Source of the DNA: a virus | Lineage: Duplodnaviria > Caudoviricetes | DNA length: 64,000 bases | Virus record (IMG/VR): IMGVR_UViG_3300001525_000075 | Coordinates: 1 to 64,000 of that record | Direction: 5' to 3' (one strand) | Shown: piece after piece, positions 1-64,000 of the stretch | Numbering within the stretch: position 1 is the first letter of the stretch | Layout: each line of letters begins with the position of its first letter | Made by a program: the position numbers and the translations under genes | The notes under the pieces: model-generated | What the model saw: the letters and a program-made list of their open reading frames with translations, nothing else | What the model was told of the DNA's origin: nothing | Database searches by the model: none

Positions 1-2
1 AA

Positions 3-1169
3 ACACCTGTTGTTGAAACACCTGTTGTTGAAACACCTGTTAAACCTGCAGAACCTGTTGTTGAAGGTACAAAAACTCCTAGAGATTATATAATAAATAC
101 ACCCGACGGTAAAACTTTTACTATTCCTAAAGGTACCGATATTACAATAGATCCTGATGGTAACTATTTACAATATAATGGATTTAACTTTGGTATTAAT
201 TTTGACGGTAGTATAAATTTACATGATAGATTACGTACAACCTCTACAAATATGTAGCAATTGTTTCCAGGATATAAGGTTACACCTGACGGTTATTATT
301 TTAATTTTAAAGCAAATTATGAAGTTGATCCTGTGGTTTCATTTTGGAAAAAAGCGTTTACTCATCCTAAAGATCGAGTACCTTTTGTAAAATGGAACAC
401 TAGATTTCCACTTATTAAAAAAACTAATCCTGAAAGTTTTGTTGTAAAAAATAAAACAGTTTATAAAAATGTAAGTCCTACAATTAGTGGCGAAAAAGGA
501 AATTATACTATAGGTGTTGACGGAAATTATGTAGGTGATGGAAGCGGTCAGTATGTTACTGAAATTATACCTACTTCAGAACTCCCTAAATTTCCCTAGG
601 AAAGAAGTTGGAGTCCGTTAAGAACGCTAGCTGTAACAGGAATAACGGGATTAGCAGGATATGGAACTTATACATTAGGAAGGGATTGGTGGAAAAGTAA
701 ATATCCTTATGGTTATGATAATACTTATGATACAACAGATGAAAACGGAAACCCTGTGAAATGGGAGATTTATCACGATGAAATATCAGGAAAAGATTTT
801 GTAATTGATCACAAAGGAATTCCGCATTATTTTGTTAACGGAAAACCCGATTTTAAAAATATAGTTACTAAATTTACTAAAGATCCTGAAGGACACAGAA
901 GACCAGTGGATGAAGTTAATGATCAATATGATCGAGTTGAAATTGATAGTAAAGTTGATGAACAAGATGTGCAAAAAAATGATTCAGTTAAAAATCTCCA
1001 AGAAAAAGTATTAGATCTTTCCCCTGATCAAAATGAGCCCGAATAGAAAAACCAAAAGGAACCGAGTACAGAAACATCAACTCAAAAAGCAAGTTCTTCA
1101 TTTGGATCACCTGATGTAGCATACTTATTAATACCTCGATATTTTAAAAATTCTCGTTACTATGTATAA
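3..1169 (+). CDS. Hypothetical protein, 5'-partial, with ETPVV repeats (code 15)
   Basis: Frame 3 is open from the window edge through TAG at 255, 597 and 1044 to TAA 1167-1169, joining track ORFs 261..599 and 756..1046. It starts with TPVVETPVVETPVKPAEPVVE. Confidence 0.7.
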
Positions 1170-1908
1170 TGATTGGACTGAACCTTATAATTTAGTACAA
1201 CCACCCGATTATGTAAAATATGAATCTGTTACAAGTAAAGATCCTGTTGAAAATGAAATAAAATTAGATGATTCTAATCCTTTAGATAGATTACAAACAT
1301 TAATCTATTAGACTAAATAGATTAAAAATTAGAATTAGAATTAGAACGAGGATTATTTATTAAATTTAAATGAAAATAATATTACAATTCCTTCTTTAAA
1401 TATTTCTGATTTAGTTAGTCCTAACATTACTAATACTAGTAATACAGAAAATCATAGTTCTTCTAATGCTAAGAAAACTAAGTTTACAACTCATAAACAA
1501 TTTGTGGATAAAATGAAGCCTATAATTCAATCCGAATTATAGAAACAAGGAATTTCTACTAATTATACAAATGATGTGTTATCACACATGGCATTAGAAT
1601 CAAATTGGGGACATAACCAATCAGGAGCAAATAATTTAGCAGGATTGCAAGCTTACAAAGGTGGGGTTTCTCTAACTACTACAGAATACATTAATGGTAA
1701 AAAAATAAAAACTAAAGCTAATTTTATGGAATTTAATAATTTGTAGTAGTTTGCCGAATATTATATTAATAGATTAAAAAATAAATTCAAAGCGTTTAGT
1801 GGAGGAGATTATGTTACAACTATTAAAAATAGAGGTTATTTCACTGCTCCTCTTTCTGATTATAAACTCGCTTTTAATAGAATTAAACGAGAGATAAATG
1901 GTATTTAA
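1162..1908 (+). CDS. GH73/FlgJ-type peptidoglycan hydrolase (glucosaminidase; putative lysin), code 15
   Basis: Manual translation from ATG 1162 to TAA 1906 through 8 TAG codons gives GH73 motifs MALESNWG (catalytic Glu), NNLAGLQA, TTTEYING and GYFTAP. Absent from the ORF track. Confidence 0.85.
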
Positions 1909-2113
1909 AGAATTTATATTAAAAGTAGTATCTGCAAATAGTGGGATTAGTAGTAAAAGAGTATGTGGAATACTCGGATGGATAGTATGTTTAATTATAG
2001 TAATATAGTGTACTATTAATAATACTGAAGCTCCCACATTTGCAGATAGTATTATTATTGCGTCATCAGCATTATTAGGTGTAGATAGTATAACTAATAT
2101 TTGGAAGAAATAA
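1898..2113 (+). CDS. Small two-TM membrane protein, holin candidate (71 aa)
   Basis: MVFKEFILKVVSANSGISSKRVCGILGWIVCLIIVI(Q)CTINNTEAPTFADSIIIASSALLGVDSITNIWKK has two hydrophobic segments and a basic C-terminus, and overlaps the lysin stop. One TAG at 2006. Confidence 0.55.
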
Positions 2114-2121
2114 CATAGAAA

Positions 2122-4191
2122 ATGAGTCAAGACAAAAGAAATAACAAAGGTAAACCTTATTAGATGCAGGTAGGAGATAAAACCTATTCCGATAGACCAT
2201 ATTATATACATGTATCTCCAACAGGAGATAGTTATGGTGTAGACGATAAAGGTAATATAGTAGGTCGCAATCCAGCTATTGTATTAAATGAAGCTGAAAT
2301 TACAGTTTCACAAGAAGATGTAAATCGTATGAAATCAAGAAAAAATCTTGATACCGCTACTCCTTATAAAGCAGCACAAATTATGACTTTAAAAGATCCT
2401 AATTGGAGATAGAAATATGATATGTCTGCAGATTTTAATACATTTAATGCTGTTACAGGTGGTATATTTAATCAACTATCTCCTATTCAACTTGGGAGAA
2501 ATATTTATAATTTTGCTACAGGTAAACCTACTGCATTTAATGAATTTGTATATGGTAATAATGGACTCTTTACTGATGATTATGCAAGAGAACATCCTTA
2601 TATAGCAATGGCTGGAAATATGGTAGGGGATGCTTTTTTCGAATGGTCAGCAGCTAATAAGTTCAATCCTAATTTAATGGTAAAAAATGCTGTAAATAAA
2701 GGATTAACTGCTTATAATAATGTTGAACAAGCTGGAAGAAATATTTATTAGAGAGTTAGATATAACGCTATGCCTCTTGATAATCCTAGTTTTACATTTA
2801 GTACTTATTCTCAAAAACCTATTTTATTTAGATCAGGTGATGTTGACATAAATCGTTCATTAAGTAGTTATAGACAATTAGGAACAGGGGGAGCTAGAAA
2901 TTTTTAGAGATATATAGATACGGATCCTCATAAAGCACAATACGCTCCTAACCTTAATGATAACAAATCAGGATTATTAGCTAAACTTAATAGTGATATG
3001 CCAAATCCTATGTATAAACAAGGAAGTTTGTGGTATGATCTTCCTACTAAAGGATTTAAAAATAAATATCCTGATCTTTTAGTTACAGGTGAAGATTTAT
3101 AGTTTGCTAACTCTAAGTCATATAGATCCTCTTTCGATTAGGCAGGAAGAAGAATTCCATATTCAGATAGTTAGATTACTAAGTATAACACAAACGCTTA
3201 TACGTTCGATCCAAGTTATGGATATAGACCTGTTGGTTATTTTGATGGTTATCAAATGCCTGTAACAGGTAATACCAACAAACGTACTGTTTTTTACAGT
3301 CGAGTTGGAGATGATTTTTAGTACTATTTAAACAAACTGAAATCAGGAGTAGATAAAGCAACAGATTCAGCTAAAGAAGTACTGGGAGCAGATGTTTATG
3401 CTAGAAATATGGAAAATAATTTCAGGTATAATGCTTTTGCTGATAAATCTTTTTATGCCGAACCTGTTCAAGAAGCTATAACAAAAACTTTTGAAAAAGG
3501 TGGTCAACCCAATTGGGAAACATTCTTGGAATATAAACGAAAATATCCTGAATATGAACATCAGTTCAACAATTTTATGAGAAATTACGCTTATTAGTTT
3601 AAACGTATTCCGTATCATATGAATTATGGTAACCTTGTAGAAAAAAATGATTGGATTAAAAGTTTAAATTTAACTGAAGCAGAATTATCAAAAGATTCAG
3701 GTTTAGGTGGAATATTTTTAAGAGAAGGAAACAATAGAGCAATATATCTTAATGATAAATCTCAACTTGGTCATGAACTTGAACATTGGTTACAAAGTCT
3801 TAGAGATGTTGACGGTAATGGAAGTATATACTTCCCTCAACAAGAAAAGATATTAAACGAAGCTTATATTCATTCTAAAGGTGGTATACCTGAAGCTGAA
3901 TTAATAACTGAAAAAGGTGCAGTTAATCAACAAGTAAGAGAAGCTATTTTAGATAAGTATTATCGAGAAAACCACGTTTATCCTCGTAACGCAACTGTAT
4001 TAAATGAATATATAGATAAACAAACCGATGCGGCATTGAGAGATATTTTGAAAAACAAAACTAATTCATACGGTCAAGAATATGTTGATAATAATTTAGA
4101 CTTTAGTAAAATTAAACAAGCTTTAAAATATGTACCTGCTGTCGGTGGAATAGGATTTTTTGGAATGAAAGATCTAAATAGTACAAAATAA
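2122..4191 (+). CDS. Hypothetical virion/cargo-type protein with HExxH motif (689 aa, code 15)
   Basis: Frame 1 joins track ORFs 2164, 2422, 3409 and 3619 through TAG codons only. Contains GHELEHW and ends at TAA 4189-4191. Confidence 0.7.
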
Positions 4192-4192
4192 T

Positions 4193-4227
4193 AAAAAGGA
4201 GAGTATAAATTATATACTCTCCTTTTT
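4193..4227. terminator. Bidirectional intrinsic terminator
   Basis: Perfect 15-bp stem AAAAAGGAGAGTATA / TATACTCTCCTTTTT with a 5-nt loop, between convergent genes. Confidence 0.8.
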
Positions 4228-4464
4228 AATTATATTATTATGTATTTTGGTATGACAATTTTTACAAACACAAATACAAGATTGTAATTCTTCAATTAAC
4301 TCTTCAGGCTCTTTAGTAGTAACTCCTTGAGATATTCCAAATCTTTTAGTTTTAATGTGATGAAATTCTAAACAACAAGGTTCGGTTTCTCCACATATCA
4401 CACATTTAGTTTTATACTATTTAATAATTGTTCTATTCTATTTTCTTAATTTTAGTTCAATCAT
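4210..4464 (-). CDS. Small HNH endonuclease (84 aa, code 15)
   Basis: Extending track ORF 4210..4401 upstream through two TAGs to ATG 4464 restores the first CxxC (TKCVICGE) ahead of LEFHH...CKNCHTKIH. Confidence 0.8.
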
Positions 4465-5410
4465 TCTTTTTAGGTGATCTAAAAGTAGGATTATATAGTC
4501 TATCATCTGCATTAGGACCATGAATAGTATCTCTAAATTCTATTTGCTTTTTATAAGGTCTATTTAAATTAGGATAATACCAAGAATCTTCAAAATCGTA
4601 AGTGTCAAAGACATCATATATACCGCTATTATTATTTTCTCTAATAGAGTAATTTGCATATTGTGCCGTATTACGTCGACTATAAAATGGAGATTCTTTT
4701 ACAGCTGTCCAAGCTCCTGTTGGATCTACTTTAATATACCCATCTGCTATATCTTTTTTAATAGTTTCTTTAGCTGCATTTGTGAATCCTGAATATTCAG
4801 CAACAGGCTTTCTCGCACTACCATTACTATTAAAATCACCCATAAAGCGAATACCTGTAGCAGGCATAGAATTTAAATCACGAGGCCAACCTAAATGACG
4901 CCACCAAATATTTTTTTCATCAGGTGATGCTTTCATTTCTACATCGTCCCAAGCACCTTTATTGGTTGTCCAAGGAAGTACATTTTCACTTGCACCACTG
5001 GCATCTTGTCTTACGCCAGGGTCTACATTTCGTTTTAATCTTCGTCTACTAAGTCCACCTAAAGTTTCATTCTCAGTGTCCCAACCATAAGAAGGTATTC
5101 TTGCTATCTTTTCATCCCACGTCTTATAGTTATTGGTTCTAGTATTCATCTTCTTTTTCCATTCTTCAGACTGTTTAGCGGCTTCTTTAGTTTGAGATAT
5201 GAGGTATCTTTTGCCACCTCTAATTACATAAGTATTTCCTTTTTCGTAATATTTATAACCGTCTGCCATAGGACGACCATTCGCTAACCATCTTCCATTT
5301 TTATCTCTAGTTATAGTAACATTACTTCTACCTGAAGATTTAATTGGAGTACCTACAAATCTACGATAACCTTCAATTAAATTTTCAAAGAATCCATTAT
5401 TTTGCCCCAT
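4457..5410 (-). CDS. Hypothetical protein (317 aa)
   Basis: Long uninterrupted minus-strand ORF ending in TGA, with no competing plus-strand gene recognised. Confidence 0.75.
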   Translation of the reverse strand: MGQNNGFFENLIEGYRRFVGTPIKSSGRSNVTITRDKNGRWLANGRPMADGYKYYEKGNTYVIRGGKRYLISQTKEAAKQSEEWKKKMNTRTNNYKTWDEKIARIPSYGWDTENETLGGLSRRRLKRNVDPGVRQDASGASENVLPWTTNKGAWDDVEMKASPDEKNIWWRHLGWPRDLNSMPATGIRFMGDFNSNGSARKPVAEYSGFTNAAKETIKKDIADGYIKVDPTGAWTAVKESPFYSRRNTAQYANYSIRENNNSGIYDVFDTYDFEDSWYYPNLNRPYKKQIEFRDTIHGPNADDRLYNPTFRSPKKND

Positions 5411-5489
5411 ACATATTAATTTAAATCAAGTAAATTGTTTAATCTAAAACTAATTATTATTTTTAAGATAAACAAATAAAAAGATTACT

Positions 5490-6185
5490 ATGATTTTATC
5501 AGTTGACATGTTAAAAAAAGTTTGGAATTTTATAAATTAGCTTGACAGTTAGGTTAAAACCATTATAATAATGATACTTTTTGCAGCAGGAATTGTTCAT
5601 TACAGTAAAGTATCAAGTGAAGATATTATTAAAAATTATTACGAAAAAACAGAATCTTTAGAAAGTAAAGCTGATTAGTATACTATAGACGTTGCTCCTA
5701 AAATTAATGAATGTATAAATTCAATACAAAAGGAAGATTTAGATTGTTCTGATGTATTATTATTAAATTATCATAATTCTAAAAAGAGTTTACAAGGAAT
5801 ACGTTATCTTTATTTGAATTGTATTGCTGAAAGTCCCAAGGGTTTAAGTGATGAACCTGTGAAAGATGTTTGGAACGATTTAGAATACATTTATTATTAG
5901 GATGAATTAGCAAGAATACATAATTCAGGATTACTTAGAATTAATGATATAGAAAATATAAAATCTAATTTTCCTAAATTATATAAAAAATTAACTATCA
6001 GTAATGCTAAATCAGCAGCTTTTTATCCAATAGAAGGAATAGATAGTTCTATAGGAATGATTATTGTTTTATATAAAAATCCTAAAATTTATAAAGTAGG
6101 ATTTTATGAACAACACATTGCTCCTCAAATTTAGAAATTATCTACAATTTTAGATTATCCTAATATTAATATAAATGATAAATGA
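5490..6185 (+). CDS. Membrane-anchored hypothetical protein (231 aa, code 15)
   Basis: Frame 3 runs from ATG 5490 to TGA 6183 through TAG codons only, with an N-terminal hydrophobic segment IIIMILFAAGIV. Missing from the ORF track. Confidence 0.7.
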
Positions 6186-7102
6186 TTATGGCTAATGAAA
6201 ATGTAACAAAGCAAAACGGCAATATTTGTTTTATAGAGGATACTCATAAATACTTTGATATTACTGCTCCTGAAAAACCTTTTATATCTGTAACTACATT
6301 AATTCACAGATATGCTCAACCTTTTGATAAAGAGTTTTGGAGTGCATATAAAGCATTAGAAAAACTTCTTTCTAAAGATGCTTGGACTATAGAAAAGAAA
6401 TCTTTATTAAATACTAAGAAATTTGATAAAGAAATATTAGCTTCTTATAATATTTCTGAAAACGATTTCAATGCTGCTCAACAAGGGATTTTAGATGCTT
6501 GGGCTGAAAAGAATAGAGCTTCGTGTGAACGCGGAACTCAAATTCATTTAATGATGGAAAATTCCGTATACGGTTCAGATCGAAGCAAGACTTTGAAAAA
6601 ATTTGGAGTTGGTGGTAAGTTTGAATGTAAAAAAGATTATACTGAACTAGACTTAGAACACGGAGTATATCCTGAATATTTAATATCAAGAGTATCTAAA
6701 GATGGAGTATTGCGATTGGCAGGACAAATAGACTTATTGATTAAAAATGGTAATGAAATATTAATAGGCGATTATAAGACCAACGAAAAAATCGACTTAA
6801 AATCAGGTTTTGATACGACTACTAAATCTAATGCAAAAATGTTATATCCTTTAAACAATTTAATGGACTGTAATTTCTCTCATTATCAATTACAACTTTC
6901 TACGTATGCATGGATGCTACAAAAAATAAATCCTGAATTCATAATTAAAGATTTATTATTGTATCATATAGATCATCAAGGTAATGAAACATTGTATCAT
7001 TGTGATTATCTTAAGGATGAAGTAGAAAGAATGTTGTTACATTATAAGAAACAAATTATTAAAGAACAACAAAAACTTAAACGACAAAGGATAGAATACT
7101 AA
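6182..7102 (+). CDS. PD-(D/E)XK family nuclease
   Basis: ISVTTLI N-terminal motif, RGTQIH, and GQIDLLIKNGNEILIGDYKTN catalytic motif followed by YQLQLSTY. Confidence 0.85.
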   Translation: MIMANENVTKQNGNICFIEDTHKYFDITAPEKPFISVTTLIHRYAQPFDKEFWSAYKALEKLLSKDAWTIEKKSLLNTKKFDKEILASYNISENDFNAAQQGILDAWAEKNRASCERGTQIHLMMENSVYGSDRSKTLKKFGVGGKFECKKDYTELDLEHGVYPEYLISRVSKDGVLRLAGQIDLLIKNGNEILIGDYKTNEKIDLKSGFDTTTKSNAKMLYPLNNLMDCNFSHYQLQLSTYAWMLQKINPEFIIKDLLLYHIDHQGNETLYHCDYLKDEVERMLLHYKKQIIKEQQKLKRQRIEY

Positions 7103-7371
7103 TGAATATAGGTCAAATTGTTAAAGGTCATGTAAACGAGTTCTTTGGATTAAATAAAAATATATCTGAAGAACGAATAAAGATATGTAAGAAGTGTCCA
7201 TTGTATGCTATTAAAATGGGTACCTCTGTATGTAATAGTTCATTATGGGTTAATCCTAAAACAGGAGAAATTAGTAAAGAATCAAAAGAAGGATTTAAGA
7301 ATGGATGCGGATGTAGAATCTATGCGAAGACTACACTTCCTAATGCATCGTGTCCTTTAAATAAATGGTAA
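7102..7371 (+). CDS. Small Cys-rich putative zinc-binding protein
   Basis: CKKCP...VCN...GCGC...SCP cysteine pattern. Confidence 0.7.
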   Translation: MNIGQIVKGHVNEFFGLNKNISEERIKICKKCPLYAIKMGTSVCNSSLWVNPKTGEISKESKEGFKNGCGCRIYAKTTLPNASCPLNKW

Positions 7372-7391
7372 TAATTAAATGTTAATGTAAA

Positions 7392-7976
7392 ATGGAAAGA
7401 ATTAATTTAAATTCCAATGAGAAAACTGCACGTCATATTGCAGGTCTCGAAAACGGTGATTTTTTCACTATGAACACTAAGAATGCTGAAAATCTTAAAA
7501 ACATCGAAGCTATTAGTAAAGCTGAAGATGAGATTGAAACCAAGAAAGAAGAAATTGCTAAGCAAAGTCAAAAACTTGCAGAAGCTAAATTACAATCTAA
7601 ACTTGATTTCGATAAATTAGAAATGAAGGCACTTTACAATTATGTTATAATTAAACCTTATGAAGTAAATCCATTTCAAAATGAAAAAGTTACTAAATCA
7701 GGTTTAATTCTTAATAGTGGTGGTTTGATTCCTGAACATCTTTCTCATGAAACAGGTGAAGTTGAAAAGGATAAAGAATTTGTAAGAGTAGGTACTATTA
7801 TTGATTGCGGTCCCGAAACTAAATATGCTAAGGCTGGTGATAGTACAATGTGGGTTCGTCCTGCTGAAGTACCTCTTCCCTATTATAGAGAAGGCTGGGT
7901 ATTAGTACAAGAGAATAGATTACTTTCTATTCTTAATGAAGGATTAGAAGAACGATTTAAGAAATATGGAAGATAA
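7392..7976 (+). CDS. GroES/Cpn10-like co-chaperonin with N-terminal extension
   Basis: MKALYNYVIIKP...TKSGLIL...GTIIDCGP...AKAGD matches the GroES pattern (PLxDRVxV, TxxGIIL, GxVVAVG, VKxGD). Confidence 0.7.
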   Translation: MERINLNSNEKTARHIAGLENGDFFTMNTKNAENLKNIEAISKAEDEIETKKEEIAKQSQKLAEAKLQSKLDFDKLEMKALYNYVIIKPYEVNPFQNEKVTKSGLILNSGGLIPEHLSHETGEVEKDKEFVRVGTIIDCGPETKYAKAGDSTMWVRPAEVPLPYYREGWVLVQENRLLSILNEGLEERFKKYGR

Positions 7977-8190
7977 AACTTATTTTTTACCAGGAGATTT
8001 AGTTACAATTAAGTAGAATCTCCCTAATAAACCAACCATGTTGGTTGTTAAAAAAGAAACAAACTTATTTAAAAATAAGGTAACTGAAGATAATATATTA
8101 AAAGGAATTCGTTGTAGATGGTTTACAATAGAAGGACTTTTACAAGAAGCAATTTTTAATACTAAGGATTTGATATTAATTAAAAATTAA
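7966..8190 (+). CDS. Small protein, YodC/DUF2158-like (74 aa, code 15)
   Basis: PGDLVTIK(Q)NLPNKPTMLV...CRWF; one TAG; ends at TAA 8188. Confidence 0.6.
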
Positions 8191-8195
8191 ATACT

Positions 8196-8618
8196 ATGGA
8201 TGAACAACAATTACAAAAAGCTTTTGCTTCTTATTTAATGCAATTATCAGGGGCTAAAACTGAAAAAGAACTTCAAGCTTATGTTAAAAAACTTGGTAAA
8301 GAAGGTTTACAAAAAGTATATCAACAGTTTATGACAGAATTGCAAAAGCAACAAGGCACACCTAAAATGGCTCGTCATGGTGCTAAACTTGATTTCATTA
8401 AGAAGCTTAATCGTGTAGAATGTAATGCAGATGAAAAAGCTGTTTATTACAAAGTAGGTGGTAAGTTTTGTAAGAAATGTCAAAAGCGTGAAGCTGAAGT
8501 ACAAGCTGCTCTTCCTACTCAACCTATTCAAGAAGCTGCAACTGGTACTAAATTTGTACAAGGATTTAAGAAGCAAATTGCAGCAGAACGTTGCGGAGGT
8601 AAGTCTAAAAAGAAATAA
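8196..8618 (+). CDS. Hypothetical protein
   Basis: Track ORF that tiles between its neighbours; contains MARHGAKL and a CxxC. Confidence 0.75.
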   Translation: MDEQQLQKAFASYLMQLSGAKTEKELQAYVKKLGKEGLQKVYQQFMTELQKQQGTPKMARHGAKLDFIKKLNRVECNADEKAVYYKVGGKFCKKCQKREAEVQAALPTQPIQEAATGTKFVQGFKKQIAAERCGGKSKKK

Positions 8619-8623
8619 TCTTT

Positions 8624-9214
8624 ATGGTAAACAAAATATTCCTATATGACGGTGTAAATAATAGAATAGAGCTAAATGTACCTGAAATTCTTTTAGTAAA
8701 AGAGTTTGCTAGGTTAATGGATAATAAAAGGAATATTTCTAAAGACGATCCTAAAGGAACTTATAAATTAAGAGCTTTTAAAGAATTTCAATACATTTGG
8801 TTAGCTATAGATTGGCAATCAGTATATGCTGATTATAGCGAACTAGAACGTCATAATGAAGCGTTAAAAGATTCGGGAATTACCGAAGAACAATTTAATG
8901 ACCCTGATTTTAGAAGTGCTTGTAGAAAGTATAGAGAACTGCAAGAATCTAATAGATCTATTAAAATGCTTCACGCTGCACAAAATACTGTAGATAAATT
9001 TATAGACTATTTTAATAACATTGATCCTGAAGAACGCGACCCTTTAACAGGTAAACCTATCTTTAAAGTTAAAGATATTATGACTGAAGTTTCTAATATT
9101 TCTAAAGTTAACGAAGAACTACAAATATTAGAATCACAGGTTAAGAAAGAGATTGCTGAACAATCATCTATTAGAGGTGGAGCAGAAGATGGATTTATAC
9201 CTCAAGGATTTTGA
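8624..9214 (+). CDS. Conserved protein immediately upstream of TerL (possible terminase small subunit)
   Basis: Position next to terL and helical, charged composition. The function is inferred from position only. Confidence 0.5.
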   Translation: MVNKIFLYDGVNNRIELNVPEILLVKEFARLMDNKRNISKDDPKGTYKLRAFKEFQYIWLAIDWQSVYADYSELERHNEALKDSGITEEQFNDPDFRSACRKYRELQESNRSIKMLHAAQNTVDKFIDYFNNIDPEERDPLTGKPIFKVKDIMTEVSNISKVNEELQILESQVKKEIAEQSSIRGGAEDGFIPQGF

Positions 9215-9216
9215 TT

Positions 9217-11523
9217 ATGGAAGTAAAACCTATTAAGAAGAAACGTGGACGTCCTAAGAAAAATCCTGTTTTACCTGAACCTATTCAAAAAATAGTTGAT
9301 GAAGTTAAAGCAAAAGAGGACAATGAAATAAAATAGATTATAAAAGAAGAGAAAGAAAAACGTAAAGGAGAATGGGATATAAAAATTGATGACCCAATTC
9401 TTTTCTTTGATTCTAATCTTTCTTATGAATTAACAGGTTATAAACCTATTAATAAAACTAAAGGTTTAGATTTTAAACCTGAATGGTTCACTGAAGCAAG
9501 AGATACTTTTAAAAGAACTGGACACTATTGTTAGTATCCTTCTAAAAGTAAAGCTTTTTCAGATTTTTGGACTAAAGAATACATAAGATGTCGAGATGGT
9601 ATGACTGTTAATGGATATACAATTACAGGAGATAATTATTTCTTCTTAAATTATTATCAATTAGCAAATCTCGAAACAGCTAAAGCTGGTACAGGTCGTG
9701 TAATGGATTTCCCTTCATTTTATGTCGCATAGTATGAATGGTTTCATTATTTAGAACTGTGCAAACGAGTTAGAAAGAATGCAGTTCTTATGAAAGCTCG
9801 TGGTGTCGGATTTTCAGAAATGGATGCATCTTTGGCTGCTAATACTTATAGTTGTAGAAGTCATACAAATACAATTATTGCTGCTAATTTGTCTAAATAT
9901 GTTGAAGATACTCTTTCTAAAACTTGGAATGCTTTATCATTTTTAAATGACTATACCGATAAAGGTTTCTTTAAATTAAGACAAGTAGTAGATAAATCAG
10001 ATATTAAAAAAGCATCTTATTATAAGATGATTAATGGTCAAAAGGTTGAAACAGGTTGGATGTCTCAGATTAAAGGTATTATTGCGGATTCACCTAATAA
10101 AATTCGTGGTGATAGATGTGATGTACTTTTATACGAAGAGTTAGGTTCTTGGGACAATTCAGTTAAAGCTTTTATACAAGGTGATGCATTAATTGGCATT
10201 CAAGGTATGACATTCGGGATAAAGATAGGCGGAGGAACAGGTGGGGACTCGGGTTCGAAGCTGGAGGGCCTCAGAACAATCTACTACAATCCTGAAGCTT
10301 ATAATGTTTTACCTTATAGACATAGATATACACAATCTCATGAAGAAGTATTAACTGCGTACTTTATTCCTGCGTTTACTGTAGTTAAAGGTAATTGTAT
10401 GGATGCTAGAGGATTCACCGATCCTGACAAAGGATTAGAATATTATAATAATAAACGTGCTGCATTTGCAAGTAATCCTAAAAACCTAATTACTTATGCG
10501 GCAGAATATTGTTATAATGCAGAAGAAGCTTTTTCATTGGAAGGAGATAATAAATTTAATAAAGCAGCTATTGCCGAATAGTTAGCTCTTATTAGATTAC
10601 ATAAACAAGGCAAAGAAGTAAAAACTGGAGATTTAGAATATATATTTAAAAACTCAGTACACACTCCTGATAATATTACAGGGATTACTTTTAAAAGTAA
10701 TCCTAATTCTAAATTAAAAATAATAGAACCTCCTATTTGGGAATGTAGTTCTATTAAAGATGGAGATGGTAATATTATTTGGAATCCTCCTTCTGAACCT
10801 ATTAATAATTTATATGTAGTCGGCATTGATAGTATTGATATTGGTATGCAAGATACATCAAGTGCTACAAAAAGTCCATCAGATTTTTGCGTTGTTGTTA
10901 AAAAACGTGCATATGGTTTACAAGAACCTGAATATGTATGTATTTATAAAGACAGACCTGAAGATATTAGAACTGCATATAAAATAGCAATCAAAATAGC
11001 ATATTGGTATAACGCTATGATTAACATAGAAGCTACTAGAATGAATATGATTAGTTGGGCTAGAGATAATCATCACTTGAAATATTTTATGAAAAGACCA
11101 AGTGCTACTTATCCTGATCCTAATAAACGTAATCGCAACTAGTATGGTTCTCCTGCAACTTTAGCCGTAATCGATCATCAAACAACTCTTATTGCAGACT
11201 TTGTCAACGATTATTGTCACAATATTTGGTTTGAGGAAATGTTAGATGAACTTAATAGATATACTGACGACAATAAAACTAAGTTTGATATTATTGCAGC
11301 AATGGGTATGAGTGAACTTGCTGATGAAGAATTACATGATGTATCACCTCGTTCAGTAGAACCCGAAACTTACGATTTTCAAGACATAGGCTATTATGTT
11401 GATGAGAAAGGTGTGAAACGTTACGGTATTATACCTAAAACTAATAAATACGAAACTAGAGTTAATGATAATTGGAGAGAATAGAATAATTTTATACGAA
11501 CCAGTAATTCTTATTATAGATGA
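9217..11523 (+). CDS. terL: Terminase large subunit (768 aa, code 15)
   Basis: Frame 1 reads through TAG at 9334, 9532, 9730, 10579, 11140 and 11482 to TGA 11521. Motifs: Walker A-like KARGVGFSE, Walker B LLYEE, GTGG, nuclease YVVGIDSID and FDIIAA. Confidence 0.95.
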
Positions 11524-11828
11524 CATTAGACGAAATTAAACGAGCTATTTTATGCATAATAGAATAGCAATATAAGAAAATGTATTTAGGTTCTTTAATT
11601 ATTTTAAAGTTAGATCCTGTAGGTTATCAAGTAAAATTTGGATTAAACAATATTGATAAACCTTTGGTTATTTCTGCTGAATTACCTGATACTCAATTTA
11701 TAAAATTTATAGAAAAAGAAATTCACGATAGAAGAATGGATTTTGTTTAGTATTTTGAAGGATTCTAGACATATCCTAATTCTTGTTGTGAATTTGATTC
11801 ATCCTGTGCTTGTAATGGGAAAAAATAA
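11520..11828 (+). CDS. Hypothetical protein between terL and portal (102 aa, code 15)
   Basis: ATG 11520 to TAA 11826 through TAG codons; overlaps the terL stop (ATGA). Confidence 0.7.
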
Positions 11829-14019
11829 AACTGAATCTGAATTAATAGAACTGACTAATAAAGCTATTGCTGAATTAGTTTATCCTAAGTGGGATTTGCA
11901 GAAAGCTTACAATTATTACAATGGTAAACGAGATGCAGATTAGTTTCGTTATTTAGAGGAAAACTTTGGTATAGGTAATCCTACATCTGTAGAATTTATT
12001 CCTTTAATTAAGAAACACATTGATGCTTTAGTTGGTGAGTATCTTGGCACAGCAATTAATCCAAAAATTACTTGTAAAGATACAGATACTATTTCTAAAA
12101 TTACTCGTGAAAAAGAATTAACTATATCTAGAGAAGTTTATAATTTTCTACAAGAAAGGTTAAAAACTCGATTAGTTGATTTTATTCAATAGAATGATGA
12201 AAAATCATTTGTAGACTCTTCTGTAAAAAGTGAAGTAGATAAATTAATTGAAAATATAGATTAGAGTTTTGTTTCATAGTTTGAAATTGCTGCACAAAAT
12301 GTATTAAAATATTTAATGCAATCTAGAGCTACCGATATGGTTACTAAATTAAAAACTCTATTGTTAGATTTACTTATAACAGGATATACTTTCTTTAGAG
12401 TAAAACCATCTCCTGGAAATCAAAACGTATCAATAGAAGTACTTAGTCCTTTAAATACTTTTATAGATAAAAATCCCGAATCTCCATATATTAAAGATTC
12501 TTATAGAGTTGTAGTAAGAAAATGGCTTACTAAGACTCAAATTCTTAATACTTATGGTAAAAATATGAGTAAAGAAGATAGAGATTCTATTAAAGAAATA
12601 TGGAGAGATTAGTTTGATGGTTCCTCTTATTACGTTCGAAGTTTAGAAAGTGCAAACGGACTCCCTGCAACCGATGGTATTAATGCTGGAAAAGAAGTAA
12701 TTCCTGGATACCCCACAGGGCATTATAATAGTTACAATTATAAATTAATTCCCGTTTATGAAGTAGAATGGGTTGAAACAGATAACGATTATATAATGCA
12801 ACGTTATTCTACTGTACGAATAGGCGAAGGAATCTATGTATTAAACGGACTTGATACTGATGTAATTAGAAGTCATGATAATCCTTCATATTGTAGTTTA
12901 ACAGTAAATGGTGTTTATTTTGTAAATAGAAACGCAGAACCATTTTCTTTAATGTTAGCTTGTGCTTCATTGCAAGATAAATATGATCTTTTACATTTTT
13001 ACCGTGATAATCTAATTGCTTCTAGCGGTACAGTTGGCGATTGGATTGATGTATCAATGATTCCTAAGTTTTTAGGTGTAAATATGCCTGAAAGATTGGA
13101 AAAATGGCAAGCATATAAAAAAGCGGGTAAAGCTTTAATTGATTCATCACAAGAAGGAAGATTAGCTCAAGGTCAATCTCCTATAAACACTTTGTTTAAC
13201 GGATATGATGATACGATTAAAGCTCAAGCAATACAAGCAATACAAATTGCAATTGAATCTGTAGAATCTACAGCATCGTCAATTACAGGTGTATTTAGAG
13301 AACGTTTAAACGGGATTGAACAAAGAGATGCGGTATCTAATATTAAGATGGGTGCTAATAATTCATTTATTATTACTAAACAATATTATCAATAGATGGA
13401 TTTAGTAACTTCTGAAATATTAGTAGATGCTCTTAATACCGCTAAAACAGTTTATAAAAATGGACTTACAGGAACTATAATTTTAGGTGATAAATATTAG
13501 AAAATATTTACTGCACTTCCTGAACATTTTACTTTTACTGATTATGATATTCATGTAGATACTACTACAGATACTATTAAAGATTTAGAATATGTAAAAC
13601 AAATTATTCCTGAATTTATTAGGAGTCAGAGTCTTAATCCTGAAATGGTGTTCGAAGCAGTAACTTCTAAAAGCTTAACTGATTTAAAATATAAAGTAAA
13701 ACAAGCATTCGCTAAGCAAAAAGCTGAAAATGATCAACTTGGAAAAATGGCACAAGAATTAGAACAAGCTAAACAGCAAATGCAACAATTACAATCAGAA
13801 TTACAAAAAGCACAAAAAACTAATCAAGAATTAGAACAAGCTAAACTTAAATTAGAAGAAAATAAAGTGCAGTTAGATTCTGAACTTAATTGGTATAAAG
13901 CTAAAACTGACCGTAGTTATAAAGAACAATTAGTTAATGAACAATAGAAGAGAACTGAATTAGAATTACAGTAGTTGTACGATGGAAATCCTTATAACGA
14001 TCAAATAAAACAAACTTAA
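11815..14019 (+). CDS. Portal protein (734 aa, code 15)
   Basis: Frame 1 joins track ORFs 11743, 12316, 12796 and 13645. Contains crAss-type portal motifs KAYNYYNGKRD and EENFGIGNPTSVEFIPLIKKHIDALVGEYL plus a C-terminal coiled coil. Confidence 0.92.
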
Positions 14020-14789
14020 TGGAATTAACTTTTAGAGTTTGCAATAATGCAAATTGTGGTATAACTATTACAGATTATACACAAGATTAGGGTGAATATG
14101 CTCCTGATTCTGCAACAAGCATGGATGCATATGTTTCAGTAAATAGATGGAAATATAGAGATACAATTACAATTAATTTAGTAGAATATCATCCTATTGA
14201 TGGTTCCGATTCGATTCTTCATACAAGTTATAATGAACATTTTTGTGATGGAGAATTGGGATATTTAGATGAAGCACATATTCAATTAAATAAAGATGGT
14301 TACTATACTATTCATCATATAGTTCTTCCCACCGAAAAAGGTTTAGAACGTATGTTAGTAGATGGTGAATTATCATCATTAGATTTTGATATTAAAGGAT
14401 ATTGGTTTGAAAATGATAAAATATATACAACCGATGATAATAATAATACTGTAGAGGTATCTTTAGATGTTTTAAAATCAGTTAATATTGAAGGAACTAG
14501 TATTTCTAGACAATCTGAAGATTTCTTTTCTATTTGTTATTTGTGGCAATGTTATATTAAATTATCTAAAGTTATATTCAATAATACTAACTTTAAATGT
14601 TCTATCTCTAAAGTAGATACTTTTTCACGAGATTTCGTTTGGATGACTCTCAATATTATTAAATATCACGTTTAGTTTCAAGAGTTTATGGAAGCACAAC
14701 GTGTTCTTGAAAGTATTAATGGATGCTCAGGATTTTGTGAAAATATTAGTACAATTACAAATACTAGTGGATGTGGCTGTTCTAGATGA
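14019..14789 (+). CDS. Conserved virion-module protein (256 aa, code 15)
   Basis: ATG 14019 to TGA 14787; includes track ORF 14121..14675 and ends in GCGCSR. Confidence 0.75.
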
Positions 14790-14958
14790 TTTAAAAAGAA
14801 AAGCAATTAAAGAGTATAATCAATTAGTACTCGGGTTATACAAAGGATATAAAGAAGATTATTATACATTAATGAATGAAATAAGCTTTATAGAACTTCA
14901 TTCTGAATTAGATAATGAACAAATGTTATTAGAATTTTATTTAAATTATGGCTTGTGA
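14767..14958 (+). CDS. Small hypothetical protein
   Basis: 3' part of track ORF 14701..14958; GTG 14767 fits gene tiling better. Confidence 0.6.
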   Translation: MDVAVLDDLKRKAIKEYNQLVLGLYKGYKEDYYTLMNEISFIELHSELDNEQMLLEFYLNYGL

Positions 14959-15856
14959 TAACGAATATAAACACGTTTCTCTAAAAGACTTACAAAATTA
15001 TTTTAAGAGAAGTGACTACTTTGGAAATCTTACAGATGAAGAATTAAAACTTATTTAGAAGAATCTTGGTATTTCTACAGGCTCCGATTTAAATCCTTCT
15101 GTAATTTTAACAACATACGAAGAGGTTTATAATTTAAAAATGCAACAACAATTAAAAACTTCTAATGTGTATGTAATACAAGATTTTTAGTCTATTTACC
15201 AAACAACTGACGGAAAAATATACGGAGGTGAAATCATGCCTAGTGAAACATATTGGTTATTCTTACGTCCAACAAGTAATTCTACTTTTGACTCTAGAGT
15301 AGCTATGTATTCTCCTACTGATTCTAAGGTTTCTAGATGGACCGCTGAATATGATATTACACCTGTTCAATTTACAGATGGAACTACATCAAAAGGAACT
15401 ATCACTTATTTAAAAGATCATAATAATAATACTGCTTATTATGATTTTAAAAATATTAGATGGTATCGTAGTGCTGAAGACATGAATAAAGGCCCTGTAG
15501 GTTATATTAATCCTACCTATTGTCTTACTTTTTCTGATGATTCTTCCAAAAATAATCATCTTGCAATAGGAGCAATTAATAATGTATTTTTAGGAAATAC
15601 TTAGAATGTAACTTTATCAGCAGATAGCCACAATAATACTTTCTTTAAAGAATGTGAAAACAGTACTTTTGATTATGGCACTTACAATAATTTCTTTACT
15701 AAATCGTTAAGTATGTGTAATGGTGCAGTACATGATAGAACATTAGGAGAAGAAGTCGGAATGACTTGTCCTAAGCAATTTAATGTACTTAATGATAATC
15801 AAGTATTAGTATATCTTGATCCTCAAACTGAAACATTTCAAATAAAGAAATTATGA
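14948..15856 (+). CDS. Tail-module protein (302 aa, code 15)
   Basis: Frame 2 is open except for TAG codons; contains AYYDFKNIRW and an Asn-rich beta-helix-like tail. Confidence 0.7.
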
Positions 15857-16986
15857 ATACAATATTAGGAGCAGGAGACACTGATTCCCTCTTTCTATCC
15901 TCAACACAATATTAGGAGCAGGAGGTTTGTAAAAGACCTTCTGTTTCTAATTCTGTTTGTGGGTCAGATGTTCTTTTAAAGAAGAATTTTTTATCTGAAT
16001 TTTTAACCGAAGAAGAAAAACAAAAAGCAAGAGATAATCTTGGAATTAGTAAACAATTAGTAAGTTGGGCGAATATTGATGGAAGTATATATGATAATGC
16101 TTAGATGAACGAACTTATTGAAAATATTGGAACTAAATTACAAGAATTAAGAACTGACATTGATAACAAAGTAACTAAGGATATTGAAGAACTTAAAGTC
16201 AATATGACTCAAATGGAAGATACTTTAGTTACAGGTTTAGATACCAAAATTACTAAAGAATTTACAGATACCAATAAAGCTGTTGAACAAATTGGATATA
16301 ATGTTTAGGGTAAAGATTTTCAAACAGTATAGGATGCTTTAGATTCGTTATTTTGGTCTATTCCTTCGTATTCAACTTTAAATCAAAATAAGTGCAGTTC
16401 TTAGAATTATTATAGATATAAAGTAGATTCTAGTAATTCGGATACTATTACATTTAATAGAGAATTATCTCAATTCATTATTAATTAGTACGAGTTAACA
16501 GTTGATGATTTAGACAATTTAACTTCTAAGACTTACAGTTTAAATCCTTTTCGAGATATTATTACATCAGATAATAAAGTGTTTACTATAAATAATTTAT
16601 TTTCAGAAATACCTAGCGGTTATATTAAAACTATTAAATGTTCAGGTACTGCTGTAGAAGGAACACATTCTTTTAATTGGAATATAAATATAAATAATAT
16701 TAGTACTATTTATTATACTGTTGATTCAAATAAACCCGATATTCCAGCAATAAACTGGAATGGAACTAGAAAAGCATATGGAGATTTTAGTTGTAATGCT
16801 GGAGTTGGTCAATATATTTGGGTATATATTCCTAATAATATAACTACAAATCCTAAATTTTATGTAGGTGGATTTGAAGGTGGTTTTACTAAAGTAGAAT
16901 CTATAACTGCTTTAAACAACGAAGTATATACTTTATATAAATCTGATAATCCTAATTTAGGTTCAATTACCGTAAATCTTAAATAA
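15853..16986 (+). CDS. Tail-module protein (377 aa, code 15)
   Basis: Joins track ORFs 16105 and 16579 through TAG codons; has an LSEF...EEEKQKARDNLGI anchor motif. Confidence 0.7.
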
Positions 16987-16988
16987 CA

Positions 16989-19900
16989 ATGGGAGTAGAA
17001 ATAATTAGCGAATTGATTCAAAAGAATAATGGTGAATTCCCATTAGTTGATTCTAATAATATCAGAGGTGGTTTTTATCAGGTTAATACTATTGCAGAAA
17101 GAGATGCGATACCTACTTAGAGAAAAAAAGAAGGTATGTTAGTGTATACTGTTTCTGATAAAACTTACTGGAAATTAGAATCAGGAGATTGGGTAGAAGC
17201 TAAATTTGGATCATCTTTTACAGGAATTCCTTTAGTAGATTAGGAAATTATTGATTCAGGTGTCGAATTACCTGATAAGTATGTAACTATAGGAGATGAA
17301 AAAACAGATACTGAATAGTATCCTTTGTCTAGAGAAATAAAGGCTACAGGTACTTATACAGATATTTTATTTAAAGCGATTCGTAGTTTACAACACGAAG
17401 TGGCTAAATTAAAAAATAGTTTTAATACAGGTATTATATCTTATACGGATGAACATACAGCAAGTAGTGACGTAATTACTGAAGATGAAGAAGCTGAAGA
17501 ACCTTTATGGGCAATAGATCCTGAAGATTTAGCAGAAGTTTCTTCAATTTACATTAATAGTGAAACACAATTACTTCCTATTAACGGAAGAGTAGTTAAT
17601 GAGAATAGTATTACTTGTTCAGATTGTTATATAGATTTAGATACCTCTGAAGTGGAAGAAACTCAATTAGTTAATTATACAATTATTGATCCTACAGATA
17701 ATTGGGATTTTATAATAGATTTAACTAATGATATGAGTATTTCTTTAGCTTCCTTTATAGATAAATAGAAATGTAATATATTTACACTCTTATGTAGAAA
17801 AGAGGATGCTTAGTATATTTATATTTCGATTACTAATAGTAATAATCAAGTAATTATTAACGGATATATTAATAATGAAGGTAATTTACAATCTACACAA
17901 TATTCTTTTTCAGGAAAAAATTTAGGATTTAGTAAATTAACTTTTAAAAATCTTGATTTATACAAAAGTACAATATCTTCAAGAGCTTAGTCTTTTACTA
18001 ATGAAGATTTAATTCCTACACAACCTTAGACCGATGATTATAGTTTCAAGGCTGCTCATATTACTATTAGATCTGTAAAAACTAAAGAAATTTTAAATAA
18101 ACTATCTGACAGAATACTCAATAACGAATTAATTTGGGTAGAATCTGACAGTCAATTATATATTAAATCTAAATATAAATTAATAGCAATCGGTTCTAAA
18201 TCGGGAGGCGATGATTCTGGTATGACTGAAGAAGAAGTAAAACAATGGTTGATTGATAATAATTATATCACAAGTAATGGTCAGCTTCAAAGTGCAAATT
18301 TAGCACCTATTGCTGATATTACATTTATACACGAAGATTCAAATAAGAAGTTTAAAGTTACTATAGATTCTGAAGGTAATTTAAAAGGTAATGAAATTGT
18401 AACGTATAAAGAAGATACAGGTAACCCTTCAGAAACCGCTGTAAAACGTGGTACAGTTGCATATTATAATGCAGGTACTAATTACGAAACTAATAAAGCA
18501 TCTGATTTATCTAATGTAACTACATCATCAGATGGGGTTTCAATTTATGTATTAGGTGATAGAGTAAGAATTAGCGAGTGGTATATTCCTAATTTAGGAC
18601 AAACTCAATTTAATTGCACTCATGATTTTATAGAACTTACTAATTGCGGGACAGTAGATTATCCTCTTGGAAATGCTGTCGTATACCTGTTAAAGAAAGT
18701 TGATAGTAAATATCAAGTTGAAAAATTTGAATTAGACGGAGTAGTTCCTGCTGGAGCTTCTTATCTTATTAGAGGTAAACAAAGATTAGATTTAGATTCT
18801 GAAATTGCACATATGAAAATATCTACATATGATAAAGAACTTTGGAAAGATGGTTCTTTATATGATATGTCAGGTGTGTTAGGTATAGTTTTATGTCACA
18901 AGAATTTGAATTTATCAGTAGATTCTAATAATAAAACAGCTCTTAAATCAAATTGGCAATCAACCGCTGATAGTGAAGGATTTTTAGGTTCAATCAATCC
19001 TAATTTAATTGATGTTGTTTTATGGGATACTGATGCTCAAAATTATTTCAAAGACGGTTCTGCAAATACTTGGGTTGATAAAACATATAGTAATCCTGCA
19101 AATAGTGTAATTAAAGATTAGTATTTATTAGATCCTGCTAAATAGGCTTTCCGTAGCTTAACAAGTACTACTGAAACCTCTAATTGTAGATTAAATAAAG
19201 TTGCACAAGAAACAATTCCTTTATCTGAAGAAAAGATTTCGTTTTATCATAGTGATCAAACTGTACCTATTACTAATTATACACCTAAAGCATCTTATGA
19301 AAATAGTAATGTTTGTACAGACAAAACTAGATTAGATGCAAATAAACCTAATATGGTAACGTGCGCTTTTGGTATTAATGGTTATACTACTAGAACATTT
19401 AATTGGGTATCTGTCGGAGAATATAACGAATATTGTTGGATTAGAGAAAAAGGAACTGAAACTTGGAAACGTTTTGAATCTTATAAATCAGGCGATGATA
19501 CTTTAACTCAAAGTACTACATATCCTAGAAAACGAATTTTTAATAAAACAATTACAGATTCAGTTTATAAAAGAATTATTGGTGATTTTCCAGCAAATGG
19601 ACAACATTATACTGCACACAAATTAATTCTTGACATAGTTGAAAATCCTGTAAGTAATGTTGCCTATGAATATGTTGTAGGTAGAAGTTTAAAAAATGGC
19701 AATTTTGATCCTGAACACTGTTCAGATATTCAAACATTTGTTTTACATGACTCTACTTGGACTCCTAGAGTTTATCAAATAACTGATCAACAAGGATTTG
19801 GATGGATGGAATATCAAGTTTGGTCTGCAACTGCTAATGAGTTATATTCTAAAATTAATAAAGAATGTACTGAAACTACTAAACAATTCCCTGTAATTAT

Positions 19901-21344
19901 CAATACAGGAGATATGACTCAAAATGGTACTCGTATTAATGAGTGGTACGATTATTATTGTAGTGGATCCGTTCTTGCATCGAAATACGAATAGATGTAT
20001 GTAATAGGTAATAATGATTTAGCTAATTCATATAGTCCGGATTTCTTAGGAACTGGTGACGATAATGGTAAAAGTTCACCTTATTATTATAATTTATTCT
20101 ATTGTTATGAAGTTCCTTCTGACGATTTTACAGAAGTAGATAATTGGCAACATCCTTTAATTTATAATAATATTTATATTCCTTCTACTTACTATTTTTA
20201 CTTTGATAAACAAGGTTATTTAATGGTAAATAGTGAACTGACTACAGTAACTTGTAATATTTATTATAAAGCTACAACTAATTCAGGTATTATTAATTTA
20301 TATACAGGATTTAATTCTAATACTAAAGAATTTACAAGTTATTCTTTATCGTAGACTATTCAATCTATGATTACTAAAATGCAAGGAAAAAATATTATTG
20401 CTGCTTGTCATGAAATGCCTTTTACTGTAGTAAATCTTGCATACTTAAAAGGTGTAGGCGGAGCAGATATGACTTGCGCTTCTGCCGATAGATGTATTTA
20501 GTATAAAGCACTTCCTTCTACTACTAGTAAATCTTTAATTGGAAGTCATATGAATAGAATTAGTCATGATGATGCATATGATAAAGATAATAACTACTGG
20601 TTTAGCAGAATGCTTGAAAATAACGGTATAACCTTATGTATAGGTGGACATAAACATACATACTGCTGTACTTATCCTGTAAGAGAATGGAAAAGTGGTG
20701 ACCCTACTCAAACTAGTGTATCTACAACTAAGCAAGCAGTAATTAAACGTTCTGACTATTCAACTGTAGATGGAAATAAAGTAATTAGAGCTACAGAAGA
20801 TTGTTTTTATTGGAATGTAGATCCTGATTTAAAAACAGGTGTTGTTTATTTTATGCTTCAAGCTAGTGGATTCAAATTAGCTTCTAATAAAGAATTGCCT
20901 TCTCGTGAATAGGTATTCAGTAAAATTGTTCCTGAATCAGATACTGCCAAAAGTAAACCTGATGTATCACAAAGTTATCCTATGTATGCAGTAATTTCAT
21001 ATGATACGTCTAATTATAATATTGATTTATATAGAGTAAGCGGAATTAAAGTAGAAACTATTTCTGAAAACAAAGCGGCAATTACTGAATTTAGTGAATT
21101 AAAGTATTCTACTGATCCAATGTATTCAGAAAAATTACTTGTAGTTAAAAAAGGAAAAACCGATGCAGATAAACTTGGAGTTTATTATACTAATTATTGG
21201 TTAGTAGATTCTAGTGTTAAAAATTATGCAATTGACCAACAAAGATGTTATTGGGAAGATTCACAATTAAAATCTGTAACTGAAGTTATTCCTGGAACTT
21301 GGAATAATACTGAACATACTGAAACTGTACCTTATAAGTATTAA
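16989..21344 (+). CDS. Large protein with lamin-tail-like and calcineurin-like metallophosphoesterase domains (1451 aa, code 15)
   Basis: Frame 3 joins six track ORFs through TAG only. Phosphoesterase motifs occur in order: TDQQ, NTGDMTQNG, GNND, CHEMP, GGHKHTY. HDFIELTNCG is lamin-tail-domain-like. Confidence 0.85.
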
Positions 21345-21348
21345 TTGA

Positions 21349-24300
21349 ATGAAACTTAATAATGGAAGTAAGATTATTGGGACTGATGATATATTTGTCA
21401 GTTCCAATAATTCTCAAATTGGTGAGGATTTAGCAGCAGTCTTAACTAAACAAGATGCTGACATATTAGATTTAAAAAAGAACGTTAAATGGTTGTATAA
21501 GTATGGTGGTGTAGGTGGATCAGGAGGAGGTTCTTCTACAGAATCTACTAAAATATCTTGTACTATTACTTATACTAATACAGCAGGTAAAGAAGTTCAA
21601 GCAAAGATTAATGAAGGTAGTACTTTTAATATTGAGAAAGGTTCTTAGATTACTGTATCTTGTAGTATTGTTAGTAAGAAAAGTCTTTCTGAATATAAAA
21701 TGACTTTTGCAGGTGAAAGTATTACAATTAAAGCTACAGATGTTGCAGGTGTAAAGAAATTAATTCCTACTGCAAATTCAGCATATACTCTCACAGTAAT
21801 AGGTGAAACTACAGTAACTTTAGATTTTTCAGTATTTGTAGATGTACAAGAGGTTGCTGGAAAAATACTTTTATCAAACGGCATTTCAATTGCTTCTAAT
21901 CAATCTATTTATGCCTCTCAATTAGAGGGTGCTAATTATGTTTTTTAGTTAACGAATTATCAACCTCAATCTTTTGAAAGTTTTGTAAATTCTGTATCAT
22001 TGAATGATGTTACATTAGATACATCTAAATATACTGTAACTGAATCTGTCGACACATCAGGCACTAAAACTACTACAGTAAAAGTACTTATTACGGATGT
22101 ATTTACTGATTATGATATTTATTATTTTAAAGTAAATTATACATTCGGATCAGATACTAACGTATTATCTAGTTAGTTTATTTATCAATCTGATCAAGCA
22201 TTTGTGTATTGTTATGCTAATGCTTTTGATGTATATAAAAATCCAACAAGTACCCCAGTAGGCACAAATAGTTATAACAATACAATTAGTTATTAGATTT
22301 ATCCTAATAAAACTGATTCACTTACAGCACAATATAATCTTACTATTGAAGTGGATGGTGAAACTACAAGTCAAGTTGTAAGTGCTGGAACAACGTATTC
22401 TTATACTATTACTAATACAGTAAAGACTCAAGAGCCTAAAGAAATTGCTATTAAATTTTCTTTAGATAACACAAGTTATACTTATTATATATATTTAATT
22501 AAACCTGAGAATGTAGTATATATATTTGAAAATGAAGGTACTAAATTATATTAGGCTATAGCTTGCGATACTGAAGAAAAGAATAATGATATTATAGAAT
22601 TCCCTCCAGGTAATCCCTTAATAGAAGGTAACCCAATTCAAATTACATCTGAGAAAACATATTAGTTAAAAACGATATGCACACATCAAGGTACTTTGTA
22701 TTCTAGTAATCCTCAAAATACATTAATTTCAGATTTTCTTATAAGTGAACCTCAAACTTTGGGAAATCAATCTAGAGTTGATGCTTTATTTTCATTTGGA
22801 TTTAAATATGCAGGTTCTAACTGGGATTCTAAAATAATTACAATTAAACACCAAGGTTCAGGTAGTACATCCGAAGTTACTTTGTATAAGAATAAAATTA
22901 CATTTAGTAATGGTACTGAAACTACTAAAGTTTGTATTCCTAATGATGGAGAATATCATTTAATTTAGTTATATTTTAAATCTGACTATAATACAGATAC
23001 TGATAGTGCTGATACAGGTGATACTAGTAAATCTAAACAAGTAGTTGCATTATTCATAGATGGCGTAATTGAAACTGCTCCTTTTGAAGTTACTAATTTC
23101 TTTATTGAAAAAGAATATACTTATTTAGTATATCACGTTGGACAATGGACATTTGACCACGTTGGTGTTGCAACATTTAATTCTAAGTTAATTCAAGGAT
23201 TTTACGGAACAGATCATTCCGCAATTGCGAGATATTTATTTGATTTTGATCCGTTTATTCCAGCTAATTATTATTAGACTTATCAAGTTAAACTTAGAGG
23301 AAAATCTATTAATGCGTTTGATAAATCTATTTACAAATCATTCGACTAGACATCAGCTGGTAATCCTTAGTGGTTAAATTATTTTTGTTATGATTAGGAT
23401 GAAGATCAAAATAACTTATATTTGCATAAGTTTATTAATGTATCTCCTAGTATTATATCAAAGATAGCTCCTGATATGGAAATTTACCGCATCGTTCCTG
23501 AATCTACACATTATACTAAAGATGAGAGTGGATTTGAAGAAGTACCCGATGAACATTTTAATCAATTTGTTTATAATACATTTACATCATTCGGAGAAAC
23601 TGATAAGATTTCTAAAGTAACTTGTAGTTTTTAGAAGTGGGTTGATGATAAATTTGTAGATTTAATTTAGGATAAAGAAGGAGAAGATTCTATCCAGTTT
23701 AGAATTAAATATCAAGGTTCTTCTACATTATTGTATAGTTGCAAAAATTTTGAAATTAGTGCAGAACCTTTAGTAGATAGTGAAGGTGTATCAAGAAATG
23801 TTTATTTTACTCCCGATATTGATAAATTTCCAAAACTTGAACAGAGTTTTAATTTAAAAGCTGACTTAGTAGATTCTTCGCATAGTAATAATGTAGTCAT
23901 TGGTAATTTTGTTAATGATTACATGACATCTCCGTTTAATACTACTGATAGAACTTATAGAGCTTGTTTGACAGGTAAACCTATTTTATTATTTATTTAG
24001 AATAATGCACGAGATAAATCAGGTGAAACAGTTTATGATACAAGTGATTTCTTTTTAGGTATATATTCTTTAAATTTAAATCGTAGTTCTGTAAATAATT
24101 TAGGTTATTCTAGATTAATGAAGAATGATACTGAAGAAATAGATATAGGTACGAATGAAGAATTACAAGATAGATGTTGTGATAAGATTACTAAATTTCA
24201 TGTATTAGAAGGCACTGAAAAAATCGATAGTAGTAATAACTTTGCTGTTGCTGAAATTCAAGGTAACGGTATCTTGTATGATTGGTCACAATTTGATTAG

Positions 24301-27300
24301 ACACTATTAGCTAATGAAGTATTAGGTGATTTCTATGTAATGGAAAATGGGAGAATCAGCGAAGAATTTACTTCAGTTTTATCTAAACCTTTTAAAGCAT
24401 TAGCTCAAATAATTAAAACTTATTTGTTAGGTACTAATCCTATATTTAATACTATTGATTATTCAACGATATTTAAAGATAACGAATTAGTAAATCCTGA
24501 AAATTATTATTATACTAATGATGGAGCTATTACAAGTATTCCTAAAGACGCATTAGTAATAACTTCTACTACTTTAAATAATTTATCAGATCCAATGCCC
24601 TATCGTAGTTATGAAACTACAACTCAAGGATTAAAAATTAGTAAAATTAATAATCCAATGTATTAGTTTCATTTAGTATGTAATAGTTTAGGACAACCTC
24701 TTGTAAATAATAAAGTTTAGTACTATTATATAGAGAAATTAAATTAGTTAAACTACGATCCTGAAAATCCCCCTGCTTATATTGATATCGAGAGTGCAGT
24801 TAAGTATTATGTGATTTGTATGGCATTTGCAATGGTTGACTCTGTTTAGAAGAACTTAACTATCAAATGTCCAGATACAAAAATTAAAAATACTTGGTAT
24901 CCTGAATTTTATGATATGGATACAGCATTTGGTATCAGTAATTCAGGTGGTGAAACATCTTTCCAAGCGTATAGCGATTGGGTAAATTCTGACGGAACTA
25001 TTACTCAAGATTATACAGATAAAGATGCTGGAGAAGGTTATTATGATACTCCTTCATCATTCTTATTTATGTATGCTAAATATTTAGATATATTAAATGA
25101 TGATTTTTCAGGAGGTAAAGGTGTTTATCCTTATAAAGAATGGGCTAACTTAAGATCTTCTACAGGTGCATTTTCTTCGGGTACCGCGTTTTGTAAAAAA
25201 TATATTGATGGTTTTTTTGGAGATATTAATCCTATTATTTGGAATTTAAACTATTTATATAAATATTTTTCAACTTCTAAAAATGATTCTTCTACTACTG
25301 GAGATTCTGAAATTGGACGTTTTAACGGCACTAGAAGATTTTCAAGAAAAGAATATTTAAATAATAGATTTAGATACCTCGATGTATTATTTGGTTGTAG
25401 AAATCAATCTGCAATAGGTATGGATACATTACATACCATTACTAATAATACTGAAACTATGGATGGTTTATCTAATTCAGATATTAAAGTAAATTCTCAA
25501 ATGTTTCCTAAATTTACAAAAGGTGTAATTGGAAATATTTATGCTACGGTAACTGAAGAACCAAAAACTCCTGTTGTATTATAGTTAAGTCAAAATGTAA
25601 GTAAATTATATTTAACTGATTCACAAGGTACGGCTACAGTACAAGGTAATATCCCTACAAATACAGGTGCGGGTTTCTATGGAACTAAAGAATTATCATC
25701 TATTTCAGAATGCGGGCAATTCTTAATAAATACATAGAATACAAATACTATTGAAAATAATATTATAAAAGATATTATTATTTCTAAATCACCGAGTTCT
25801 AAATCTGCAGATTTAGAATTAGATCTAGCTAAATTAACTAGTGTTGAGAATATCACGATATCTTCAGGAAGTTAGTTATATTATAAAACTCTTACTATTA
25901 GAAATAGCGGATCTTTAACTCAACAATTAAATAAAGTTACGTTAAAAAATATTTAGTGTAATACTTTAACTTTGAATAACTTATCAATTAACAACCTATC
26001 AATTAGTGATTGTTAGTGTACAGAGTTAAATATGACTAAAATAACTCCTGATTCATTTAGTTATTCTAGCAATAGTTGTCAAAAGATTAATTTTAATACA
26101 GTAATATTAAAATAGGATTATACATTAAATGATTTAAAATGTACTTCATTTACAGATGCTAACAGTACTTATTTAAATTTTACACTTAATTTAAATAGTT
26201 ATTTATCTACATTAAGTCTATCAGGAACAAAATGTTCTAGTTTTACAATACCTAGTTGTTATAATATTTCTTAGATTACTGTTAAACAAATCAATTGTCC
26301 TAAATTTTATCTAAATACTTTATATGGAGAAGGTAGCGTTAGTACTGTGCCTATTGAAGATGTGTTAGAATTAGGATTTGTAAATTCTACAGTAGAACTA
26401 AGAATATCAGGATTTAATAATATTACAGGTTTAACTCTTGGAAATGTGACAACTTGTAATTTAGCTACAAATGCTTTGTGTGGATGTAGTTCTTTAGAAT
26501 CTCTTCCTAATATTAATTTTAATATTATCGGTACTGGTACTTTAGGTAAAACTCATAAATTAGCTTGGGATGATAAATTACGAGTAAAAGTCGGGACAAA
26601 TAATTTAGCAGGAACATTCATTTATTGTGATGACGTAACATTAGAGTTTGTTACTCAATGGTTAGAAGCTCATAAAAATGATTCTACTAAAGTAACAGAT
26701 ATGTCTAGAATGTTTGCATTTACTGAAATTGAACAAATATGTAAAGGGTCGTTATCTGACGAATATTTATAGTTTGAAACAGCATTTGTAGAATACGCAG
26801 GAAGTAATAAAATTAAATTAGACTATATATTTTATGGAACTGGGTTTAATGTATTAACAAAAAATTTCATTAATTGTTCTACATCTAATTTATATTGTCC
26901 TGCGGGAGGTGTCGGTACTTCTAATTCAGATAAATTATATATTGAACAATTAGCTTTTAATGATTTAAATACTGTACAAATAAGTAATAGCAATTTGTAT
27001 AATTGGTGGTATAGAGCTACATGTTATGTATTTGAAAGAGATGGTAATGATATATCTGTATTAGATACTTCAACAATGTCTGATTGGTTTAATGATAATT
27101 GTAAATTAACATCTTTAAGTACATTCAATCCATATAATAGTAAAAGTAGTCCGTTTGATTTTGAAAATGGATTTCCTGCTAGTATAACTTATATAGATAT
27201 GTTTCACTATACAAGTTATTGTTGGGTAACAAATCTTCAAAATGTGTTTAAAAATGTAAAGACTAATTGTACATTCTCACAAGGTAGTTTTAATCAATCG

Positions 27301-28614
27301 TCAAGTACAGATTATAAATATGACGAACTCCCTAATTTATATGAAATGTTAATTAACGATTCGGGTAATTTAAGAGTCAATCTTAACATGAATGAAAATA
27401 TAGAAGGGGGTAGTTATGCATTTTGGTCTACTTGTACAGCTGAACAATTTAAAACTATTATAAGTAAAATTGCAGAAAATCAATCTACTAGTAGTTCTGC
27501 TTCTCTTAATTACATATTACAAAAAACTATAGTTACTGATGCAGATTCTAATATATTAGATTATCAGTTAAGCACTTTTAAGAATTTGCTTTATTCTTTT
27601 AAAGATTGTATTTTTGAAGATAGTAATGGAGAAATAGTTTATCTAGATTTAACAAATGCGTTTAAAACAAATAGTACTGATTCCAAATACAAAACAGTAA
27701 AAAGATTAGACTATTGTTTTATGAACTGCTATCTAAATAGATTCACAAAAAGATTAGGTATTTAGAATGTAGAAAATATGTTATACTGTTTCTACAACGT
27801 TAATTGGAGAATTGACAGTTTTGGTAATACTGTTTCTGTTTGGGAACCTAGTCACTTATATAAAATTATTGTTTCTTCTGAAGACAAATTTATTCTATTA
27901 CCTGAAAATTTCTTTAAAATTTGTGCTGCTAATTGTCAAATGCAATATTGTTTTGCTGCGTCAAGTTTTTCACAAACTAGTTTATACGGTTATCTTCCTA
28001 AAGAAGATACATTAGGTTTAACCGATGCTATATCAAAAGGAGTTTCTGTAGATAATATATTTTAGAATATAAGACTAATATATCATTATGTACCTGATTC
28101 AACCGAAGAGCAAACTGTATTTTTCTTTCCCAAATGGTATAATATATTAAGTTTTAATAATAAATATATGGTTTATATACCTACATCACCTAATGATGAA
28201 ACTAAAGTATATTTATTTGAAGATAGTACAGTATATGGTTCATATGATTAGTTACCTTAGTTACCTCCTTCTGATGGACAAAGTACTGCAAGAATGTGTG
28301 ATAGATTAGCAACAAAGGAACGAGATACTCATATTTTATAGCCTTATCCTTCTGCTTCAAGTTTACCTGCTATTTCAGGTACAACTTATAAAAATGCAAT
28401 ACCTTATACATTAGCTTTAATATTAACATTTGATGGCTCAATTACAACAGTAATTGAAAACTTTGATACAGCATCAAGTAAAATCCAAAGTAATTCTACT
28501 CCTGTTTGTCAAAACGGTGGTGATCCTGAATGGTAGGGCTATTGTTTTGGTGGAAGTGGTGGTGATACATCTACTATAGTATCTAGTACAGTTAGTTCAT
28601 ATATATTCGGATAA
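21349..28614 (+). CDS. Giant tail-associated protein with CotH-kinase-like and LRR/BspA-like regions (2421 aa, code 15)
   Basis: Twelve track ORFs are all in frame 1 and the gaps contain only TAG stops. Motifs: YQGSSTLLYSCKNF, FNLKADLVDSSHSNN, FLGIYSLN, IDIESAVKYY...VDSV(Q)KNL...WYPEFYDMDTAFG, and TDMSRMFA. Confidence 0.85.
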
Positions 28615-28615
28615 T

Positions 28616-30403
28616 ATGTCAATTAATAAAAACATTTCAGTTTGGAGGGGTAATTCTTCCCCTCCAACTGATTTTCATTTATGGGAATTGCCTGATGGCA
28701 CATTAAAGTCATTTGTTGATAACAAATGGCAAGTGATAATATCTCCTGAGATATTAGATAAGATTAAAAATAATATTTTAGATTTAGGTACTTTTAATAC
28801 ATCAGGTGAAGCAGAAGCTTATGCTGCTAAATCTGAAATTTGTAGAAATACTAATGCTTTACTATTGCTTTACAAAGTAGGTAATGCTAACGGTATTATT
28901 ATCCAACAAGTTGGAGAAAATAATACTTATCAAAAATTAATTTGGAAGAATACACAATATTCAAGATTGATTCCTGTTAATTCTGAACCCAAAGCTTGGA
29001 CTCAGACTAATATGGATACATTAAAATGGAATTCTAGTGAAAATAAGTATGATTTCTATTATTTAGATAAAAAAGTAAGTGGTCATACAGATTCTATTCC
29101 TAATGCAGATTCTTCTAAAAATGGATTATTAAATGTATCTAATACAGATATTTTATCGCAAGTAAATTCTGACGGAGATTAGGATATACAATTATAGATT
29201 AACGGTGTTACTAAAAGTAAAGTAAGAATTCAAGGTTTAGATAATAGTACTAAATCTTTAATTAATAATTCTTTAAATTCTTTAATAGTAACTTCTGAAG
29301 ATAAAAGTACTAAAATAGTATATACTATTAAAGGTAAAACTAATTCAGATTCTTATACTACACCTTATACTATAGATGTACCTAAAGATACTTCTATTAA
29401 AACTGTAGAATTAGCTGATACTAATGCCACAGTAGATTTAAATGGTAATATAATTCCAGGTTCTCCTCTTGGTGAAACAGCATTAAGTATTGTTTACATT
29501 CTTGCTGATCAATCTTATAAGATTGTTAATATAAATCTTTCTAAATTTATAGAAGAAGCTGAATTTAAAGATGGGTTACAAGTAGTCGATCATAAGGTTA
29601 GTGTAAAACTAGATTCTAGTACAGAACCTTATATTTCTGTATCATCTGACGGAATTAAATTATCAGGAATTAAAGATACTGTAGATAAAATGAGTAGTAT
29701 ATATAATGGAAATCCTGAATTGGTTACACCTACTTTAAGTGGTAATTGGAAAATCTATAAAAATGACGGTGTTACTGAAGTGACAGGATTATCATTTCCT
29801 ATAGAACAAGGTTATAAAGCACAATATACAGGAACTTGGAAATGGAATACTGTGAGTGGTAAAAAAGATCCCATAAGTACTTCAGGTTCTTGGGGTACAA
29901 CTTTACCTGCTTCGGGAGTAAATTCCAGTACTTATACTTCACCTGTATATACATCTAGTGCTACTATATCTCAAACTATTTATGCTCCTAAATATGGATT
30001 AATGGTTAGTGGTTCTAACGTAGTTCCTGCAAGTGGTAATGATTCTAAATCAGCTAGTACTTCTTGTTCATTCTCTACCAAAGTATTTTACGGAGTTAAT
30101 ACTAATAATTCAGCGTCGGGAGATGTGACTACTATATTAAATACACTTACTTCTACTTTAGGTGGAAAAGCTAGAACTGTTAATAACGTAACTGCCGACA
30201 CTTCTAACTATTACTGGTATTCTTATCCTAAATCTTTAGGAGTCTTAACATCAATTATTCAAAATGGTGCTGCTCCTATTTTAGAAGATTTTAATAAATA
30301 TGAAGTATCTTATACAAGTAATTCGGGAGCTACTTTTGATTATTATTTGTATATATCTAAGAATAAAGGTGCTTTTAGTAATGTTTCACTTAAATTTGAA
30401 TAA
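28616..30403 (+). CDS. Tail fibre-type protein (595 aa, code 15)
   Basis: Joins track ORFs 28616..29182 and 29690..30403 through two TAGs; Ser/Thr-rich, with a YYWYSYPKSLG C-terminal domain. Confidence 0.75.
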
Positions 30404-30405
30404 TT

Positions 30406-30933
30406 ATGGCAAAATATCCAGGAACATTAGAAACTAACAATATTAATGAATATGGTATTGTTAAAGCAGATCAAATTTAGGGTCATAGAGTTGTAGAAAA
30501 TTTTTCCGATTTAACTAAACTAACTCCTGCGCAAGTAAGTATAGATAAAACTAACGATAGTAGCAAGGGGTCAATATGGTATTCAAAAAATGATAATCAA
30601 TTTTATTATTTAGGTGGAACTTGGGATAACGGGAGTCCAACTAATATTAACAATTGGCATCCTGTTTTAACTTTTTTAGCCACGACTCCTTACGGTTATG
30701 TCAAAAATTATGAACCGATTCAATATATATTAGGACGTTCAGAAAAGATAAATATTCATGGGATTAACACAATTAACGGTTTTATGTTTGATGGCTCAGC
30801 AGCTGACTCTGTTTTAACTAAATCCCAAATAGAAAATTTAATGTCAACATACGTAAATCCTTCTGATTACTTACAAATGAGTAATTATTTAACTGAATCT
30901 GATATTAATAACATAATAGCAAATTGTGTATAA
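30406..30933 (+). CDS. Hypothetical tail-module protein (175 aa, code 15)
   Basis: ATG 30406 to TAA 30931 with one TAG; missing from the ORF track. Confidence 0.7.
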
Positions 30934-31814
30934 TGAAAATAAGCATAATAATGTCTGCATATAATGCAGAAATGACAATAAGAAAAGCGATTGATTCTTG
31001 TTTAAATCAAACGCATGATGATATAGAATTAATAATAATTGATGATTGTTCTACAGATAAAACTAGAGAAATAATCAATTCTTATAATGATGATAGAATA
31101 ATTCTAGTAACTCATGAAACTAATATGGGTGCAGGATGGGCTAGACATGATGGATTAAAGAAAGTTACAGGAGATTATGTTACTTTTTGTGATTCTGATG
31201 ATTGGTATGATCTTACTTATATAGAAGATGTATTAAAATACACAGAACACGAAGGTATTCCTGTAGATATTATTTCTTGTGGTATGAGAATACACAAAGA
31301 CGATAAAGTTATAGATCGAATGCCTGATGAAGTATTTCTAACAGATAACCTGTTTCATACTGATAAAGCTGATACTTGCAGATTTATGAATTTATCTTTT
31401 ATTAAAAAAGAATTGTGGGATAAAGTTAAATATAGTACTAGAAGATATATTGAAGATTCTCCTACTTGGATTAAAATAATAGCTTTAGCTAAAAATAGAT
31501 TGGTAGTTCCTTGTATCGGATACCATTATTATCAAAGAGCTGATTCTTTAATTCACACGGCATCTCCTTATAAAACAGGAATATTTCAAGTATTATGTGC
31601 TATTGACACTTATAAATGGTTTAAAGAAAATAATTTAAAATCTCAAATAGATTTTAAAACAGTATTATGGAAATTAATTGAAAACAATTTTAATACATTT
31701 TCTTTAAATGATTTTAATCTTACATCTGAAGTAAAAGAAATTCAAGATTTTATTAACGATGAAATTAAAAATTTATTATGTCTGAACGAAAATACTTAGA
31801 TGAATCGGGCTTAA
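30933..31814 (+). CDS. Family 2 glycosyltransferase (GT-A fold)
   Basis: KISIIMSAYNAE...CLNQT...ELIIIDDCSTD, GAGWARHDGL, and DxD motif FCDSDD. Ends at TAG 31797 in the standard code or TAA 31812 in code 15. Confidence 0.92.
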
Positions 31815-33700
31815 AACAGGTATTTAAATATATTACTGATTCGACTGAAGGTTATACATATTGTACATATTGGTTTGAGAGCACATATCTAAAAAACACT
31901 ACAATATCTTTAATAGATAATTTATTAAAGAAAAAATTGATATCTCAACCTATATATTTAACACAAACTGATGGATCGATAAATAATCTTTCACAGTATT
32001 CTTTGGAAACTAATTTTTCTCCAGGTGATAGAACTATTCCTAATTTTCTTGTTTATAGTCTTAATAGCAACGATTCAGTTGGTATTTCACCAATGTCTTT
32101 ATATTAGGCTGGTACAAATTCAACAGTTGGAATATATAATTACGCTGATAAAATACGTAATGTTTCAGGTGATTCAGATAAATGTATTACTACTGCTGGA
32201 ATTGCTCTTGGTTCAAATCTCAATCGAAATTATATTAAACAGCCATTGTTTTATTTAAATAATTAGGATAGATGTGTAAAACCTTATTTTCCTTATATAA
32301 AAGAAACTCAGTATAAATCTGATCCCAAAATATTAGGATATACAGAATTTTATCCTGATAGTGGAGATCCGATATTTAGTCTCCTTCAACCTAGTGAAGT
32401 ATTTAAAATAAATACAAATAATGAGGATATTGAATACTATGGTAAATTACAATTTGCCAACCGAGATAATTACATAATTCTTAGAAAGAATCCAACAAGT
32501 GTTTCTACCACACAATATCGTTTTGGAAATAATTCTTCAAATTTGAAGAAAACTACCACAATGGTTATTACTTATAAGACTGCAAGTGTAGAATATACAG
32601 GAACTTATTCTACAAGCGTTTCTTATGAACATGATAAAGAAGTAGTTAAAGCATTATTAGCAAATTCTACAATTGCGTCTGATTGGGAAGTTGATTCTAC
32701 AGGTACGATTTTGATAGCAAAAAATAGTAATGTAGAAGATTTTAACATAGCTTTTAAAAGTGCATTAGATACCGTTTCTCCATTTGCTTGGCAGAAGAGT
32801 ACAACTACTGTAACTAAAAATGTGTTATTACAATCTGCAATTAATACTGCTAATGCAATATACGAAATACGATATGATTTTGATTTAAATGATCAAACTA
32901 TTAATTTACCTGATAATTGTGTATTATATTTTAAAGGTGGTACATTTAATAATGGTACTTTAACTTTAAATGATGCTTATGTTGATTATAAAGATAAAGC
33001 ATTTAATAACATAACGTTTTCAGGTAATTATAAGAGTGAGGACAATAAATTAGGTTACGGAGCATATCTTAAATTAAAAGATGGAAGTTTAATTAAATCT
33101 GATAGCAATTTTAAAAATACTTATTCGTCAAATGAAGTAATAGGAATTGTATGTAAAACTAAAGATATTAATTTACTTATTCCTGCTACAACTTTAAAAT
33201 CAGCTTATTTCTGTAATGGAACTTCAACTTGTTCTGATGTAAGTACTATTGCAACAGCTAATATCGCTACTACTTATTTTGATGGATATAGTACTACTAA
33301 TTTATTAAAAAATAAATTAACTGCTGATTCTAATTGGGCTGTGAATTTAGCATATAATACCATGTTAGATGGCAGACATTGTTGGCTTCCTTCGATGGGT
33401 GAGCTAATGAATATTGTATCATTAAAGGATGAAATTGCAATCATACTTAATAAATTAGGAATTACTTGGAATTTTAATGAAATTTGGTCTAGTGCTTTAG
33501 CAACATTAAAAGATGGTACTGAATATATAAATTATGTATATGGATATTATTGGAAAACTAATGCTTATGATGGGTTTAATTGTCAAGGAGCTTATACAGT
33601 ATTACCTGTTACAACAGCAGAAGGTTCTGATTATCATCAAATGATTGATTATTTAACTCAATCTGATATAATAGGTATTGTTCAAAATAATATTAATTGA
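31778..33700 (+). CDS. Receptor-binding/tail fibre protein with C-terminal C-type-lectin-like (DUF1566-like) domain (640 aa, code 15)
   Basis: Joins 31778..32107 and 32543..33700 through TAGs. N-terminus KYLDESGL; IYEIRYDFDL lead-in; WLPSMGEL...WSS. Confidence 0.7.
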
Positions 33701-33702
33701 TT

Positions 33703-35373
33703 ATGGAATTTGTAACAAAATCAAATTTAACTAAATATACCACTTATCTAAATGAATATTTAAAGAAATATTATTAGCATTTAGATATTAATGGGTATCA
33801 ACAACAACCTAATATTACTGGAACTACTGTAGGAACATCAGGTAATGATAATTATTTAAGAGCTTCTATTCCTACAGGAACTACAGGTGAAAATTCACCC
33901 AATTGGTATTATGCTACTGATGGTAGTTTGTAGGATATTAGTACTAAAACTGTTGCTTCTGCTGATAAATTGAGTAATACTGTTAAAATATGGGGTAACG
34001 ATTTTGATGGTAGTAGTGATATTGACGGGGATATAACAATTAACGGTTCTATTATTGCATCCGACTCGCAATTAATTGACCTTGGTCTCACAAGTGGTAC
34101 ACTTTGGATGGACAGAAATGTAGGTGCAAGTAGTCCAGAAGATGCAGGTTTATATTTTGCTTGGGGTGAAACAACTGGTTATACTGCTGATGAAGTTGGT
34201 AAGACAAAACAGTTCAGTTGGGATGATTATAAGTATGGAAATAGTCTGACTAAGTATAATAAGACTGATGGTTTAACCACTTTGGAAACTACTGATGATG
34301 CGGTATTGCAGAATGTGCATAAGTACAGTATGCCTACTAAGGAGCAGATAGTTGAGCTTATCAAGGAAACTGATGTGTATTGCATTAAGGCAGATGGCAC
34401 TGAAGTACATGGCACATATCAAGAAGGCACTGGTGCAGGTGGCCGAATGATTGCTTGGGATAGTGAAATCGGTGATGATGAGCAGCTTAACGGTATTGAG
34501 TTTAGAAAGAAAACGGATAATTCAATCAAGGTTTTCGTTCCTTGTGCAGGCAATGGCTATGAAGGCTCTATGTACGATGTTGGCTTGAGTTGTTTCTTGT
34601 GGGCTAGCTCTTTGAATGGGGATGGTCCTTACGATGCTTGGAGCTTGGGCTTCTATTACCGTGGTGGCTACTGTGTCAGCGGCAACGGTCGCTGTATCGG
34701 TCTTCCTGTGCGAGGTGTGGCAACACCAGTAGAAGGTTCTAAAACATATACTCTTCCTTCATCAAGTGGTACATTAGCTTTAGACAACGTAGCTAGTACA
34801 ACCTCTAATGGATTAATGAGTTCTGAGGATAAAACTAATTTAGATGATCATTTAAAAAACTATGATAATCCTCATAAAGTCACTAAGAATCAGATAAATT
34901 TAGGCAATGTAGATAACACATCAGATTCTTAGAAAAATGTATTATCTGCAACTAAATTAACTACAGTAAGAACCATTTGGGGACAATCGTTTGACGGAAC
35001 TGCTAATATTTCAGGTGATGCTACATATTTAATGAGCATTAATAATTCTGATGGTGATTCTGTTACTAGTATTAATAACGAACCTTCTAATACTAATCAT
35101 TTTATACAGTTTGGTAAATAGAATCGAGATTATGTATTATGGAATGAATACGGAGGGATTTGGAAATTTAATAGTGGAACCAACGGGGCTAATTTCCTTG
35201 TTCAATTAGGAAATACTAATTATTTTGCTAATAATATAGGTGTTGGAACAAGTTCTCCTTCGGAATCTATTCATACAACAGGAAATGTAAAAGCTTCTGA
35301 ATATAAATTAACTGATGGTTCTGTTTACGCTGAACCTAGTACTACTGATGACATAAATACTTTGTTTGAATGA
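33703..35373 (+). CDS. Tail fibre protein with internal CLec-fold domain (556 aa, code 15)
   Basis: TAG at 33775, 33931, 34930 and 35119. Contains IDLGLTSGTLWMDRNVGA...YFAWGET...GLPVRGV flanked by IWGxxFDG fibre repeats. Confidence 0.8.
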
Positions 35374-37355
35374 AATATGTATCTAAAGACAATCTGACAC
35401 AATATGATTCTTTAATTAAAGAATATATTAAAAATAGAACTCAAGATATTGATGATATTTTCAGTTATGGTGTAACTTGGAAAGTTAATCAAGCAGATCC
35501 TCATGTTACTAGAATAGGAAATATGAATTATCACAAAACTCTTCCTATTCAAAGTAATATGAGAGGATGTATTGTTCAATTTACAAGTGGTAAACCTTCA
35601 GTTCAATATTATTTAAATCCTGATGATTGGAGATTTATGCCAAGTGGTAAAGCTGTGACAATTACAAGCTATACTAGAACTGATAATACTATAACAAATA
35701 CTACATATTTTTCAGATCATAAATATGAATATTCTTGGATTAAATATTATAATTCAGATAATTCAAGTTATACTGAAATGTGGATTGGTAGTATTGATAT
35801 TAGTACAGGTACCGCAACATTATATGCTGATGAAGATAAAAATACTATAGATGACTCAGTTTGGTTAAGTTCAAACCCTAAAATAGAATTGGGAACTTCT
35901 CTTAATGGATTTGACGGTCAGGTTATGGTAGAAATTCCTGAATTTTGGATTAAATCTAAACAAACTGATACAGATAATGAAGTTAGAATTTATACTGCGC
36001 CTGTAGTTGAAAATTTAACGCATTAGAAGAAATGTTATCTTGCAGCATATCACATGAGTACTTTAAATAGTGCTGTAACGAATTGGGGTTATCTTAGTAC
36101 ATTTAAATCATTTCCTGTTGGTTTAAGTATTAAAAATTATAATTCTGCTTGTAGAGGTGGAAATCGTAATACACATTATGAAAATACTAATAGATATAGA
36201 TGTACTTTAGGTAAACCTGCAACAAGCTATAACCGTACTCAAGTTAGAACATATTGTAGATATAGTAATATTGAGAATATGAACTATGTTCAATACAAAA
36301 ATATATTGGTTTGGTTATGGGTTATTGAATATGCTAATAGATACTCACAAGAAACTTTTAATTCTTCCTTGACAACTGAAGGTTATCATCAAGGAGGTAT
36401 GGGAGCAGGTGTGTCAATAGTAGGAAATTGGAATTATTTAAATGAACAAAATCCTTGTATTACCAATGGATTTACTGATTCGTTAGGTAACAATTCAGGT
36501 TATATTACAGCTACTATTCCTTCGTTTGATTATACAAAATATTCTATTTGGTTTAATTCAATGGCTACAAATGGAAATGTTGTAGTATCTAGTAACGGAA
36601 GTAATAATTCTAAAGTAATTACTCAAGTGAAAGCGGTTACTAATTATGCATTTTATCATAATCCTGATAATGTTTGGGGAACTACAACTTATGTTATTAG
36701 TGGATTAACTGATGGACAAAGTGTATATTTCAGAGAAGGAAGTGGATTTACTACAGCTAATACAATATTAGAAGTAACTGAAGATGGTACTTATGACGTG
36801 TCTTGGCAAGGTTATAATACAGGTGGACAGAAGGGGGTATCTTTTGGTAAAGAACAAACTAGTTGTAATATTACAATTTATAATTCTAAACAAACAACAG
36901 CTGTTGTAACACAATCTCAACAAACTGTTCAAGTACCTAGATGGAGAGGTATAGAACAACCTTTTGGTGATATTTGGAATAGTATTGAAGGTGTTGCATT
37001 TGTAGTAGAAAATAGAAAAAAGAATATGTATTATACTACAGATCCTGACAAATATGTTGATTCTAATTTCTCTACAAATATGGAATTTCATGGTGAAATT
37101 CCACAGACTTCATATTGGATTTCTGAAATTGATTTATAGGAGAGCGCAGAAATAATTCCTAAAGCAGCTTGTAATAGCTCTAATACTTATTATACAGACT
37201 TTATTTGGGGGAATAATTCTACTAGTTGTGGTTTGTTGGTGGGTGTCAACGCCTGGGACGGGGCTCAGGGCGGCCTTTTCGGTTTCTTTTCGCGTTTCGG
37301 CGTTGGTCTTTCTTGGTCGCTTGTCGGGTTTCGCCCTTCGTATGAACTTTCATAA
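35370..37355 (+). CDS. DGR target protein (receptor-binding protein with C-terminal CLec variable region; 661 aa, code 15)
   Basis: Reads through TAG 36024 and 37137. Motifs GQVMVEIPEF, RWRGIEQPFGDIW and C-terminal GLLVGVNA..G..GGLFGF.S..GVG.SWSLVGFRP; the 3' end carries the VR. Confidence 0.88.
37227..37339 (+). repeat. DGR variable repeat (VR)
   Basis: 113-bp copy at the 3' end of the target gene; 100/113 identical to 37487-37599 with no gaps. Confidence 0.9.
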
Positions 37356-37397
37356 AACTGTTTTGCTGAAAATTAAATTTTTAATTTTATTGTAAAA

Positions 37398-37429
37398 TTT
37401 GTGTATATCTCGAAAATATAATACCTTAG
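37398..37429 (+). promoter_or_regulatory. Possible Bacteroidota-type promoter upstream of TR
   Basis: TTTG (37398-37401), a 20-nt spacer, then TAccTTAG (37422-37429), one mismatch from the TAnnTTTG consensus. Confidence 0.3.
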
Positions 37430-37486
37430 TAAATGTGAGTTAATCACACGGTTGCTACTGACAGTAAACTTGTGTCACATCAAAAG

Positions 37487-37599
37487 TGTGGTTTGTTGGT
37501 GGGTGCCAACGCCTAGAGCGGAGCTCATTGCGGCCTTTTCGCTTTCTATTCGCATTACGACGTTGGTCGTTCTTGGTCGCTTGTCGGGTTTCGCCCTTC
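37487..37599 (+). repeat. DGR template repeat (TR) position; adenine-poor
   Basis: Non-genic second copy (in-frame TGA at 37436) between the VR and the RT. 7 of its 10 adenines are substituted in the VR, but 6 further mismatches are at non-A bases. Confidence 0.8.
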
Positions 37600-37725
37600 C
37601 TAAAAGTAGTCTATAAAAATCGTTACCGTAGGGTTAGATAAGTGCAGTAGAACCTTACCTCTTGGTAAAAAATAAAGTTTACAGTGGGTGTAGATCCTAG
37701 TAGAGAAATCGAAAGGGTGTTAAAC
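37600..37725 (+). ncRNA. TR 3' spacer (sp) structured RNA element of the DGR
   Basis: Hairpin TTACC-TCTT-GGTAA (37655-37668) followed by an A-tract. It resembles the CCTTGCCTCTTGGCAAAAA element I recall downstream of Bacteroidota DGR TRs. Confidence 0.5.
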
Positions 37726-37804
37726 ACTACTTCAATAATATATAATTAAAAAATAGACTACTTTAAGACAATTCATTTTATTAACTAAATAAATTTTAAA
37801 AGTT

Positions 37805-39064
37805 ATCAAGCGCATTGGTAATTTAATGCCTCGTCTATGTTACACTTGGAATCTAGAAAATTCAGATTTACAAGCAAGAAGAGGTAAAAAATGTAAGAGA
37901 GCTATAATTGAACATTCACTTGTAGCTGATGAACACTATAAGGAGTTAATAAATAAGTTTCAAACAGGAACTTATAAAACATCTCCTTATAGTCTTTTTA
38001 AGATATATGAACCCAAGGAACGTATTATTTATAGACTACCATATTATCCTGATCGACTGACACACCATGCAATTATGTCAGTCGTGAAGGATTTATGGAT
38101 TAAACAATTTATACCTAATACTTACAGTTGTGTTCCGGATAGAGGAATTACAAAAGTGGTTCATGATTTAAAAAGAGATTTATATAGATATGAATGGAGA
38201 ACAACTTATTGTTTAAAATTAGATATAACTAAATTTTATCCCTCTGTTAATCATCAGATTCTAAAAGATATTCTTGCTAAAAAGATTAAAGATAAACAAT
38301 TTTTAGCATTACTTGGAGAAATTATCGATTCGGTTAATGATTATGTTCCTCAAAAAGGAACAGGAATTCCAATAGGTAATTATTTATCTCAATATTTTTC
38401 TAATCTTTATTTGACTTATTTTGACCGATGGTGTAAAGAAACTTTACATTGTAGATTTTATTATAGATATGCTGACGATATAGTGATACTATCGGATAGT
38501 AAAGAATTTTTACACAATTGTTTGAAACAAATCAAAGAATATTTAAAAGTTAATCTTAAACTCACAGTTAAATCAAATTATTAGGTGTTTCCTGTTGAAG
38601 CTAGAGGTATCGATTTTGTTGGTTATGTATTTAGACATAATTACATAAAAGTGAGAAAGAAAACAAAAAAGAAAGTAATGCGTTTAGTTACCGCATTTCA
38701 ACATAAGAAAATATGTAGAGATGTAATGTTTGATCATCTTGTAGCGTATTTAGGAATATTAAAATATGCTGACAGCAAGCATCTTCTAAAGAAAATTGAA
38801 GATATTACTAAAGTTCGTTACTCTAATTTCAAAGGTAAGTTAGATAAAATTTCTAATTTTTATAATAGTGATTTAACCTATGTTATAGAGGCGATAGGAC
38901 ATCACAAGTATTATACCGTTAATTTTACATATAAATGTAAACCTTATACAGTAAAAAGTAGAAATGTTGATCAATGGTATGAATTAAAATGTGATATGAA
39001 ATTACCTGAACTTTATTCTTTTAAAAAACATGAGAAACCCAATTATACAAAAGTTTCAAGATAA
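37805..39064 (+). CDS. DGR reverse transcriptase (code 15; probable ATC start)
   Basis: Motifs (M)KRIGNL, YEPKERII, PDRLTHHA, LKLDITKFYPS, GIPIGNYLSQ (DGR IGxxxSQ signature), YRYADD and KSNY(Q)VFPVEARGIDFVGY. TAG 38582 joins the two track ORFs. Confidence 0.95.
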
Positions 39065-39386
39065 ACCTGATACATTTATTGATTTAGGAACTGGCGATTG
39101 GTATTATAATTATAATATTAATCAATGTGCTATGACAGTTTTTTCTAATATCGAATCTACAGAAGTATTCTCTGAAACTCCTGGATATGAATTTATTCAA
39201 GTTCGTATTTCAGGAAGACCTACATATGAAAAATGTGTAAGAGCGATTATTAGAGAGTATGTTACTATGGATGAAGAATTTGATCTTATTAATTCTTATA
39301 ATAGAGATAATTCTAATGAAGAATATAAAGAATATCTTAAACTGTTAGAAGAAATTAAATCAAAAGTTAGAAAAGATTTTGATTAA
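39030..39386 (+). CDS. Hypothetical protein overlapping the RT 3' end
   Basis: Track ORF overlapping the RT by 35 nt and followed by a terminator. Confidence 0.75.
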   Translation: MRNPIIQKFQDKPDTFIDLGTGDWYYNYNINQCAMTVFSNIESTEVFSETPGYEFIQVRISGRPTYEKCVRAIIREYVTMDEEFDLINSYNRDNSNEEYKEYLKLLEEIKSKVRKDFD

Positions 39387-39415
39387 TCTAAAATAATAAT
39401 TTAATTTAACACCAT

Positions 39416-39453
39416 AAAACCTCGGAATCTTAGGATTTCGGGGTTTTATTTTT
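39416..39453 (+). terminator. Intrinsic terminator ending the tail-fibre/DGR transcript
   Basis: 14-bp stem AAAACCTCGGAATC / GATTTCGGGGTTTT (two G-U pairs), TTAG loop and a T-rich tail. Confidence 0.8.
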
Positions 39454-39587
39454 ATATTTATTAAAATTTTGTTTTATAATAATTAAATCATATATTGGAG
39501 GAGTCATGACAAAATCGAACTTATAAATTTTAATCAGATAATTATATAACAAGATTTCATTAGTTTAACATTTTTAATTTTTATTTT

Positions 39588-40493
39588 ATGTCTGATAGTA
39601 AAGTTTTTATGTTTCCTGAACAAAGTAGTAATTCAGGAATCATGTCTATGTTAGCTCCGTTGTTATAGCAAAAAGGAGTTGATCCTAACGTGTTATTAGC
39701 TATGAGAAACAACTCAGGTTTTGGAGGTGAAGGTGGCTGGTTCATGTGGGTAATTTTCTTATTCTTCCTTATGGGATGGGGAGGAAATGGTTGGAACGGA
39801 TTGGGAAATAGAGGTACTGAAGGTTTAACAAATCAAATTAATAATGATTATGGAAGAGACCTTTTATTACAGGCTATTAACGGAAATGCCACAGCTATAT
39901 CTCAATTAGCTACTACTCTTAATTGTGATGTTAATGCTATTCAAGATGCAATTAATTCTGTAAATTCTAATGTAAGTAATGTAAGTAATCAAGTTGGATT
40001 ATCTAGTCAACAAGTAATTAATGCAATCCAAAGTGGTAATCAAACTATTGCTGCACAAATGGCACAATGTTGCTGTGATAATAAATTACTTGTTACTAAT
40101 CAAGGATATGAGTCTAGAATAGCAACGTTAGAATAGACAAATCAATTAGGATCTAAAGTAGACGCAGGAACAAGTCAAATTACTAATGCTATTGCAAATT
40201 AGACTGCACTTATTAATGATAGATTTTGTGCATTAGAATTGCGTGATATGCAAGCTAAGATTGACGCTTTGCAAGAAGAAAAGAGTACTTTACAAAATCA
40301 TATAAGTAATGCTAATCAAACTACTCAAATTCAATCTTATATCGCAAATGTAGTTAATCCTATTGCACAAGAAGTTAATGCTATTAAATCAGCATAGCCT
40401 GCTACAGTAACATTACCTTATAGTTGTGCAACTGCTGTCCCAACAGCTTTAGCTTATCAACAAGGTTTAAGTACTTAGGGTTTATGGTATTAA
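39588..40493 (+). CDS. Gly/Trp-rich hydrophobic-segment plus coiled-coil protein (301 aa, code 15)
   Basis: GFGGEGGWFMWVIFLFFLMGWGG followed by a Gln/Asn-rich coiled coil with AQCCC; ATG 39588 to TAA 40491. Confidence 0.8.
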
Positions 40494-40507
40494 GAAAGGA
40501 GGTATCT

Positions 40508-40828
40508 ATGTTTATTAATAGATATTTAAGTAATACTTCAGGAATTCCTAGATTTGAATCTAATTCTGTAAATGTCAATAGTTCAAATGTAGTATTTTCA
40601 TTTACAGATGCTGGAACTTATTTTAATGATAATTTTTGTGGACTAATTTTAATTAAGATTAGTCAAAGTATTCCATCGGATACTACAACTACTCTTCCTA
40701 TTTTAATTAATACAATTCCTGTAACTACATATGGAAATGAATCAATAACAGTTTCTGAATTTAAAGGTACAGGAATATATTTAGGATATTATGACGGAAA
40801 GAGCAAATCTATTCAAATAATATTATAA
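40508..40828 (+). CDS. Hypothetical protein
   Basis: AAGGAGG lies just upstream of ATG 40508; this is the 3' part of track ORF 40424. Confidence 0.7.
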   Translation: MFINRYLSNTSGIPRFESNSVNVNSSNVVFSFTDAGTYFNDNFCGLILIKISQSIPSDTTTTLPILINTIPVTTYGNESITVSEFKGTGIYLGYYDGKSKSIQIIL

Positions 40829-40829
40829 T

Positions 40830-41294
40830 ATGTTTTCAGCATTACAACAAGGTGGAGTTTTGCATATATTAGAAAAATCTAATACTCCAACTTATAAAAT
40901 AGGTTAGATTCAAAGTATTTCTTCTTAGAAATATACTTCTAATTTTATGTTATCTACTATAGACATTACAGTCGAAGTTGATGATTAGAAGTTGGATTTT
41001 AAAAATATTCCGAGTTCACAATCTATAGCTTATTATAACGATGTAATTATCACAGAAACTAAAGAACAAATGCTTTCAGAAGTAGAAAATTTATTACAAT
41101 CTTCTAAAAATATATTGGAAAGTATAGATAAACATAAAGTTATAGTAGAATCTTGTGAAGAAATACTTAAATCTTTAAATCCGCAGTTTGCTAAAGAACA
41201 TGAAAGAGATTAGAGATTAAATACTTTAGAATCTAAGTTTGAAACTGTAGAATCTAAAATTGATTAGTTAATAACATTAGTAAATACAAAATAA
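40830..41294 (+). CDS. Hypothetical protein (code 15)
   Basis: MFSALQQGGVLHILEK...; extends track ORF 40992..41213 in both directions through TAGs. Confidence 0.7.
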
Positions 41295-41295
41295 T

Positions 41296-41460
41296 ATGAC
41301 TGTCATGGAACTCGATGATACTAAATATACCAAAGTACACAAAGCATTAAATTGTTTAAGTGAACAAATAGAATATTTAAAAGAACTTATGGATGATTCT
41401 ATTGATTTTAGAGAACCTAAAAGATATAGAGAAGATTATCCTAGATACCGTTACTATTAA
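41296..41460 (+). CDS. Small hypothetical protein
   Basis: ATG 41296 to TAA 41458; tiles between its neighbours. Confidence 0.55.
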   Translation: MTVMELDDTKYTKVHKALNCLSEQIEYLKELMDDSIDFREPKRYREDYPRYRYY

Positions 41461-41837
41461 TGAGAAGTTTAGATATTTATGAAACTAAACCAAAAGATAT
41501 GATAAGATATTTATCATATTATGGGTGGCATTTTAATAAGAAAATGTGTCAATTTGCTTTGAAATAGTTACATAATAAAACTATAGACAAAGATAAAGTT
41601 GATACGTTATTATCTACATATAACATAGAATTAGAAAACAATTATTCTTACGATTATGTGTATGTTGCTAATTTTGGTTTAGTATATTATTTAAAATCTA
41701 GTATTCCTGATGAAAAATGTTTAGCATAGTATATTAAAGATACTATAGATAAACAAGATTCAGAACTAGTATTTACACAGTGGTATGCAAGTATGTGTAG
41801 ACTTGGAATTCCCATTGATTGGGAAGATATGTTATAA
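41460..41837 (+). CDS. Conserved hypothetical protein (code 15)
   Basis: MRSLDIY...YLSYYGWHFNKKMC...YDYVYVAN...GIPIDWEDML; two TAGs. Confidence 0.75.
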
Positions 41838-42159
41838 TAATTGGACAATCTATATACTTTATAACTGTTCTATCGATTTAGTTAAACAGTATTTAAAGGA
41901 AATAGATTGTCCTTTTTCTATATTAGATAAAATAGAATCTACTAATAACTTAGGGTTTACTTATTCTAATTACTCTTTAAAGAATAGTATTATTTCTATT
42001 AAGTATACTAATCATATTTCCGATTTTATAAACACTTTATCTCACGAATGTACTCATTTGGTATTTCATATAAATTAGTATATCTTTAAAGAAGATATTG
42101 CAACTCAAATTGGTGATTTATCTTAGATAATATTTGAATTATTTTCAACTAATAAATAA
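41785..42159 (+). CDS. HExxH-motif small protein (start uncertain; code 15)
   Basis: TLSHECTH; extends through TAGs to TAA 42157. Confidence 0.6.
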
Positions 42160-42165
42160 ATTTTA

Positions 42166-42420
42166 ATGGAAACTATTTTAGGTAATAGTTACGAATCTGT
42201 CGGAAATGTAAATACAGATTTGTTATTAAAAACTAGAGGAAATATTAAAGTTCAAGTTGGTAATACTTTTAAAGACCTATTGGAAAATGAAGGAAATACA
42301 TCTATTGTTAAAACTACAGATAGTGAACCTTCTTCAAGTTTAAGTTCAGGATTTTATTTATATGAAAATAAGTTATATTTAGTACACGGAGAAACCGTAT
42401 TAAAATTTAATCCTGCGTAA
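42166..42420 (+). CDS. Hypothetical protein
   Basis: Track ORF; DLLLKTRGNIKVQVG. Confidence 0.7.
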   Translation: METILGNSYESVGNVNTDLLLKTRGNIKVQVGNTFKDLLENEGNTSIVKTTDSEPSSSLSSGFYLYENKLYLVHGETVLKFNPA

Positions 42421-42436
42421 ACAAAACTTTACAATT

Positions 42437-42466
42437 TTTGTTAATTCAAAATTATTATTATTTTTG
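42437..42466 (+). promoter_or_regulatory. Possible Bacteroidota-type promoter upstream of the capsid operon
   Basis: TTTG (42437-42440), an 18-nt spacer, then TAttTTTG (42459-42466), matching TAnnTTTG; the AT-rich background weakens the call. Confidence 0.35.
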
Positions 42467-42489
42467 AAATTGATTATTAATTAAAAATA

Positions 42490-43527
42490 TTGAAAATGAC
42501 AATAGGAATTGATGACATTGATGATTTTGAAGAACCGATTCAAGAACCTTATGCGGAACCTGAACCTAATGGTTTTGAAGAACCTACGGAATCTCCTGCT
42601 GAAGGTACGACTGAAGATGATATTATTAAATCACTTTTAAATGATAGAGGTATCAAAGATCCTGATAAAATCACATTTGAAGATGAAGGAGTAGTAACTG
42701 AAAGATCTTGGAATGATTTGACTAATGATGAAAAACGTGCAATTTTGAATCAAAGTCCTGATAAAGATCCTGAGGTTGATTTAGATGAACAAGAAATTCA
42801 GATGATTAATCAAATGCGTTTAAATGGTATGAATCCTGAGCAATACGTAACAGCTTTGAGAAAGCAAGGTTATGATTATTATGTTAAAACTCAGAATGAT
42901 ACTACTCCAGATTATTCAACAGATGATTTATCTGATGATGAACTTTATATGTTAGATATTCAATATAGAACTCCCGAGATGACAGAGCAAGAAGCTTATG
43001 ATGCACTTGTAGCAGCTAAAGCCAACGAAACTCTATTCAATAAACAGATGGTGGGTTTAAGAAATTATTATAGAGGTTTGGAAACTGATATGAAAGCTCA
43101 GAAAGATGCTGAAGTTAAAGAACAAGAACAACAGCAATTTCAACAGTATTCAAATTCTATTATAAACGCTATACAAAATACAAGATCCATAGGTAATTTG
43201 GACATTGACCTCAATCAACAAGATAAAGAGGACATTGCGCAATTTATTCTTGGACGAGATCAGGCTGGTATTAATTGGTTCGGTAAAGCCCTTGAAGATC
43301 CAGATACTGTAGTTAGAATGGCTTGGTTTGCACTTAAAGGTGACGAAGCTTTTAATGATATTGAAAACTACATATCAGAACAGATTAAAACTGCTGCTCA
43401 AAATGCTTATAATAAGGGGTTAGCAGATGGAAAAAATAAAAGCAACGCATCAGTAGTGATAACAAATAATAATCCTACGATACGTAATTCTAGAGAAATA
43501 ACTAGTGTAAACGATTTAGATTTTTAA
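42490..43527 (+). CDS. Acidic protein upstream of the capsid gene (putative scaffolding protein)
   Basis: Very Asp/Glu-rich 345-aa ORF directly before the major capsid gene; function inferred from position and composition. Confidence 0.65.
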   Translation: MKMTIGIDDIDDFEEPIQEPYAEPEPNGFEEPTESPAEGTTEDDIIKSLLNDRGIKDPDKITFEDEGVVTERSWNDLTNDEKRAILNQSPDKDPEVDLDEQEIQMINQMRLNGMNPEQYVTALRKQGYDYYVKTQNDTTPDYSTDDLSDDELYMLDIQYRTPEMTEQEAYDALVAAKANETLFNKQMVGLRNYYRGLETDMKAQKDAEVKEQEQQQFQQYSNSIINAIQNTRSIGNLDIDLNQQDKEDIAQFILGRDQAGINWFGKALEDPDTVVRMAWFALKGDEAFNDIENYISEQIKTAAQNAYNKGLADGKNKSNASVVITNNNPTIRNSREITSVNDLDF

Positions 43528-43545
43528 TTTTAAAGTTTATTTATT

Positions 43546-46500
43546 ATGATTATAGCGAATTTTGTTAGCAATCGTCCCACAATGTCTGAGACGAGAACTT
43601 ATGAGGACTTTTACAAATTTTTGGGTATGTGAGTGCCACTTTATTTAGTAATAAATAATAGTAACTATGTGAAACGGAGAAACCCTCCATTACAAAGGGT
43701 AATTCCGTAGGAAACTTTGACATAAAGGACCTCTAACGAATAGAGATTTGCTTTTAAATAATCCGAATTCACGGAAATATGGAATTAAGGAAAAAATCAA
43801 TATTGATAGCTTTAGTTATTGGTGACGGAACTATTAATTATCAAACTAAAGTTATTAAAGGAAAAACATATAAATACGCTAATTTAGAAGTCAATCATTC
43901 TTATAAACAATTAGAATATTGTAAATGGAAAGCTAATTTATGTAAATCTATTACTGGAAGGAAATGTTTAATACGCTACAAACACGTTCCTGAAAGAAAA
44001 ATAAATAATCGGATAACTAAATCTACAGAAGCTTGTAGATTTACTTGTTGTCACAGATATTTTAGAATTTTACGAAAGTGGCTTTATCCTAATAATAAGA
44101 AAAGATTAACTTCTAAATATTTAAAGTATTTAGATGAACAAGGTTTAGCAATTTGGTATATGGATGATGGTTCTTTATATGTAAGACCTGATAAATCCGC
44201 ATTTAATTGTGAATTACATACTCATATTCCTAAAGAAGACGCAGAAGATTTAATTTTAATGTTTCAAAACAAATGGAATATTAAATTTAATTTACATCAT
44301 GTTGGTGAAAATCAATATAATTTGAGATGTTGTTCTTATGCTGGTGTTAAATTTATAAAATTGATTTCTCCGTTTGTACCGCAATGTATGGATTACAAAT
44401 TAAAAATTCCTGAAAGATTTCTCCACGAGTGCATAGTACCCTAATTATAGGGTAATGATATATTCTAAACTAACAAGATGGCAAATTGTTAGAACTATAG
44501 GATAAAGAGCCTATAGGATAATATTATTGACTAAGCCCCATAAGTTGGGTGTAGTTTCACGTCTATACCCTGAGTTAACAGCTTCCTATCTTACTGAATC
44601 ATTGAGAAATATCTTTTATCAAGACCGTAAGTCTAATAACAAGTATCAATCAATTGATTCTATGTATCATTTTTAAAATCGGTACATATTAAATTCTCTG
44701 AATTGCTGGAATGTCTTTTAGATAATCAGCAGCTAAAATAAAATGTTCAACGACTAATCGAAAGATGTAATGTATAAAGTAATAAAAACTGTAAATGTAA
44801 AAACGGATGATTATTATCTTGGAATTATTTATTCTGAGAAAAATTCGTTTGATGGACAACTTGGAAACGGAGTTAACATAAATGACCCTATGACTTATCA
44901 ATTTAGTAAAACTAAATTTCAACAACAAGTTAAAGAGTGGGGTGTTAAATCCTTTAAAGTAGAAGTATTAAAAGAATATGATTCTTTAGAAGAAGCACAA
45001 GAATATTTAAATATAAAACTTACTCCTAAAGAAGTAGCTACTAAAGAGTGTTTAAATAATACTTATGCTGACAAGTTATATGAAGTATATGTATATGATA
45101 ATACAGGTAAATTTGCTAATAGTAAAATATTAGTAGACGCTGACACTGCATTTAATGGATTAAAACTTGATAAACAATATTTAAGTTTTTTATATGATGA
45201 AAAAGGATTCAGTAAAGCCAAGAAGATGCAGATTCAAAATAGACCTGTATATAAGTATGATATAAATGGAAATTTTATTTGTTCATACGAAACTCAAGTA
45301 CAAGCTGAAAAAGATAATAAATATAGTAATATTACTAAATCAATTAAACTTAAACAAGCTTGTAGAAATGGATTTTATTGGACTCTTCAAAAACTACCTA
45401 AATTATATTGGAAGAATCGTAAATGGGTTCAAGTTTATGATTCTCATTATAAATATATTAGAGGTTATAAGTTTTTAAAAGAATGTCAAAGAGTAAAAGG
45501 ATTTGAAGTTCGTGATGTAATGAATAAAAATATGTTATATGATGGATGTTTTTACTTTTATAAATGAAGTAGAGAATACTGAAATGTAATGATATAGTCT
45601 AATCTTAATAGAAATATTAAGTATTAATGTTTGAGTGGGAAGTTGAAACGAATTACATCAAGCGTGTTGAACTCGCTGATACTCCCCAAGGAGATGGCTC
45701 AAACGGTTCTGAAATTGAGTTTGCGTTTAAGGAAAGATATTATGAAAAGTATGATATTTTCAAGCATGACAAGACTATGCAACAATTTATGGTTGTAAGT
45801 CGTCCTATTCGTAAAGCAGACAATTACTGGGTAGTCACCTGTCGTTTAATTGATAGTGACTATTCTTCTAGCATTGATCTTAACGATTATTCTATTGGTG
45901 ACACCACTAGATTCCAATCTAATGCAATGCCTGAATTACACGAGGAAGGTAAACTTAACATATTAAAAAGAATTTACATTGCTTTCCTCCGTTAAGTTAT
46001 TAACTTAATGAATAATTAAAATAAAATTCTTAATTACTGGAAAGCCTATATTGGTAATCAGTAGCGAAATCTCAACTTTTACAAAAGTTCTGAGAAACGT
46101 TCAACGACTAGTCTAAAAGACGTAGGAGAAATGAACTCCGAAATGGAATAAATCTAACTTAAATACAATGAAATATATATAGTATATCAAACAGTAAATA
46201 AAGTAAACAATAAAATTTATATAGGTGTCCACGGAACAACTAATCCTAACGAATTCGACGGTTATATTGGAAATGGAGTTTTGATGGAGTAAATGAAGCG
46301 GGAAGATATTTGAATCCTAAAGCAATTGGTGCAGGACATTTACCTAGAGCAATTAAAAAAGGTCACCAATTTTTAGGACATCAATTCTCATACGAAAAGC
46401 TTCCATCTATGAAGAAATTAAAACATAGAAACGTAACTACTGTCGATAAACCTTATATTGGAGGAAAAATTGGAAGATATAATGATAATGGAGAACTTTT

Positions 46501-49500
46501 AGAAATTCTTCCGAATATGACTGAATGTGTTAAAGCAGGATACAAGAATGCTAAACAAGTAGCATTAGGAAAACGACAACATTGTAAAGGATTTGTATTT
46601 AAGTATTTAGATTAAGATATAGTCTGAACAATATTGAAAAGTATTGAATAACATAATTGTATGTAAAATATCAAAGTAATATTGAGCGTCATCGCAATTA
46701 TATTACTACTCACCGCGTAAATAGAGTAGTAATATTAGAATAATTATCGACTGCGCAAGATTATTAATAAAACAGATTAATCTGAAATAGTAATAATCAA
46801 TATCTTCTAAATTGCTGGAAAGTTCTTACTAATCAGCAGCCAAAAAATAAAAGGTTCAACGATTATCCAAATGGAGTAAAATTATGAAAAGGAAGATATA
46901 TAATATAAATATTAAATGAAATATATAGTATATTTAACAACTAATACACTTAACAACAAAATTTACATAGGAGTACATAAAACTGAAAATCCTGATGTGT
47001 TTGACGGATATATCGGATGTGGAGTTAATATGTGTTATCCAAGTAGTTACACAGATCCTAAAACTCCATTTCAGCACGCTGTTAAAAAATATGGAATTAA
47101 GAGTTTTAAGCGATATGTTTTACAAATTTTTGACTCTGAAGAAGAAGCTTATAATTTGGAATCAATTTTAGTAAATAAATCTTTTATCGCAAGAAATGAT
47201 ACATATAACATATCATTAGGAGGAAATAAAGGAAATTATTTATTTCCTATAAACCAATTTAATAAAGATGGAAATTTTATCAAATCTTGGGATAACATGC
47301 TTGTTGCATCTGAAGCTTTGGGCGTATCACATACTAGTATTAATAATGCTAAATTGTTTAAAGTAAGTTGTTTAGGTTATTTTTGGTCTACAGATTCATT
47401 TATTAATATAAAAGAATATAGTTATCATGTTGGAAAAAATGTTTATAAATATACTAAAAATGGCGAGTTAATAGATTCTTACGAATCACTGACTAATGCT
47501 GCTAAAAGTAATAATAGTTTAGAAAAAACTATATTTAGGTCGATTCAATCAAATATTCAAGTTCAAGGATTTTATTATTCATTTACACTTGTAGATAAAT
47601 TTATTCCTAAAAAATTACCTAGTTTAAAAGGTAAAATTGTATATATTTACGATTTAAACGGAAATTATCTAACAAAAAAAGAAAGTGGATCTGAATTAAA
47701 AAAATATTATAATGTAAAATCTTACGGTTGTTTAAGGCAAGCCCTTATTACTGGGAAACCTTATAAAAACACACAAGTTTCTTTAGAATTTAAAGATAAG
47801 TTAAATCCTGTAGAATCTTCAACTAATAAAGCAAAACGCATAGGTGTTTATGATTTAAATGGAAATTTAATAGAAGAATTTGAATCTATAAAATCTGCTT
47901 CTAGAAAATACGGGAGTTGTGTGTTTAGAGTACTCAATCATCGACAAAAACAATCTAAAAATTTAATATTTAAATATTTATAATTATATAAAGATATAGT
48001 CTATTTTGAGACGATAGTTATTCAGCCCTCTACGCTGCTCATGAGAACCAATTTATCAGTATTGCCGAAGGTAAAGACCAAGGTTCTCTTACTGAAACCA
48101 TCTATAAAATGCAAAAGAAGGAAAAGACTCTTCTCGACAATTTCCTTTATGTGCGTAATAATGGCTTATTATTTAATAAGTGTAATGTTGATGTGAACGG
48201 TTAGTGTTTAGCCGCATAATAAATAATTTATTATGAAAACCTTTTGAATTGCTGGGAAGCCTGTGATGGTAATCAGCAGCTACTTTAAAGAAATAGAGTA
48301 GTTCAACGACTAGAAACTATTAGGTAATTTAATGAATAAATAGATTCATATATTATAATTTAATAATCAAATAGGATTATATGGAATTAACAGAAGAACA
48401 AAAAAGCTTATTGCTAGCGTTGTGTATAGGAGACGGTTGTTTACGAAAACCTCATCCTAAATCAGGAAATGTTCAACTAGAAATTGCTCATTCTACAAAA
48501 CAAGAAGAATACTGTAAATGGAAACGTGATTTAGTTTATAGTATTTTTGGAGGAAAAAGAATTCCTAAAATAGGATATAAAACAATAAAATTAAAAAATA
48601 GAGATAAGGAATATAAAGCATGTAGGTTTACTAAATCTCATCCTTATTTCTTATACTTAAGACATTTGTTATATCCTAACAATGTGAAAGTTATGACTAG
48701 AGAAATATTAGATAAGTTGACATTACAAGGTTTAGCAATTTGGTACATGGACGATGGTTCTTTTTACAAAAAAGATAACGAAGATGGAACTAAATCTATA
48801 TGCTTTGATTTAAGAATTTCAACTGATTCTTTTTCTTATGAAGAAAACGTATTAATATGTGATTTCTTTAAAGAAAAATATGGTATAAATTTTTATCCAT
48901 ATAAAACACATAAAGAAAAAGAACATAGTTGGGTTTTAAGAGCTAATAAACAAGCTGCTATAAAGTTTATAAATTTAATTAAACCTTATGTTATTCCTTC
49001 AATGAAATACAAAATAGAATATAAAAGTTAATAGTTTCCAAGAGTAAAAGGCAACTTTAAAATTAAAGTTGAAGATATAGTCTAAACTTATACGAAATTA
49101 GAAGTATAAGAATTACAGGATAAAGAGCCTGTAAGATAATATAATTGAAGCCCACAATCAGCGATCCTGATACAGGTAGACCTAAACATTGAGTATAGTA
49201 ACTTAATAAATGGGTCGAATAGATGTAAATCTATTTATAAATAATTTTCTTTAATTGCTGGAAACTCTTATTTAAGATAATCAGCAGCTAATTTTTACAT
49301 ATAGTAAGCATTAATAATGTAACTGTAAAAAAGTTCAACGACTAGGTTTTAACCGTACATCTATAAGATGGAAATAGGAAATAACTTAAAGTAAAAGTAT
49401 AAAACTTATGAAGTATGTAGTATACTTAACTACAAACAAAATAAATAATAAAACTTGTGCAGGTTTTAAATGGAGTTATGAAAAATCAAAAATGATTTTG

Positions 49501-51589
49501 CCTTACAAAAAATCTAATATAAAACCTGTAAAAATAGCGCAATACGATTTAAATCATAAGTTAATAAAAATTTGGAATTCTGTATCTGAGTGTAAAAAAG
49601 AATTTCCAAGTTGTCAAAAAGTTTGTAGAAAAGAAAGAAAAACTTCAAAAAATTTTATATTTGAATATATAAGTTAAAGATATAGTCTGCTCTTTATAGT
49701 AATATAAAGATAACAAAAGAATTTATATAGGTGATGGTATCATACCTCAAGTTGAGCGTTTTGCATCTAAGTATGCTTTCGCTAAGTTAACTATTGAGGT
49801 ATTCCATACTGTAATTGCTACACTTAATGAAAAAGCTTCTCAACCTACTGGTAATCACTATATGTTTATATGCAACGAACGTATGTGGAACCTCATTCAA
49901 CAAGTTCTTGGCGATTATCTCGCTAAGTTCAAGACTGATGGTACTTATCTTTACTCTAAGGCTGCTAACGGCTATGTAAAGGTGGGCGCAACGTTTGATT
50001 CATATGAATACGGTGGAAATAGTATTACTTTTAAGGTTGATCGCACATTCTCACGTGAATATGGCTTTGAAAAAGGCTACTGCCTTTGCCTTGATTTAAC
50101 TGCGGATTAGACTTCCGCAGAACCTCCTATTTAAATATCTAGGTAGGAGTTAAAAATAACTTCCTAATTGCTGGAAACTCTTATTTAAGACAATCAGCAG
50201 CTAAGTATTAGAATATGCAAACTTTATAAGTAGCTCTAATAAAAGTTCAGAGGCTAGTTACGAAACTTAAATTATTAAAATAATAATTGAAATGGAAGAC
50301 AAATTTAAATATATAGTATATTTAACTACAAATCTTGTAAATAATAAAATTTACATAGGAGTACATAAAACAAAAAATCCTGAAGTATTTGATGGGTATC
50401 TTGGATGCGGAGTTAAAATATCTGACAGATCGACTTATAGATATTGTCATACTCCATTTGAATCAGCTGTTAATAAATATGGACCTTCTAAATTTAAACG
50501 AAAAACTTTAAAAGTTTTTAATAAATTAGAAGATGCGTTAGATCTTGAACGACGGCTAGTAGATTCAAACTTTATTAAACGTAAAGATACTTACAATGTA
50601 ACCTTGGGTGGAAATTTACCTCCTACATCAAAAAAAATTATATATCAATATTCTTTAAAAGGATCTTTTATAAAAGAATGGGATTCTATAACAGAAGCGT
50701 CCATTTTCTATAAATGTAGTTCTTCTTCTATCGGAAAAGCTATATTTGATAGAACACCTAGTCGAGGTTATTTATGGACAGATTACAAATATGAATACAT
50801 TGATATAAATAATTTTAGAATTAATACAAATAAACATACTTGCTATATATATGATAGTTTGGGAAATTTTATAAATAGTACAACTTCTATAAACGAAGCT
50901 GCAAAACTATATAATCTTTCTTCAGGTAATATTTCTAACGCTATATCTGGCAAATATTGTGTAAACAAACAATATTATTTTTCTTCAGTTAAATATACTA
51001 AATTCCCAATCCCTGAAAAAATTTCTTATGATGACGGCTTTTATATGTATGATTTATCAGGTGTATTTATAAGACATTTTAAAACAATATCTGAAATACA
51101 AAAGTTTTTTAATACTAAACGAGTAAGCTCTGTATATAGAGCTATACGAACAGGAAATACCGCTTTTAATTATCAATGGAGTAATAAAAAATTACAAAAC
51201 ATGAAAGAATTAAAAGTTTATAATCAAAAACGAAAAGTTGGAAAATATAGCTTAAACGATGAACTTTTAGAAGTTTTTGATACAGTAAGAAGTGCGAGAA
51301 AAATAGCTTCCGGTGTTCCACAAGTGTTAAAAGGTCAAAGAAATACGGCAGGAGGTTATAAATGGAAATATATAGAATAAATTTGAAGATATAGTCCAAA
51401 ACTCAGTAGATGTTTACTTTGAAAGGGGGTGACTTCATCTCTAACAAGTACCTCGGTGTTGGTGGTGAAGATGGACTCAGCTCAGGTGTTGTTTCAAGTC
51501 CTGTTGCTGGTTCTAAGCTAATTAACTGGGGTTACAGTGGTGTAGGTGTATTTAATCCCTACAGATCTTTCATTTTGCGTGAAATTTGA
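43546..51589 (+). CDS. Major capsid protein, spliced from 8 exons (473 aa, code 15)
   Basis: Exons 43546-43626, 44530-44667, 45630-45950, 46660-46718, 48009-48201, 49148-49183, 49721-50131 and 51407-51589 total 1422 nt and give one continuous frame: MIIANFVSNRPTM...FLG|TKPHKLG...SMY|FEWEVET...HEEG|YVKYQS...HRV|DDSYS...DVNG|KPTISDPDTGRP|IYIGDGIIPQVER...PPI|QMFTLKGG...FILREI. Confidence 0.9.
43627..44529 (+). mobile_element. Group I intron 1 of MCP (903 nt)
   Basis: Preceded by U and ends in G; P7 GAATA (43738) / TATTC (44461); LAGLIDADG ORF in L8. Confidence 0.85.
43779..44444 (+). CDS. LAGLIDADG homing endonuclease (intron 1)
   Basis: LIALVIGDG and LAIWYMDDGS motifs. Confidence 0.9.
   Translation: MELRKKSILIALVIGDGTINYQTKVIKGKTYKYANLEVNHSYKQLEYCKWKANLCKSITGRKCLIRYKHVPERKINNRITKSTEACRFTCCHRYFRILRKWLYPNNKKRLTSKYLKYLDEQGLAIWYMDDGSLYVRPDKSAFNCELHTHIPKEDAEDLILMFQNKWNIKFNLHHVGENQYNLRCCSYAGVKFIKLISPFVPQCMDYKLKIPERFLHECIVP
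44668..45629 (+). mobile_element. Group I intron 2 of MCP (962 nt)
   Basis: AATTGCTGGAA / AATCAGCAG core; P7 GACTA (44752) / TAGTC (45595); terminal G. Confidence 0.88.
44770..45567 (+). CDS. Divergent GIY-YIG/NUMOD-type endonuclease (intron 2)
   Basis: YKVIKT...YYLG...FDGQLGNGV is alignable by eye to the intron 4 and 7 ORFs; has VYKYDINGNFI NUMOD1-like repeats. Confidence 0.65.
   Translation: MYKVIKTVNVKTDDYYLGIIYSEKNSFDGQLGNGVNINDPMTYQFSKTKFQQQVKEWGVKSFKVEVLKEYDSLEEAQEYLNIKLTPKEVATKECLNNTYADKLYEVYVYDNTGKFANSKILVDADTAFNGLKLDKQYLSFLYDEKGFSKAKKMQIQNRPVYKYDINGNFICSYETQVQAEKDNKYSNITKSIKLKQACRNGFYWTLQKLPKLYWKNRKWVQVYDSHYKYIRGYKFLKECQRVKGFEVRDVMNKNMLYDGCFYFYK
45630..45950 (+). CDS. Major capsid protein exon 3
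   Basis: FEWEVETNYIKRVE...SNAMPELHEEG; corresponds to most of track ORF 45627..45995. Confidence 0.85.
45951..46659 (+). mobile_element. Group I intron 3 of MCP (709 nt)
   Basis: AATTACTGGAA / AATCAGTAG covarying P4; P7 GACTA (46106) / TAGTC (46620); terminal G. Confidence 0.88.
46168..46615 (+). pseudogene. Degraded GIY-YIG endonuclease (intron 3)
   Basis: An extra AT dinucleotide after ATG 46168 shifts the frame off IVYQTVNKVNNKIYIGVH. Stop at 46290; C-terminal NUMOD fragment at 46310..46615. Confidence 0.8.
46719..48008 (+). mobile_element. Group I intron 4 of MCP (1290 nt, phase 2)
   Basis: Core motifs present; P7 GATTA (46861) / TAGTC (47997); splice GT|A reconstitutes a Val codon. 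Confidence 0.88.
46916..47983 (+). CDS. GIY-YIG homing endonuclease with NUMOD1 repeats (intron 4)
   Basis: YIVYLTTN...KIYIGVH, AVKKYG..SFKR, EEEAYNLE. Confidence 0.88.
   Translation: MKYIVYLTTNTLNNKIYIGVHKTENPDVFDGYIGCGVNMCYPSSYTDPKTPFQHAVKKYGIKSFKRYVLQIFDSEEEAYNLESILVNKSFIARNDTYNISLGGNKGNYLFPINQFNKDGNFIKSWDNMLVASEALGVSHTSINNAKLFKVSCLGYFWSTDSFINIKEYSYHVGKNVYKYTKNGELIDSYESLTNAAKSNNSLEKTIFRSIQSNIQVQGFYYSFTLVDKFIPKKLPSLKGKIVYIYDLNGNYLTKKESGSELKKYYNVKSYGCLRQALITGKPYKNTQVSLEFKDKLNPVESSTNKAKRIGVYDLNGNLIEEFESIKSASRKYGSCVFRVLNHRQKQSKNLIFKYL
48009..48201 (+). CDS. Major capsid protein exon 5
   Basis: DDSYSALYAAHENQFISIAEGK...NNGLLFNKCNVDVNG. Confidence 0.85.
48202..49147 (+). mobile_element. Group I intron 5 of MCP (946 nt)
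   Basis: AATTGCTGGGAA / AATCAGCAG; P7 GACTA (48308) / TAGTC (49078); terminal G. Confidence 0.88.
48381..49031 (+). CDS. LAGLIDADG homing endonuclease (intron 5)
   Basis: LLALCIGDG and LAIWYMDDGS motifs. Confidence 0.9.
   Translation: MELTEEQKSLLLALCIGDGCLRKPHPKSGNVQLEIAHSTKQEEYCKWKRDLVYSIFGGKRIPKIGYKTIKLKNRDKEYKACRFTKSHPYFLYLRHLLYPNNVKVMTREILDKLTLQGLAIWYMDDGSFYKKDNEDGTKSICFDLRISTDSFSYEENVLICDFFKEKYGINFYPYKTHKEKEHSWVLRANKQAAIKFINLIKPYVIPSMKYKIEYKS
49184..49720 (+). mobile_element. Group I intron 6 of MCP (537 nt; atypical junction)
   Basis: Core motifs present; P7 GACTA (49340) / TAGTC (49683); IGS ATAAATGGGTC (49206-49216) pairs both exons. The junction may be shifted by one base (49183-49719). 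Confidence 0.82.
49408..49677 (+). pseudogene. Internally deleted GIY-YIG remnant (intron 6)
   Basis: MKYVVYLTTNKINNK is fused directly to a C-terminal NUMOD1-like segment; the YIG and catalytic part are missing. Confidence 0.75.
49721..50131 (+). CDS. Major capsid protein exon 7
   Basis: IYIGDGIIPQVERFASKY...LDLTAD(Q)TSAEPPI; contains TAG 50108. Confidence 0.85.
50132..51406 (+). mobile_element. Group I intron 7 of MCP (1275 nt)
   Basis: P1 CTCCTATT / GGTAGGAG (50142-50149); P10 ATATCTA / TAGATGT; P7 GGCTA (50252) / TAGTC (51392); terminal G 51406. Confidence 0.9.
50292..51380 (+). CDS. GIY-YIG homing endonuclease with NUMOD1 repeats (intron 7)
   Basis: YIVYLTTNLVNNKIYIGVHKT, AVNKYG..KFKR, DALDLE. 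Confidence 0.88.
   Translation: MEDKFKYIVYLTTNLVNNKIYIGVHKTKNPEVFDGYLGCGVKISDRSTYRYCHTPFESAVNKYGPSKFKRKTLKVFNKLEDALDLERRLVDSNFIKRKDTYNVTLGGNLPPTSKKIIYQYSLKGSFIKEWDSITEASIFYKCSSSSIGKAIFDRTPSRGYLWTDYKYEYIDINNFRINTNKHTCYIYDSLGNFINSTTSINEAAKLYNLSSGNISNAISGKYCVNKQYYFSSVKYTKFPIPEKISYDDGFYMYDLSGVFIRHFKTISEIQKFFNTKRVSSVYRAIRTGNTAFNYQWSNKKLQNMKELKVYNQKRKVGKYSLNDELLEVFDTVRSARKIASGVPQVLKGQRNTAGGYKWKYIE
51407..51589 (+). CDS. Major capsid protein exon 8
   Basis: (Q)MFTLKGGDFISNKYLGVGG...GVFNPYRSFILREI, ending at TGA 51587. Confidence 0.85.
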
Positions 51590-51645
51590 TAAAATCACTG
51601 TAATAGCGTAAAGATAGCGCAAATAATATAATATATACATAGATT

Positions 51646-51677
51646 AGGTAAGGAGTTTTTCTCCTTACCTCTCTTTT
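51646..51677 (+). terminator. Hairpin/terminator downstream of MCP
   Basis: Perfect 10-bp stem AGGTAAGGAG / CTCCTTACCT with a T5 loop, then CTCTTTT. Confidence 0.6.
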
Positions 51678-51694
51678 GATTAATATGGATTAAT

Positions 51695-52537
51695 ATGAGT
51701 ACGAAAGTAACTAAAAATGAACTAAGAGTAAATGATGTAATTGTATTGAGAAGTGTATATGGAAAGGTTGGACAAAAATATTATATTCAGCCTTGTAGAG
51801 ACCAAAAAACAGGTAAAATGCCTGATTGTGTCAAGCACGTTAATTCTCAGGGTGATATGATTTTAACTGATTCTGAACGTAACAGTGGTAAATATTTTAT
51901 AAAAGAAAATGAAACTTTCATCATTGAAGATGGGAAAACATTTGATTTATCTGATCCTATTGAAAAAGCTCAATGGGAATCAATTAAAAATTGTATTCTA
52001 ATAGCACCTGATCGTTATGCTAAAGATGCACAAGGTAATCTTCTTATTGATGGTACGGTCGGATGGAAAAGCAGAAAGCCTCGTTACGGTGTTGCGGAAT
52101 TATATATTGAACGTCCTGGATATGAAGCAGTACGAAAAGTAAGCAGAAGGAAAAAGATACATCAAGCTGTATCCTTTATTTTAGATGATCCTAAAGGTTC
52201 AGAAGGTAGAGTATTAATTGCACGTTTACTTGGTAAACATATGACTAATATTCCTGATGCCGATGTAGAAGATTATTTACTTACTATTGCGGAAAAAGAT
52301 CCTGATAAAATCATTAATCTCTATACAGGTGATGATATTACTCTTAGACTTCTTTTTATGGAAGCTAAGGATAAGCATATTATTAATTTGAAAAACAAAT
52401 TGTATATTTATGCTGACAACATTGTATTAGGTGCAACAGATGATGCAGCTATTACTTGGATGAAAGATCCTAAGAATAAAAAAGTACTTGAATTAATCAA
52501 AAAAGATACTTACCCTGACCTTTATGGTGAGGATTAA
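51695..52537 (+). CDS. Conserved crAss-type protein downstream of MCP (280 aa)
   Basis: Intact TAG-free ORF in the capsid operon. Confidence 0.8.
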   Translation: MSTKVTKNELRVNDVIVLRSVYGKVGQKYYIQPCRDQKTGKMPDCVKHVNSQGDMILTDSERNSGKYFIKENETFIIEDGKTFDLSDPIEKAQWESIKNCILIAPDRYAKDAQGNLLIDGTVGWKSRKPRYGVAELYIERPGYEAVRKVSRRKKIHQAVSFILDDPKGSEGRVLIARLLGKHMTNIPDADVEDYLLTIAEKDPDKIINLYTGDDITLRLLFMEAKDKHIINLKNKLYIYADNIVLGATDDAAITWMKDPKNKKVLELIKKDTYPDLYGED

Positions 52538-52557
52538 ATTTTTAAAATTTAAAAGTT

Positions 52558-53847
52558 ATCACAGCAAGACAAATTTTTGAGGGGTTGCTCATCGAACTTA
52601 GTAAAGTTCATGCCCCGTCCTTGTTACTTTAGGATTTTAATTATCTATTTAACAAGGCTATTAACTAGTACATAAATAAACGATACAATATTTATGATGT
52701 TAATTAGCAAACTACTGATGATTTAAGAGTTTTAAAAGCAACAACAATGTTGACTCCTACAAAAGCTTATTAGAATACTTATTTTAACAGCACAATATTA
52801 GGAACTAAACATCCTAGTATTGCTAATTTACAAGGAGCAACTTATGAAGTAACATTACCCAATGATTACTTACATTTATTAAATTGTATTTGTGTTTATA
52901 AGGTAAACAAAACTTATAAATGCTATGATAAGGATACTTATGTTTAGTTTGCTGCTAAACGTTTAACTGCTGATGCTTGGTCTACTATCATTAATGACTT
53001 TTATAACAGACCTCTTCCTGAAAGACCTTATTATTATATTCATAATGTAAATTAGAGTGTTTCTGAACCCACTAATTTATATCAATCTAGTATCCCGGGG
53101 TCAACTGATCAATTAGATTCTAAAATTTATGTTTCTACATTAAATGAATATTGGGATATCGTAGGTGAAGATAAACACGGTCGTTCAATTCTTAAACCTA
53201 TTGATAATAGTAAGCTTTGGAAATTATCAATTCTTGATGAAACGGGTGAAGAAAGTACAGAATACAGTATTAATAAATTGACGTCTGTTATAACATTAAT
53301 TGGTAAACTGATTAATATAACAGGTCTTGATTCACAAGGAAGCGAAACTGAATTTTACTTAGGAACTAAGAAAGTAAACGATTTAGATAAAATTTGTTTA
53401 GTAATCGAGGATTATTTACCCGAAGCTCACGAGGGGATTAATAGAAGTGAATTTGACACTAATCAATACCCTCGTACTTTAGATTTAAGAGGCAATTCTA
53501 TTTCTTTAATAGAAAAACCTGCTTATCTCCGTCATTCTAATGCTACAGAAGTACGTTGTGAAATTAGATATGGTAAGGATGATTCAGTTTTTGAATTAGT
53601 AGAAGTATTAGTAGATTATATTAAATCGCCGTAGTATATTAGATTAACTCAGGAACAACTTGATTTAACAGAGGATACCTCTCAAATTATGGAGTTTCCT
53701 GATAATGTTTGTAATGAGATAATAAATGAGCTGGTAACTGTAGTAATGGAGAATACTCAAGATCCTAGACTACAAACACATGTTGCAGTTTCTTAGTCTA
53801 TTGCCTAGCCTGCTCAACAATAGACTGCTTAGCCCGCTTAGGCTTAA
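52558..53847 (+). CDS. Head-tail connector/ring-type structural protein (429 aa, code 15; probable ATC start)
   Basis: (M)TARQIFEGLLIELSKVHAPSLLL(Q)DFNYLFNKAIN(Q)YINKRYNIYDVN(Q)QTTDDLRVLK; in-frame TAA at 52543 just upstream; ends at TAA 53845. Confidence 0.75.
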
Positions 53848-53866
53848 TTTTTAAAATTTTAATATT

Positions 53867-54760
53867 ATGTTTCAATTTACGACAACTACCGTAATTAGTG
53901 AAAACAAAGACCTTACCGCAGGTTTAGTAAAGTTTGAAGGTGTAGAAGGTGTACTTAAAGTAAAACGTCTTAATGACTTTAAGAAGGATAACATCGAAGC
54001 TGTTTACAAGCGTACAGCTACTGATCCTAAATTTGCTAAGGTTAAGTTTGCTAGTCTTCCTACGACAGCAGGTTTCTACCGTATTGCGCTTTATGTGCGT
54101 CTTTCAGGTTCTCAAAACTCTTATTATTCGAATGATTTCGTATTTAAGGGTAAACCTTTCTACATTGAATTTGAAGTAAAGAGTGGTGAAACTGCTGCTA
54201 CAGTAGCAAAGAAAATTGCTTCTAATGCTAAGAAGTACATGTTGATGGTTTACGAAAACGATCTTCTTAAAGTAACTGCTGACGCTTCTGCTGTTACTAT
54301 TGAAGCAATTGATGAATACCAACGTATCACTAAAGCTGATCTTGAAAAGTATGATGATGACAAAGAAGCTTATGTAGTTACTGCTTCTGCAACTGTAGAA
54401 GAGGCAGGTGCAGAAGGCTTCGGCACTTATACTCATCTTATGAAAGATCTTCGTCTCCCGACTGCCGCCAATACTCGCTGGACTGCAATTGTGCGTGACG
54501 AAATGCCTGTTCCCGGTGTTAAATATAATCAATATACTCTTGTATATTGTGTTAATCGTGGTATTATGGGTGGCGATGCTGTAGGTGAAGTAGTTAAATC
54601 TCGTACTACTCATGTATTCTATGTAGCTGATTCACTTGCTTCAGATTTTGAAACGGCAGTTACTACTGCTGGCGCAACAGTTACCGAAATTACGGATATT
54701 ACTTCTGCTCTTGCTGAAACAGAAGCTGAGGCAGAAGACAAATCTGTTATTACTGATTAA
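53867..54760 (+). CDS. Abundant structural protein (297 aa)
   Basis: TAG-free ORF with highly-expressed-type codon usage (CGT, GGT, GCT), followed by a terminator. Confidence 0.75.
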   Translation: MFQFTTTTVISENKDLTAGLVKFEGVEGVLKVKRLNDFKKDNIEAVYKRTATDPKFAKVKFASLPTTAGFYRIALYVRLSGSQNSYYSNDFVFKGKPFYIEFEVKSGETAATVAKKIASNAKKYMLMVYENDLLKVTADASAVTIEAIDEYQRITKADLEKYDDDKEAYVVTASATVEEAGAEGFGTYTHLMKDLRLPTAANTRWTAIVRDEMPVPGVKYNQYTLVYCVNRGIMGGDAVGEVVKSRTTHVFYVADSLASDFETAVTTAGATVTEITDITSALAETEAEAEDKSVITD

Positions 54761-54766
54761 TAATAT

Positions 54767-54799
54767 AAGCGAGGGTATCTAATACTCTCGCTTTTATTT
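54767..54799 (+). terminator. Intrinsic terminator
   Basis: Stem AAGCGAGGGTA / TACTCTCGCTT followed by TTATTT. Confidence 0.7.
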
Positions 54800-54807
54800 G
54801 TTTATAT

Positions 54808-55494
54808 ATGATATTTGAAAAATTAGCTTCTGCAATTAGAAATGATGTTGTCTCAGGATTATAGGGGTATCATACAAATCTATCTATGTCTACAGAACAA
54901 CTGATGGACGACATCGTAGATGAAAGATTACAAATATTAAAAGAATATTCTGTACAAGGAATACTTCCTGTAAAAGATTTACTATTATCTATTAATTGTA
55001 TTCCTGTAGATTGCAAGGATTTGGATAAGTGTAGTAAGTGTTCAGGAGGAATGTCAGGAACTCCCATTGCACATTTTGAAGTTCCTTAGATATTAATGGA
55101 TTTTGGAAATAAATCTATTGCTTATATTGGTTCAACTGATAAACAAAATTCATTTAGATATACAACATCAATTACTAATTGGTCTTTATATAATAAATAT
55201 AGAAAAAGAGGTAAAGATAAACCTTATGTTTATATAGATTCTACACCTAATGAAAATGGGATGTATGATTGTTATATTTTCAATGCACCTTTAATTAAGC
55301 AAATATCTATTACTGCAATATTTAAAGACCCTAGACAATTAGAAGCATTCGGTTGTTGTAATGAATATTAGGATGATAATTTCTCTTTTATTAATAATGA
55401 AATTAAAAAGAGATTAACTCAAAAGAAAATACAATATTATCGTAGTTATGCTGCTCATGTTGCACCTAACGATCAAAAATATCAAGCGGGATGA
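54808..55494 (+). CDS. Tail ring-type structural protein (228 aa, code 15)
   Basis: MIFEKLASAIRNDVVSGL(Q)GYH...; joins track ORFs 54886 and 55096; ends at TGA 55492. Confidence 0.75.
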
Positions 55495-56183
55495 ATGATT
55501 TTAAATATGCTTTAGTTTTAGCACATCAACTTTACGGAATTGATTTAGATGAATCTGATTATGAAGAATTGGGTTTAATTGCTTGGAATTTCATTGGAAA
55601 TAAAAGATGTAGACTTTATAAATATTCCACTAAATTAGATTGTACTAATTTAACAGTAGAATTACCTTGTAATGCTGATATTATAGAAGCAGTAACTTAC
55701 GACTTTGAAGATTGGCGTTACACTACTAATGATACTCCCAATGGAGATTTAAATTCAGCGTTTGTAGAAGGATATATTGAAAGTCGTAAAGCATTTACAG
55801 ATCCTTTATATATTTCAGGTAAATATGCTCATTTTGAAAGAGTCGGAAATACTTTATATTTTGATAAAGATTACGGAAGAATTACTATACTTTATAAAGG
55901 TGTAATATTAGACGATGATGGATTACCTCAAATAACTGACAAAGAAGCACAAGCCATTGCAGCATATTGTGCATATACTGAAAAATATAAAGAAGGTCTT
56001 ATGACTAATAATGTTAATATTATTAACATAGCCAATATGTTAAAGAATGAATGGAATAGATTTGTTGATGCTGCTAGAGTTAGTGATTATGTAAATCAAA
56101 ATGAGATGAACGAGATATTAGATATTGGTACAAGATATGACAGAAAGATATTTAATAAATCTTATAAGCCTATTATATCATGA
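55491..56183 (+). CDS. Tail ring/tubular-type structural protein
   Basis: Intact ORF with YKGVILDDDGLP.I; position in the crAss tail operon. Confidence 0.7.
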   Translation: MNDFKYALVLAHQLYGIDLDESDYEELGLIAWNFIGNKRCRLYKYSTKLDCTNLTVELPCNADIIEAVTYDFEDWRYTTNDTPNGDLNSAFVEGYIESRKAFTDPLYISGKYAHFERVGNTLYFDKDYGRITILYKGVILDDDGLPQITDKEAQAIAAYCAYTEKYKEGLMTNNVNIINIANMLKNEWNRFVDAARVSDYVNQNEMNEILDIGTRYDRKIFNKSYKPIIS

Positions 56184-56620
56184 GATACGCATTAGGTGCT
56201 GCTTTTAATGTTTCAGACATTTTTGATTATTTCGATTTGAAAAAATTGAAAATATCCTAGAAGGATTGTCAATCTAAATTAGGAATTGATAGACGATCTA
56301 AATTAGCAAAAGATATGTTTAGAGAATGTTTTAATGAAGTTATTAATGATATTATAGATAATAATGTAACATTTGAATTACCTGTAGGTAAATGTAAAGC
56401 AACAATTTATTTAAAAAGATTTGCAGATAAAGACTTTGTAAGACTACGAAAAAAAGGTGCGTTCAAAGATGTTGACTTTTTAGCTTCTAATTTTTCAGGA
56501 TATAATTTAATGTTAAGTATGCCAAGCGTAGGTAGAGATAGAGATAAACCTATCTATGTAGACAATAACATTAAATAGAAAATAATAGATAATACTAATT
56601 CAGGTAAACAATATTGTTAA
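56180..56620 (+). CDS. IHF/HU-like protein (code 15)
   Basis: FNEVINDIIDNNVTFELP; crAss-like phages carry IHF-like genes before the tail stabilisation genes. Confidence 0.55.
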
Positions 56621-56671
56621 TTGTATTATTAATATAATTATCTTATATTATTAGATAAATAATTAATAAAA

Positions 56672-57247
56672 ATGCAAGTTAAACAATTAAAAGACTATTA
56701 TGAATCAATATAGTAGAAATATCCCGGTGTTCCTTTAAGTGATATTAAAAAGATACTTAATTACGGGTGGAAAATCTATTATTTATATAATACACAAGGA
56801 GGAGATGTAATTATAAAGAATAAATCCTTTTGGAGTTATACTGGATTCTTAACTAAGAATACATTAAAACATTTTATTTCTTATACAAGAAAATTAGCTA
56901 CAAAAATTAGAATTCTTAATTAGAGAAATAAAACTCCTTGGTCAGGTTATTATTATTTCGCTTTAACTGATAAACAATATGAAGATTATCTTAAATAGAA
57001 GAAATCAAAAGGAAGACCTAGAAAGAAATTCAATTACGGAAATCAAATTCTTTTTAAATTATTAGAAGAGTGTAGAGTAATTAGGTTTAATAGAAAATAT
57101 ATTTTCAGAGTTCCTTATATTGCTGCTATAGGTTCTAGATTATATAGACCTAATTTTATTTCAGATAAAGCCGAATTAATAGAAACAAGAGAAACTATAA
57201 ATATCTCAGATATATTAACTTCTAATTATAAATATCAATATATATAA
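56672..57247 (+). CDS. Second IHF/HU-like basic protein (191 aa, code 15)
   Basis: MQVKQLKDYYESI(QQ)KYPGVPLSDIKKILNYG; ATG 56672 to TAA 57245; missing from the ORF track. Confidence 0.6.
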
Positions 57248-60200
57248 TGGATAAAGCAGCACAAAATACATTTGCTAATGGATTAAGTTTAGATGCAAGT
57301 CCTTTTATTTCAGTAGATAGTACTTTATCCAATTGTTTAAATGGTACTATTCTTACTTATGAAGGTAATGATTAGATACTTTAGAATGAAAATGGTAACG
57401 GAAGAATAGGATTAAAAGATAGTGAAGGTAATATTCAATTTGCCGAATTATCCAAAGGATATGTACCTGTAGGAGTTAAAGAATTCAAAGGTATTATTTA
57501 TATAGCTTCTTTAAATCCTAAAACTGGAGAATGTGAAGTAGGTTCATTTCCTTCTCCTGATTATGATTCTTATGATGAAGTTACATACGAAGATAATGAT
57601 ACTGTTAACGAGTTACCCACTAATATAACATCTTTAGTTTACGATGAACAAGTTTTGTTTAAAGATGTTAATTTAATACAAGGATCAGTAGTAGAATATA
57701 CTCCTAATAACACAGGGTTTATTCAATTTGAAGATACTGATAATAGTATTACAGATGATAATATTAAACAACATCGAATGGTTAAATATTCTGTGATTTC
57801 TACTAATGTTTCTGACAATAGCCAAACTGACATTACGGAATATTTTAAACAAGAAGGAGATACTTATACTTGTGTTCACGATTTAGAAACATTAAAAGGT
57901 GTAAATGTTTATTATGGAATAAACGATGTATATTTAAATAATATTGCTTCTACTCAAGAAGATGGATATTTACAATTAGCAGAAGAAGCAATGTTTATAA
58001 AATATAATTGTCCCGATGGAAGTACAGATTTAGAAGTACCTGTAGAATGGGATTCTAGCTATATTGATGTAAACTATTTAAATAACATAGAATTTGTTAT
58101 GAAAGATGGCACAACTTTAACTAATGACAAATTCACTTGTGAATCTATTAGTTATAATAGTGATACTAATCTTTTTATACGCAAATATTCTATAGATTTT
58201 GGAGATTTCGATAGACAATCAACTTTTGATGTAGTAATTGAAGGTAAAAAAGGAAGAACCAAATTTTAGACTTTTAATAAAGAAATAGAATCTAGAAATT
58301 CTTTCTTTAATTATAACAATACAAGATGTATGTGGGGAAATTGGGATAGAAAATATATTCCCGGACCCGATTATCATCCTGTAAATAATAGTGAACAAAC
58401 TAAAAGATGGATATTTCAAAATAATGATTGGGAACAAGTTAGTTGTGCTTATACTGATTCTTGGGAAGGAACAATTGAAACTCGAAAATTATTTTGGCAT
58501 GTATCTCCACACATATGTAAATTAGCTGCATTTCCTATTAAAAATAATAGTACAGGAAAAGGCAAAATATTTGAAGCTCATAAAGTCGGGTGTTATGTAT
58601 TAAGTATGATAAAATCTCTTACAGATTAGAGATATTATAGAAGTTTCTTTGATGTAACCGAATTAACTGAAAACGGATACATAATTTTAATATACAGTAT
58701 TGTTGATACAGGAATAGAAATTTATGATCTCTAGTATTATTTCCCTAATGCTGATTATAATAACTTAGATTCTTACGGTAATTCATTTTATTATAATAAT
58801 TATATTCCTGCTTCTAATAGTAATGACGGTACTAATTCCGATTAGGATTCTTTAGGTAGAATTAAAGTTGGAAATGATTATATCTATAATACATATTATG
58901 CTGAAACTGAAAAATTATACGATTTCGGTAAACAAACTAAAAAAGCAAAAAGAGTTATAACAATTCCTATACAAGAATCAGAAGAAAATACTCTATATTT
59001 AGCTTTGTCTAATAATACAATATCAGATTCCGTTGATCTTGATTCTGATTTTGAAAATACAATAAAAACTGAATTGTATAACGATTCTGATGTAATAGCT
59101 ATAAGTCCTATAAGTAATAATTACATATCTGATATAACTAATAAAAACATATCTACAAAATTCACTTTTGGTAATTTGTATTACGGTTATCCTGAGAATG
59201 TTTCTCATGGAACAGGTAAATATAGTATTTATTTTAAAAAAATTGAAGATGAAGTAATAACTTCTGAAATTTCAACAGAAAATACAACTTTACCTATAAA
59301 AGGAAAAGTAACTATAAATTCAGAATCATGTACATTTAAAAATAAAAATAGTAATACTTTAAATTGCAATTCAGGAGAATATTCTTATAATAGAACTGTT
59401 CGAACTACAACTGATATAATTAGAAATTAGTTTGAATTACAAACTCCTGTAACTAAAGAGGTGACATTAAGTCATAATGGAACTAACTTTACTATAAATG
59501 GATTAAAATGCGACAACTTTATAGAATATTTAGAAGACTTTGGAAAACAAAATCCGTCAGGAGGTTTTCTTAATGTCAAGTTAGATAATTCTATAACTAA
59601 TAACAAAGGTGTTACTAATGTATATGATCAATTTTTTGTATATTATGATCAAGTAAGTGATCAAGTGAAAATCGTATACATAGAAAAATCTGAAGGTGAA
59701 GGTAATTATACTTTAAATGAAGAAAGATATTGGAAAAATTCATCTTTAGAAACTAGTACTTATAGTTCTTATTTACCTGATTTTGGTAATGTGAGTGATT
59801 TTGAAAAACTTACATTAGACATTGATTTATCTAATTCTGTAATTACTTATGATAATAATGATTATAACGAATTAATTAATTCTGTTATAACTAATGCTAA
59901 ATTTCCAAAATATGTTTCTAGCTTAATTACAGGAAATGACGAAAAAGCTTTATTTATAACTGATAACATTTCAGGATACACCTTCACTAAAGGTAAAAAT
60001 GTATGTGAAACGCAATCAATGTATGGCGATACTTCAGGACAGTCTAGAGCATACGAAATTTCTGAGAATAGAATCGATGTAATTCCTAGTGATTTTATGA
60101 AAAGAAAATTTGTTAAAATAGTTGGAGATAAGTGCGATAATTTAGACGTAGAAGGTAATTATAGAGTAGTATTAAAAGGAAAAAACGATAAAGATTATTC

Positions 60201-60324
60201 AGACGATATTACAACGTATTTTCATTATACTAAAGATGGTTATAAATTAGAATTTCAATGTGATTATTTAATAGTAGACGGATTAGGTGATTACGGAAAT
60301 ACTTCTAAATCTTATATAGTATGA
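57247..60324 (+). CDS. Tail stabilisation/muzzle-type protein, N-terminal module (1025 aa, code 15)
   Basis: NTFANGLSLD...LSNCLNG...IL(Q)NENGN...PVGVKEFKGIIYIAS...GSFPSPDY; joins four track ORFs in frame 1. Confidence 0.75.
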
Positions 60325-63300
60325 TTCTTAATTTTAAAGTCACAAAGAAAACTTATTAGGGATCTATGCTAGATAAGTATAGTCCTTTTAAAAATTATAT
60401 AAATTCAGACGGAAAATTAGATTTATTAAGAACTGATAAATTAAATTTTAGTTTGAATCATCCTGTAGATATATAGTGCCAAAGATCTTATGATAATTCT
60501 GTTAATTTGATATTAAATGACGGAAACAGTCAACCTAAATTAATTAATAGTAGATTTATAGCTTCTAATGGTTCTTATAAAGAAGCCGACAGAACAGGTT
60601 CTGCTGATTCTAATCTTTATAGAGATAGTGCTTTTTATTTAGATACTGCATTATTCAAAATATTTAAAAGTTATATTAAAGTAAATCTACAAGGTATTCA
60701 TAACGGTGGAAACCTTAAAGTGGGTAATTATACTTTTTATTTTAAATATGTAGATGATGATAATAATGAAACTAATATAGCAGGATGGTCTAAGCGTTGT
60801 CCAATATTTATTGGTGAAAATTCTAAAATAGATGGAGGATATTGTAATAAAAACTCTAACAAATATATTGAATTACAACTTACAAATTTAGATACAACCT
60901 ATTAGTATTTAAATGTTTATTATACTAGAGATTCTTCTGATTAGTTTGAATTAAATGCCACAACTTGTTTTAAAATTAATTAGAAATTTTCATTTTCAGA
61001 ATCAACTAAAAGATTAATTATTACAGGAAATGAAAATACAATTGACTATACAGTTGAAGCTTTAAATTTAAATAATTAGATATTAAATTCTGTCGAAACG
61101 CAAGCAGTATGTTCAAATACATTATTATTGGGAAATGTATAGCAACATTCAGTAGAATATGAAGACCTTAAAGATTTAAGTCTTAGAATTTATCCTACAT
61201 TTGAACCTATAACTAATAATACTAATTATTCAGATGTAAATAATATCTATAATTTTACAGGTTATTTTCCTGGAGAATTTTACTCTTTCGGTATAGTTTA
61301 TATTTACAATAATAATAAAGAATCTCCTGTGTTTCCCATAAGAGGTAATATTAGACAAGGTGTTTCTGTACCGACTATAGAAGATATTTATGATTCAGAA
61401 AGTAAACGTAATTATTTAGCAATAGATTCAGATAATTATAGAATACTTCCTGAGGGAATTGATAATTCTAAAGGTGTAAGTAGAGTACCTTCTGATTATA
61501 ATGTTCCATATTCTGTTATTATTAATTTTCCTGAAAATAAAAACTTTAAAGATATTTTATCTTAGCAGAATATATAGAGTTATTATATAGTACGTCAAAA
61601 GCGAATACCTACTGTATTAACTTAGATGTATGTATTACCTACTAATGAAAATATAGGATTACCTCTTGTTCCAAATAGCAAGACTGGTTATAAAGTTCCT
61701 GACTTTAAATATGTTTTAGATTCAGATGGGAATGAATAGAATTTAATAATAAAAGAAAAAGAAGATATTTCTAAAAACTACGCTTGTGGTATAAGCCCTG
61801 ACTTTACAGTAAGACAACCTTATTATAATAATATTATTACAGGTGATGATTTTAAAGTAAGAATTGTAGGTAATGGAAATATTGATTTTCCTGATGATGA
61901 GAATGATTACAAGAATAATTATAAACAATTTAGAATTAATACTTAGAATTTAGATTATAAAATATCTAGTCACTGGGTTAGAATTGATTCTTCTTTTACT
62001 ATAAACCCTTATAATACTACTGATGTTTAGACATTTGAAAATTTAAAAGTATATGTAAGGCATCACGGTTCAATAGATTCTAAAATTGATATAAAAGTTA
62101 ACGAATTAGTAAATGATTATATTATAAATTGTAGTTTAACTTTGTATCAAAAAGGTTATTATGTCTATAATCCGCACGGAGGAACTTATACTAAAACGTA
62201 TACAGAAATCTGTAATATTCCGAGTATTAATTTAGCGGGTATGATTATATTACCTGAGTATTCTAAATTACAAAAGGTAAATTCAGACAAAGAAGTTAAT
62301 TCTAATCTTTATACAATTCAATTACAAACTATAAAAGAAGATGTTCCTAATGTTAAATTAGGAGATCTAAAATTTCATTCTAAAGCAGGAAGTGCTGAAG
62401 ATTTAAAGAAATTTTTATATAATTTAGAGAATAAAGAGGAATTACTAAAACGATGGAATAGTTATCAATGTACAGATAATAATAAGGCTAGAAACATAAA
62501 TTCAACTGACCTTTAGAATTTATCAAATCGTCCTGCTGTAATTAGAGGTAGTTATTCGCCTTATATTGCAATTAAAGGAGATAATATTTCTGATTTAATA
62601 GGTAAAATTGTTCAAGTATATGTTCCCGGATATGATGAGAATAATATAGAAAATTTCTTAAAAATACGATATGCTGATACATCTTACTATAGTAATATTA
62701 GTGATGTAGAATCAATATCTGATTATTTAGGAAAATCTTTAATATGTCATCAAGGTGATTGTTATGACTGTTCTTTTACTCAAAGAATTTATAAAAATTT
62801 CCAAGATCCTGTTGCTCCTAATAACGACAGTTTGGTAAAACAAATAGGTTATTGCGCAGTTCATAATGAAGGTAATGATGGTGCAAATATGGATAATCCT
62901 ATTGAAGGTAAAGACGCCAAAATGGTATTAACAGGATTTGATAATATTAATAGAGGTGATATTAATGCTATTAAACTTGGTACTTGGATGACAATTCCTG
63001 TACTTAGTGTTAATAATTTAAACATACGTTCTGTTGATGATACTTACGCTAGTGAATGGGCTTTAACAGGTAATACTAGAGCTTTCTATCCTTATAGAGA
63101 TATAGATTTATCAGGAAATAATAAAATTCCTGAATCACAATTTATAAATGAAGGTTTTAGTCAATCATTAGGATATTTAAAGAAATTTGCATATCAAAGT
63201 GTTCCTGCTATTAAAAATGATTTTAGAAATAGAATATATTATTCTAATATAGCAGTACAAGATTCTTATTAGAATGGGTTTAGAGTATTTTCTGAAACTG

Positions 63301-63998
63301 CTTTTAGAGATTATAAAATAGAATACGGAACAATTACTAAATTATTAGAATATAATGGTGCTTTAGTAATAGTATTTGAACATGCTATTGGAATTGTAAA
63401 TATAGGTTCTCCTAAAGATACTGAACAAGACTATTTAAATACTGCAAATAGATTACCTGAAGACATTACGGTAATCTCTGATTCATACGGAAGTTCCTTT
63501 AAAGATAGTATTATTAAAACTCCTTCAGGCATTTATGGAGTAGACACTACAACTAAAAAGATTTGGAGATATAATGGAGAATTCAGATTAATCTCAGAAC
63601 AATTAGTTGATTCATTCTTATTAAAAAATATTAAAGATGATATAGATGTTACTATAAGTGTTAGTAATTGTAAAACAATTTATAATGCTCAAAAACATAA
63701 AATAATGTTTACATTCTATACTCCTAAAAATAGTATAGATGAAATAGCTTGGAATCTGTGTTGGGATGAAATGATTTAGAAATGGCAAACTTTTTATTCT
63801 TGGATTCCATTGCACGGAGTAAATGTCTATAATAATTTTATATCTTTCGATAGAGAATTAAATAAAAATAATATTAAATATGTTACTTCAGATTCTCTAA
63901 CTGACGATAATTTAATTTAGGATACAACGTTCTATGCTTTAAGCATTTTTGAAGGTTATAATGATGGAGAAATTAAATTAATAGATACAACATTTGGA
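60321..63998 (+). CDS. Tail stabilisation/muzzle-type protein, 3'-partial (code 15)
   Basis: Frame 3 joins track ORFs 60507, 61329, 62142 and 62832. Motifs GYFPGEFYSFGIVY, YGTITKL and MFTFY...WNLCWDE...WQTFYSW; runs off the window edge. Confidence 0.8.
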
Positions 63999-64000
63999 AC

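Follow-up and report, generated by a model that had tools for sequence, protein, structure and literature searches.

An adenine-depleted, VR-like template repeat in the DGR of a crAss-like phage

The template repeat (TR) of a diversity-generating retroelement (DGR) carried by a crAss-like phage has lost most of the adenines that its relatives retain, and the change is both specific to adenines and confined to the TR. The variable repeat (VR) in the adjoining target gene has a common history with this depleted copy, which we refer to as TR'. The explanation that we consider probable, although well short of certain, is that already-mutagenised sequence entered the TR slot, by VR-to-TR conversion or as mis-homed cDNA, that this depleted TR afterwards acted as template for the VR on one or more occasions, and that the pair has since drifted with homing rare or stopped. 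The locus lies within a 64,000-nucleotide stretch (the window) of IMG/VR record IMGVR_UViG_3300001525_000075. This parent record comprises ~79 kb and is ~45% complete, leaving ~55% of the genome missing. For comparison we used eight related elements from other, independent samples, two outgroups, and one further relative, the ninth, in which the TR is truncated.

Organisation of the locus

The element is a crAss-type, avd-less DGR with the layout target-VR-TR-RT (Table 1), and the phage reads TAG as Gln, with TAG codons present within the TR and VR frame. As is characteristic of DGRs, the VR occupies the target gene's 3' end and a non-coding TR sits beside the reverse transcriptase (RT) gene. 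This layout is shared by the eight relatives, whose flanks are 92-96% identical to those of the window and whose RT genes are 86-93% identical; RT identity to the two outgroups is 56%. The window carries a divergent allele of the whole TR-RT module (RT dS is 0.35, compared with 95-99% identity in the flanks), and the exact ancestor of the module is therefore unsampled. The target protein matched PHROG 5302 'tail protein' (E 1e-53), and its gene shares 95-96% nucleotide identity with the 661-aa targets of relatives. We found no Pfam or PDB sequence match for the target C-terminus, and an AF2 model of its last 208 aa had a pLDDT of 37.5, too low for use. On our own reading, and by layout alone, the VR motif G..W..GA..G.F...S...G..SWS..GFRP resembles CLec VRs.

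Table 1. Features of the DGR locus, in window coordinates
Feature	Position	Strand	Remarks
DGR target gene, tail protein	35370..37355	+	Single 661-aa ORF, open under TAG=Q; TAG as Gln at 36024-36026 and 37137-37139
Variable repeat (VR)	37227..37339	+	Codes C-terminal 37 residues preceding ...SYELS; 4 A left
Short inverted repeat ATGAA-CT-TTCAT, candidate homing hairpin	37342..37353	+	3 nt 3' of VR; overlaps stop codon
Scrambled patch, immediately 5' of TR'	37460..37486	+	Substitutions and indels, not adenine-specific
TR slot, adenine-depleted VR-like copy (TR')	37487..37599	+	10 A versus 29-30; both flanks orthologous to relatives' TR flanks
TR-RT spacer (DGR RNA)	37600..37825	+	Closing stem 37603-37614 with 37755-37766; core 37651-37727
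Scrambled patch, 16-37 nt 3' of TR'	37615..37636	+	Removes first spacer hairpin CTTATC/GATAAG, conserved in relatives
DGR reverse transcriptase, 412 aa	37826..39064	+	Single ORF; TAG=Gln at 38582-38584

The RT is intact and under purifying selection. It matched Pfam RVT_1 and PHROG 1423 (E 1.6e-99), had more than 7000 homologues, and carries the motifs IGNYLSQ and YADD, as expected for the DGR clade ((I/L)GxxxSQ, YxDD); its conserved N-terminal motif extends upstream as far as ATC at 37805. The protein agrees with 93 of the 99 columns conserved at 95% or more, A13S being the sole window-specific deviation. Its dN/dS is 0.146, and a test for relaxed selection (0.146 versus 0.09) was non-significant (p = 0.14). 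The core of the spacer is identical across the five close relatives aligned, save for one substitution in L008, and matched Rfam RT-17 below the gathering score (26.9 bits versus 40.4, E 0.008). The closing stem of the spacer RNA is 12 bp long and the alignment offers no covariation to count. The counterpart in relatives of the inverted repeat 3' of the VR is ACGAA-CT-TTCGT, which amounts to one compensatory pair; this 5-bp AT-rich repeat had no energetic support (z = -0.7). No PF05635 (Avd) match was present in the 79-kb record. Avd is generally absent from lineage-3 and crAss-like DGRs (PMC7290462), indicating that it is not required in this subgroup.

Adenine loss in the TR and its shared history with the VR

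The VR and TR align without gaps at 100 of 113 positions, and their thirteen mismatches fell exactly where an earlier, sequence-only reading had listed them, seven of them on adenines of the TR and six on its C, G or T bases. As that reading had stated, the TR has just 10 A; its other bases are 28 C, 34 G and 41 T, and the window overall is 37.5% A. The final 30 nt of the two repeats are identical, with divergence beginning at 37340 (VR) and 37600 (TR). We identified no other VR/TR-type repeat pair, and no third copy, in the 64-kb window or the 79-kb record, and no second copy was found for a possible fossil VR at 34500-34740. Polarising the mismatches by means of the relatives leaves both counts standing and alters what they represent. 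The adenine at 37560 is a derived G>A change in the TR, with the VR retaining the ancestral G, and ancestral adenines underlie only two of the six non-A mismatches (37518 and 37569). The remaining four, at 37506, 37528, 37529 and 37542 (C>T, T>G, T>G and C>G), are changes confined to the VR, at sites where there had never been an A.

VR/TR differences in DGRs fall essentially at TR adenines, which holds for just seven of the thirteen in the window, whereas relatives and outgroups have 0-2 non-A mismatches. Mismatches at TR adenines make up 19-24 of 19-26 in the close relatives, and 19/19 and 14/14 in the outgroups; against the relatives' mean of 0.4-0.5 non-A mismatches per pair, the six in the window are highly unexpected (Poisson P ~1e-5). 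Differences between TR' and the VR are nonetheless still concentrated at adenines, occurring at 7/10 A sites versus 6/103 non-A sites (p = 5e-6). The wider spread of differences is explained by corruption of the template, not by a different mechanism.

The same 113 nt contain 29-30 adenines in the eight close relatives and 28 in the two outgroups, and the ninth relative, with its truncated TR, agrees with this A-rich pattern; adenine poverty is thus not a family trait. The sequence-only reading had taken the TR-slot copy to be already mutagenised and both copies to descend from a lost A-rich template. This is directly supported by the relatives, in which such a template persists, with 19 variable codons and nine AAY codons in the orthologous TR slot, versus one AAY codon in the window, whose TR departs from the A-rich, stable form typical of DGRs. 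The window TR is 78% identical to that of the relatives, the window spacers being 92-95% identical. Compared with the relatives' consensus, the TR has changed at 21 of 30 ancestral A sites versus 3 of 83 other sites (Fisher p = 6e-13). Once changes had been assigned to the window branch by polarisation, the proportion of adenines altered was 69% for the TR, compared with 2% for both spacers, 3% for the target and 6% for the RT. We tested for spill-over of adenine mutagenesis into the TR flanks or the RT gene and found it to be absent, the adenines of both flanks being untouched.

The depleted copy resembles the product of mutagenesis in both extent and spectrum. TR' has lost a fraction of its adenines (0.70) equal to that changed by a single pass in the VRs of relatives (0.66-0.80, mean 0.73), and its substitutions are VR-like (12 to G, 5 to T and 4 to C). 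Eight usable codons remain in TR', and the diversifying power of the element is down about a trillion-fold at the DNA level relative to an adenine-rich template. The VR carries 21 of the 24 derived states of TR', when ~10 are expected by chance and the VRs of relatives share 9-12 (P ~1e-8), indicating that the depleted copy, and not a hidden A-rich one, templated the VR. Moreover, the window VR has changed at 26 of the 30 ancestral A sites (66-80% in relatives' VRs), for which a two-pass history predicts a loss of 0.93 and a one-pass history 0.73.

Origin of the depleted template

In the reading that we favour, a copy that had already been through one round of adenine mutagenesis would have taken the place of the A-rich TR, most likely in a single event; this copy would have originated either from VR-to-TR gene conversion or from TR-derived cDNA that integrated in the TR rather than the VR. 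This replacement would have removed seventy percent of the TR adenines. The depleted TR, with its 10 A, would then have served as VR template at least once, giving six canonical A-to-N differences and a VR with 4 A. Afterwards, approximately seven ordinary substitutions would have arisen across the two repeats, more than 10 times the number in relatives, suggesting that homing is now rare or stopped. What we infer from these patterns is that there was one event, by which molecular route it happened, and that homing later slowed. There is precedent for the route in the engineered 'TR self-mutagenesis' that results from coupling DGR cDNA to recombineering (bioRxiv 10.1101/2025.03.24.644984), and in crAssphage LMMB, where IMH and IMH* are identical and avd is lacking (PMC7290462). 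Several observations sit less easily with this reading. TR' differs from the VR at ancestral A sites 37518 and 37569, which needs later TR changes or a second hit, the four VR-only non-A changes fit no homing model, the scrambled patches on either side of TR' are unexplained, and one event is inseparable from many small ones.

The main rival is a gradual, selection-driven loss of adenines, in which point mutations were fixed singly, each hard-wiring the best current VR nucleotide, with no reverse flow. Theory predicts just such a progressive loss of TR adenines toward the best-adapted nucleotide in a stable environment (bioRxiv 10.64898/2026.02.18.706561), and the TR' states match the VR. Single steps are also seen in relatives at 'always-G' sites, the adenines that every VR turns into G for scaffold residues (A>G at index 11 in L007, L010 and L011, and at index 45 in L062), and all eight of these adenines are gone from TR' versus 13 of the 22 hypervariable ones. 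However, gradual loss requires 21 fixations at 30 sites, whereas L004 and L008, whose RTs are dS 0.45 apart, lost 0/29 adenines; this amounts to a rate jump of more than 20-fold. It would further have to accommodate a lost fraction that coincides with that of one-pass mutagenesis (0.70 versus 0.73) and two to three hits apiece in four codons, and no intermediates were seen. We therefore regard gradual loss as unlikely, while taking it seriously. Overwriting of the TR by its own mutagenised cDNA, which the sequence-only reading had put forward, is indistinguishable here from VR-to-TR gene conversion or from gradual loss; its other three proposals fared less well, as follows.

Were the true TR A-rich, a VR variant from a diversifying population might have been threaded into the TR slot, as the contig comes from metagenome assembly and DGR loci contain repeats and are heterogeneous. 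A second assembly of the allele could not be found, the TR-RT module being unique in the collections searched: IMG/VR scans with the RT protein and two TR-junction patterns gave only the window's own record, possibly itself left out of the scans; the 48 matches from a JGI metagenome scan with the TR junction were all due to chance, with no BLAST similarity; an exact look-up of the window's 361-aa target fragment returned no match; and the downstream 118-aa ORF is a singleton cluster. Nevertheless, derived states lie within ~10 nt of both TR boundaries (index 9; index 99/101), so that any k-mer of at least 21 across either junction must join unique TR flank to mutagenised sequence, and with an A-rich TR the VR and TR ends would share just 9 and 12-13 nt. 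The TR-slot copy also departs from the assembled VR at 13 sites, keeping ancestral states where the VR changed. We consider such a chimera very unlikely, principally on these k-mer grounds. More remote still is a real template located elsewhere, in the ~55% of the genome that the record, about 45% complete, leaves unsequenced, or in a co-infecting relative, with 37487-37599 as a second non-coding target or relic. If one A-rich template had supplied two targets independently, these should have ~10/24 states in common, not 21, and the copy occupies the orthologous TR slot, accompanied by the RT and a conserved spacer RNA; relatives and outgroups have one TR, adjoining the RT, in the loci fetched, and 79 kb of the phage hold no third copy. 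Least probable of all is an RT that, in the window lineage, misincorporates at non-adenine bases. It could account for the four VR-only changes at never-A sites, T>G recurs in relatives' VRs (twice in L006, and in L062 in the same Cys codon), and 23% of surveyed DGRs show non-A-to-N differences (PMC5758913). A promiscuous RT could not, however, have made the TR poor in A, the RT of this family shows high specificity for A (with a mean of 0.5 non-A mismatches per pair among relatives), and A13S is the only window-specific deviation at conserved RT columns. Misincorporation would be a minor contributor at most, limited to those four sites.

Comparison with known systems and implications

The DGR model holds that the template is invariant and that information flows strictly one way, from TR to VR. 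The closest known systems are arranged like the window: crAssphage LMMB, whose RT is the nearest GenBank relative of the window RT (49-51% aa identity), and other lineage-3 avd-less crAss-like DGRs have, where the tail gene cluster ends, the order target-VR(IMH)-TR(IMH*)-RT, without avd (PMC7290462). These are described with an A-rich TR, whereas that of the window is adenine-depleted and VR-like, and the window phage recodes TAG. The DGR of Bordetella phage BPP-1 (mtd-VR, avd, TR, brt) has in common with it adenine-specific, mutagenic TR-to-VR homing, which targets the C-terminus of a tail protein with a receptor-binding role. Integration in BPP-1 needs only short terminal homology (PMC3240598), and the TR is held invariant via IMH/IMH* differences and a GC-rich hairpin (PMC3240598, PMC5703328). 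The window, in contrast, has no avd, only a weak AT-rich inverted repeat, identical VR and TR ends over the last 30 nt, and a TR that appears rewritten.

In the literature searched we found no description of a natural corrupted DGR template; what it offers is self-mutagenesis in an engineered system and a theory that predicts the loss of adenines. The former (DGRec, bioRxiv 10.1101/2025.03.24.644984) likewise returns mutagenised cDNA to TR DNA and depletes its adenines, but is artificial, requiring an added single-strand annealing protein and a block of mismatch repair; the 79-kb record of the window phage contains no RecT/ERF homologue, which at 45% completeness is uninformative about recombinases. 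The latter (bioRxiv 10.64898/2026.02.18.706561) likewise has TR positions that are either A or the best current nucleotide and a DGR that becomes progressively inoperative. It assumes slow ordinary point mutation, whereas the window data fit a single one-pass event at least equally.

We raise, as a tentative but real possibility, that DGR templates are not safely one-way, and that in nature an element's own mutagenised product can be rewritten into the TR. Each such hit would take away ~70% of the adenines still left, a ratchet that would give DGRs a built-in route to self-extinction or to 'freezing' of a successful receptor. If true, the locus would represent an intermediate stage, its depleted template having remained in use, and avd-less DGRs of the crAss type with identical IMH and IMH* may be particularly susceptible to template rewriting, a susceptibility that could go some way to explaining why so many incomplete DGR cassettes are reported from crAss-like phages. 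With the ancestral template known from sister phages and a rewritten one in the same slot, this locus would offer a natural test case for template integrity, DGR lifespan and the origin of 'non-A-to-N' mismatches.

Repeat pair and gene context

The variable repeat (VR) at the 3' end of the DGR target gene and the copy in the template-repeat (TR) slot beside the reverse transcriptase (RT), henceforth referred to as TR', align without gaps at 100 of 113 positions. The alignment, adenine count and mismatch list of the sequence-only reading were borne out: TR' has 10 adenines and the VR 4 (A makes up 37.5% of the window), and the 13 mismatches comprise seven at TR' adenines and six at other bases. 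The window and the full 79,143-nt IMG/VR record (CheckV completeness 45%) contain no other such repeat pair.

Features of the DGR region and its surroundings (window coordinates)
Feature	Position	Description	Match or motif
Tail-fibre gene	33830-34994	unrelated to that of L004
Fibre-gene end, neighbour of target	34500-34740	adenine-poor, VR-like
Target gene	35370-37355	single 661-aa ORF with TAG = Gln	PHROG 'tail protein', E 1e-53
VR	37227-37339
Scrambled patch upstream of TR'	37460-37486	no adenine bias
TR'	37487-37599
Scrambled patch downstream of TR'	37615-37636	no adenine bias
Conserved spacer core	37651-37727		Rfam RT-17, sub-threshold (26.9 vs 40.4 bits, E 0.008); RT-18, weaker
RT gene	37826-39064	single 412-aa ORF	IGNYLSQ and YADD present
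Repeat families D1, D2, D4, D5	43546-51589

The RT is intact, as had been claimed earlier: in addition to the motifs in the table, 93 of 99 highly conserved columns are kept (canonical relatives share five of the six deviations), and its dN/dS of 0.146 is not significantly above the 0.09-0.10 found among relatives. Its closest GenBank matches are RTs of crAss-like phages, LMMB among them (49-51% amino acid identity). The LMMB DGR, like that of the window, has the order target-VR-TR-RT and lacks the accessory gene avd, and its sequences at the VR end (IMH) and TR end (IMH*) are identical (PMC7290462); no Avd homologue was found in the record of the window's phage. The N-terminal motif M-K-R-x-G-x-L of RT homologues appears as I-K-R-I-G-N-L (37805-37828), in frame upstream of the ATG at 37826, with ATC at the homologues' Met site here and in the related loci L004 and L008, which suggests that the RT either starts at ATC or starts seven codons late.

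The phage genetic code reads TAG as Gln, and the template of this family, followed in the frame of the VR, has TAG at two sites (window 37514-37516 and 37574-37576). The first is kept, and read as Gln, in the VRs of L004, L006 and L008, and the second is always TGG in VRs. No second copy or template of the VR-like fibre-gene end was found in the 79-kb record.

Adenine loss from the template repeat

Related loci, all from other samples, were reached through the RT 90% cluster and the target cluster; L004-L011 come from ENA and Logan assemblies, and the TR of L062 is truncated. All share the architecture of the window. At the nucleotide level their target bodies are 95-97% identical to it (87% in L008) and their RT genes 86-93%; the spacers reach 91-95% (VR-TR) and 89-92% (TR-RT), but the TR only 77-79%. 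The complete TRs of these relatives carry 29-30 adenines in 8/8 cases, and their VR/TR pairs differ at 19-24 TR adenines and 0-2 other sites (repeat positions 0-111). In two outgroups, L060 and L061 (RT identity 56%), the TR has 28 adenines and every mismatch falls on one (19/19 and 14/14, respectively). Because outgroup and relative TRs share adenines at homologous positions, which fixes the direction of change, the ancestral TR was A-rich.

Relative to the consensus of the relatives' TRs, TR' is changed at 21 of 30 ancestral A sites and 3 of 83 others (Fisher p = 6e-13). With changes polarised by L004 and L008, the window branch altered 69% of TR adenines and 3-5% of non-A TR sites; adenine change was 2% in each of the spacers, 3% in the target body and 6% in the RT gene. 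The changed tract is bounded by positions 9 and 99, where the repeat has its first and its last adenine, and does not extend beyond them. Both the fraction of adenines lost (0.70) and the substitution spectrum (G 12, T 5, C 4) match one homing round in relatives' VRs (0.66-0.80 lost), and adenines of Gly, Trp, Ala and Val scaffold codons that are G in every VR have become G at 8/8 sites. Translated in the VR frame, TR' looks like a viable VR. These comparisons point to TR' as an adenine-mutagenised derivative of the ancestral A-rich TR, supporting the sequence-only claim that the copy in the template slot was already mutagenised; A-rich counterparts were present in relatives and outgroups alike. 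Of 19 variable codons in the ancestral template 8 remain usable, and computed diversity falls from ~1e18 to ~1e6 DNA variants and from ~1e16 to ~1e5.4 protein variants.

Possible routes to a depleted template

The window VR carries 21 of the 24 derived states of TR', compared with 9-12 in relatives' VRs (Poisson-binomial P ~1e-8), and therefore copying ran either from the depleted template, or the form directly before it, to the VR, or from the VR to the template. This sharing, together with the lack of a further copy in 79,143 nt, argues against the earlier suggestion that the true, A-rich template lies elsewhere. A foreign template, supplied by another phage, likewise gained no support at this locus. 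A chimeric assembly, also proposed earlier, is unlikely, as an A-rich TR would share just 9 and 12-13 nt with the VR at its ends, below the usual assembly k-mer, and derived states lie within ~10 nt of both TR boundaries. Since TR' and VR differ at 7 of 10 TR' adenines vs 6 of 103 other sites (p = 5e-6), and adenine loss in the VR (26 of the 30 ancestral sites) exceeds that of every relative and comes near the two-pass expectation of 0.93, the depleted TR' probably served as VR template at least once.

The mechanism of template corruption is an inference, and three routes agree with the data. VR-to-TR gene conversion would account for the 'selected' look of TR' and for a tract coextensive with VR/TR homology. 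Alternatively, cDNA from the TR may have integrated into the TR, followed by selection; this has an engineered precedent in DGRec 'TR self-mutagenesis'. Integration needs only ~8 bp of terminal homology (PMC3240598), directionality normally depends on the IMH and hairpin (PMC5703328), and both elements are weak or indistinct in this DGR family. Stepwise adenine loss by point mutation under selection also fits the data: theory predicts it, and single steps occur at always-G sites in relatives (position 11 in the L007 group, position 45 in L062). However, L004 and L008, although farther apart in the RT (dS 0.45), retain all their adenines, and the loss in TR' equals the fraction removed by one pass, which together favour a single event over gradual loss. 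No intermediates or closer relatives of the window allele were found.

The TR' surroundings have also changed. The downstream scrambled patch eliminates the first spacer hairpin, which close relatives keep perfectly across dS 0.45. Between flanks 95-99% identical to L004, the entire module at 37.2-39.98 kb represents a divergent allele (RT dS 0.35). Identity to L004 is 81-97% per 200-nt block across the TR-RT-downstream module, with 68% at 38,986-39,185, and 95-99% in neighbouring genes; the region that includes 33830-34994 and 37200-39980 is a mosaic. Among 15 billion proteins, the window's downstream ORF clusters with no other sequence.

Present state of the DGR

When polarised by relatives, six of the 13 mismatches are canonical A-to-N changes, three arose afterwards in TR' (37518 A>G, 37569 A>G and 37560 G>A) and four are VR-only changes at never-A sites (TR coordinates 37506, 37528, 37529 and 37542). 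T>G changes at non-adenine template positions recur in the VRs of L006, L062 and the window (positions 10, 41, 42 and 50), with an identical Cys codon changed to Gly in L062 and the window, and the RT may add to the remaining mismatches through a T>G error mode. The six non-A mismatches of the window pair exceed the relatives' mean of 0.4-0.5 per pair (Poisson P ~1e-5); as each homing event wipes such differences, the pattern is most simply read as homing that is now rare or halted, with both repeats drifting. The locus is a genuine DGR; its lineage is known, and its state is unusual and informative.

Follow-up and report, generated by a model that had tools for sequence, protein, structure and literature searches.

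A predicted crAss-type major capsid gene split into eight exons by seven group I introns

Introns in phage genes

The genes td, nrdB and nrdD of phage T4 each contain a single group I intron of subgroup IA2, and these introns come with the I-TevI/II GIY-YIG endonucleases. They share several traits with the introns of the capsid gene studied here: the core motifs AAUUGC..GGAAA, GUUCAACGACUA and GAUAUAGUC, extra helices after P7, and an endonuclease ORF that stands free, in a loop outside the ribozyme. The setting is different: the T4 ORFs are found in the P6 or P9 loops, against P8 in the capsid introns, the interrupted genes belong to nucleotide metabolism, and the code is the standard one. 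The gene orf142 of Staphylococcus phage Twort, in the 1999 work of Landthaler and Shub, reportedly holds three group I introns. Like the capsid gene as predicted here, it combines several self-splicing group I introns in one phage gene; unlike it, it has three of them instead of seven, and it belongs to another phage lineage and host phylum. The mitochondrial cox1 gene of fungi is, as the capsid gene seems to be, a conserved-gene sink for many independent and strain-variable group I introns with LAGLIDADG or GIY-YIG ORFs, but it resides in an organelle, where expression need not surge within the time of an infection.

Group I introns in structural genes are also found in Cluster J mycobacteriophages, whose capsid and tail genes, unlike the gene studied here, have single introns (PMC3706429), and in the Jug phages, which carry 18.5 group I introns per genome and whose splicing is confirmed by metatranscriptomes (PMC12880540). 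The Jug phages have, as here, a high intron density and many homing endonucleases; however, their introns are mostly ORF-less, of about 206 nt, and spread over many genes, with terL in two to three fragments and a standard code (PMC12880540).

The closest described systems are the intron-rich major capsid protein (MCP) genes of crAss-like phages of the Delta and Zeta groups (Yutin et al. 2021, PMC7886860), and the original prediction was right in stating that introns in crAss capsid genes had been reported. Both involve a crAss-type MCP from gut metagenomes, with relatives whose genomes measure about 150-190 kb; LAGLIDADG and GIY-YIG ORFs signal the group I introns, and stop codons are recoded within the group (PMC7886860). 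The MCP gene of the cMAG OLRF01000054 lies in five fragments, with four intervening segments against seven introns here, and with no recoded stops reported against two TAG codons in the MCP gene here. In that study, introns were identified by protein domains, whereas the cores, the guide pairings and the exact junctions are worked out below. The locus pushes to an extreme a feature that crAss-like phages were already known to have, and does not amount to a new kind of system.

Structure and code of the split gene

The locus occupies positions 43546-51589 on the + strand of the window, by which we mean the whole stretch of 64,000 nucleotides that was analysed. Its 8044 nt divide into eight exons, for a total of 1422 nt, and seven introns of 903, 962, 709, 1290, 946, 537 and 1275 nt, in this order, for a total of 6622 nt, or 82.3%. 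This recount agrees with the 1422 coding nucleotides, the 82% of intron and the seven introns of 537-1290 nt announced in the original prediction.

All exons are on the + strand, and all but the last were placed by tblastn with an intact 473-aa homologue, together with gapless alignment of the junctions for the first six. Exon 1 (43546..43626) holds codons 1-27 and its 3' end is GGT, exon 2 (44530..44667) holds codons 28-73, and exon 3 (45630..45950) holds codons 74-180. Exon 4 (46660..46718) is a micro-exon of 59 nt that runs from codon 181 to the second base of codon 200, and exon 5 (48009..48201) continues from the third base of that codon to codon 264. A second micro-exon, exon 6 (49148..49183), has 36 nt and codons 265-276; exon 7 (49721..50131) covers codons 277-413, and exon 8 (51407..51589), codons 414-473 and the stop. 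The start of exon 8, a TAG read as Gln, was set by the relatives' codon 414 and by P10 pairing. A start at the ATG at 51410, which would give 472 aa, was rejected because the P10 pairing takes in the TAG, and because in all relatives the gene has 473 codons and codon 414 encodes Gln.

The eight exons are single-copy, ordered and in frame, and contain neither a frameshift nor a TAA or TGA stop. Once joined, their 1422 nt align with 112 intron-free homologues of 473 codons with zero gaps at all junctions, so that the comparison with intron-free relatives proposed alongside the original prediction comes out in its favour, and the spliced product is 86% identical, again without gaps, to that of the intron-free orthologue L083. 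At junctions 1 and 3, the window has GGT where intron-free relatives mostly have GGA. The genes around the MCP gene are syntenic with those of an intron-free relative, and the contig, of 79 kb, has one MCP copy: the possibility of a second, intact capsid gene was considered and rejected, since the matches are the exons alone.

The identification of the gene as a major capsid gene is borne out by its intron-free orthologues, which exceed the cut-off of 27 bits of the Pfam profile PF23898 (Crass_capsid) with 52.2 bits (L001) and 38.4 bits (L083), and share 22-24% identity with the major head proteins annotated in crAss phages. Taken alone, exon 3 gives 15.1 bits, at the profile positions where it should fall (102-163). 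These comparisons support the reading of the split gene as a single crAss-type major capsid gene, and the phage looks like a distant, amber-recoded crAss-like gut phage that resembles, in genome size and gene features, the 'Zeta' group. In a megablast search, the locus has no match among GenBank phages, PHROGs and Pfam searches with single exons and neighbouring genes are mostly blank, and a sequence search of solved structures with the orthologue returns nothing meaningful.

The original prediction spoke of an exact frame of 473 aa. The length and the gapless joins are correct, but the frame is open only if TAG is a sense codon, read as Gln, a proviso that had been omitted: there are two in-frame TAG, at 50108-50110 (codon 406, in exon 7) and at 51407-51409 (codon 414). 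The latter is CAA in all 13 relatives compared. When ORFs are called with code 11, 72 of 110 end in TAG; taking TAG as sense lifts the ORF content of the + strand from 17.7k aa to 25.6k aa and yields ORFs that reach 2421 aa. Judged from these counts, the whole contig is TAG-recoded, with TAG as Gln in a code similar to code 15. ARAGORN detects no tRNA, and hence no suppressor with a CUA anticodon, in either the window or the whole contig of 79 kb. The contig is probably incomplete, and about half of the genome, because relatives have 150-190 kb.

Ribozyme cores, splice sites and endonucleases

A search with a group I covariance model had been suggested as a check. At the curated gathering score of Rfam RF00028, which is 50 bits, none of the seven window introns is matched. 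Below this score, introns 2-7 have matches of 32-43 bits, with E-values from 1e-8 to 4e-5 and in the P3-P7 half only, and intron 1 has no match. The window introns stay below the gathering score because endonuclease ORFs interrupt the model; two ORF-less homologues in L126, from another sample, match RF00028 over its full length, one with 79 bits (L126 9441-9680, at site 264/265, that of intron 5) and the other with 104.1 bits (L126 9763-9989, at site 276/277, that of intron 6). Outside the capsid locus, RF00028 has no match with E<0.1 in the 64-kb window, a covariance model built from 31 related cores has no further match in it, and the core motifs occur together at this locus only across the 79-kb contig.

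In the 31 related cores, seven of the 14 predicted pairs show double changes: one pair of P4 is GC in 25 cores, AU in 3 and UA in 3, and one pair of P6 is CG in 14, UA in 7, GC in 6 and AU in 2. The original prediction had also described a group I core with a covarying P7, which can be read directly from the sequence. P7 is indeed paired in all seven introns, as GACTA/TAGTC in introns 2, 3, 5 and 6, as GAATA/TATTC in intron 1, where both strands are changed, and as the G-U variants GATTA/TAGTC in intron 4 and GGCTA/TAGTC in intron 7. A naive search for the P3 pairing straight after P7 did not find it, because helices are inserted between P7 and P3'.

The guide pairing P1 with the exon ends has 4-9 bp, including a U-G pair, in introns 2-7, and P10 has 6 bp in intron 6 and 10 bp in intron 7. 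The last base of the 5' exon is T for all seven introns, and that of the intron itself is G for six of them. The Rfam matches, the ORF-less homologues, the covariation in P4 and P6, the pairings P1 and P10 and the U and G ends, taken together, support the assignment of the insertions to group I. They would be IA-like introns with extra helices from P7 to P3', mutually divergent and independent.

Intron 1 (43627..44529, +, 903 nt, ending in G) is the weakest group I case of the seven. Its core, with P4 ACGGAG/TTCCGT and P5 CCCT/AGGG, is divergent: it gets 16.3 bits from the model of 31 cores (E 0.77, at 43660-43742), and its guide pairing P1/P10 is limited to 3+3 bp. Over the last 74 nt, at its 3' end, it shares 77% identity with intron 5; no relatives of it were found in 240 loci, where a regular-expression search for its P7 pair gives chance matches.

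The other introns are all on the + strand. Intron 2 (44668..45629, 962 nt) scores 34.7 bits with RF00028 (E 5.7e-6) and has a P1 of 7 bp with the U-G pair. Intron 3 (45951..46659, 709 nt), with an insertion of the P7.1/P7.2 type, scores 39.7 bits (E 1.8e-7) and has a P1 of 9 bp, and intron 4 (46719..48008, 1290 nt), the sole one within a codon, scores 32.9 bits with a P1 of 4 bp. For intron 5 (48202..49147, 946 nt) and intron 6 (49184..49720, 537 nt), the scores are 32 and 43.2 bits (the latter with E 1.6e-8). Intron 7 (50132..51406, 1275 nt) scores 35.2 bits, with 8 bp in P1.

In each of the seven introns, the ORF opens 13-68 nt past the 5' strand of P7 and closes 1-43 nt short of P7', and is therefore in the P8 region. 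The claim that every intron has its ORF in the P8 loop thus holds for placement, but two of these ORFs are only remnants. Five are full length, two of the LAGLIDADG type and three GIY-YIG/NUMOD-like. The ORFs of intron 1 (43779-44444, +) and intron 5 (48381-49031, +) pass the cut-off of LAGLIDADG_2 (PF03161), 25 bits, with 98.8 and 103.7 bits. The ORFs of intron 4 (46916-47983, +, 355 aa) and intron 7 (50292-51380, +, 362 aa) are GIY-YIG-like with NUMOD modules: their NUMOD1 DNA-binding modules score 65 and 50.6 bits for a cut-off of 22.8, and with the GIY-YIG catalytic profiles (PF01541 / PF19835) they stay at 18.6 against 22.6 bits and at 21.5 against 25 bits, respectively. The ORF of intron 2 (44770-45567, +, 265 aa) is NUMOD1-like, and 31% identical by blastp to the endonuclease of intron 4. 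The deletion remnants are in intron 3, in two frames (46158-46292 and 46250-46615, +), frameshifted and with an internal deletion, whose pieces match the N- and C-termini of the enzymes of introns 4 and 7, and in intron 6 (49408-49677, +, 89 aa). Among themselves, the endonucleases are merely 31-41% identical; their ORFs are TAG-free, in contrast to the phage's own genes.

Intron 6 departs from the rule on splice sites: the frame is lost if the 5' site has its U and the intron also its terminal G. With the canonical U-G site, the intron ends in A; the alternative limits, 49183-49719, give a terminal G but a C at the 5' site. The join CCT|ATT is favoured, since it comes with a contiguous P1 of 5 bp and P10 of 6 bp. 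The end ...AGA|ATT is also present in L126 and L193, two diverged phages, which argues for function. It is conceivable, though we consider it unlikely, that intron 6 and its homologues in these phages splice accurately although they lack the terminal guanosine that is otherwise universal, or else pair C with G at the 5' site. If they do, the capsid gene would offer a compact natural ribozyme, ORF-less and of 248 nt, with a new choice of 3' splice site; the homologue of this length is at L126:9753-10000.

Origin of the intron array

Among 154 near-complete and distinct homologous genes, 124 are intron-free and 25 have one intron; two introns are found in 3, four in 1 and six in 1. The gene of L126 has six introns, and that of L098, also from another sample and cut by a contig end, has at least seven; only three genes of the census have six or more. 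Insertion sites in the family number at least 13 and are partly shared, with site sets that differ between multi-intron genes.

We estimate at about 0.8 the probability that the capsid gene of this TAG-recoded crAss-like phage was split into eight exons by the accumulation of seven selfish homing group I introns. Seven independent introns would have invaded the gene, each of them mobile, now or formerly, by means of its own P8-region homing endonuclease, and would pile up in it because its high conservation keeps the targets of the endonucleases stable. The primary transcript, of about 8 kb, would undergo seven rounds of cutting and rejoining by the usual two-step, guanosine-initiated reaction, with the internal guide sequence of each intron pairing with its own flanking exon ends (P1, P10). 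The product would be the mRNA of 1422 nt and, from it, a capsid protein of 473 aa in which two glutamines come from UAG. The introns would then be selfish elements, tolerated as they splice, and no regulatory device. Splicing and homing activity are predicted here from the sequence, as is any splicing efficiency: the statement that seven introns imply “very efficient serial self-splicing or a regulatory role” goes beyond the data, and the pattern of presence and absence is what selfish homing elements yield without a regulatory role. The search for transcripts found no RNA run that contains the locus, and three RNA runs chosen by label give zero reads on it, a result that does not bear on splicing either way.

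One could object that the gene is decaying in a defective or dead-end phage, with at least one intron, especially 1 or 6, that mis-splices, so that this copy yields no functional capsid protein. The short pairing of intron 1 and its lack of a significant model match, the terminal A of intron 6, or the C-G pair needed at its 5' site, and the two endonucleases already decayed would all fit this account. However, a gene in decay would have to be reconciled with intact exons that align gaplessly at 86% identity with an intact homologue, with an odd intron 6 end conserved in two other diverged phages, and with its being the sole MCP copy on the contig: we consider it quite improbable.

The array might also be an artefact of assembly, in which real introns from co-existing strains were strung together in one gene through repeated cores and through exons of only 36-193 nt. 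The metagenome has low coverage: a single DNA run contains the locus, at a depth of 3-8x, in contigs of 177-281 nt that never span two introns. Near-identical stretches are common to the intron cores, and the presence of introns is highly polymorphic in relatives. But a chimera is hardly expected to keep eight exons single-copy, ordered and in frame, or guide sequences that each fit their own flanks; L126 and L098 are independently intron-rich, and the run with the locus shows no intron-less joint, although its coverage is weak (3-8x). We thus regard a chimera as very improbable.

Least probable of all is an array that delays or gates capsid output, through the level of GTP, maturase synthesis or a late suppressor tRNA, and is kept by selection on the phage: all the detected introns of the contig are in this one late, highly expressed gene, and TAG-free endonuclease ORFs are translatable before a code switch, but about 80% of homologous phages have no intron here, multi-intron genes differ in their site sets, and the usual cycle in which selfish introns are gained and lost accounts for endonucleases in decay and for versions with no ORF. 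Such a timer of late capsid synthesis is a weaker option than the reading of intron 6 as splicing without a terminal G.

Under the preferred reading, accumulation of selfish introns, the locus gives a measure of how far one essential gene can be colonised, with seven introns that take up 82% of the locus, and micro-exons as small as 36 and 59 nt, in a gene that needs top expression late in infection. How several ribozymes can fold next to one another on a single bacterial transcript is a further question that it poses. Introns and amber recoding make standard gene callers miss the gene, and such phages would be mis-annotated as capsid-less. With about 80% of its genes intron-free and at least 13 sites, the family is a good natural system for the study of gain and loss of homing introns. 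The site of intron 2, at 73/74, is occupied in the window only, among the homologous genes compared, and at the site of intron 7, relatives hold introns of 934-1379 nt.

Exon structure and identity of the capsid gene

The intact frame of 473 amino acids of the intron-free orthologue L001 (L001:7179-8600; GenBank MT835470.1) maps by tblastn to eight co-linear pieces on the + strand of the window, between positions 43546 and 51589. Exact junctions, read by eye after this mapping, give exons at 43546-43626, 44530-44667, 45630-45950, 46660-46718, 48009-48201, 49148-49183, 49721-50131 and 51407-51589, all on the + strand, separated by introns of 903, 962, 709, 1290, 946, 537 and 1275 nt. The joined exons measure 1422 nt, or 473 codons and a stop, and the spliced frame compares with 112 intron-free homologues from IMG/VR, each of exactly 473 codons, with zero gaps and every junction clean. 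The original prediction of a 473-aa frame assembled from eight exons is thus recovered, on the condition that TAG is read as glutamine; introns occupy 82.3% of the 8044-nt locus, where 82% had been announced.

It is unlikely that the assembly merged several strains into one seven-intron gene. None of the available RNA runs contains the sequence. The one DNA run that does, probably the source sample, has a depth of 3-8x and yields short contigs, none of which joins two introns, but the loci L098 and L126, on contigs from other samples, are independent multi-intron capsid genes. Some of the run's short contigs, 44646-44868 and 51337-51617 among them, extend across a junction of exon and intron. 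The 79-kb contig holds no second capsid copy, and the genes flanking the window's capsid gene are orthologous to the flanks of the L001 gene.

Two observations concern the upstream region. The window match to a 672-aa gene of L001 (L001:3912-5930), two genes upstream of the capsid gene, is limited to its first ~41 residues (42166-42288, in an 84-aa ORF): either the neighbourhood differs from that of L001, or the homologue of this gene is also disrupted. In the structural module, also upstream, the ORF at 37826-39064 contains a reverse-transcriptase domain (Pfam RVT_1, 64 bits).

The gene had been identified as a major capsid gene, and its orthologues bear this out. Against the Pfam family PF23898 (Crass_capsid), whose cut-off is 27 bits, L001 scores 52 bits, and L083, a relative's locus 86% identical to the spliced product, scores 38 bits; exon 3 of the window alone gives a partial match at the correct profile positions. 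PHROG 11589, "major head protein", is a further match of L001, and tblastn reaches, at 22-24% identity, proteins annotated as major head protein in classified crAss phages. By these matches the phage is crAss-like, though distant from the classified members. The contigs of its relatives, from human-gut and animal-gut assemblies, are mostly 150-190 kb long, which fits the candidate "Zeta" group (Yutin et al. 2021, PMC7886860).

Ribozyme cores and splice sites

At the gathering threshold, Rfam yields zero matches to the window introns, because the ORF in each intron splits the model. With E-value reporting, the group I model RF00028 matches introns 2-7 over their P3-P7 half, with scores of 32-43 bits and E-values between 1.6e-8 and 3.7e-5, always on the + strand and just 3' of the deduced 5' splice site; the 64-kb window contains no other group I match at E<0.1. 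The curated threshold of this model is 50 bits, and it is exceeded by two ORF-less homologues with contiguous ribozymes: 104 bits at site 276/277 (L126 9763-9989) and 79 bits at site 264/265 (L126 9441-9680).

The core motifs of introns 2-7 can be read directly: AATTGCTGGAAA at J3/4-P4, TAATCAGCAGC at P4'-P6, GTTCAACGACTA at J6/7-P7 and GATATAGTC at J8/7-P7', a combination found nowhere else on the 79-kb contig. The P7 pairs are all as originally predicted: GACTA/TAGTC in four introns, the G-U variants GATTA/TAGTC in intron 4 and GGCTA/TAGTC in intron 7, and GAATA/TATTC, changed on both sides, in intron 1. Several introns carry an insertion of 20-40 nt between P7 and P3', which is the established P7.1/P7.2 signature of subgroup IA. 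Aligned with one another, 31 distinct cores of the window and its relatives have double changes in 7 of the 14 predicted pairs: a P4 pair is GC in 25 cores, AU in 3 and UA in 3, and a P6 pair is CG in 14, UA in 7, GC in 6 and AU in 2. A covariance model built from these cores detects no further copy in the window. The RF00028 matches, the ORF-less homologues above 50 bits and the covariation in P4 and P6 support the proposal that the seven insertions are group I introns, intron 1 being the weakest case.

Intron 1 is the least secure ribozyme of the seven because the 31-core model, which places its predicted core at 43660-43742, gives it only 16.3 bits (E 0.77). Its motif set is divergent and structurally parallel to that of introns 2-7, with helices P4 ACGGAG/TTCCGT, P5 CCCT/AGGG, P6 AGG/CCT and P7 GAATA/TATTC. 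It resembles intron 5 in its LAGLIDADG ORF (41% identical) and in its 3' end (77% identical).

All seven 5' exon ends are T, six of the seven introns end in G, and the internal guide sequences pair with the same exon ends as those deduced from the protein alignment. The P1 and P10 pairings have 3 and 3 bp in intron 1, 4 and 2 bp in intron 4, and 8 and 10 bp in intron 7, where P10 takes in the TAG of exon 8; in intron 6, a P1 of 5 bp is contiguous with a P10 of 6 bp. Intron 3 has a P1 of 9 bp and no P10, and introns 2 and 5 have P1 of 7 and 4 bp with no notable P10. This predicted pairing offers RNA-level support for the junctions that is independent of the protein alignment. At junction 1, codon 27 (43624-43626) is GGT in the window versus GGA in 13 of 13 intron-free relatives, and at junction 3, codon 180 (45948-45950) is GGT versus GGA in 12 of 13: both differences would fit a 5' splice site that has to carry U, or else co-conversion of exon flanks in homing.

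Intron ORFs and amber recoding

All seven introns have their ORF between P7/P3' and P7', thus in the P8 region, where it had been predicted, though the ORFs of introns 3 and 6 have decayed: the former is frameshifted with an internal deletion, and the latter is an 89-aa remnant. The proteins of introns 1 and 5 match LAGLIDADG_2 (99 and 104 bits). The ORFs of introns 4 (355 aa) and 7 (362 aa) contain NUMOD1, at 65 and 51 bits, and a GIY-YIG-type N-terminus just under the Pfam cut-off; the 265-aa protein of intron 2 is 31% identical to that of intron 4. Since pairwise endonuclease identity is only 31-41%, and the introns are alike in their cores only, they are seven separate lineages and not recent duplicates.

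The spliced frame needs TAG to encode glutamine at two codons, 406 (50108-50110) and 414 (51407-51409); the latter, the first codon of exon 8, is CAA in 13 of 13 relatives compared. TAG is a sense codon across the whole contig: under code 11, it ends 72 of 110 ORFs, which lie back to back, and reading it as sense takes the total in + strand ORFs from 17.7k residues up to 25.6k, with longest frames of 2421 aa. Reading TGA as sense brings no comparable frame restoration on the contig. ARAGORN finds no tRNA of any kind on the contig's 79,143 nt, which comprise the window and another 15 kb. The contig is probably about half a genome and, because relatives reach 150-190 kb, a suppressor tRNA is presumably located on the missing part.

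The seven intron ORFs (43779-51380) are readable in the standard and recoded codes alike: TAG accounts for 0 of their 51 Gln-type codons, versus 204 of the 821 in ORFs of the phage itself (contig + strand ORFs; Fisher p 1.3e-6), a TAG-free state that is not unique to the endonucleases, TAG being also absent from some phage genes adjoining the capsid gene.

Capsid introns among relatives

This kind of feature is already known, since group I introns are typical of the major capsid and other core genes of Delta-group crAss-like phages, genomes of the Zeta group are reported with as many as 14 introns and 3 inteins, and one major capsid gene in five fragments is described (Yutin et al. 2021, PMC7886860); Jug phages have 18.5 group I introns per genome, mostly ORF-less, whose splicing is confirmed by metatranscriptomes (PMC12880540), and Cluster J mycobacteriophages have a known capsid-gene intron (PMC3706429). 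The present case is more extreme, and adds precise junctions, the anatomy of the ribozymes, an intron array combined with amber recoding in one gene, and a census of insertion sites. The seven-intron structure is confirmed, and the core group I interpretation is supported at the level of sequence; the regulatory role first suggested is neither needed nor supported.

The census takes in every locus retrieved, whether from IMG/VR or from metagenome contigs, and comprises 154 near-complete distinct genes: 124 (81%) have no intron, 25 have one, three have two, one (L193) has four and one (L126) has six. Of the complete genes seen, that of the window, with seven introns, has the most; the gene of L098 (L098:3843-10640), cut by the contig end, has at least seven, and shows in-frame stops that look like recoding. 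Both L098 and L126 (L126:4587-11927) are IMG/VR contigs with partly different insertion sites, and their sets include ORF-less mini-introns of 197-255 nt.

Insertion sites, partly common to several genes, fall at codons 14/15, 27/28, 73/74, 78/79, ~176-181, 192, 200, 252/253, 264/265, ~272, 276/277, 413/414, 431/432, 451/452 and 456/457; within the census, 73/74 is occupied in the window only. One site may hold ORF-containing, ORF-decayed or ORF-less versions, and this variation in sites and ORFs follows the classical course by which homing introns are gained, decay and are lost.

Intron 6 has no frame-compatible terminal G alongside a U at the 5' site (sites 49183-49184, 49719-49721): the frame is kept either by an A end (49720) with the canonical U-G site, or by a G end (49719) with C at the 5' site. 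Its 3' end (...AGA followed by ATT) is kept in two other diverged introns of the same site, in L126 (9753-10000) and L193 (near 3945), a conservation that is new here; a fourth intron of this site, in the relative L131, has a canonical G end. The ORF-less 248-nt copy at L126:9753-10000, with 104 bits in Rfam, would be a convenient substrate for tests.

Follow-up and report, generated by a model that had tools for sequence, protein, structure and literature searches.

The major capsid protein (MCP) gene in the window (the whole stretch of 64,000 nucleotides analysed here) comprises eight exons and seven group I introns, with ~82% of the locus being intron. The exons were mapped by tblastn with an intron-less capsid protein; the eight segments display 66–95% identity to the intact relative and every piece is in frame. 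When joined they make 474 codons with one in-frame TGA, which indicates boundaries misplaced by a few nucleotides for either exon 3 or exon 5 and leaves intron 7 unaffected. Exons 7 and 8 had no match in PHROGs, and the named-phage collection contains only two relatives of this capsid protein, both unannotated. The predicted features of intron 7 and its flanking exons are as follows.

49721–50131, + strand: capsid exon 7, corresponding to residues 277–413 of the intron-less relative (tblastn 68.6% identity, E 1e-56)
50108–50110, + strand: in-frame TAG of exon 7; relatives have K, S or A at this variable column
50124–50131, + strand: P1 5' strand CTCCTATT, with the 5' splice site after U50131
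50132–51406, + strand: group I intron 7, 1275 nt, ending in G; an in-frame TAA directly after exon 7 is the first intron codon
50135–50141, + strand: P10 guide ATATCTA, whose 3' triplet CTA is the partner of the TAG codon
50142–50149, + strand: internal guide, P1 3' strand GGTAGGAG; P1 covaries in five relatives (CTGC/GCAG, CGCC/GGCG, CACC/GGTG)
50160–50164, + strand: P3 5' strand CTTCC, partner 50294–50298; family covariation CTCCT/GGGAG, CTCGT/GCGAG, TCTCT/GGAGA
50165–50245, + strand: J3/4 and the P4-P5-P6 domain, from the covariance-model alignment
50249–50256, + strand: P7 5' strand AGAGGCTA, partner 51391–51397, read from the sequence and also located by family comparison
50292–51380, + strand: homing-endonuclease ORF within the P8 loop, 362 aa and free of TAG; the start codon ATG overlaps P3' (GGAAG, 50294–50298) and the stop codon TAA overlaps the P8 3' strand
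50300–50306, + strand: P8 5' strand CAAATTT, partner AAATTTG at 51379–51385; covaries as TAACTTA/TAAGTTA and AAGTTTA/TAAACTT
51379–51397, + strand: P8 3' strand, J8/7 (AAGATAT) and P7 3' strand (ATAGTCC, 51391–51397), in agreement with the group I consensus gAAGAUAUAGUC
51406, + strand: terminal G (omega G) of the intron, 9 nt from P7' with no P9 hairpin between
51407–51409, + strand: TAG, first codon of exon 8, equivalent to Gln414 of intron-less relatives and forming the first three P10 pairs
51407–51589, + strand: capsid exon 8, 60 codons plus a TGA stop, 88% identity to the C-terminus of the relative

Judged by its predicted structure and coding content, intron 7 is a mobile group I intron with a homing-endonuclease ORF, putatively of the GIY-YIG/NUMOD type. 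P3 and P8 covary and P7 is conserved across eight homologous introns, giving a consistent P3–P8 core, and the J8/7–P7' sequence AAGATATAGTCC is identical to the consensus of the RF00028 model. A scan of the whole window with Rfam at gathering thresholds returned no match and the intron cores were seen only in a permissive scan, in which intron 7 gave a partial match to RF00028 (50161–50265, 35.2 bits, E 4.9e-6) that lies below the gathering threshold of 50 bits. We attribute this low score to the ORF, which splits the core. The homologous intron of the relative L112, which has no ORF, matches the full RF00028 model at 41.8 bits, and sister introns in L112 score 53.6–75.2 bits. Intron 7 has neither P2 nor a P9 hairpin, and carries two small hairpins between P7 and P3'. 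Its ORF was matched by phrog_314 ('homing endonuclease', E 2.9e-22) and, above cut-off, by NUMOD1 (50.6 bits) and an I-HmuI NUMOD-like domain (30.2 bits); SegE_GIY-YIG reached 21.5 bits, under its cut-off of 25, with a YIVY...IYIG motif visible.

The original prediction placed the last splice junction of the capsid gene directly before the TAG codon, and all of its coordinates proved exact on re-checking. P1 is formed by CTCCTATT and GGTAGGAG over 8 bp, comprising six Watson-Crick and two U.G pairs, the last of which (U50131.G50142) is at the splice site. P10 abuts P1 and pairs TAGATGT (51407–51413) with ATATCTA (50135–50141) through six Watson-Crick pairs and one G.U, while the proposed intron end, G51406, sits directly before the TAG. 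Together the ligated exons and the guide would make a continuous 15-bp duplex (-18.4 kcal/mol), and heptamers fully pairable with the P10 guide make up just 0.12% of the window. The predicted ligated junction is ...GAACCTCCTATT|TAGATGTTTAC..., and the spliced message CCT ATT|TAG ATG TTT fits both the P1/P10 pairing and the tblastn exon map. In that map exon 7 stops at Ile413 and the match resumes at Met415, and thus exactly residue 414 is left for the TAG; the codon for this residue in the intron-less MT835470.1 is CAA (Gln). We infer from the sequence that intron 7 is spliced at these sites.

G51409, the last base of the TAG itself, could also serve as the 3' splice site, and such a second G is on offer in all three introns of the TAG type. 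Its use would keep the frame and remove the TAG with the intron, such that there would be no read-through at this position and the protein would have one residue fewer (EPPI-MFTLK). We consider this very improbable, as G51406 is the only G residue between 51340 and 51431 that precedes a fully pairing heptamer (7/7), whereas G51409 gives 2/7 pairs, and a residue is present between Ile and Met in every one of ~80 relatives. Furthermore, homologous introns followed by CAA contain no such second G, so that the codon is exonic there, and a CTA guide complementary to TAG in three lineages would be pointless were the TAG intronic. Read-through would in any case be required at the TAG at 50108.

With the junction at G51406, the TAG takes the place of a well conserved codon. 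Exactly one codon lies between Ile and Met in ~70 intron-less IMG/VR loci (CAA in most, CAG in four, GCA, GCT or GGT in a few), which indicates that the TAG lies in the exon and represents Gln. The claim that both TAGs (51407–51409 and 50108) must be read as an amino acid holds, and Gln is the best reading, given the CAA or CAG of intron-less relatives and the location of other in-frame TAGs of the window on Gln columns. In the gene at 52546–53847 these lie at columns 41, 54, 363 and 426, where 64–71 of ~76 relatives have Gln. We infer that Gln is inserted at TAG.

This agrees with what can be read of the source, which its sequence identifies as a distant crAss-like gut phage predicted to translate TAG as glutamine in late genes (code 15). 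In a protein search its TerL (9211–11520) matched 119 phage records at 22–28% identity, all of them crAss-like or Flavobacterium Fpv-type, and both TerL and portal, the hallmark proteins of crAss-like phages (Crassvirales), are also matched by PHROG profiles. Metaproteomics has demonstrated code 15 in crAss-like phages (Peters et al. 2022, PMC9523058), and Borges et al. have surveyed it (bioRxiv 10.1101/2021.08.26.457843). The window resembles those phages in having in-frame TAG at Gln columns of late or structural genes, and tRNA(CUA) is found among its relatives, being present in the contigs of the recoded L005, L018 and L029. Neither the window nor its incomplete 79 kb contig yielded a tRNA of any type with ARAGORN, and tRNA(CUA) is absent among the eight tRNAs of the L112 contig. 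Borges et al. describe Agate phages in which an intron endonuclease is preferentially recoded, whereas all seven intron ORFs of the window lack TAG.

A metagenomic assembly that is incomplete and lacks tRNAs, and a capsid locus that is ~82% intron, might alternatively represent a defective or mis-assembled contig, in which the capsid gene is dead and undergoes neither splicing nor read-through. We find this exceedingly improbable. The eight exons are each in frame and similar to an intact relative, the same intron is present in contigs rated complete by CheckV, and the compensatory changes in P1, P3, P8 and P10 across relatives demand selection on RNA structure.

Homologous introns occupy the identical capsid site in other phages, and in all those compared the 5' exon ends in U and the intron ends in G. 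The guide CTA accompanies exon TAG in three lineages (the window, L112/L312 and L124/L287) and the guide TTG accompanies exon CAA in L048, the L081 type, L128 and L310; thus two P10 base pairs change on both sides. L112 has a P10 made up solely of the TAG:CUA pairs. The recoded phages L048 and L008 have kept the TTG guide. A first DNA pattern for the intron 3' end was too loose, giving at least 118 matches that were mostly noise; a tighter pattern and a single metagenome scan gave, among the matches listed, copies of known lineages only and no new lineage of the TAG type.

These comparisons do not support the proposal that the TAG is fixed by P1/P10 pairing, since guide and codon co-vary and a TTG guide is combined with CAA in homologous introns of this site. 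The further proposal that splicing and recoding are coupled at one codon is unsupported, because relatives splice with CAA and TAG is not enriched at column 414, where it occurs in 3/23 recoded loci compared to 7/24 and 4/24 at two other conserved Gln columns. The capsid protein does need both splicing and recoding, as originally suggested, but as independent processes with no mechanistic coupling. Covariation and the frequency of TAG at column 414 point to synonymous drift (CAA to CAG to TAG) and then guide compensation, and in the sequences compared the co-location of TAG and junction looks like just this, that is, ordinary co-evolution of exon and guide.

It is nevertheless the case that, in recoded phages, TAG at codon 414 is found in 3 of 4–5 intron-bearing alleles compared to 0 of ~20 intron-less alleles. 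As all TAG alleles bear the intron, a link between intron and TAG is possible, and the junction amber codon may have been selected, either as part of a code-locked mobile unit (CTA guide plus TAG) or as a gate on capsid completion until both splicing and a suppressor tRNA are in place. The three TAG-type introns are not mutual closest relatives by endonuclease identity (window–L124 56%, window–L048 60%), which hints at more than one origin. However, the counts are small and phylogenetically non-independent, as a capsid tree (196 columns) groups the window with L112 (SH-aLRT 92) and is without resolution for the placement of L124 and for a single TAG clade. The exon flanks of the three TAG alleles differ at synonymous sites, and therefore do not form a recent shared co-conversion tract. 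Gating would not need a TAG at the junction, exon 7 already having the TAG at 50108, and the one-step intermediate CAG, found at codon 414 in four recoded intron-less loci, fits drift. Overall we think selection for the amber codon unlikely. Its code-locked form, whereby homing of a CTA-guide intron with co-conversion of the flanking TAG would carry the amber codon into a recipient capsid gene, seems quite unlikely. Such a unit would spread only among TAG-recoding phages and cripple standard-code competitors, and its footprint would be repeated origin of TAG at codon 414 in intron-bearing alleles only.

We therefore favour, as a very probable account of the whole, a recoded crAss-like phage in which splicing of group I intron 7 yields ATT|TAG, the TAG stands for Gln and the guide has changed from TTG to CTA, with no special coupling. 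A guanosine would attack after U50131, which a U.G pair to the internal guide keeps in P1; ATATCTA, the guide segment now free, would then form P10 by pairing with the opening heptamer of exon 8, the terminal G51406 would enter the G-site in P7, and the exons would be ligated as ...CCU AUU UAG AUG UUU.... The UAG would be translated as Gln, the likely agent being a phage amber-suppressor tRNA as in recoded relatives, to give the conserved motif EPPIQMFTLKGGDF. On this account the TAG would be a synonymous replacement of an ancestral CAA in a code-15 background, and the shift of the guide triplet from TTG to CTA would have kept P10.

Group I introns and TAG recoding have already been described in crAss-like capsid genes by Yutin et al. 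2021 (PMC7886860), who also report TAG or TGA reassignment in the late genes of many Delta/Zeta crAss-like phages. Like the window, the MCP genes of Delta/Zeta phages contain several group I introns with endonuclease ORFs. The capsid example in that study has four insertions and no alternative coding inside the gene, whereas the window has seven introns, a recoded codon at a junction and a compensated guide; that study identified introns from their protein domains, without splice-site, guide or P10 analysis. The introns of T4 td, nrdB and sunY and other phage GIY-YIG introns (I-TevI type; reviewed in PMC3984707) share with intron 7 the predicted self-splicing core, P1 U.G pair, P10 and terminal G, as well as a free-standing endonuclease ORF looped from a peripheral helix, an intron that opens with an in-frame stop, and insertion at a highly conserved coding site. 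Unlike these, intron 7 has its ORF in the P8 loop with start and stop overlapping P3' and the P8 3' strand, two small hairpins between P7 and P3', no P2 or P9 hairpin, and a code 15 host gene.

The covariation of guide with amber codon adds a minor novelty but reveals no new mechanism. At the level of RNA, and without recourse to protein alignments, it is evidence that this TAG forms part of the mature capsid mRNA in a recoded phage, with the guide of the ribozyme itself reshaped to pair with the triplet. The result also defines the precise exon-intron boundary, as needed to annotate a phage gene that ranks among the most fragmented seen. The CAA/TTG and TAG/CTA alleles are in addition a natural matched pair for gauging what P10 adds to selection of the 3' splice site when the intron is minimal and lacks P9. 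At the protein level, the peptide first put forward, EPPIQMFTLK, is not a full tryptic product; the tryptic peptide would start GYCLCLD... and hold both TAG-encoded residues.

The intron-less capsid gene of MT835470.1 (locus L001) encodes a 473-aa protein in a single frame, and tblastn of this protein against the window returned eight ordered pieces (43546–51586); the window's major capsid gene thus comprises eight exons and seven introns. Exon 7 stops at Ile413 and the following piece opens at Met415, leaving a single codon over. Residue 414 of MT835470.1 is Gln (codon CAA, context ...GCT ATT CAA ATG TTC...), while the window's codon is TAG (51407–51409). Using exon 7 as query we retrieved 80 IMG/VR loci, about 70 of which are uninterrupted at this site, a single codon separating Ile from Met: CAA in the majority, CAG in four loci and, in a few, GCA, GCT or GGT. 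In none of these is the codon TAG, and in none is it missing. The ORFs within the window's seven capsid group I introns (gene 43546–51589) are of LAGLIDADG type in introns 1 and 5 and GIY-YIG/NUMOD type in 4 and 7, and still more introns occur in the related loci L112 and L124, inside regions matching exons 7 and 8. The exon 7+8 protein of L081 is identical to that of L074 and L061, yet an intron homologous to intron 7 is present in the former and absent from the latter, indicating recent gain or loss.

The original prediction held that the last capsid exon begins with this amber codon, paired in P10, and its coordinates proved exact when rechecked against the window sequence.

Elements of the junction between exons 7 and 8
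to 50131: 3' end of exon 7 (...GAA CCT CCT ATT), followed by an in-frame TAA
50124–50131: 5' strand of P1, CTCCTATT, complementary to GGTAGGAG at 50142–50149, with U.G at the final two positions
50135–50141: P10 guide, ATATCTA, directly 5' of the P1 guide and complementary to TAGATGT at 51407–51413
51406: the intron's terminal G, preceding TAGATGT

At the window's composition only 0.12% of heptamers could pair fully with the P10 guide, and among the G residues of 51340–51431 a fully pairing heptamer follows G51406 alone. Guide and ligated exons together make a continuous 15-bp duplex (-18.4 kcal/mol). We infer that G51406 is used in vivo and that intron 7 splices actively. Splicing at the neighbouring G51409, which offers 2 of 7 pairs with the guide, would delete residue 414; it was excluded because the residue between Ile and Met is never absent in the uninterrupted loci.

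Rfam at gathering thresholds gave no match in the window because every core is split by an ORF, and a permissive scan recovered RF00028 cores in the introns, that of intron 7 at 50161–50265 (35.2 bits, E 4.9e-6). Against the full RF00028 model the L112 copy scores 41.8 bits and sister introns of the same capsid gene 53.6–75.2 bits. The helices of intron 7 were located by comparison across homologous introns.

Core elements of intron 7
50160–50164 with 50294–50298: P3
50249–50256 with 51391–51397: P7
50300–50306 with 51379–51385: P8
J8/7-P7': AAGATATAGTCC, equal to the RF00028 model consensus
50292–51380: endonuclease ORF, 362 aa, in the P8 loop, with the start codon (ATG) overlapping P3' and the stop codon (TAA) overlapping the 3' strand of P8

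Two-sided changes among relatives are seen in P3 (CTTCC/GGAAG, CTCCT/GGGAG, CTCGT/GCGAG, TCTCT/GGAGA) and P8 (CAAATTT/AAATTTG, TAACTTA/TAAGTTA, AAGTTTA/TAAACTT), and the ORF matches phrog_314 and NUMOD1, with a GIY-YIG match under the Pfam cut-off. Judged on its sequence, intron 7 can be taken as a genuine group I intron. It lacks a P2, and the gap between P7' and the terminal G is only 9 nt long; relatives form a P9 hairpin at this point. Between P7 and P3' (50257–50293 and homologous positions), rather than 3' of P3', are two small hairpins, and group I introns do not usually carry peripheral helices at this place; the first has a covarying stem of 3–4 bp and a GNRA-like tetraloop.

Introns homologous to intron 7 occupy the same capsid site in related loci.

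Homologous introns, with the guide triplet adjoining P1 and the first exon codon
Window, 50132–51406: CTA, TAG
L112 (237 nt, 6484–6730, minus strand; endonuclease ORF lost, remnants of both ORF ends kept) and L312: CTA, TAG
L124 (1317 nt) and L287: CTA, TAG
L048 (1338 nt): TTG, CAA
L081/L171 type (1379 nt): TTG, CAA
L128 (1368 nt): TTG, CAA
L310: TTG, CAA
L008 (incomplete, contig ends within the intron): TTG, first exon codon beyond the contig end
L069/L182 type (934 nt): apparently one base shifted

Across these introns the 5' exon always ends in U and the intron always in G, and P1 covaries (CTCC/GGAG, CTGC/GCAG, CGCC/GGCG, CACC/GGTG). The guide triplet adjoining P1 complements the codon that opens the 3' exon, both sides changing in two of the three pairs between CTA/TAG and TTG/CAA. 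The TAG is therefore exonic and paired in P10, as predicted, with the guide re-tuned to it. P10 is made up of the TAG:CUA pairs alone in L112 and of four pairs in L124. The L112 mini-intron itself begins with UAG, which could lengthen P1 by pairing with the same CUA. In the 934-nt intron (L069, L070, L071, L181, L182, L185 and L189) the 5' site follows GAT, the 3' exon opens C CAA ATG, and an 11-position P10 has one mismatch; its insertion point is apparently one base upstream, a placement needed for the terminal G.

In-frame TAG codons number 12 in the window's late gene 52546–53847, 6 in 39534–40493 and 2 in the capsid gene, and make up as much as half of the Gln codons in late genes nearby (12/26, 6/31). 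At four TAG positions of gene 52546–53847 (41, 54, 363 and 426) the column is Gln in 64–71 of about 76 relatives, and TAG in some recoded ones. The compared genes contain in-frame TAG in 25 of 93 related loci, and a tRNA whose anticodon is CUA is encoded on the contigs of three recoded relatives (L005, L018, L029). No tRNA of any kind was found on the window's 79 kb contig, which is incomplete since relatives span 95–195 kb. Gln is probably inserted at both capsid TAG codons. The window's TerL matches crAss-like phages only (22–28% identity), which fits the divergent, intron-rich, recoded Delta/Zeta crAss-like groups (PMC7886860). The L112 contig (G001, 151 kb, rated complete) has 12 in-frame TAGs in aligned capsid-region genes; the 8 tRNAs detected there include a tRNA-Gln(UUG) but none with a CUA anticodon. 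The seven intron ORFs (43758–51380; about 1636 codons, 50 of them CAA/CAG) are free of TAG; in Agate phages, by contrast, recoding preferentially affects an intron endonuclease (Borges et al., bioRxiv 10.1101/2021.08.26.457843).

To call the TAG fixed by its pairing was an overstatement, as the same intron in relatives splices onto CAA, including in TAG-recoded L048. L008 is also recoded (one in-frame TAG in the capsid gene), yet its guide stays TTG, which predicts CAA or CAG as its first exon codon. Drift from CAA through CAG to TAG could have been accompanied by guide changes from TTG through CTG to CTA, with wobble pairs possible at each step; CAG at codon 414 occurs in four loci, all recoded and intron-less. 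Across 26 recoded loci, TAG occupies capsid Gln columns 169, 185 and 414 in 7, 4 and 3 loci respectively, so the junction codon is not unusual. The second predicted capsid TAG is present at 50108, in a variable column of exon 7, and dependence on read-through thus does not hinge on the junction. The capsid protein requires both splicing and read-through, but to describe these as coupled goes too far, their meeting at one codon being most simply explained by drift and compensation.

Each of the three TAG alleles is intron-bearing, and among about 20 recoded alleles that lack the intron TAG does not occur. The TAG-type introns are not mutual closest relatives (endonuclease identity 56% between window and L124, 60% between window and L048), and the capsid tree does not settle whether the three TAG alleles form one clade. 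With so few alleles, and with lineages so dependent on one another, selection cannot be claimed. That the CTA-guide intron and its flanking TAG form a code-locked mobile unit seems to us very improbable.

High intron density, stop-codon reassignment and introns in capsid genes are known in crAss-like phages (Yutin et al. 2021, PMC7886860), and PMC9523058 reports metaproteomic confirmation of TAG as Gln. Our literature search found no paper on the guide sequences or P10 of these introns, nor any that points out a splice junction with a recoded codon. The junction TAG is a well-supported instance of known mechanisms, to which covariation of guide with amber codon adds a small new detail. A 75-codon frame, in the frame of exon 8, also runs from ATG 51362 through the intron's 3' end into that exon (51362–51589); it contains an in-frame TAG within P7' (51392–51394), is open only with TAG as sense, and is probably a coincidence.
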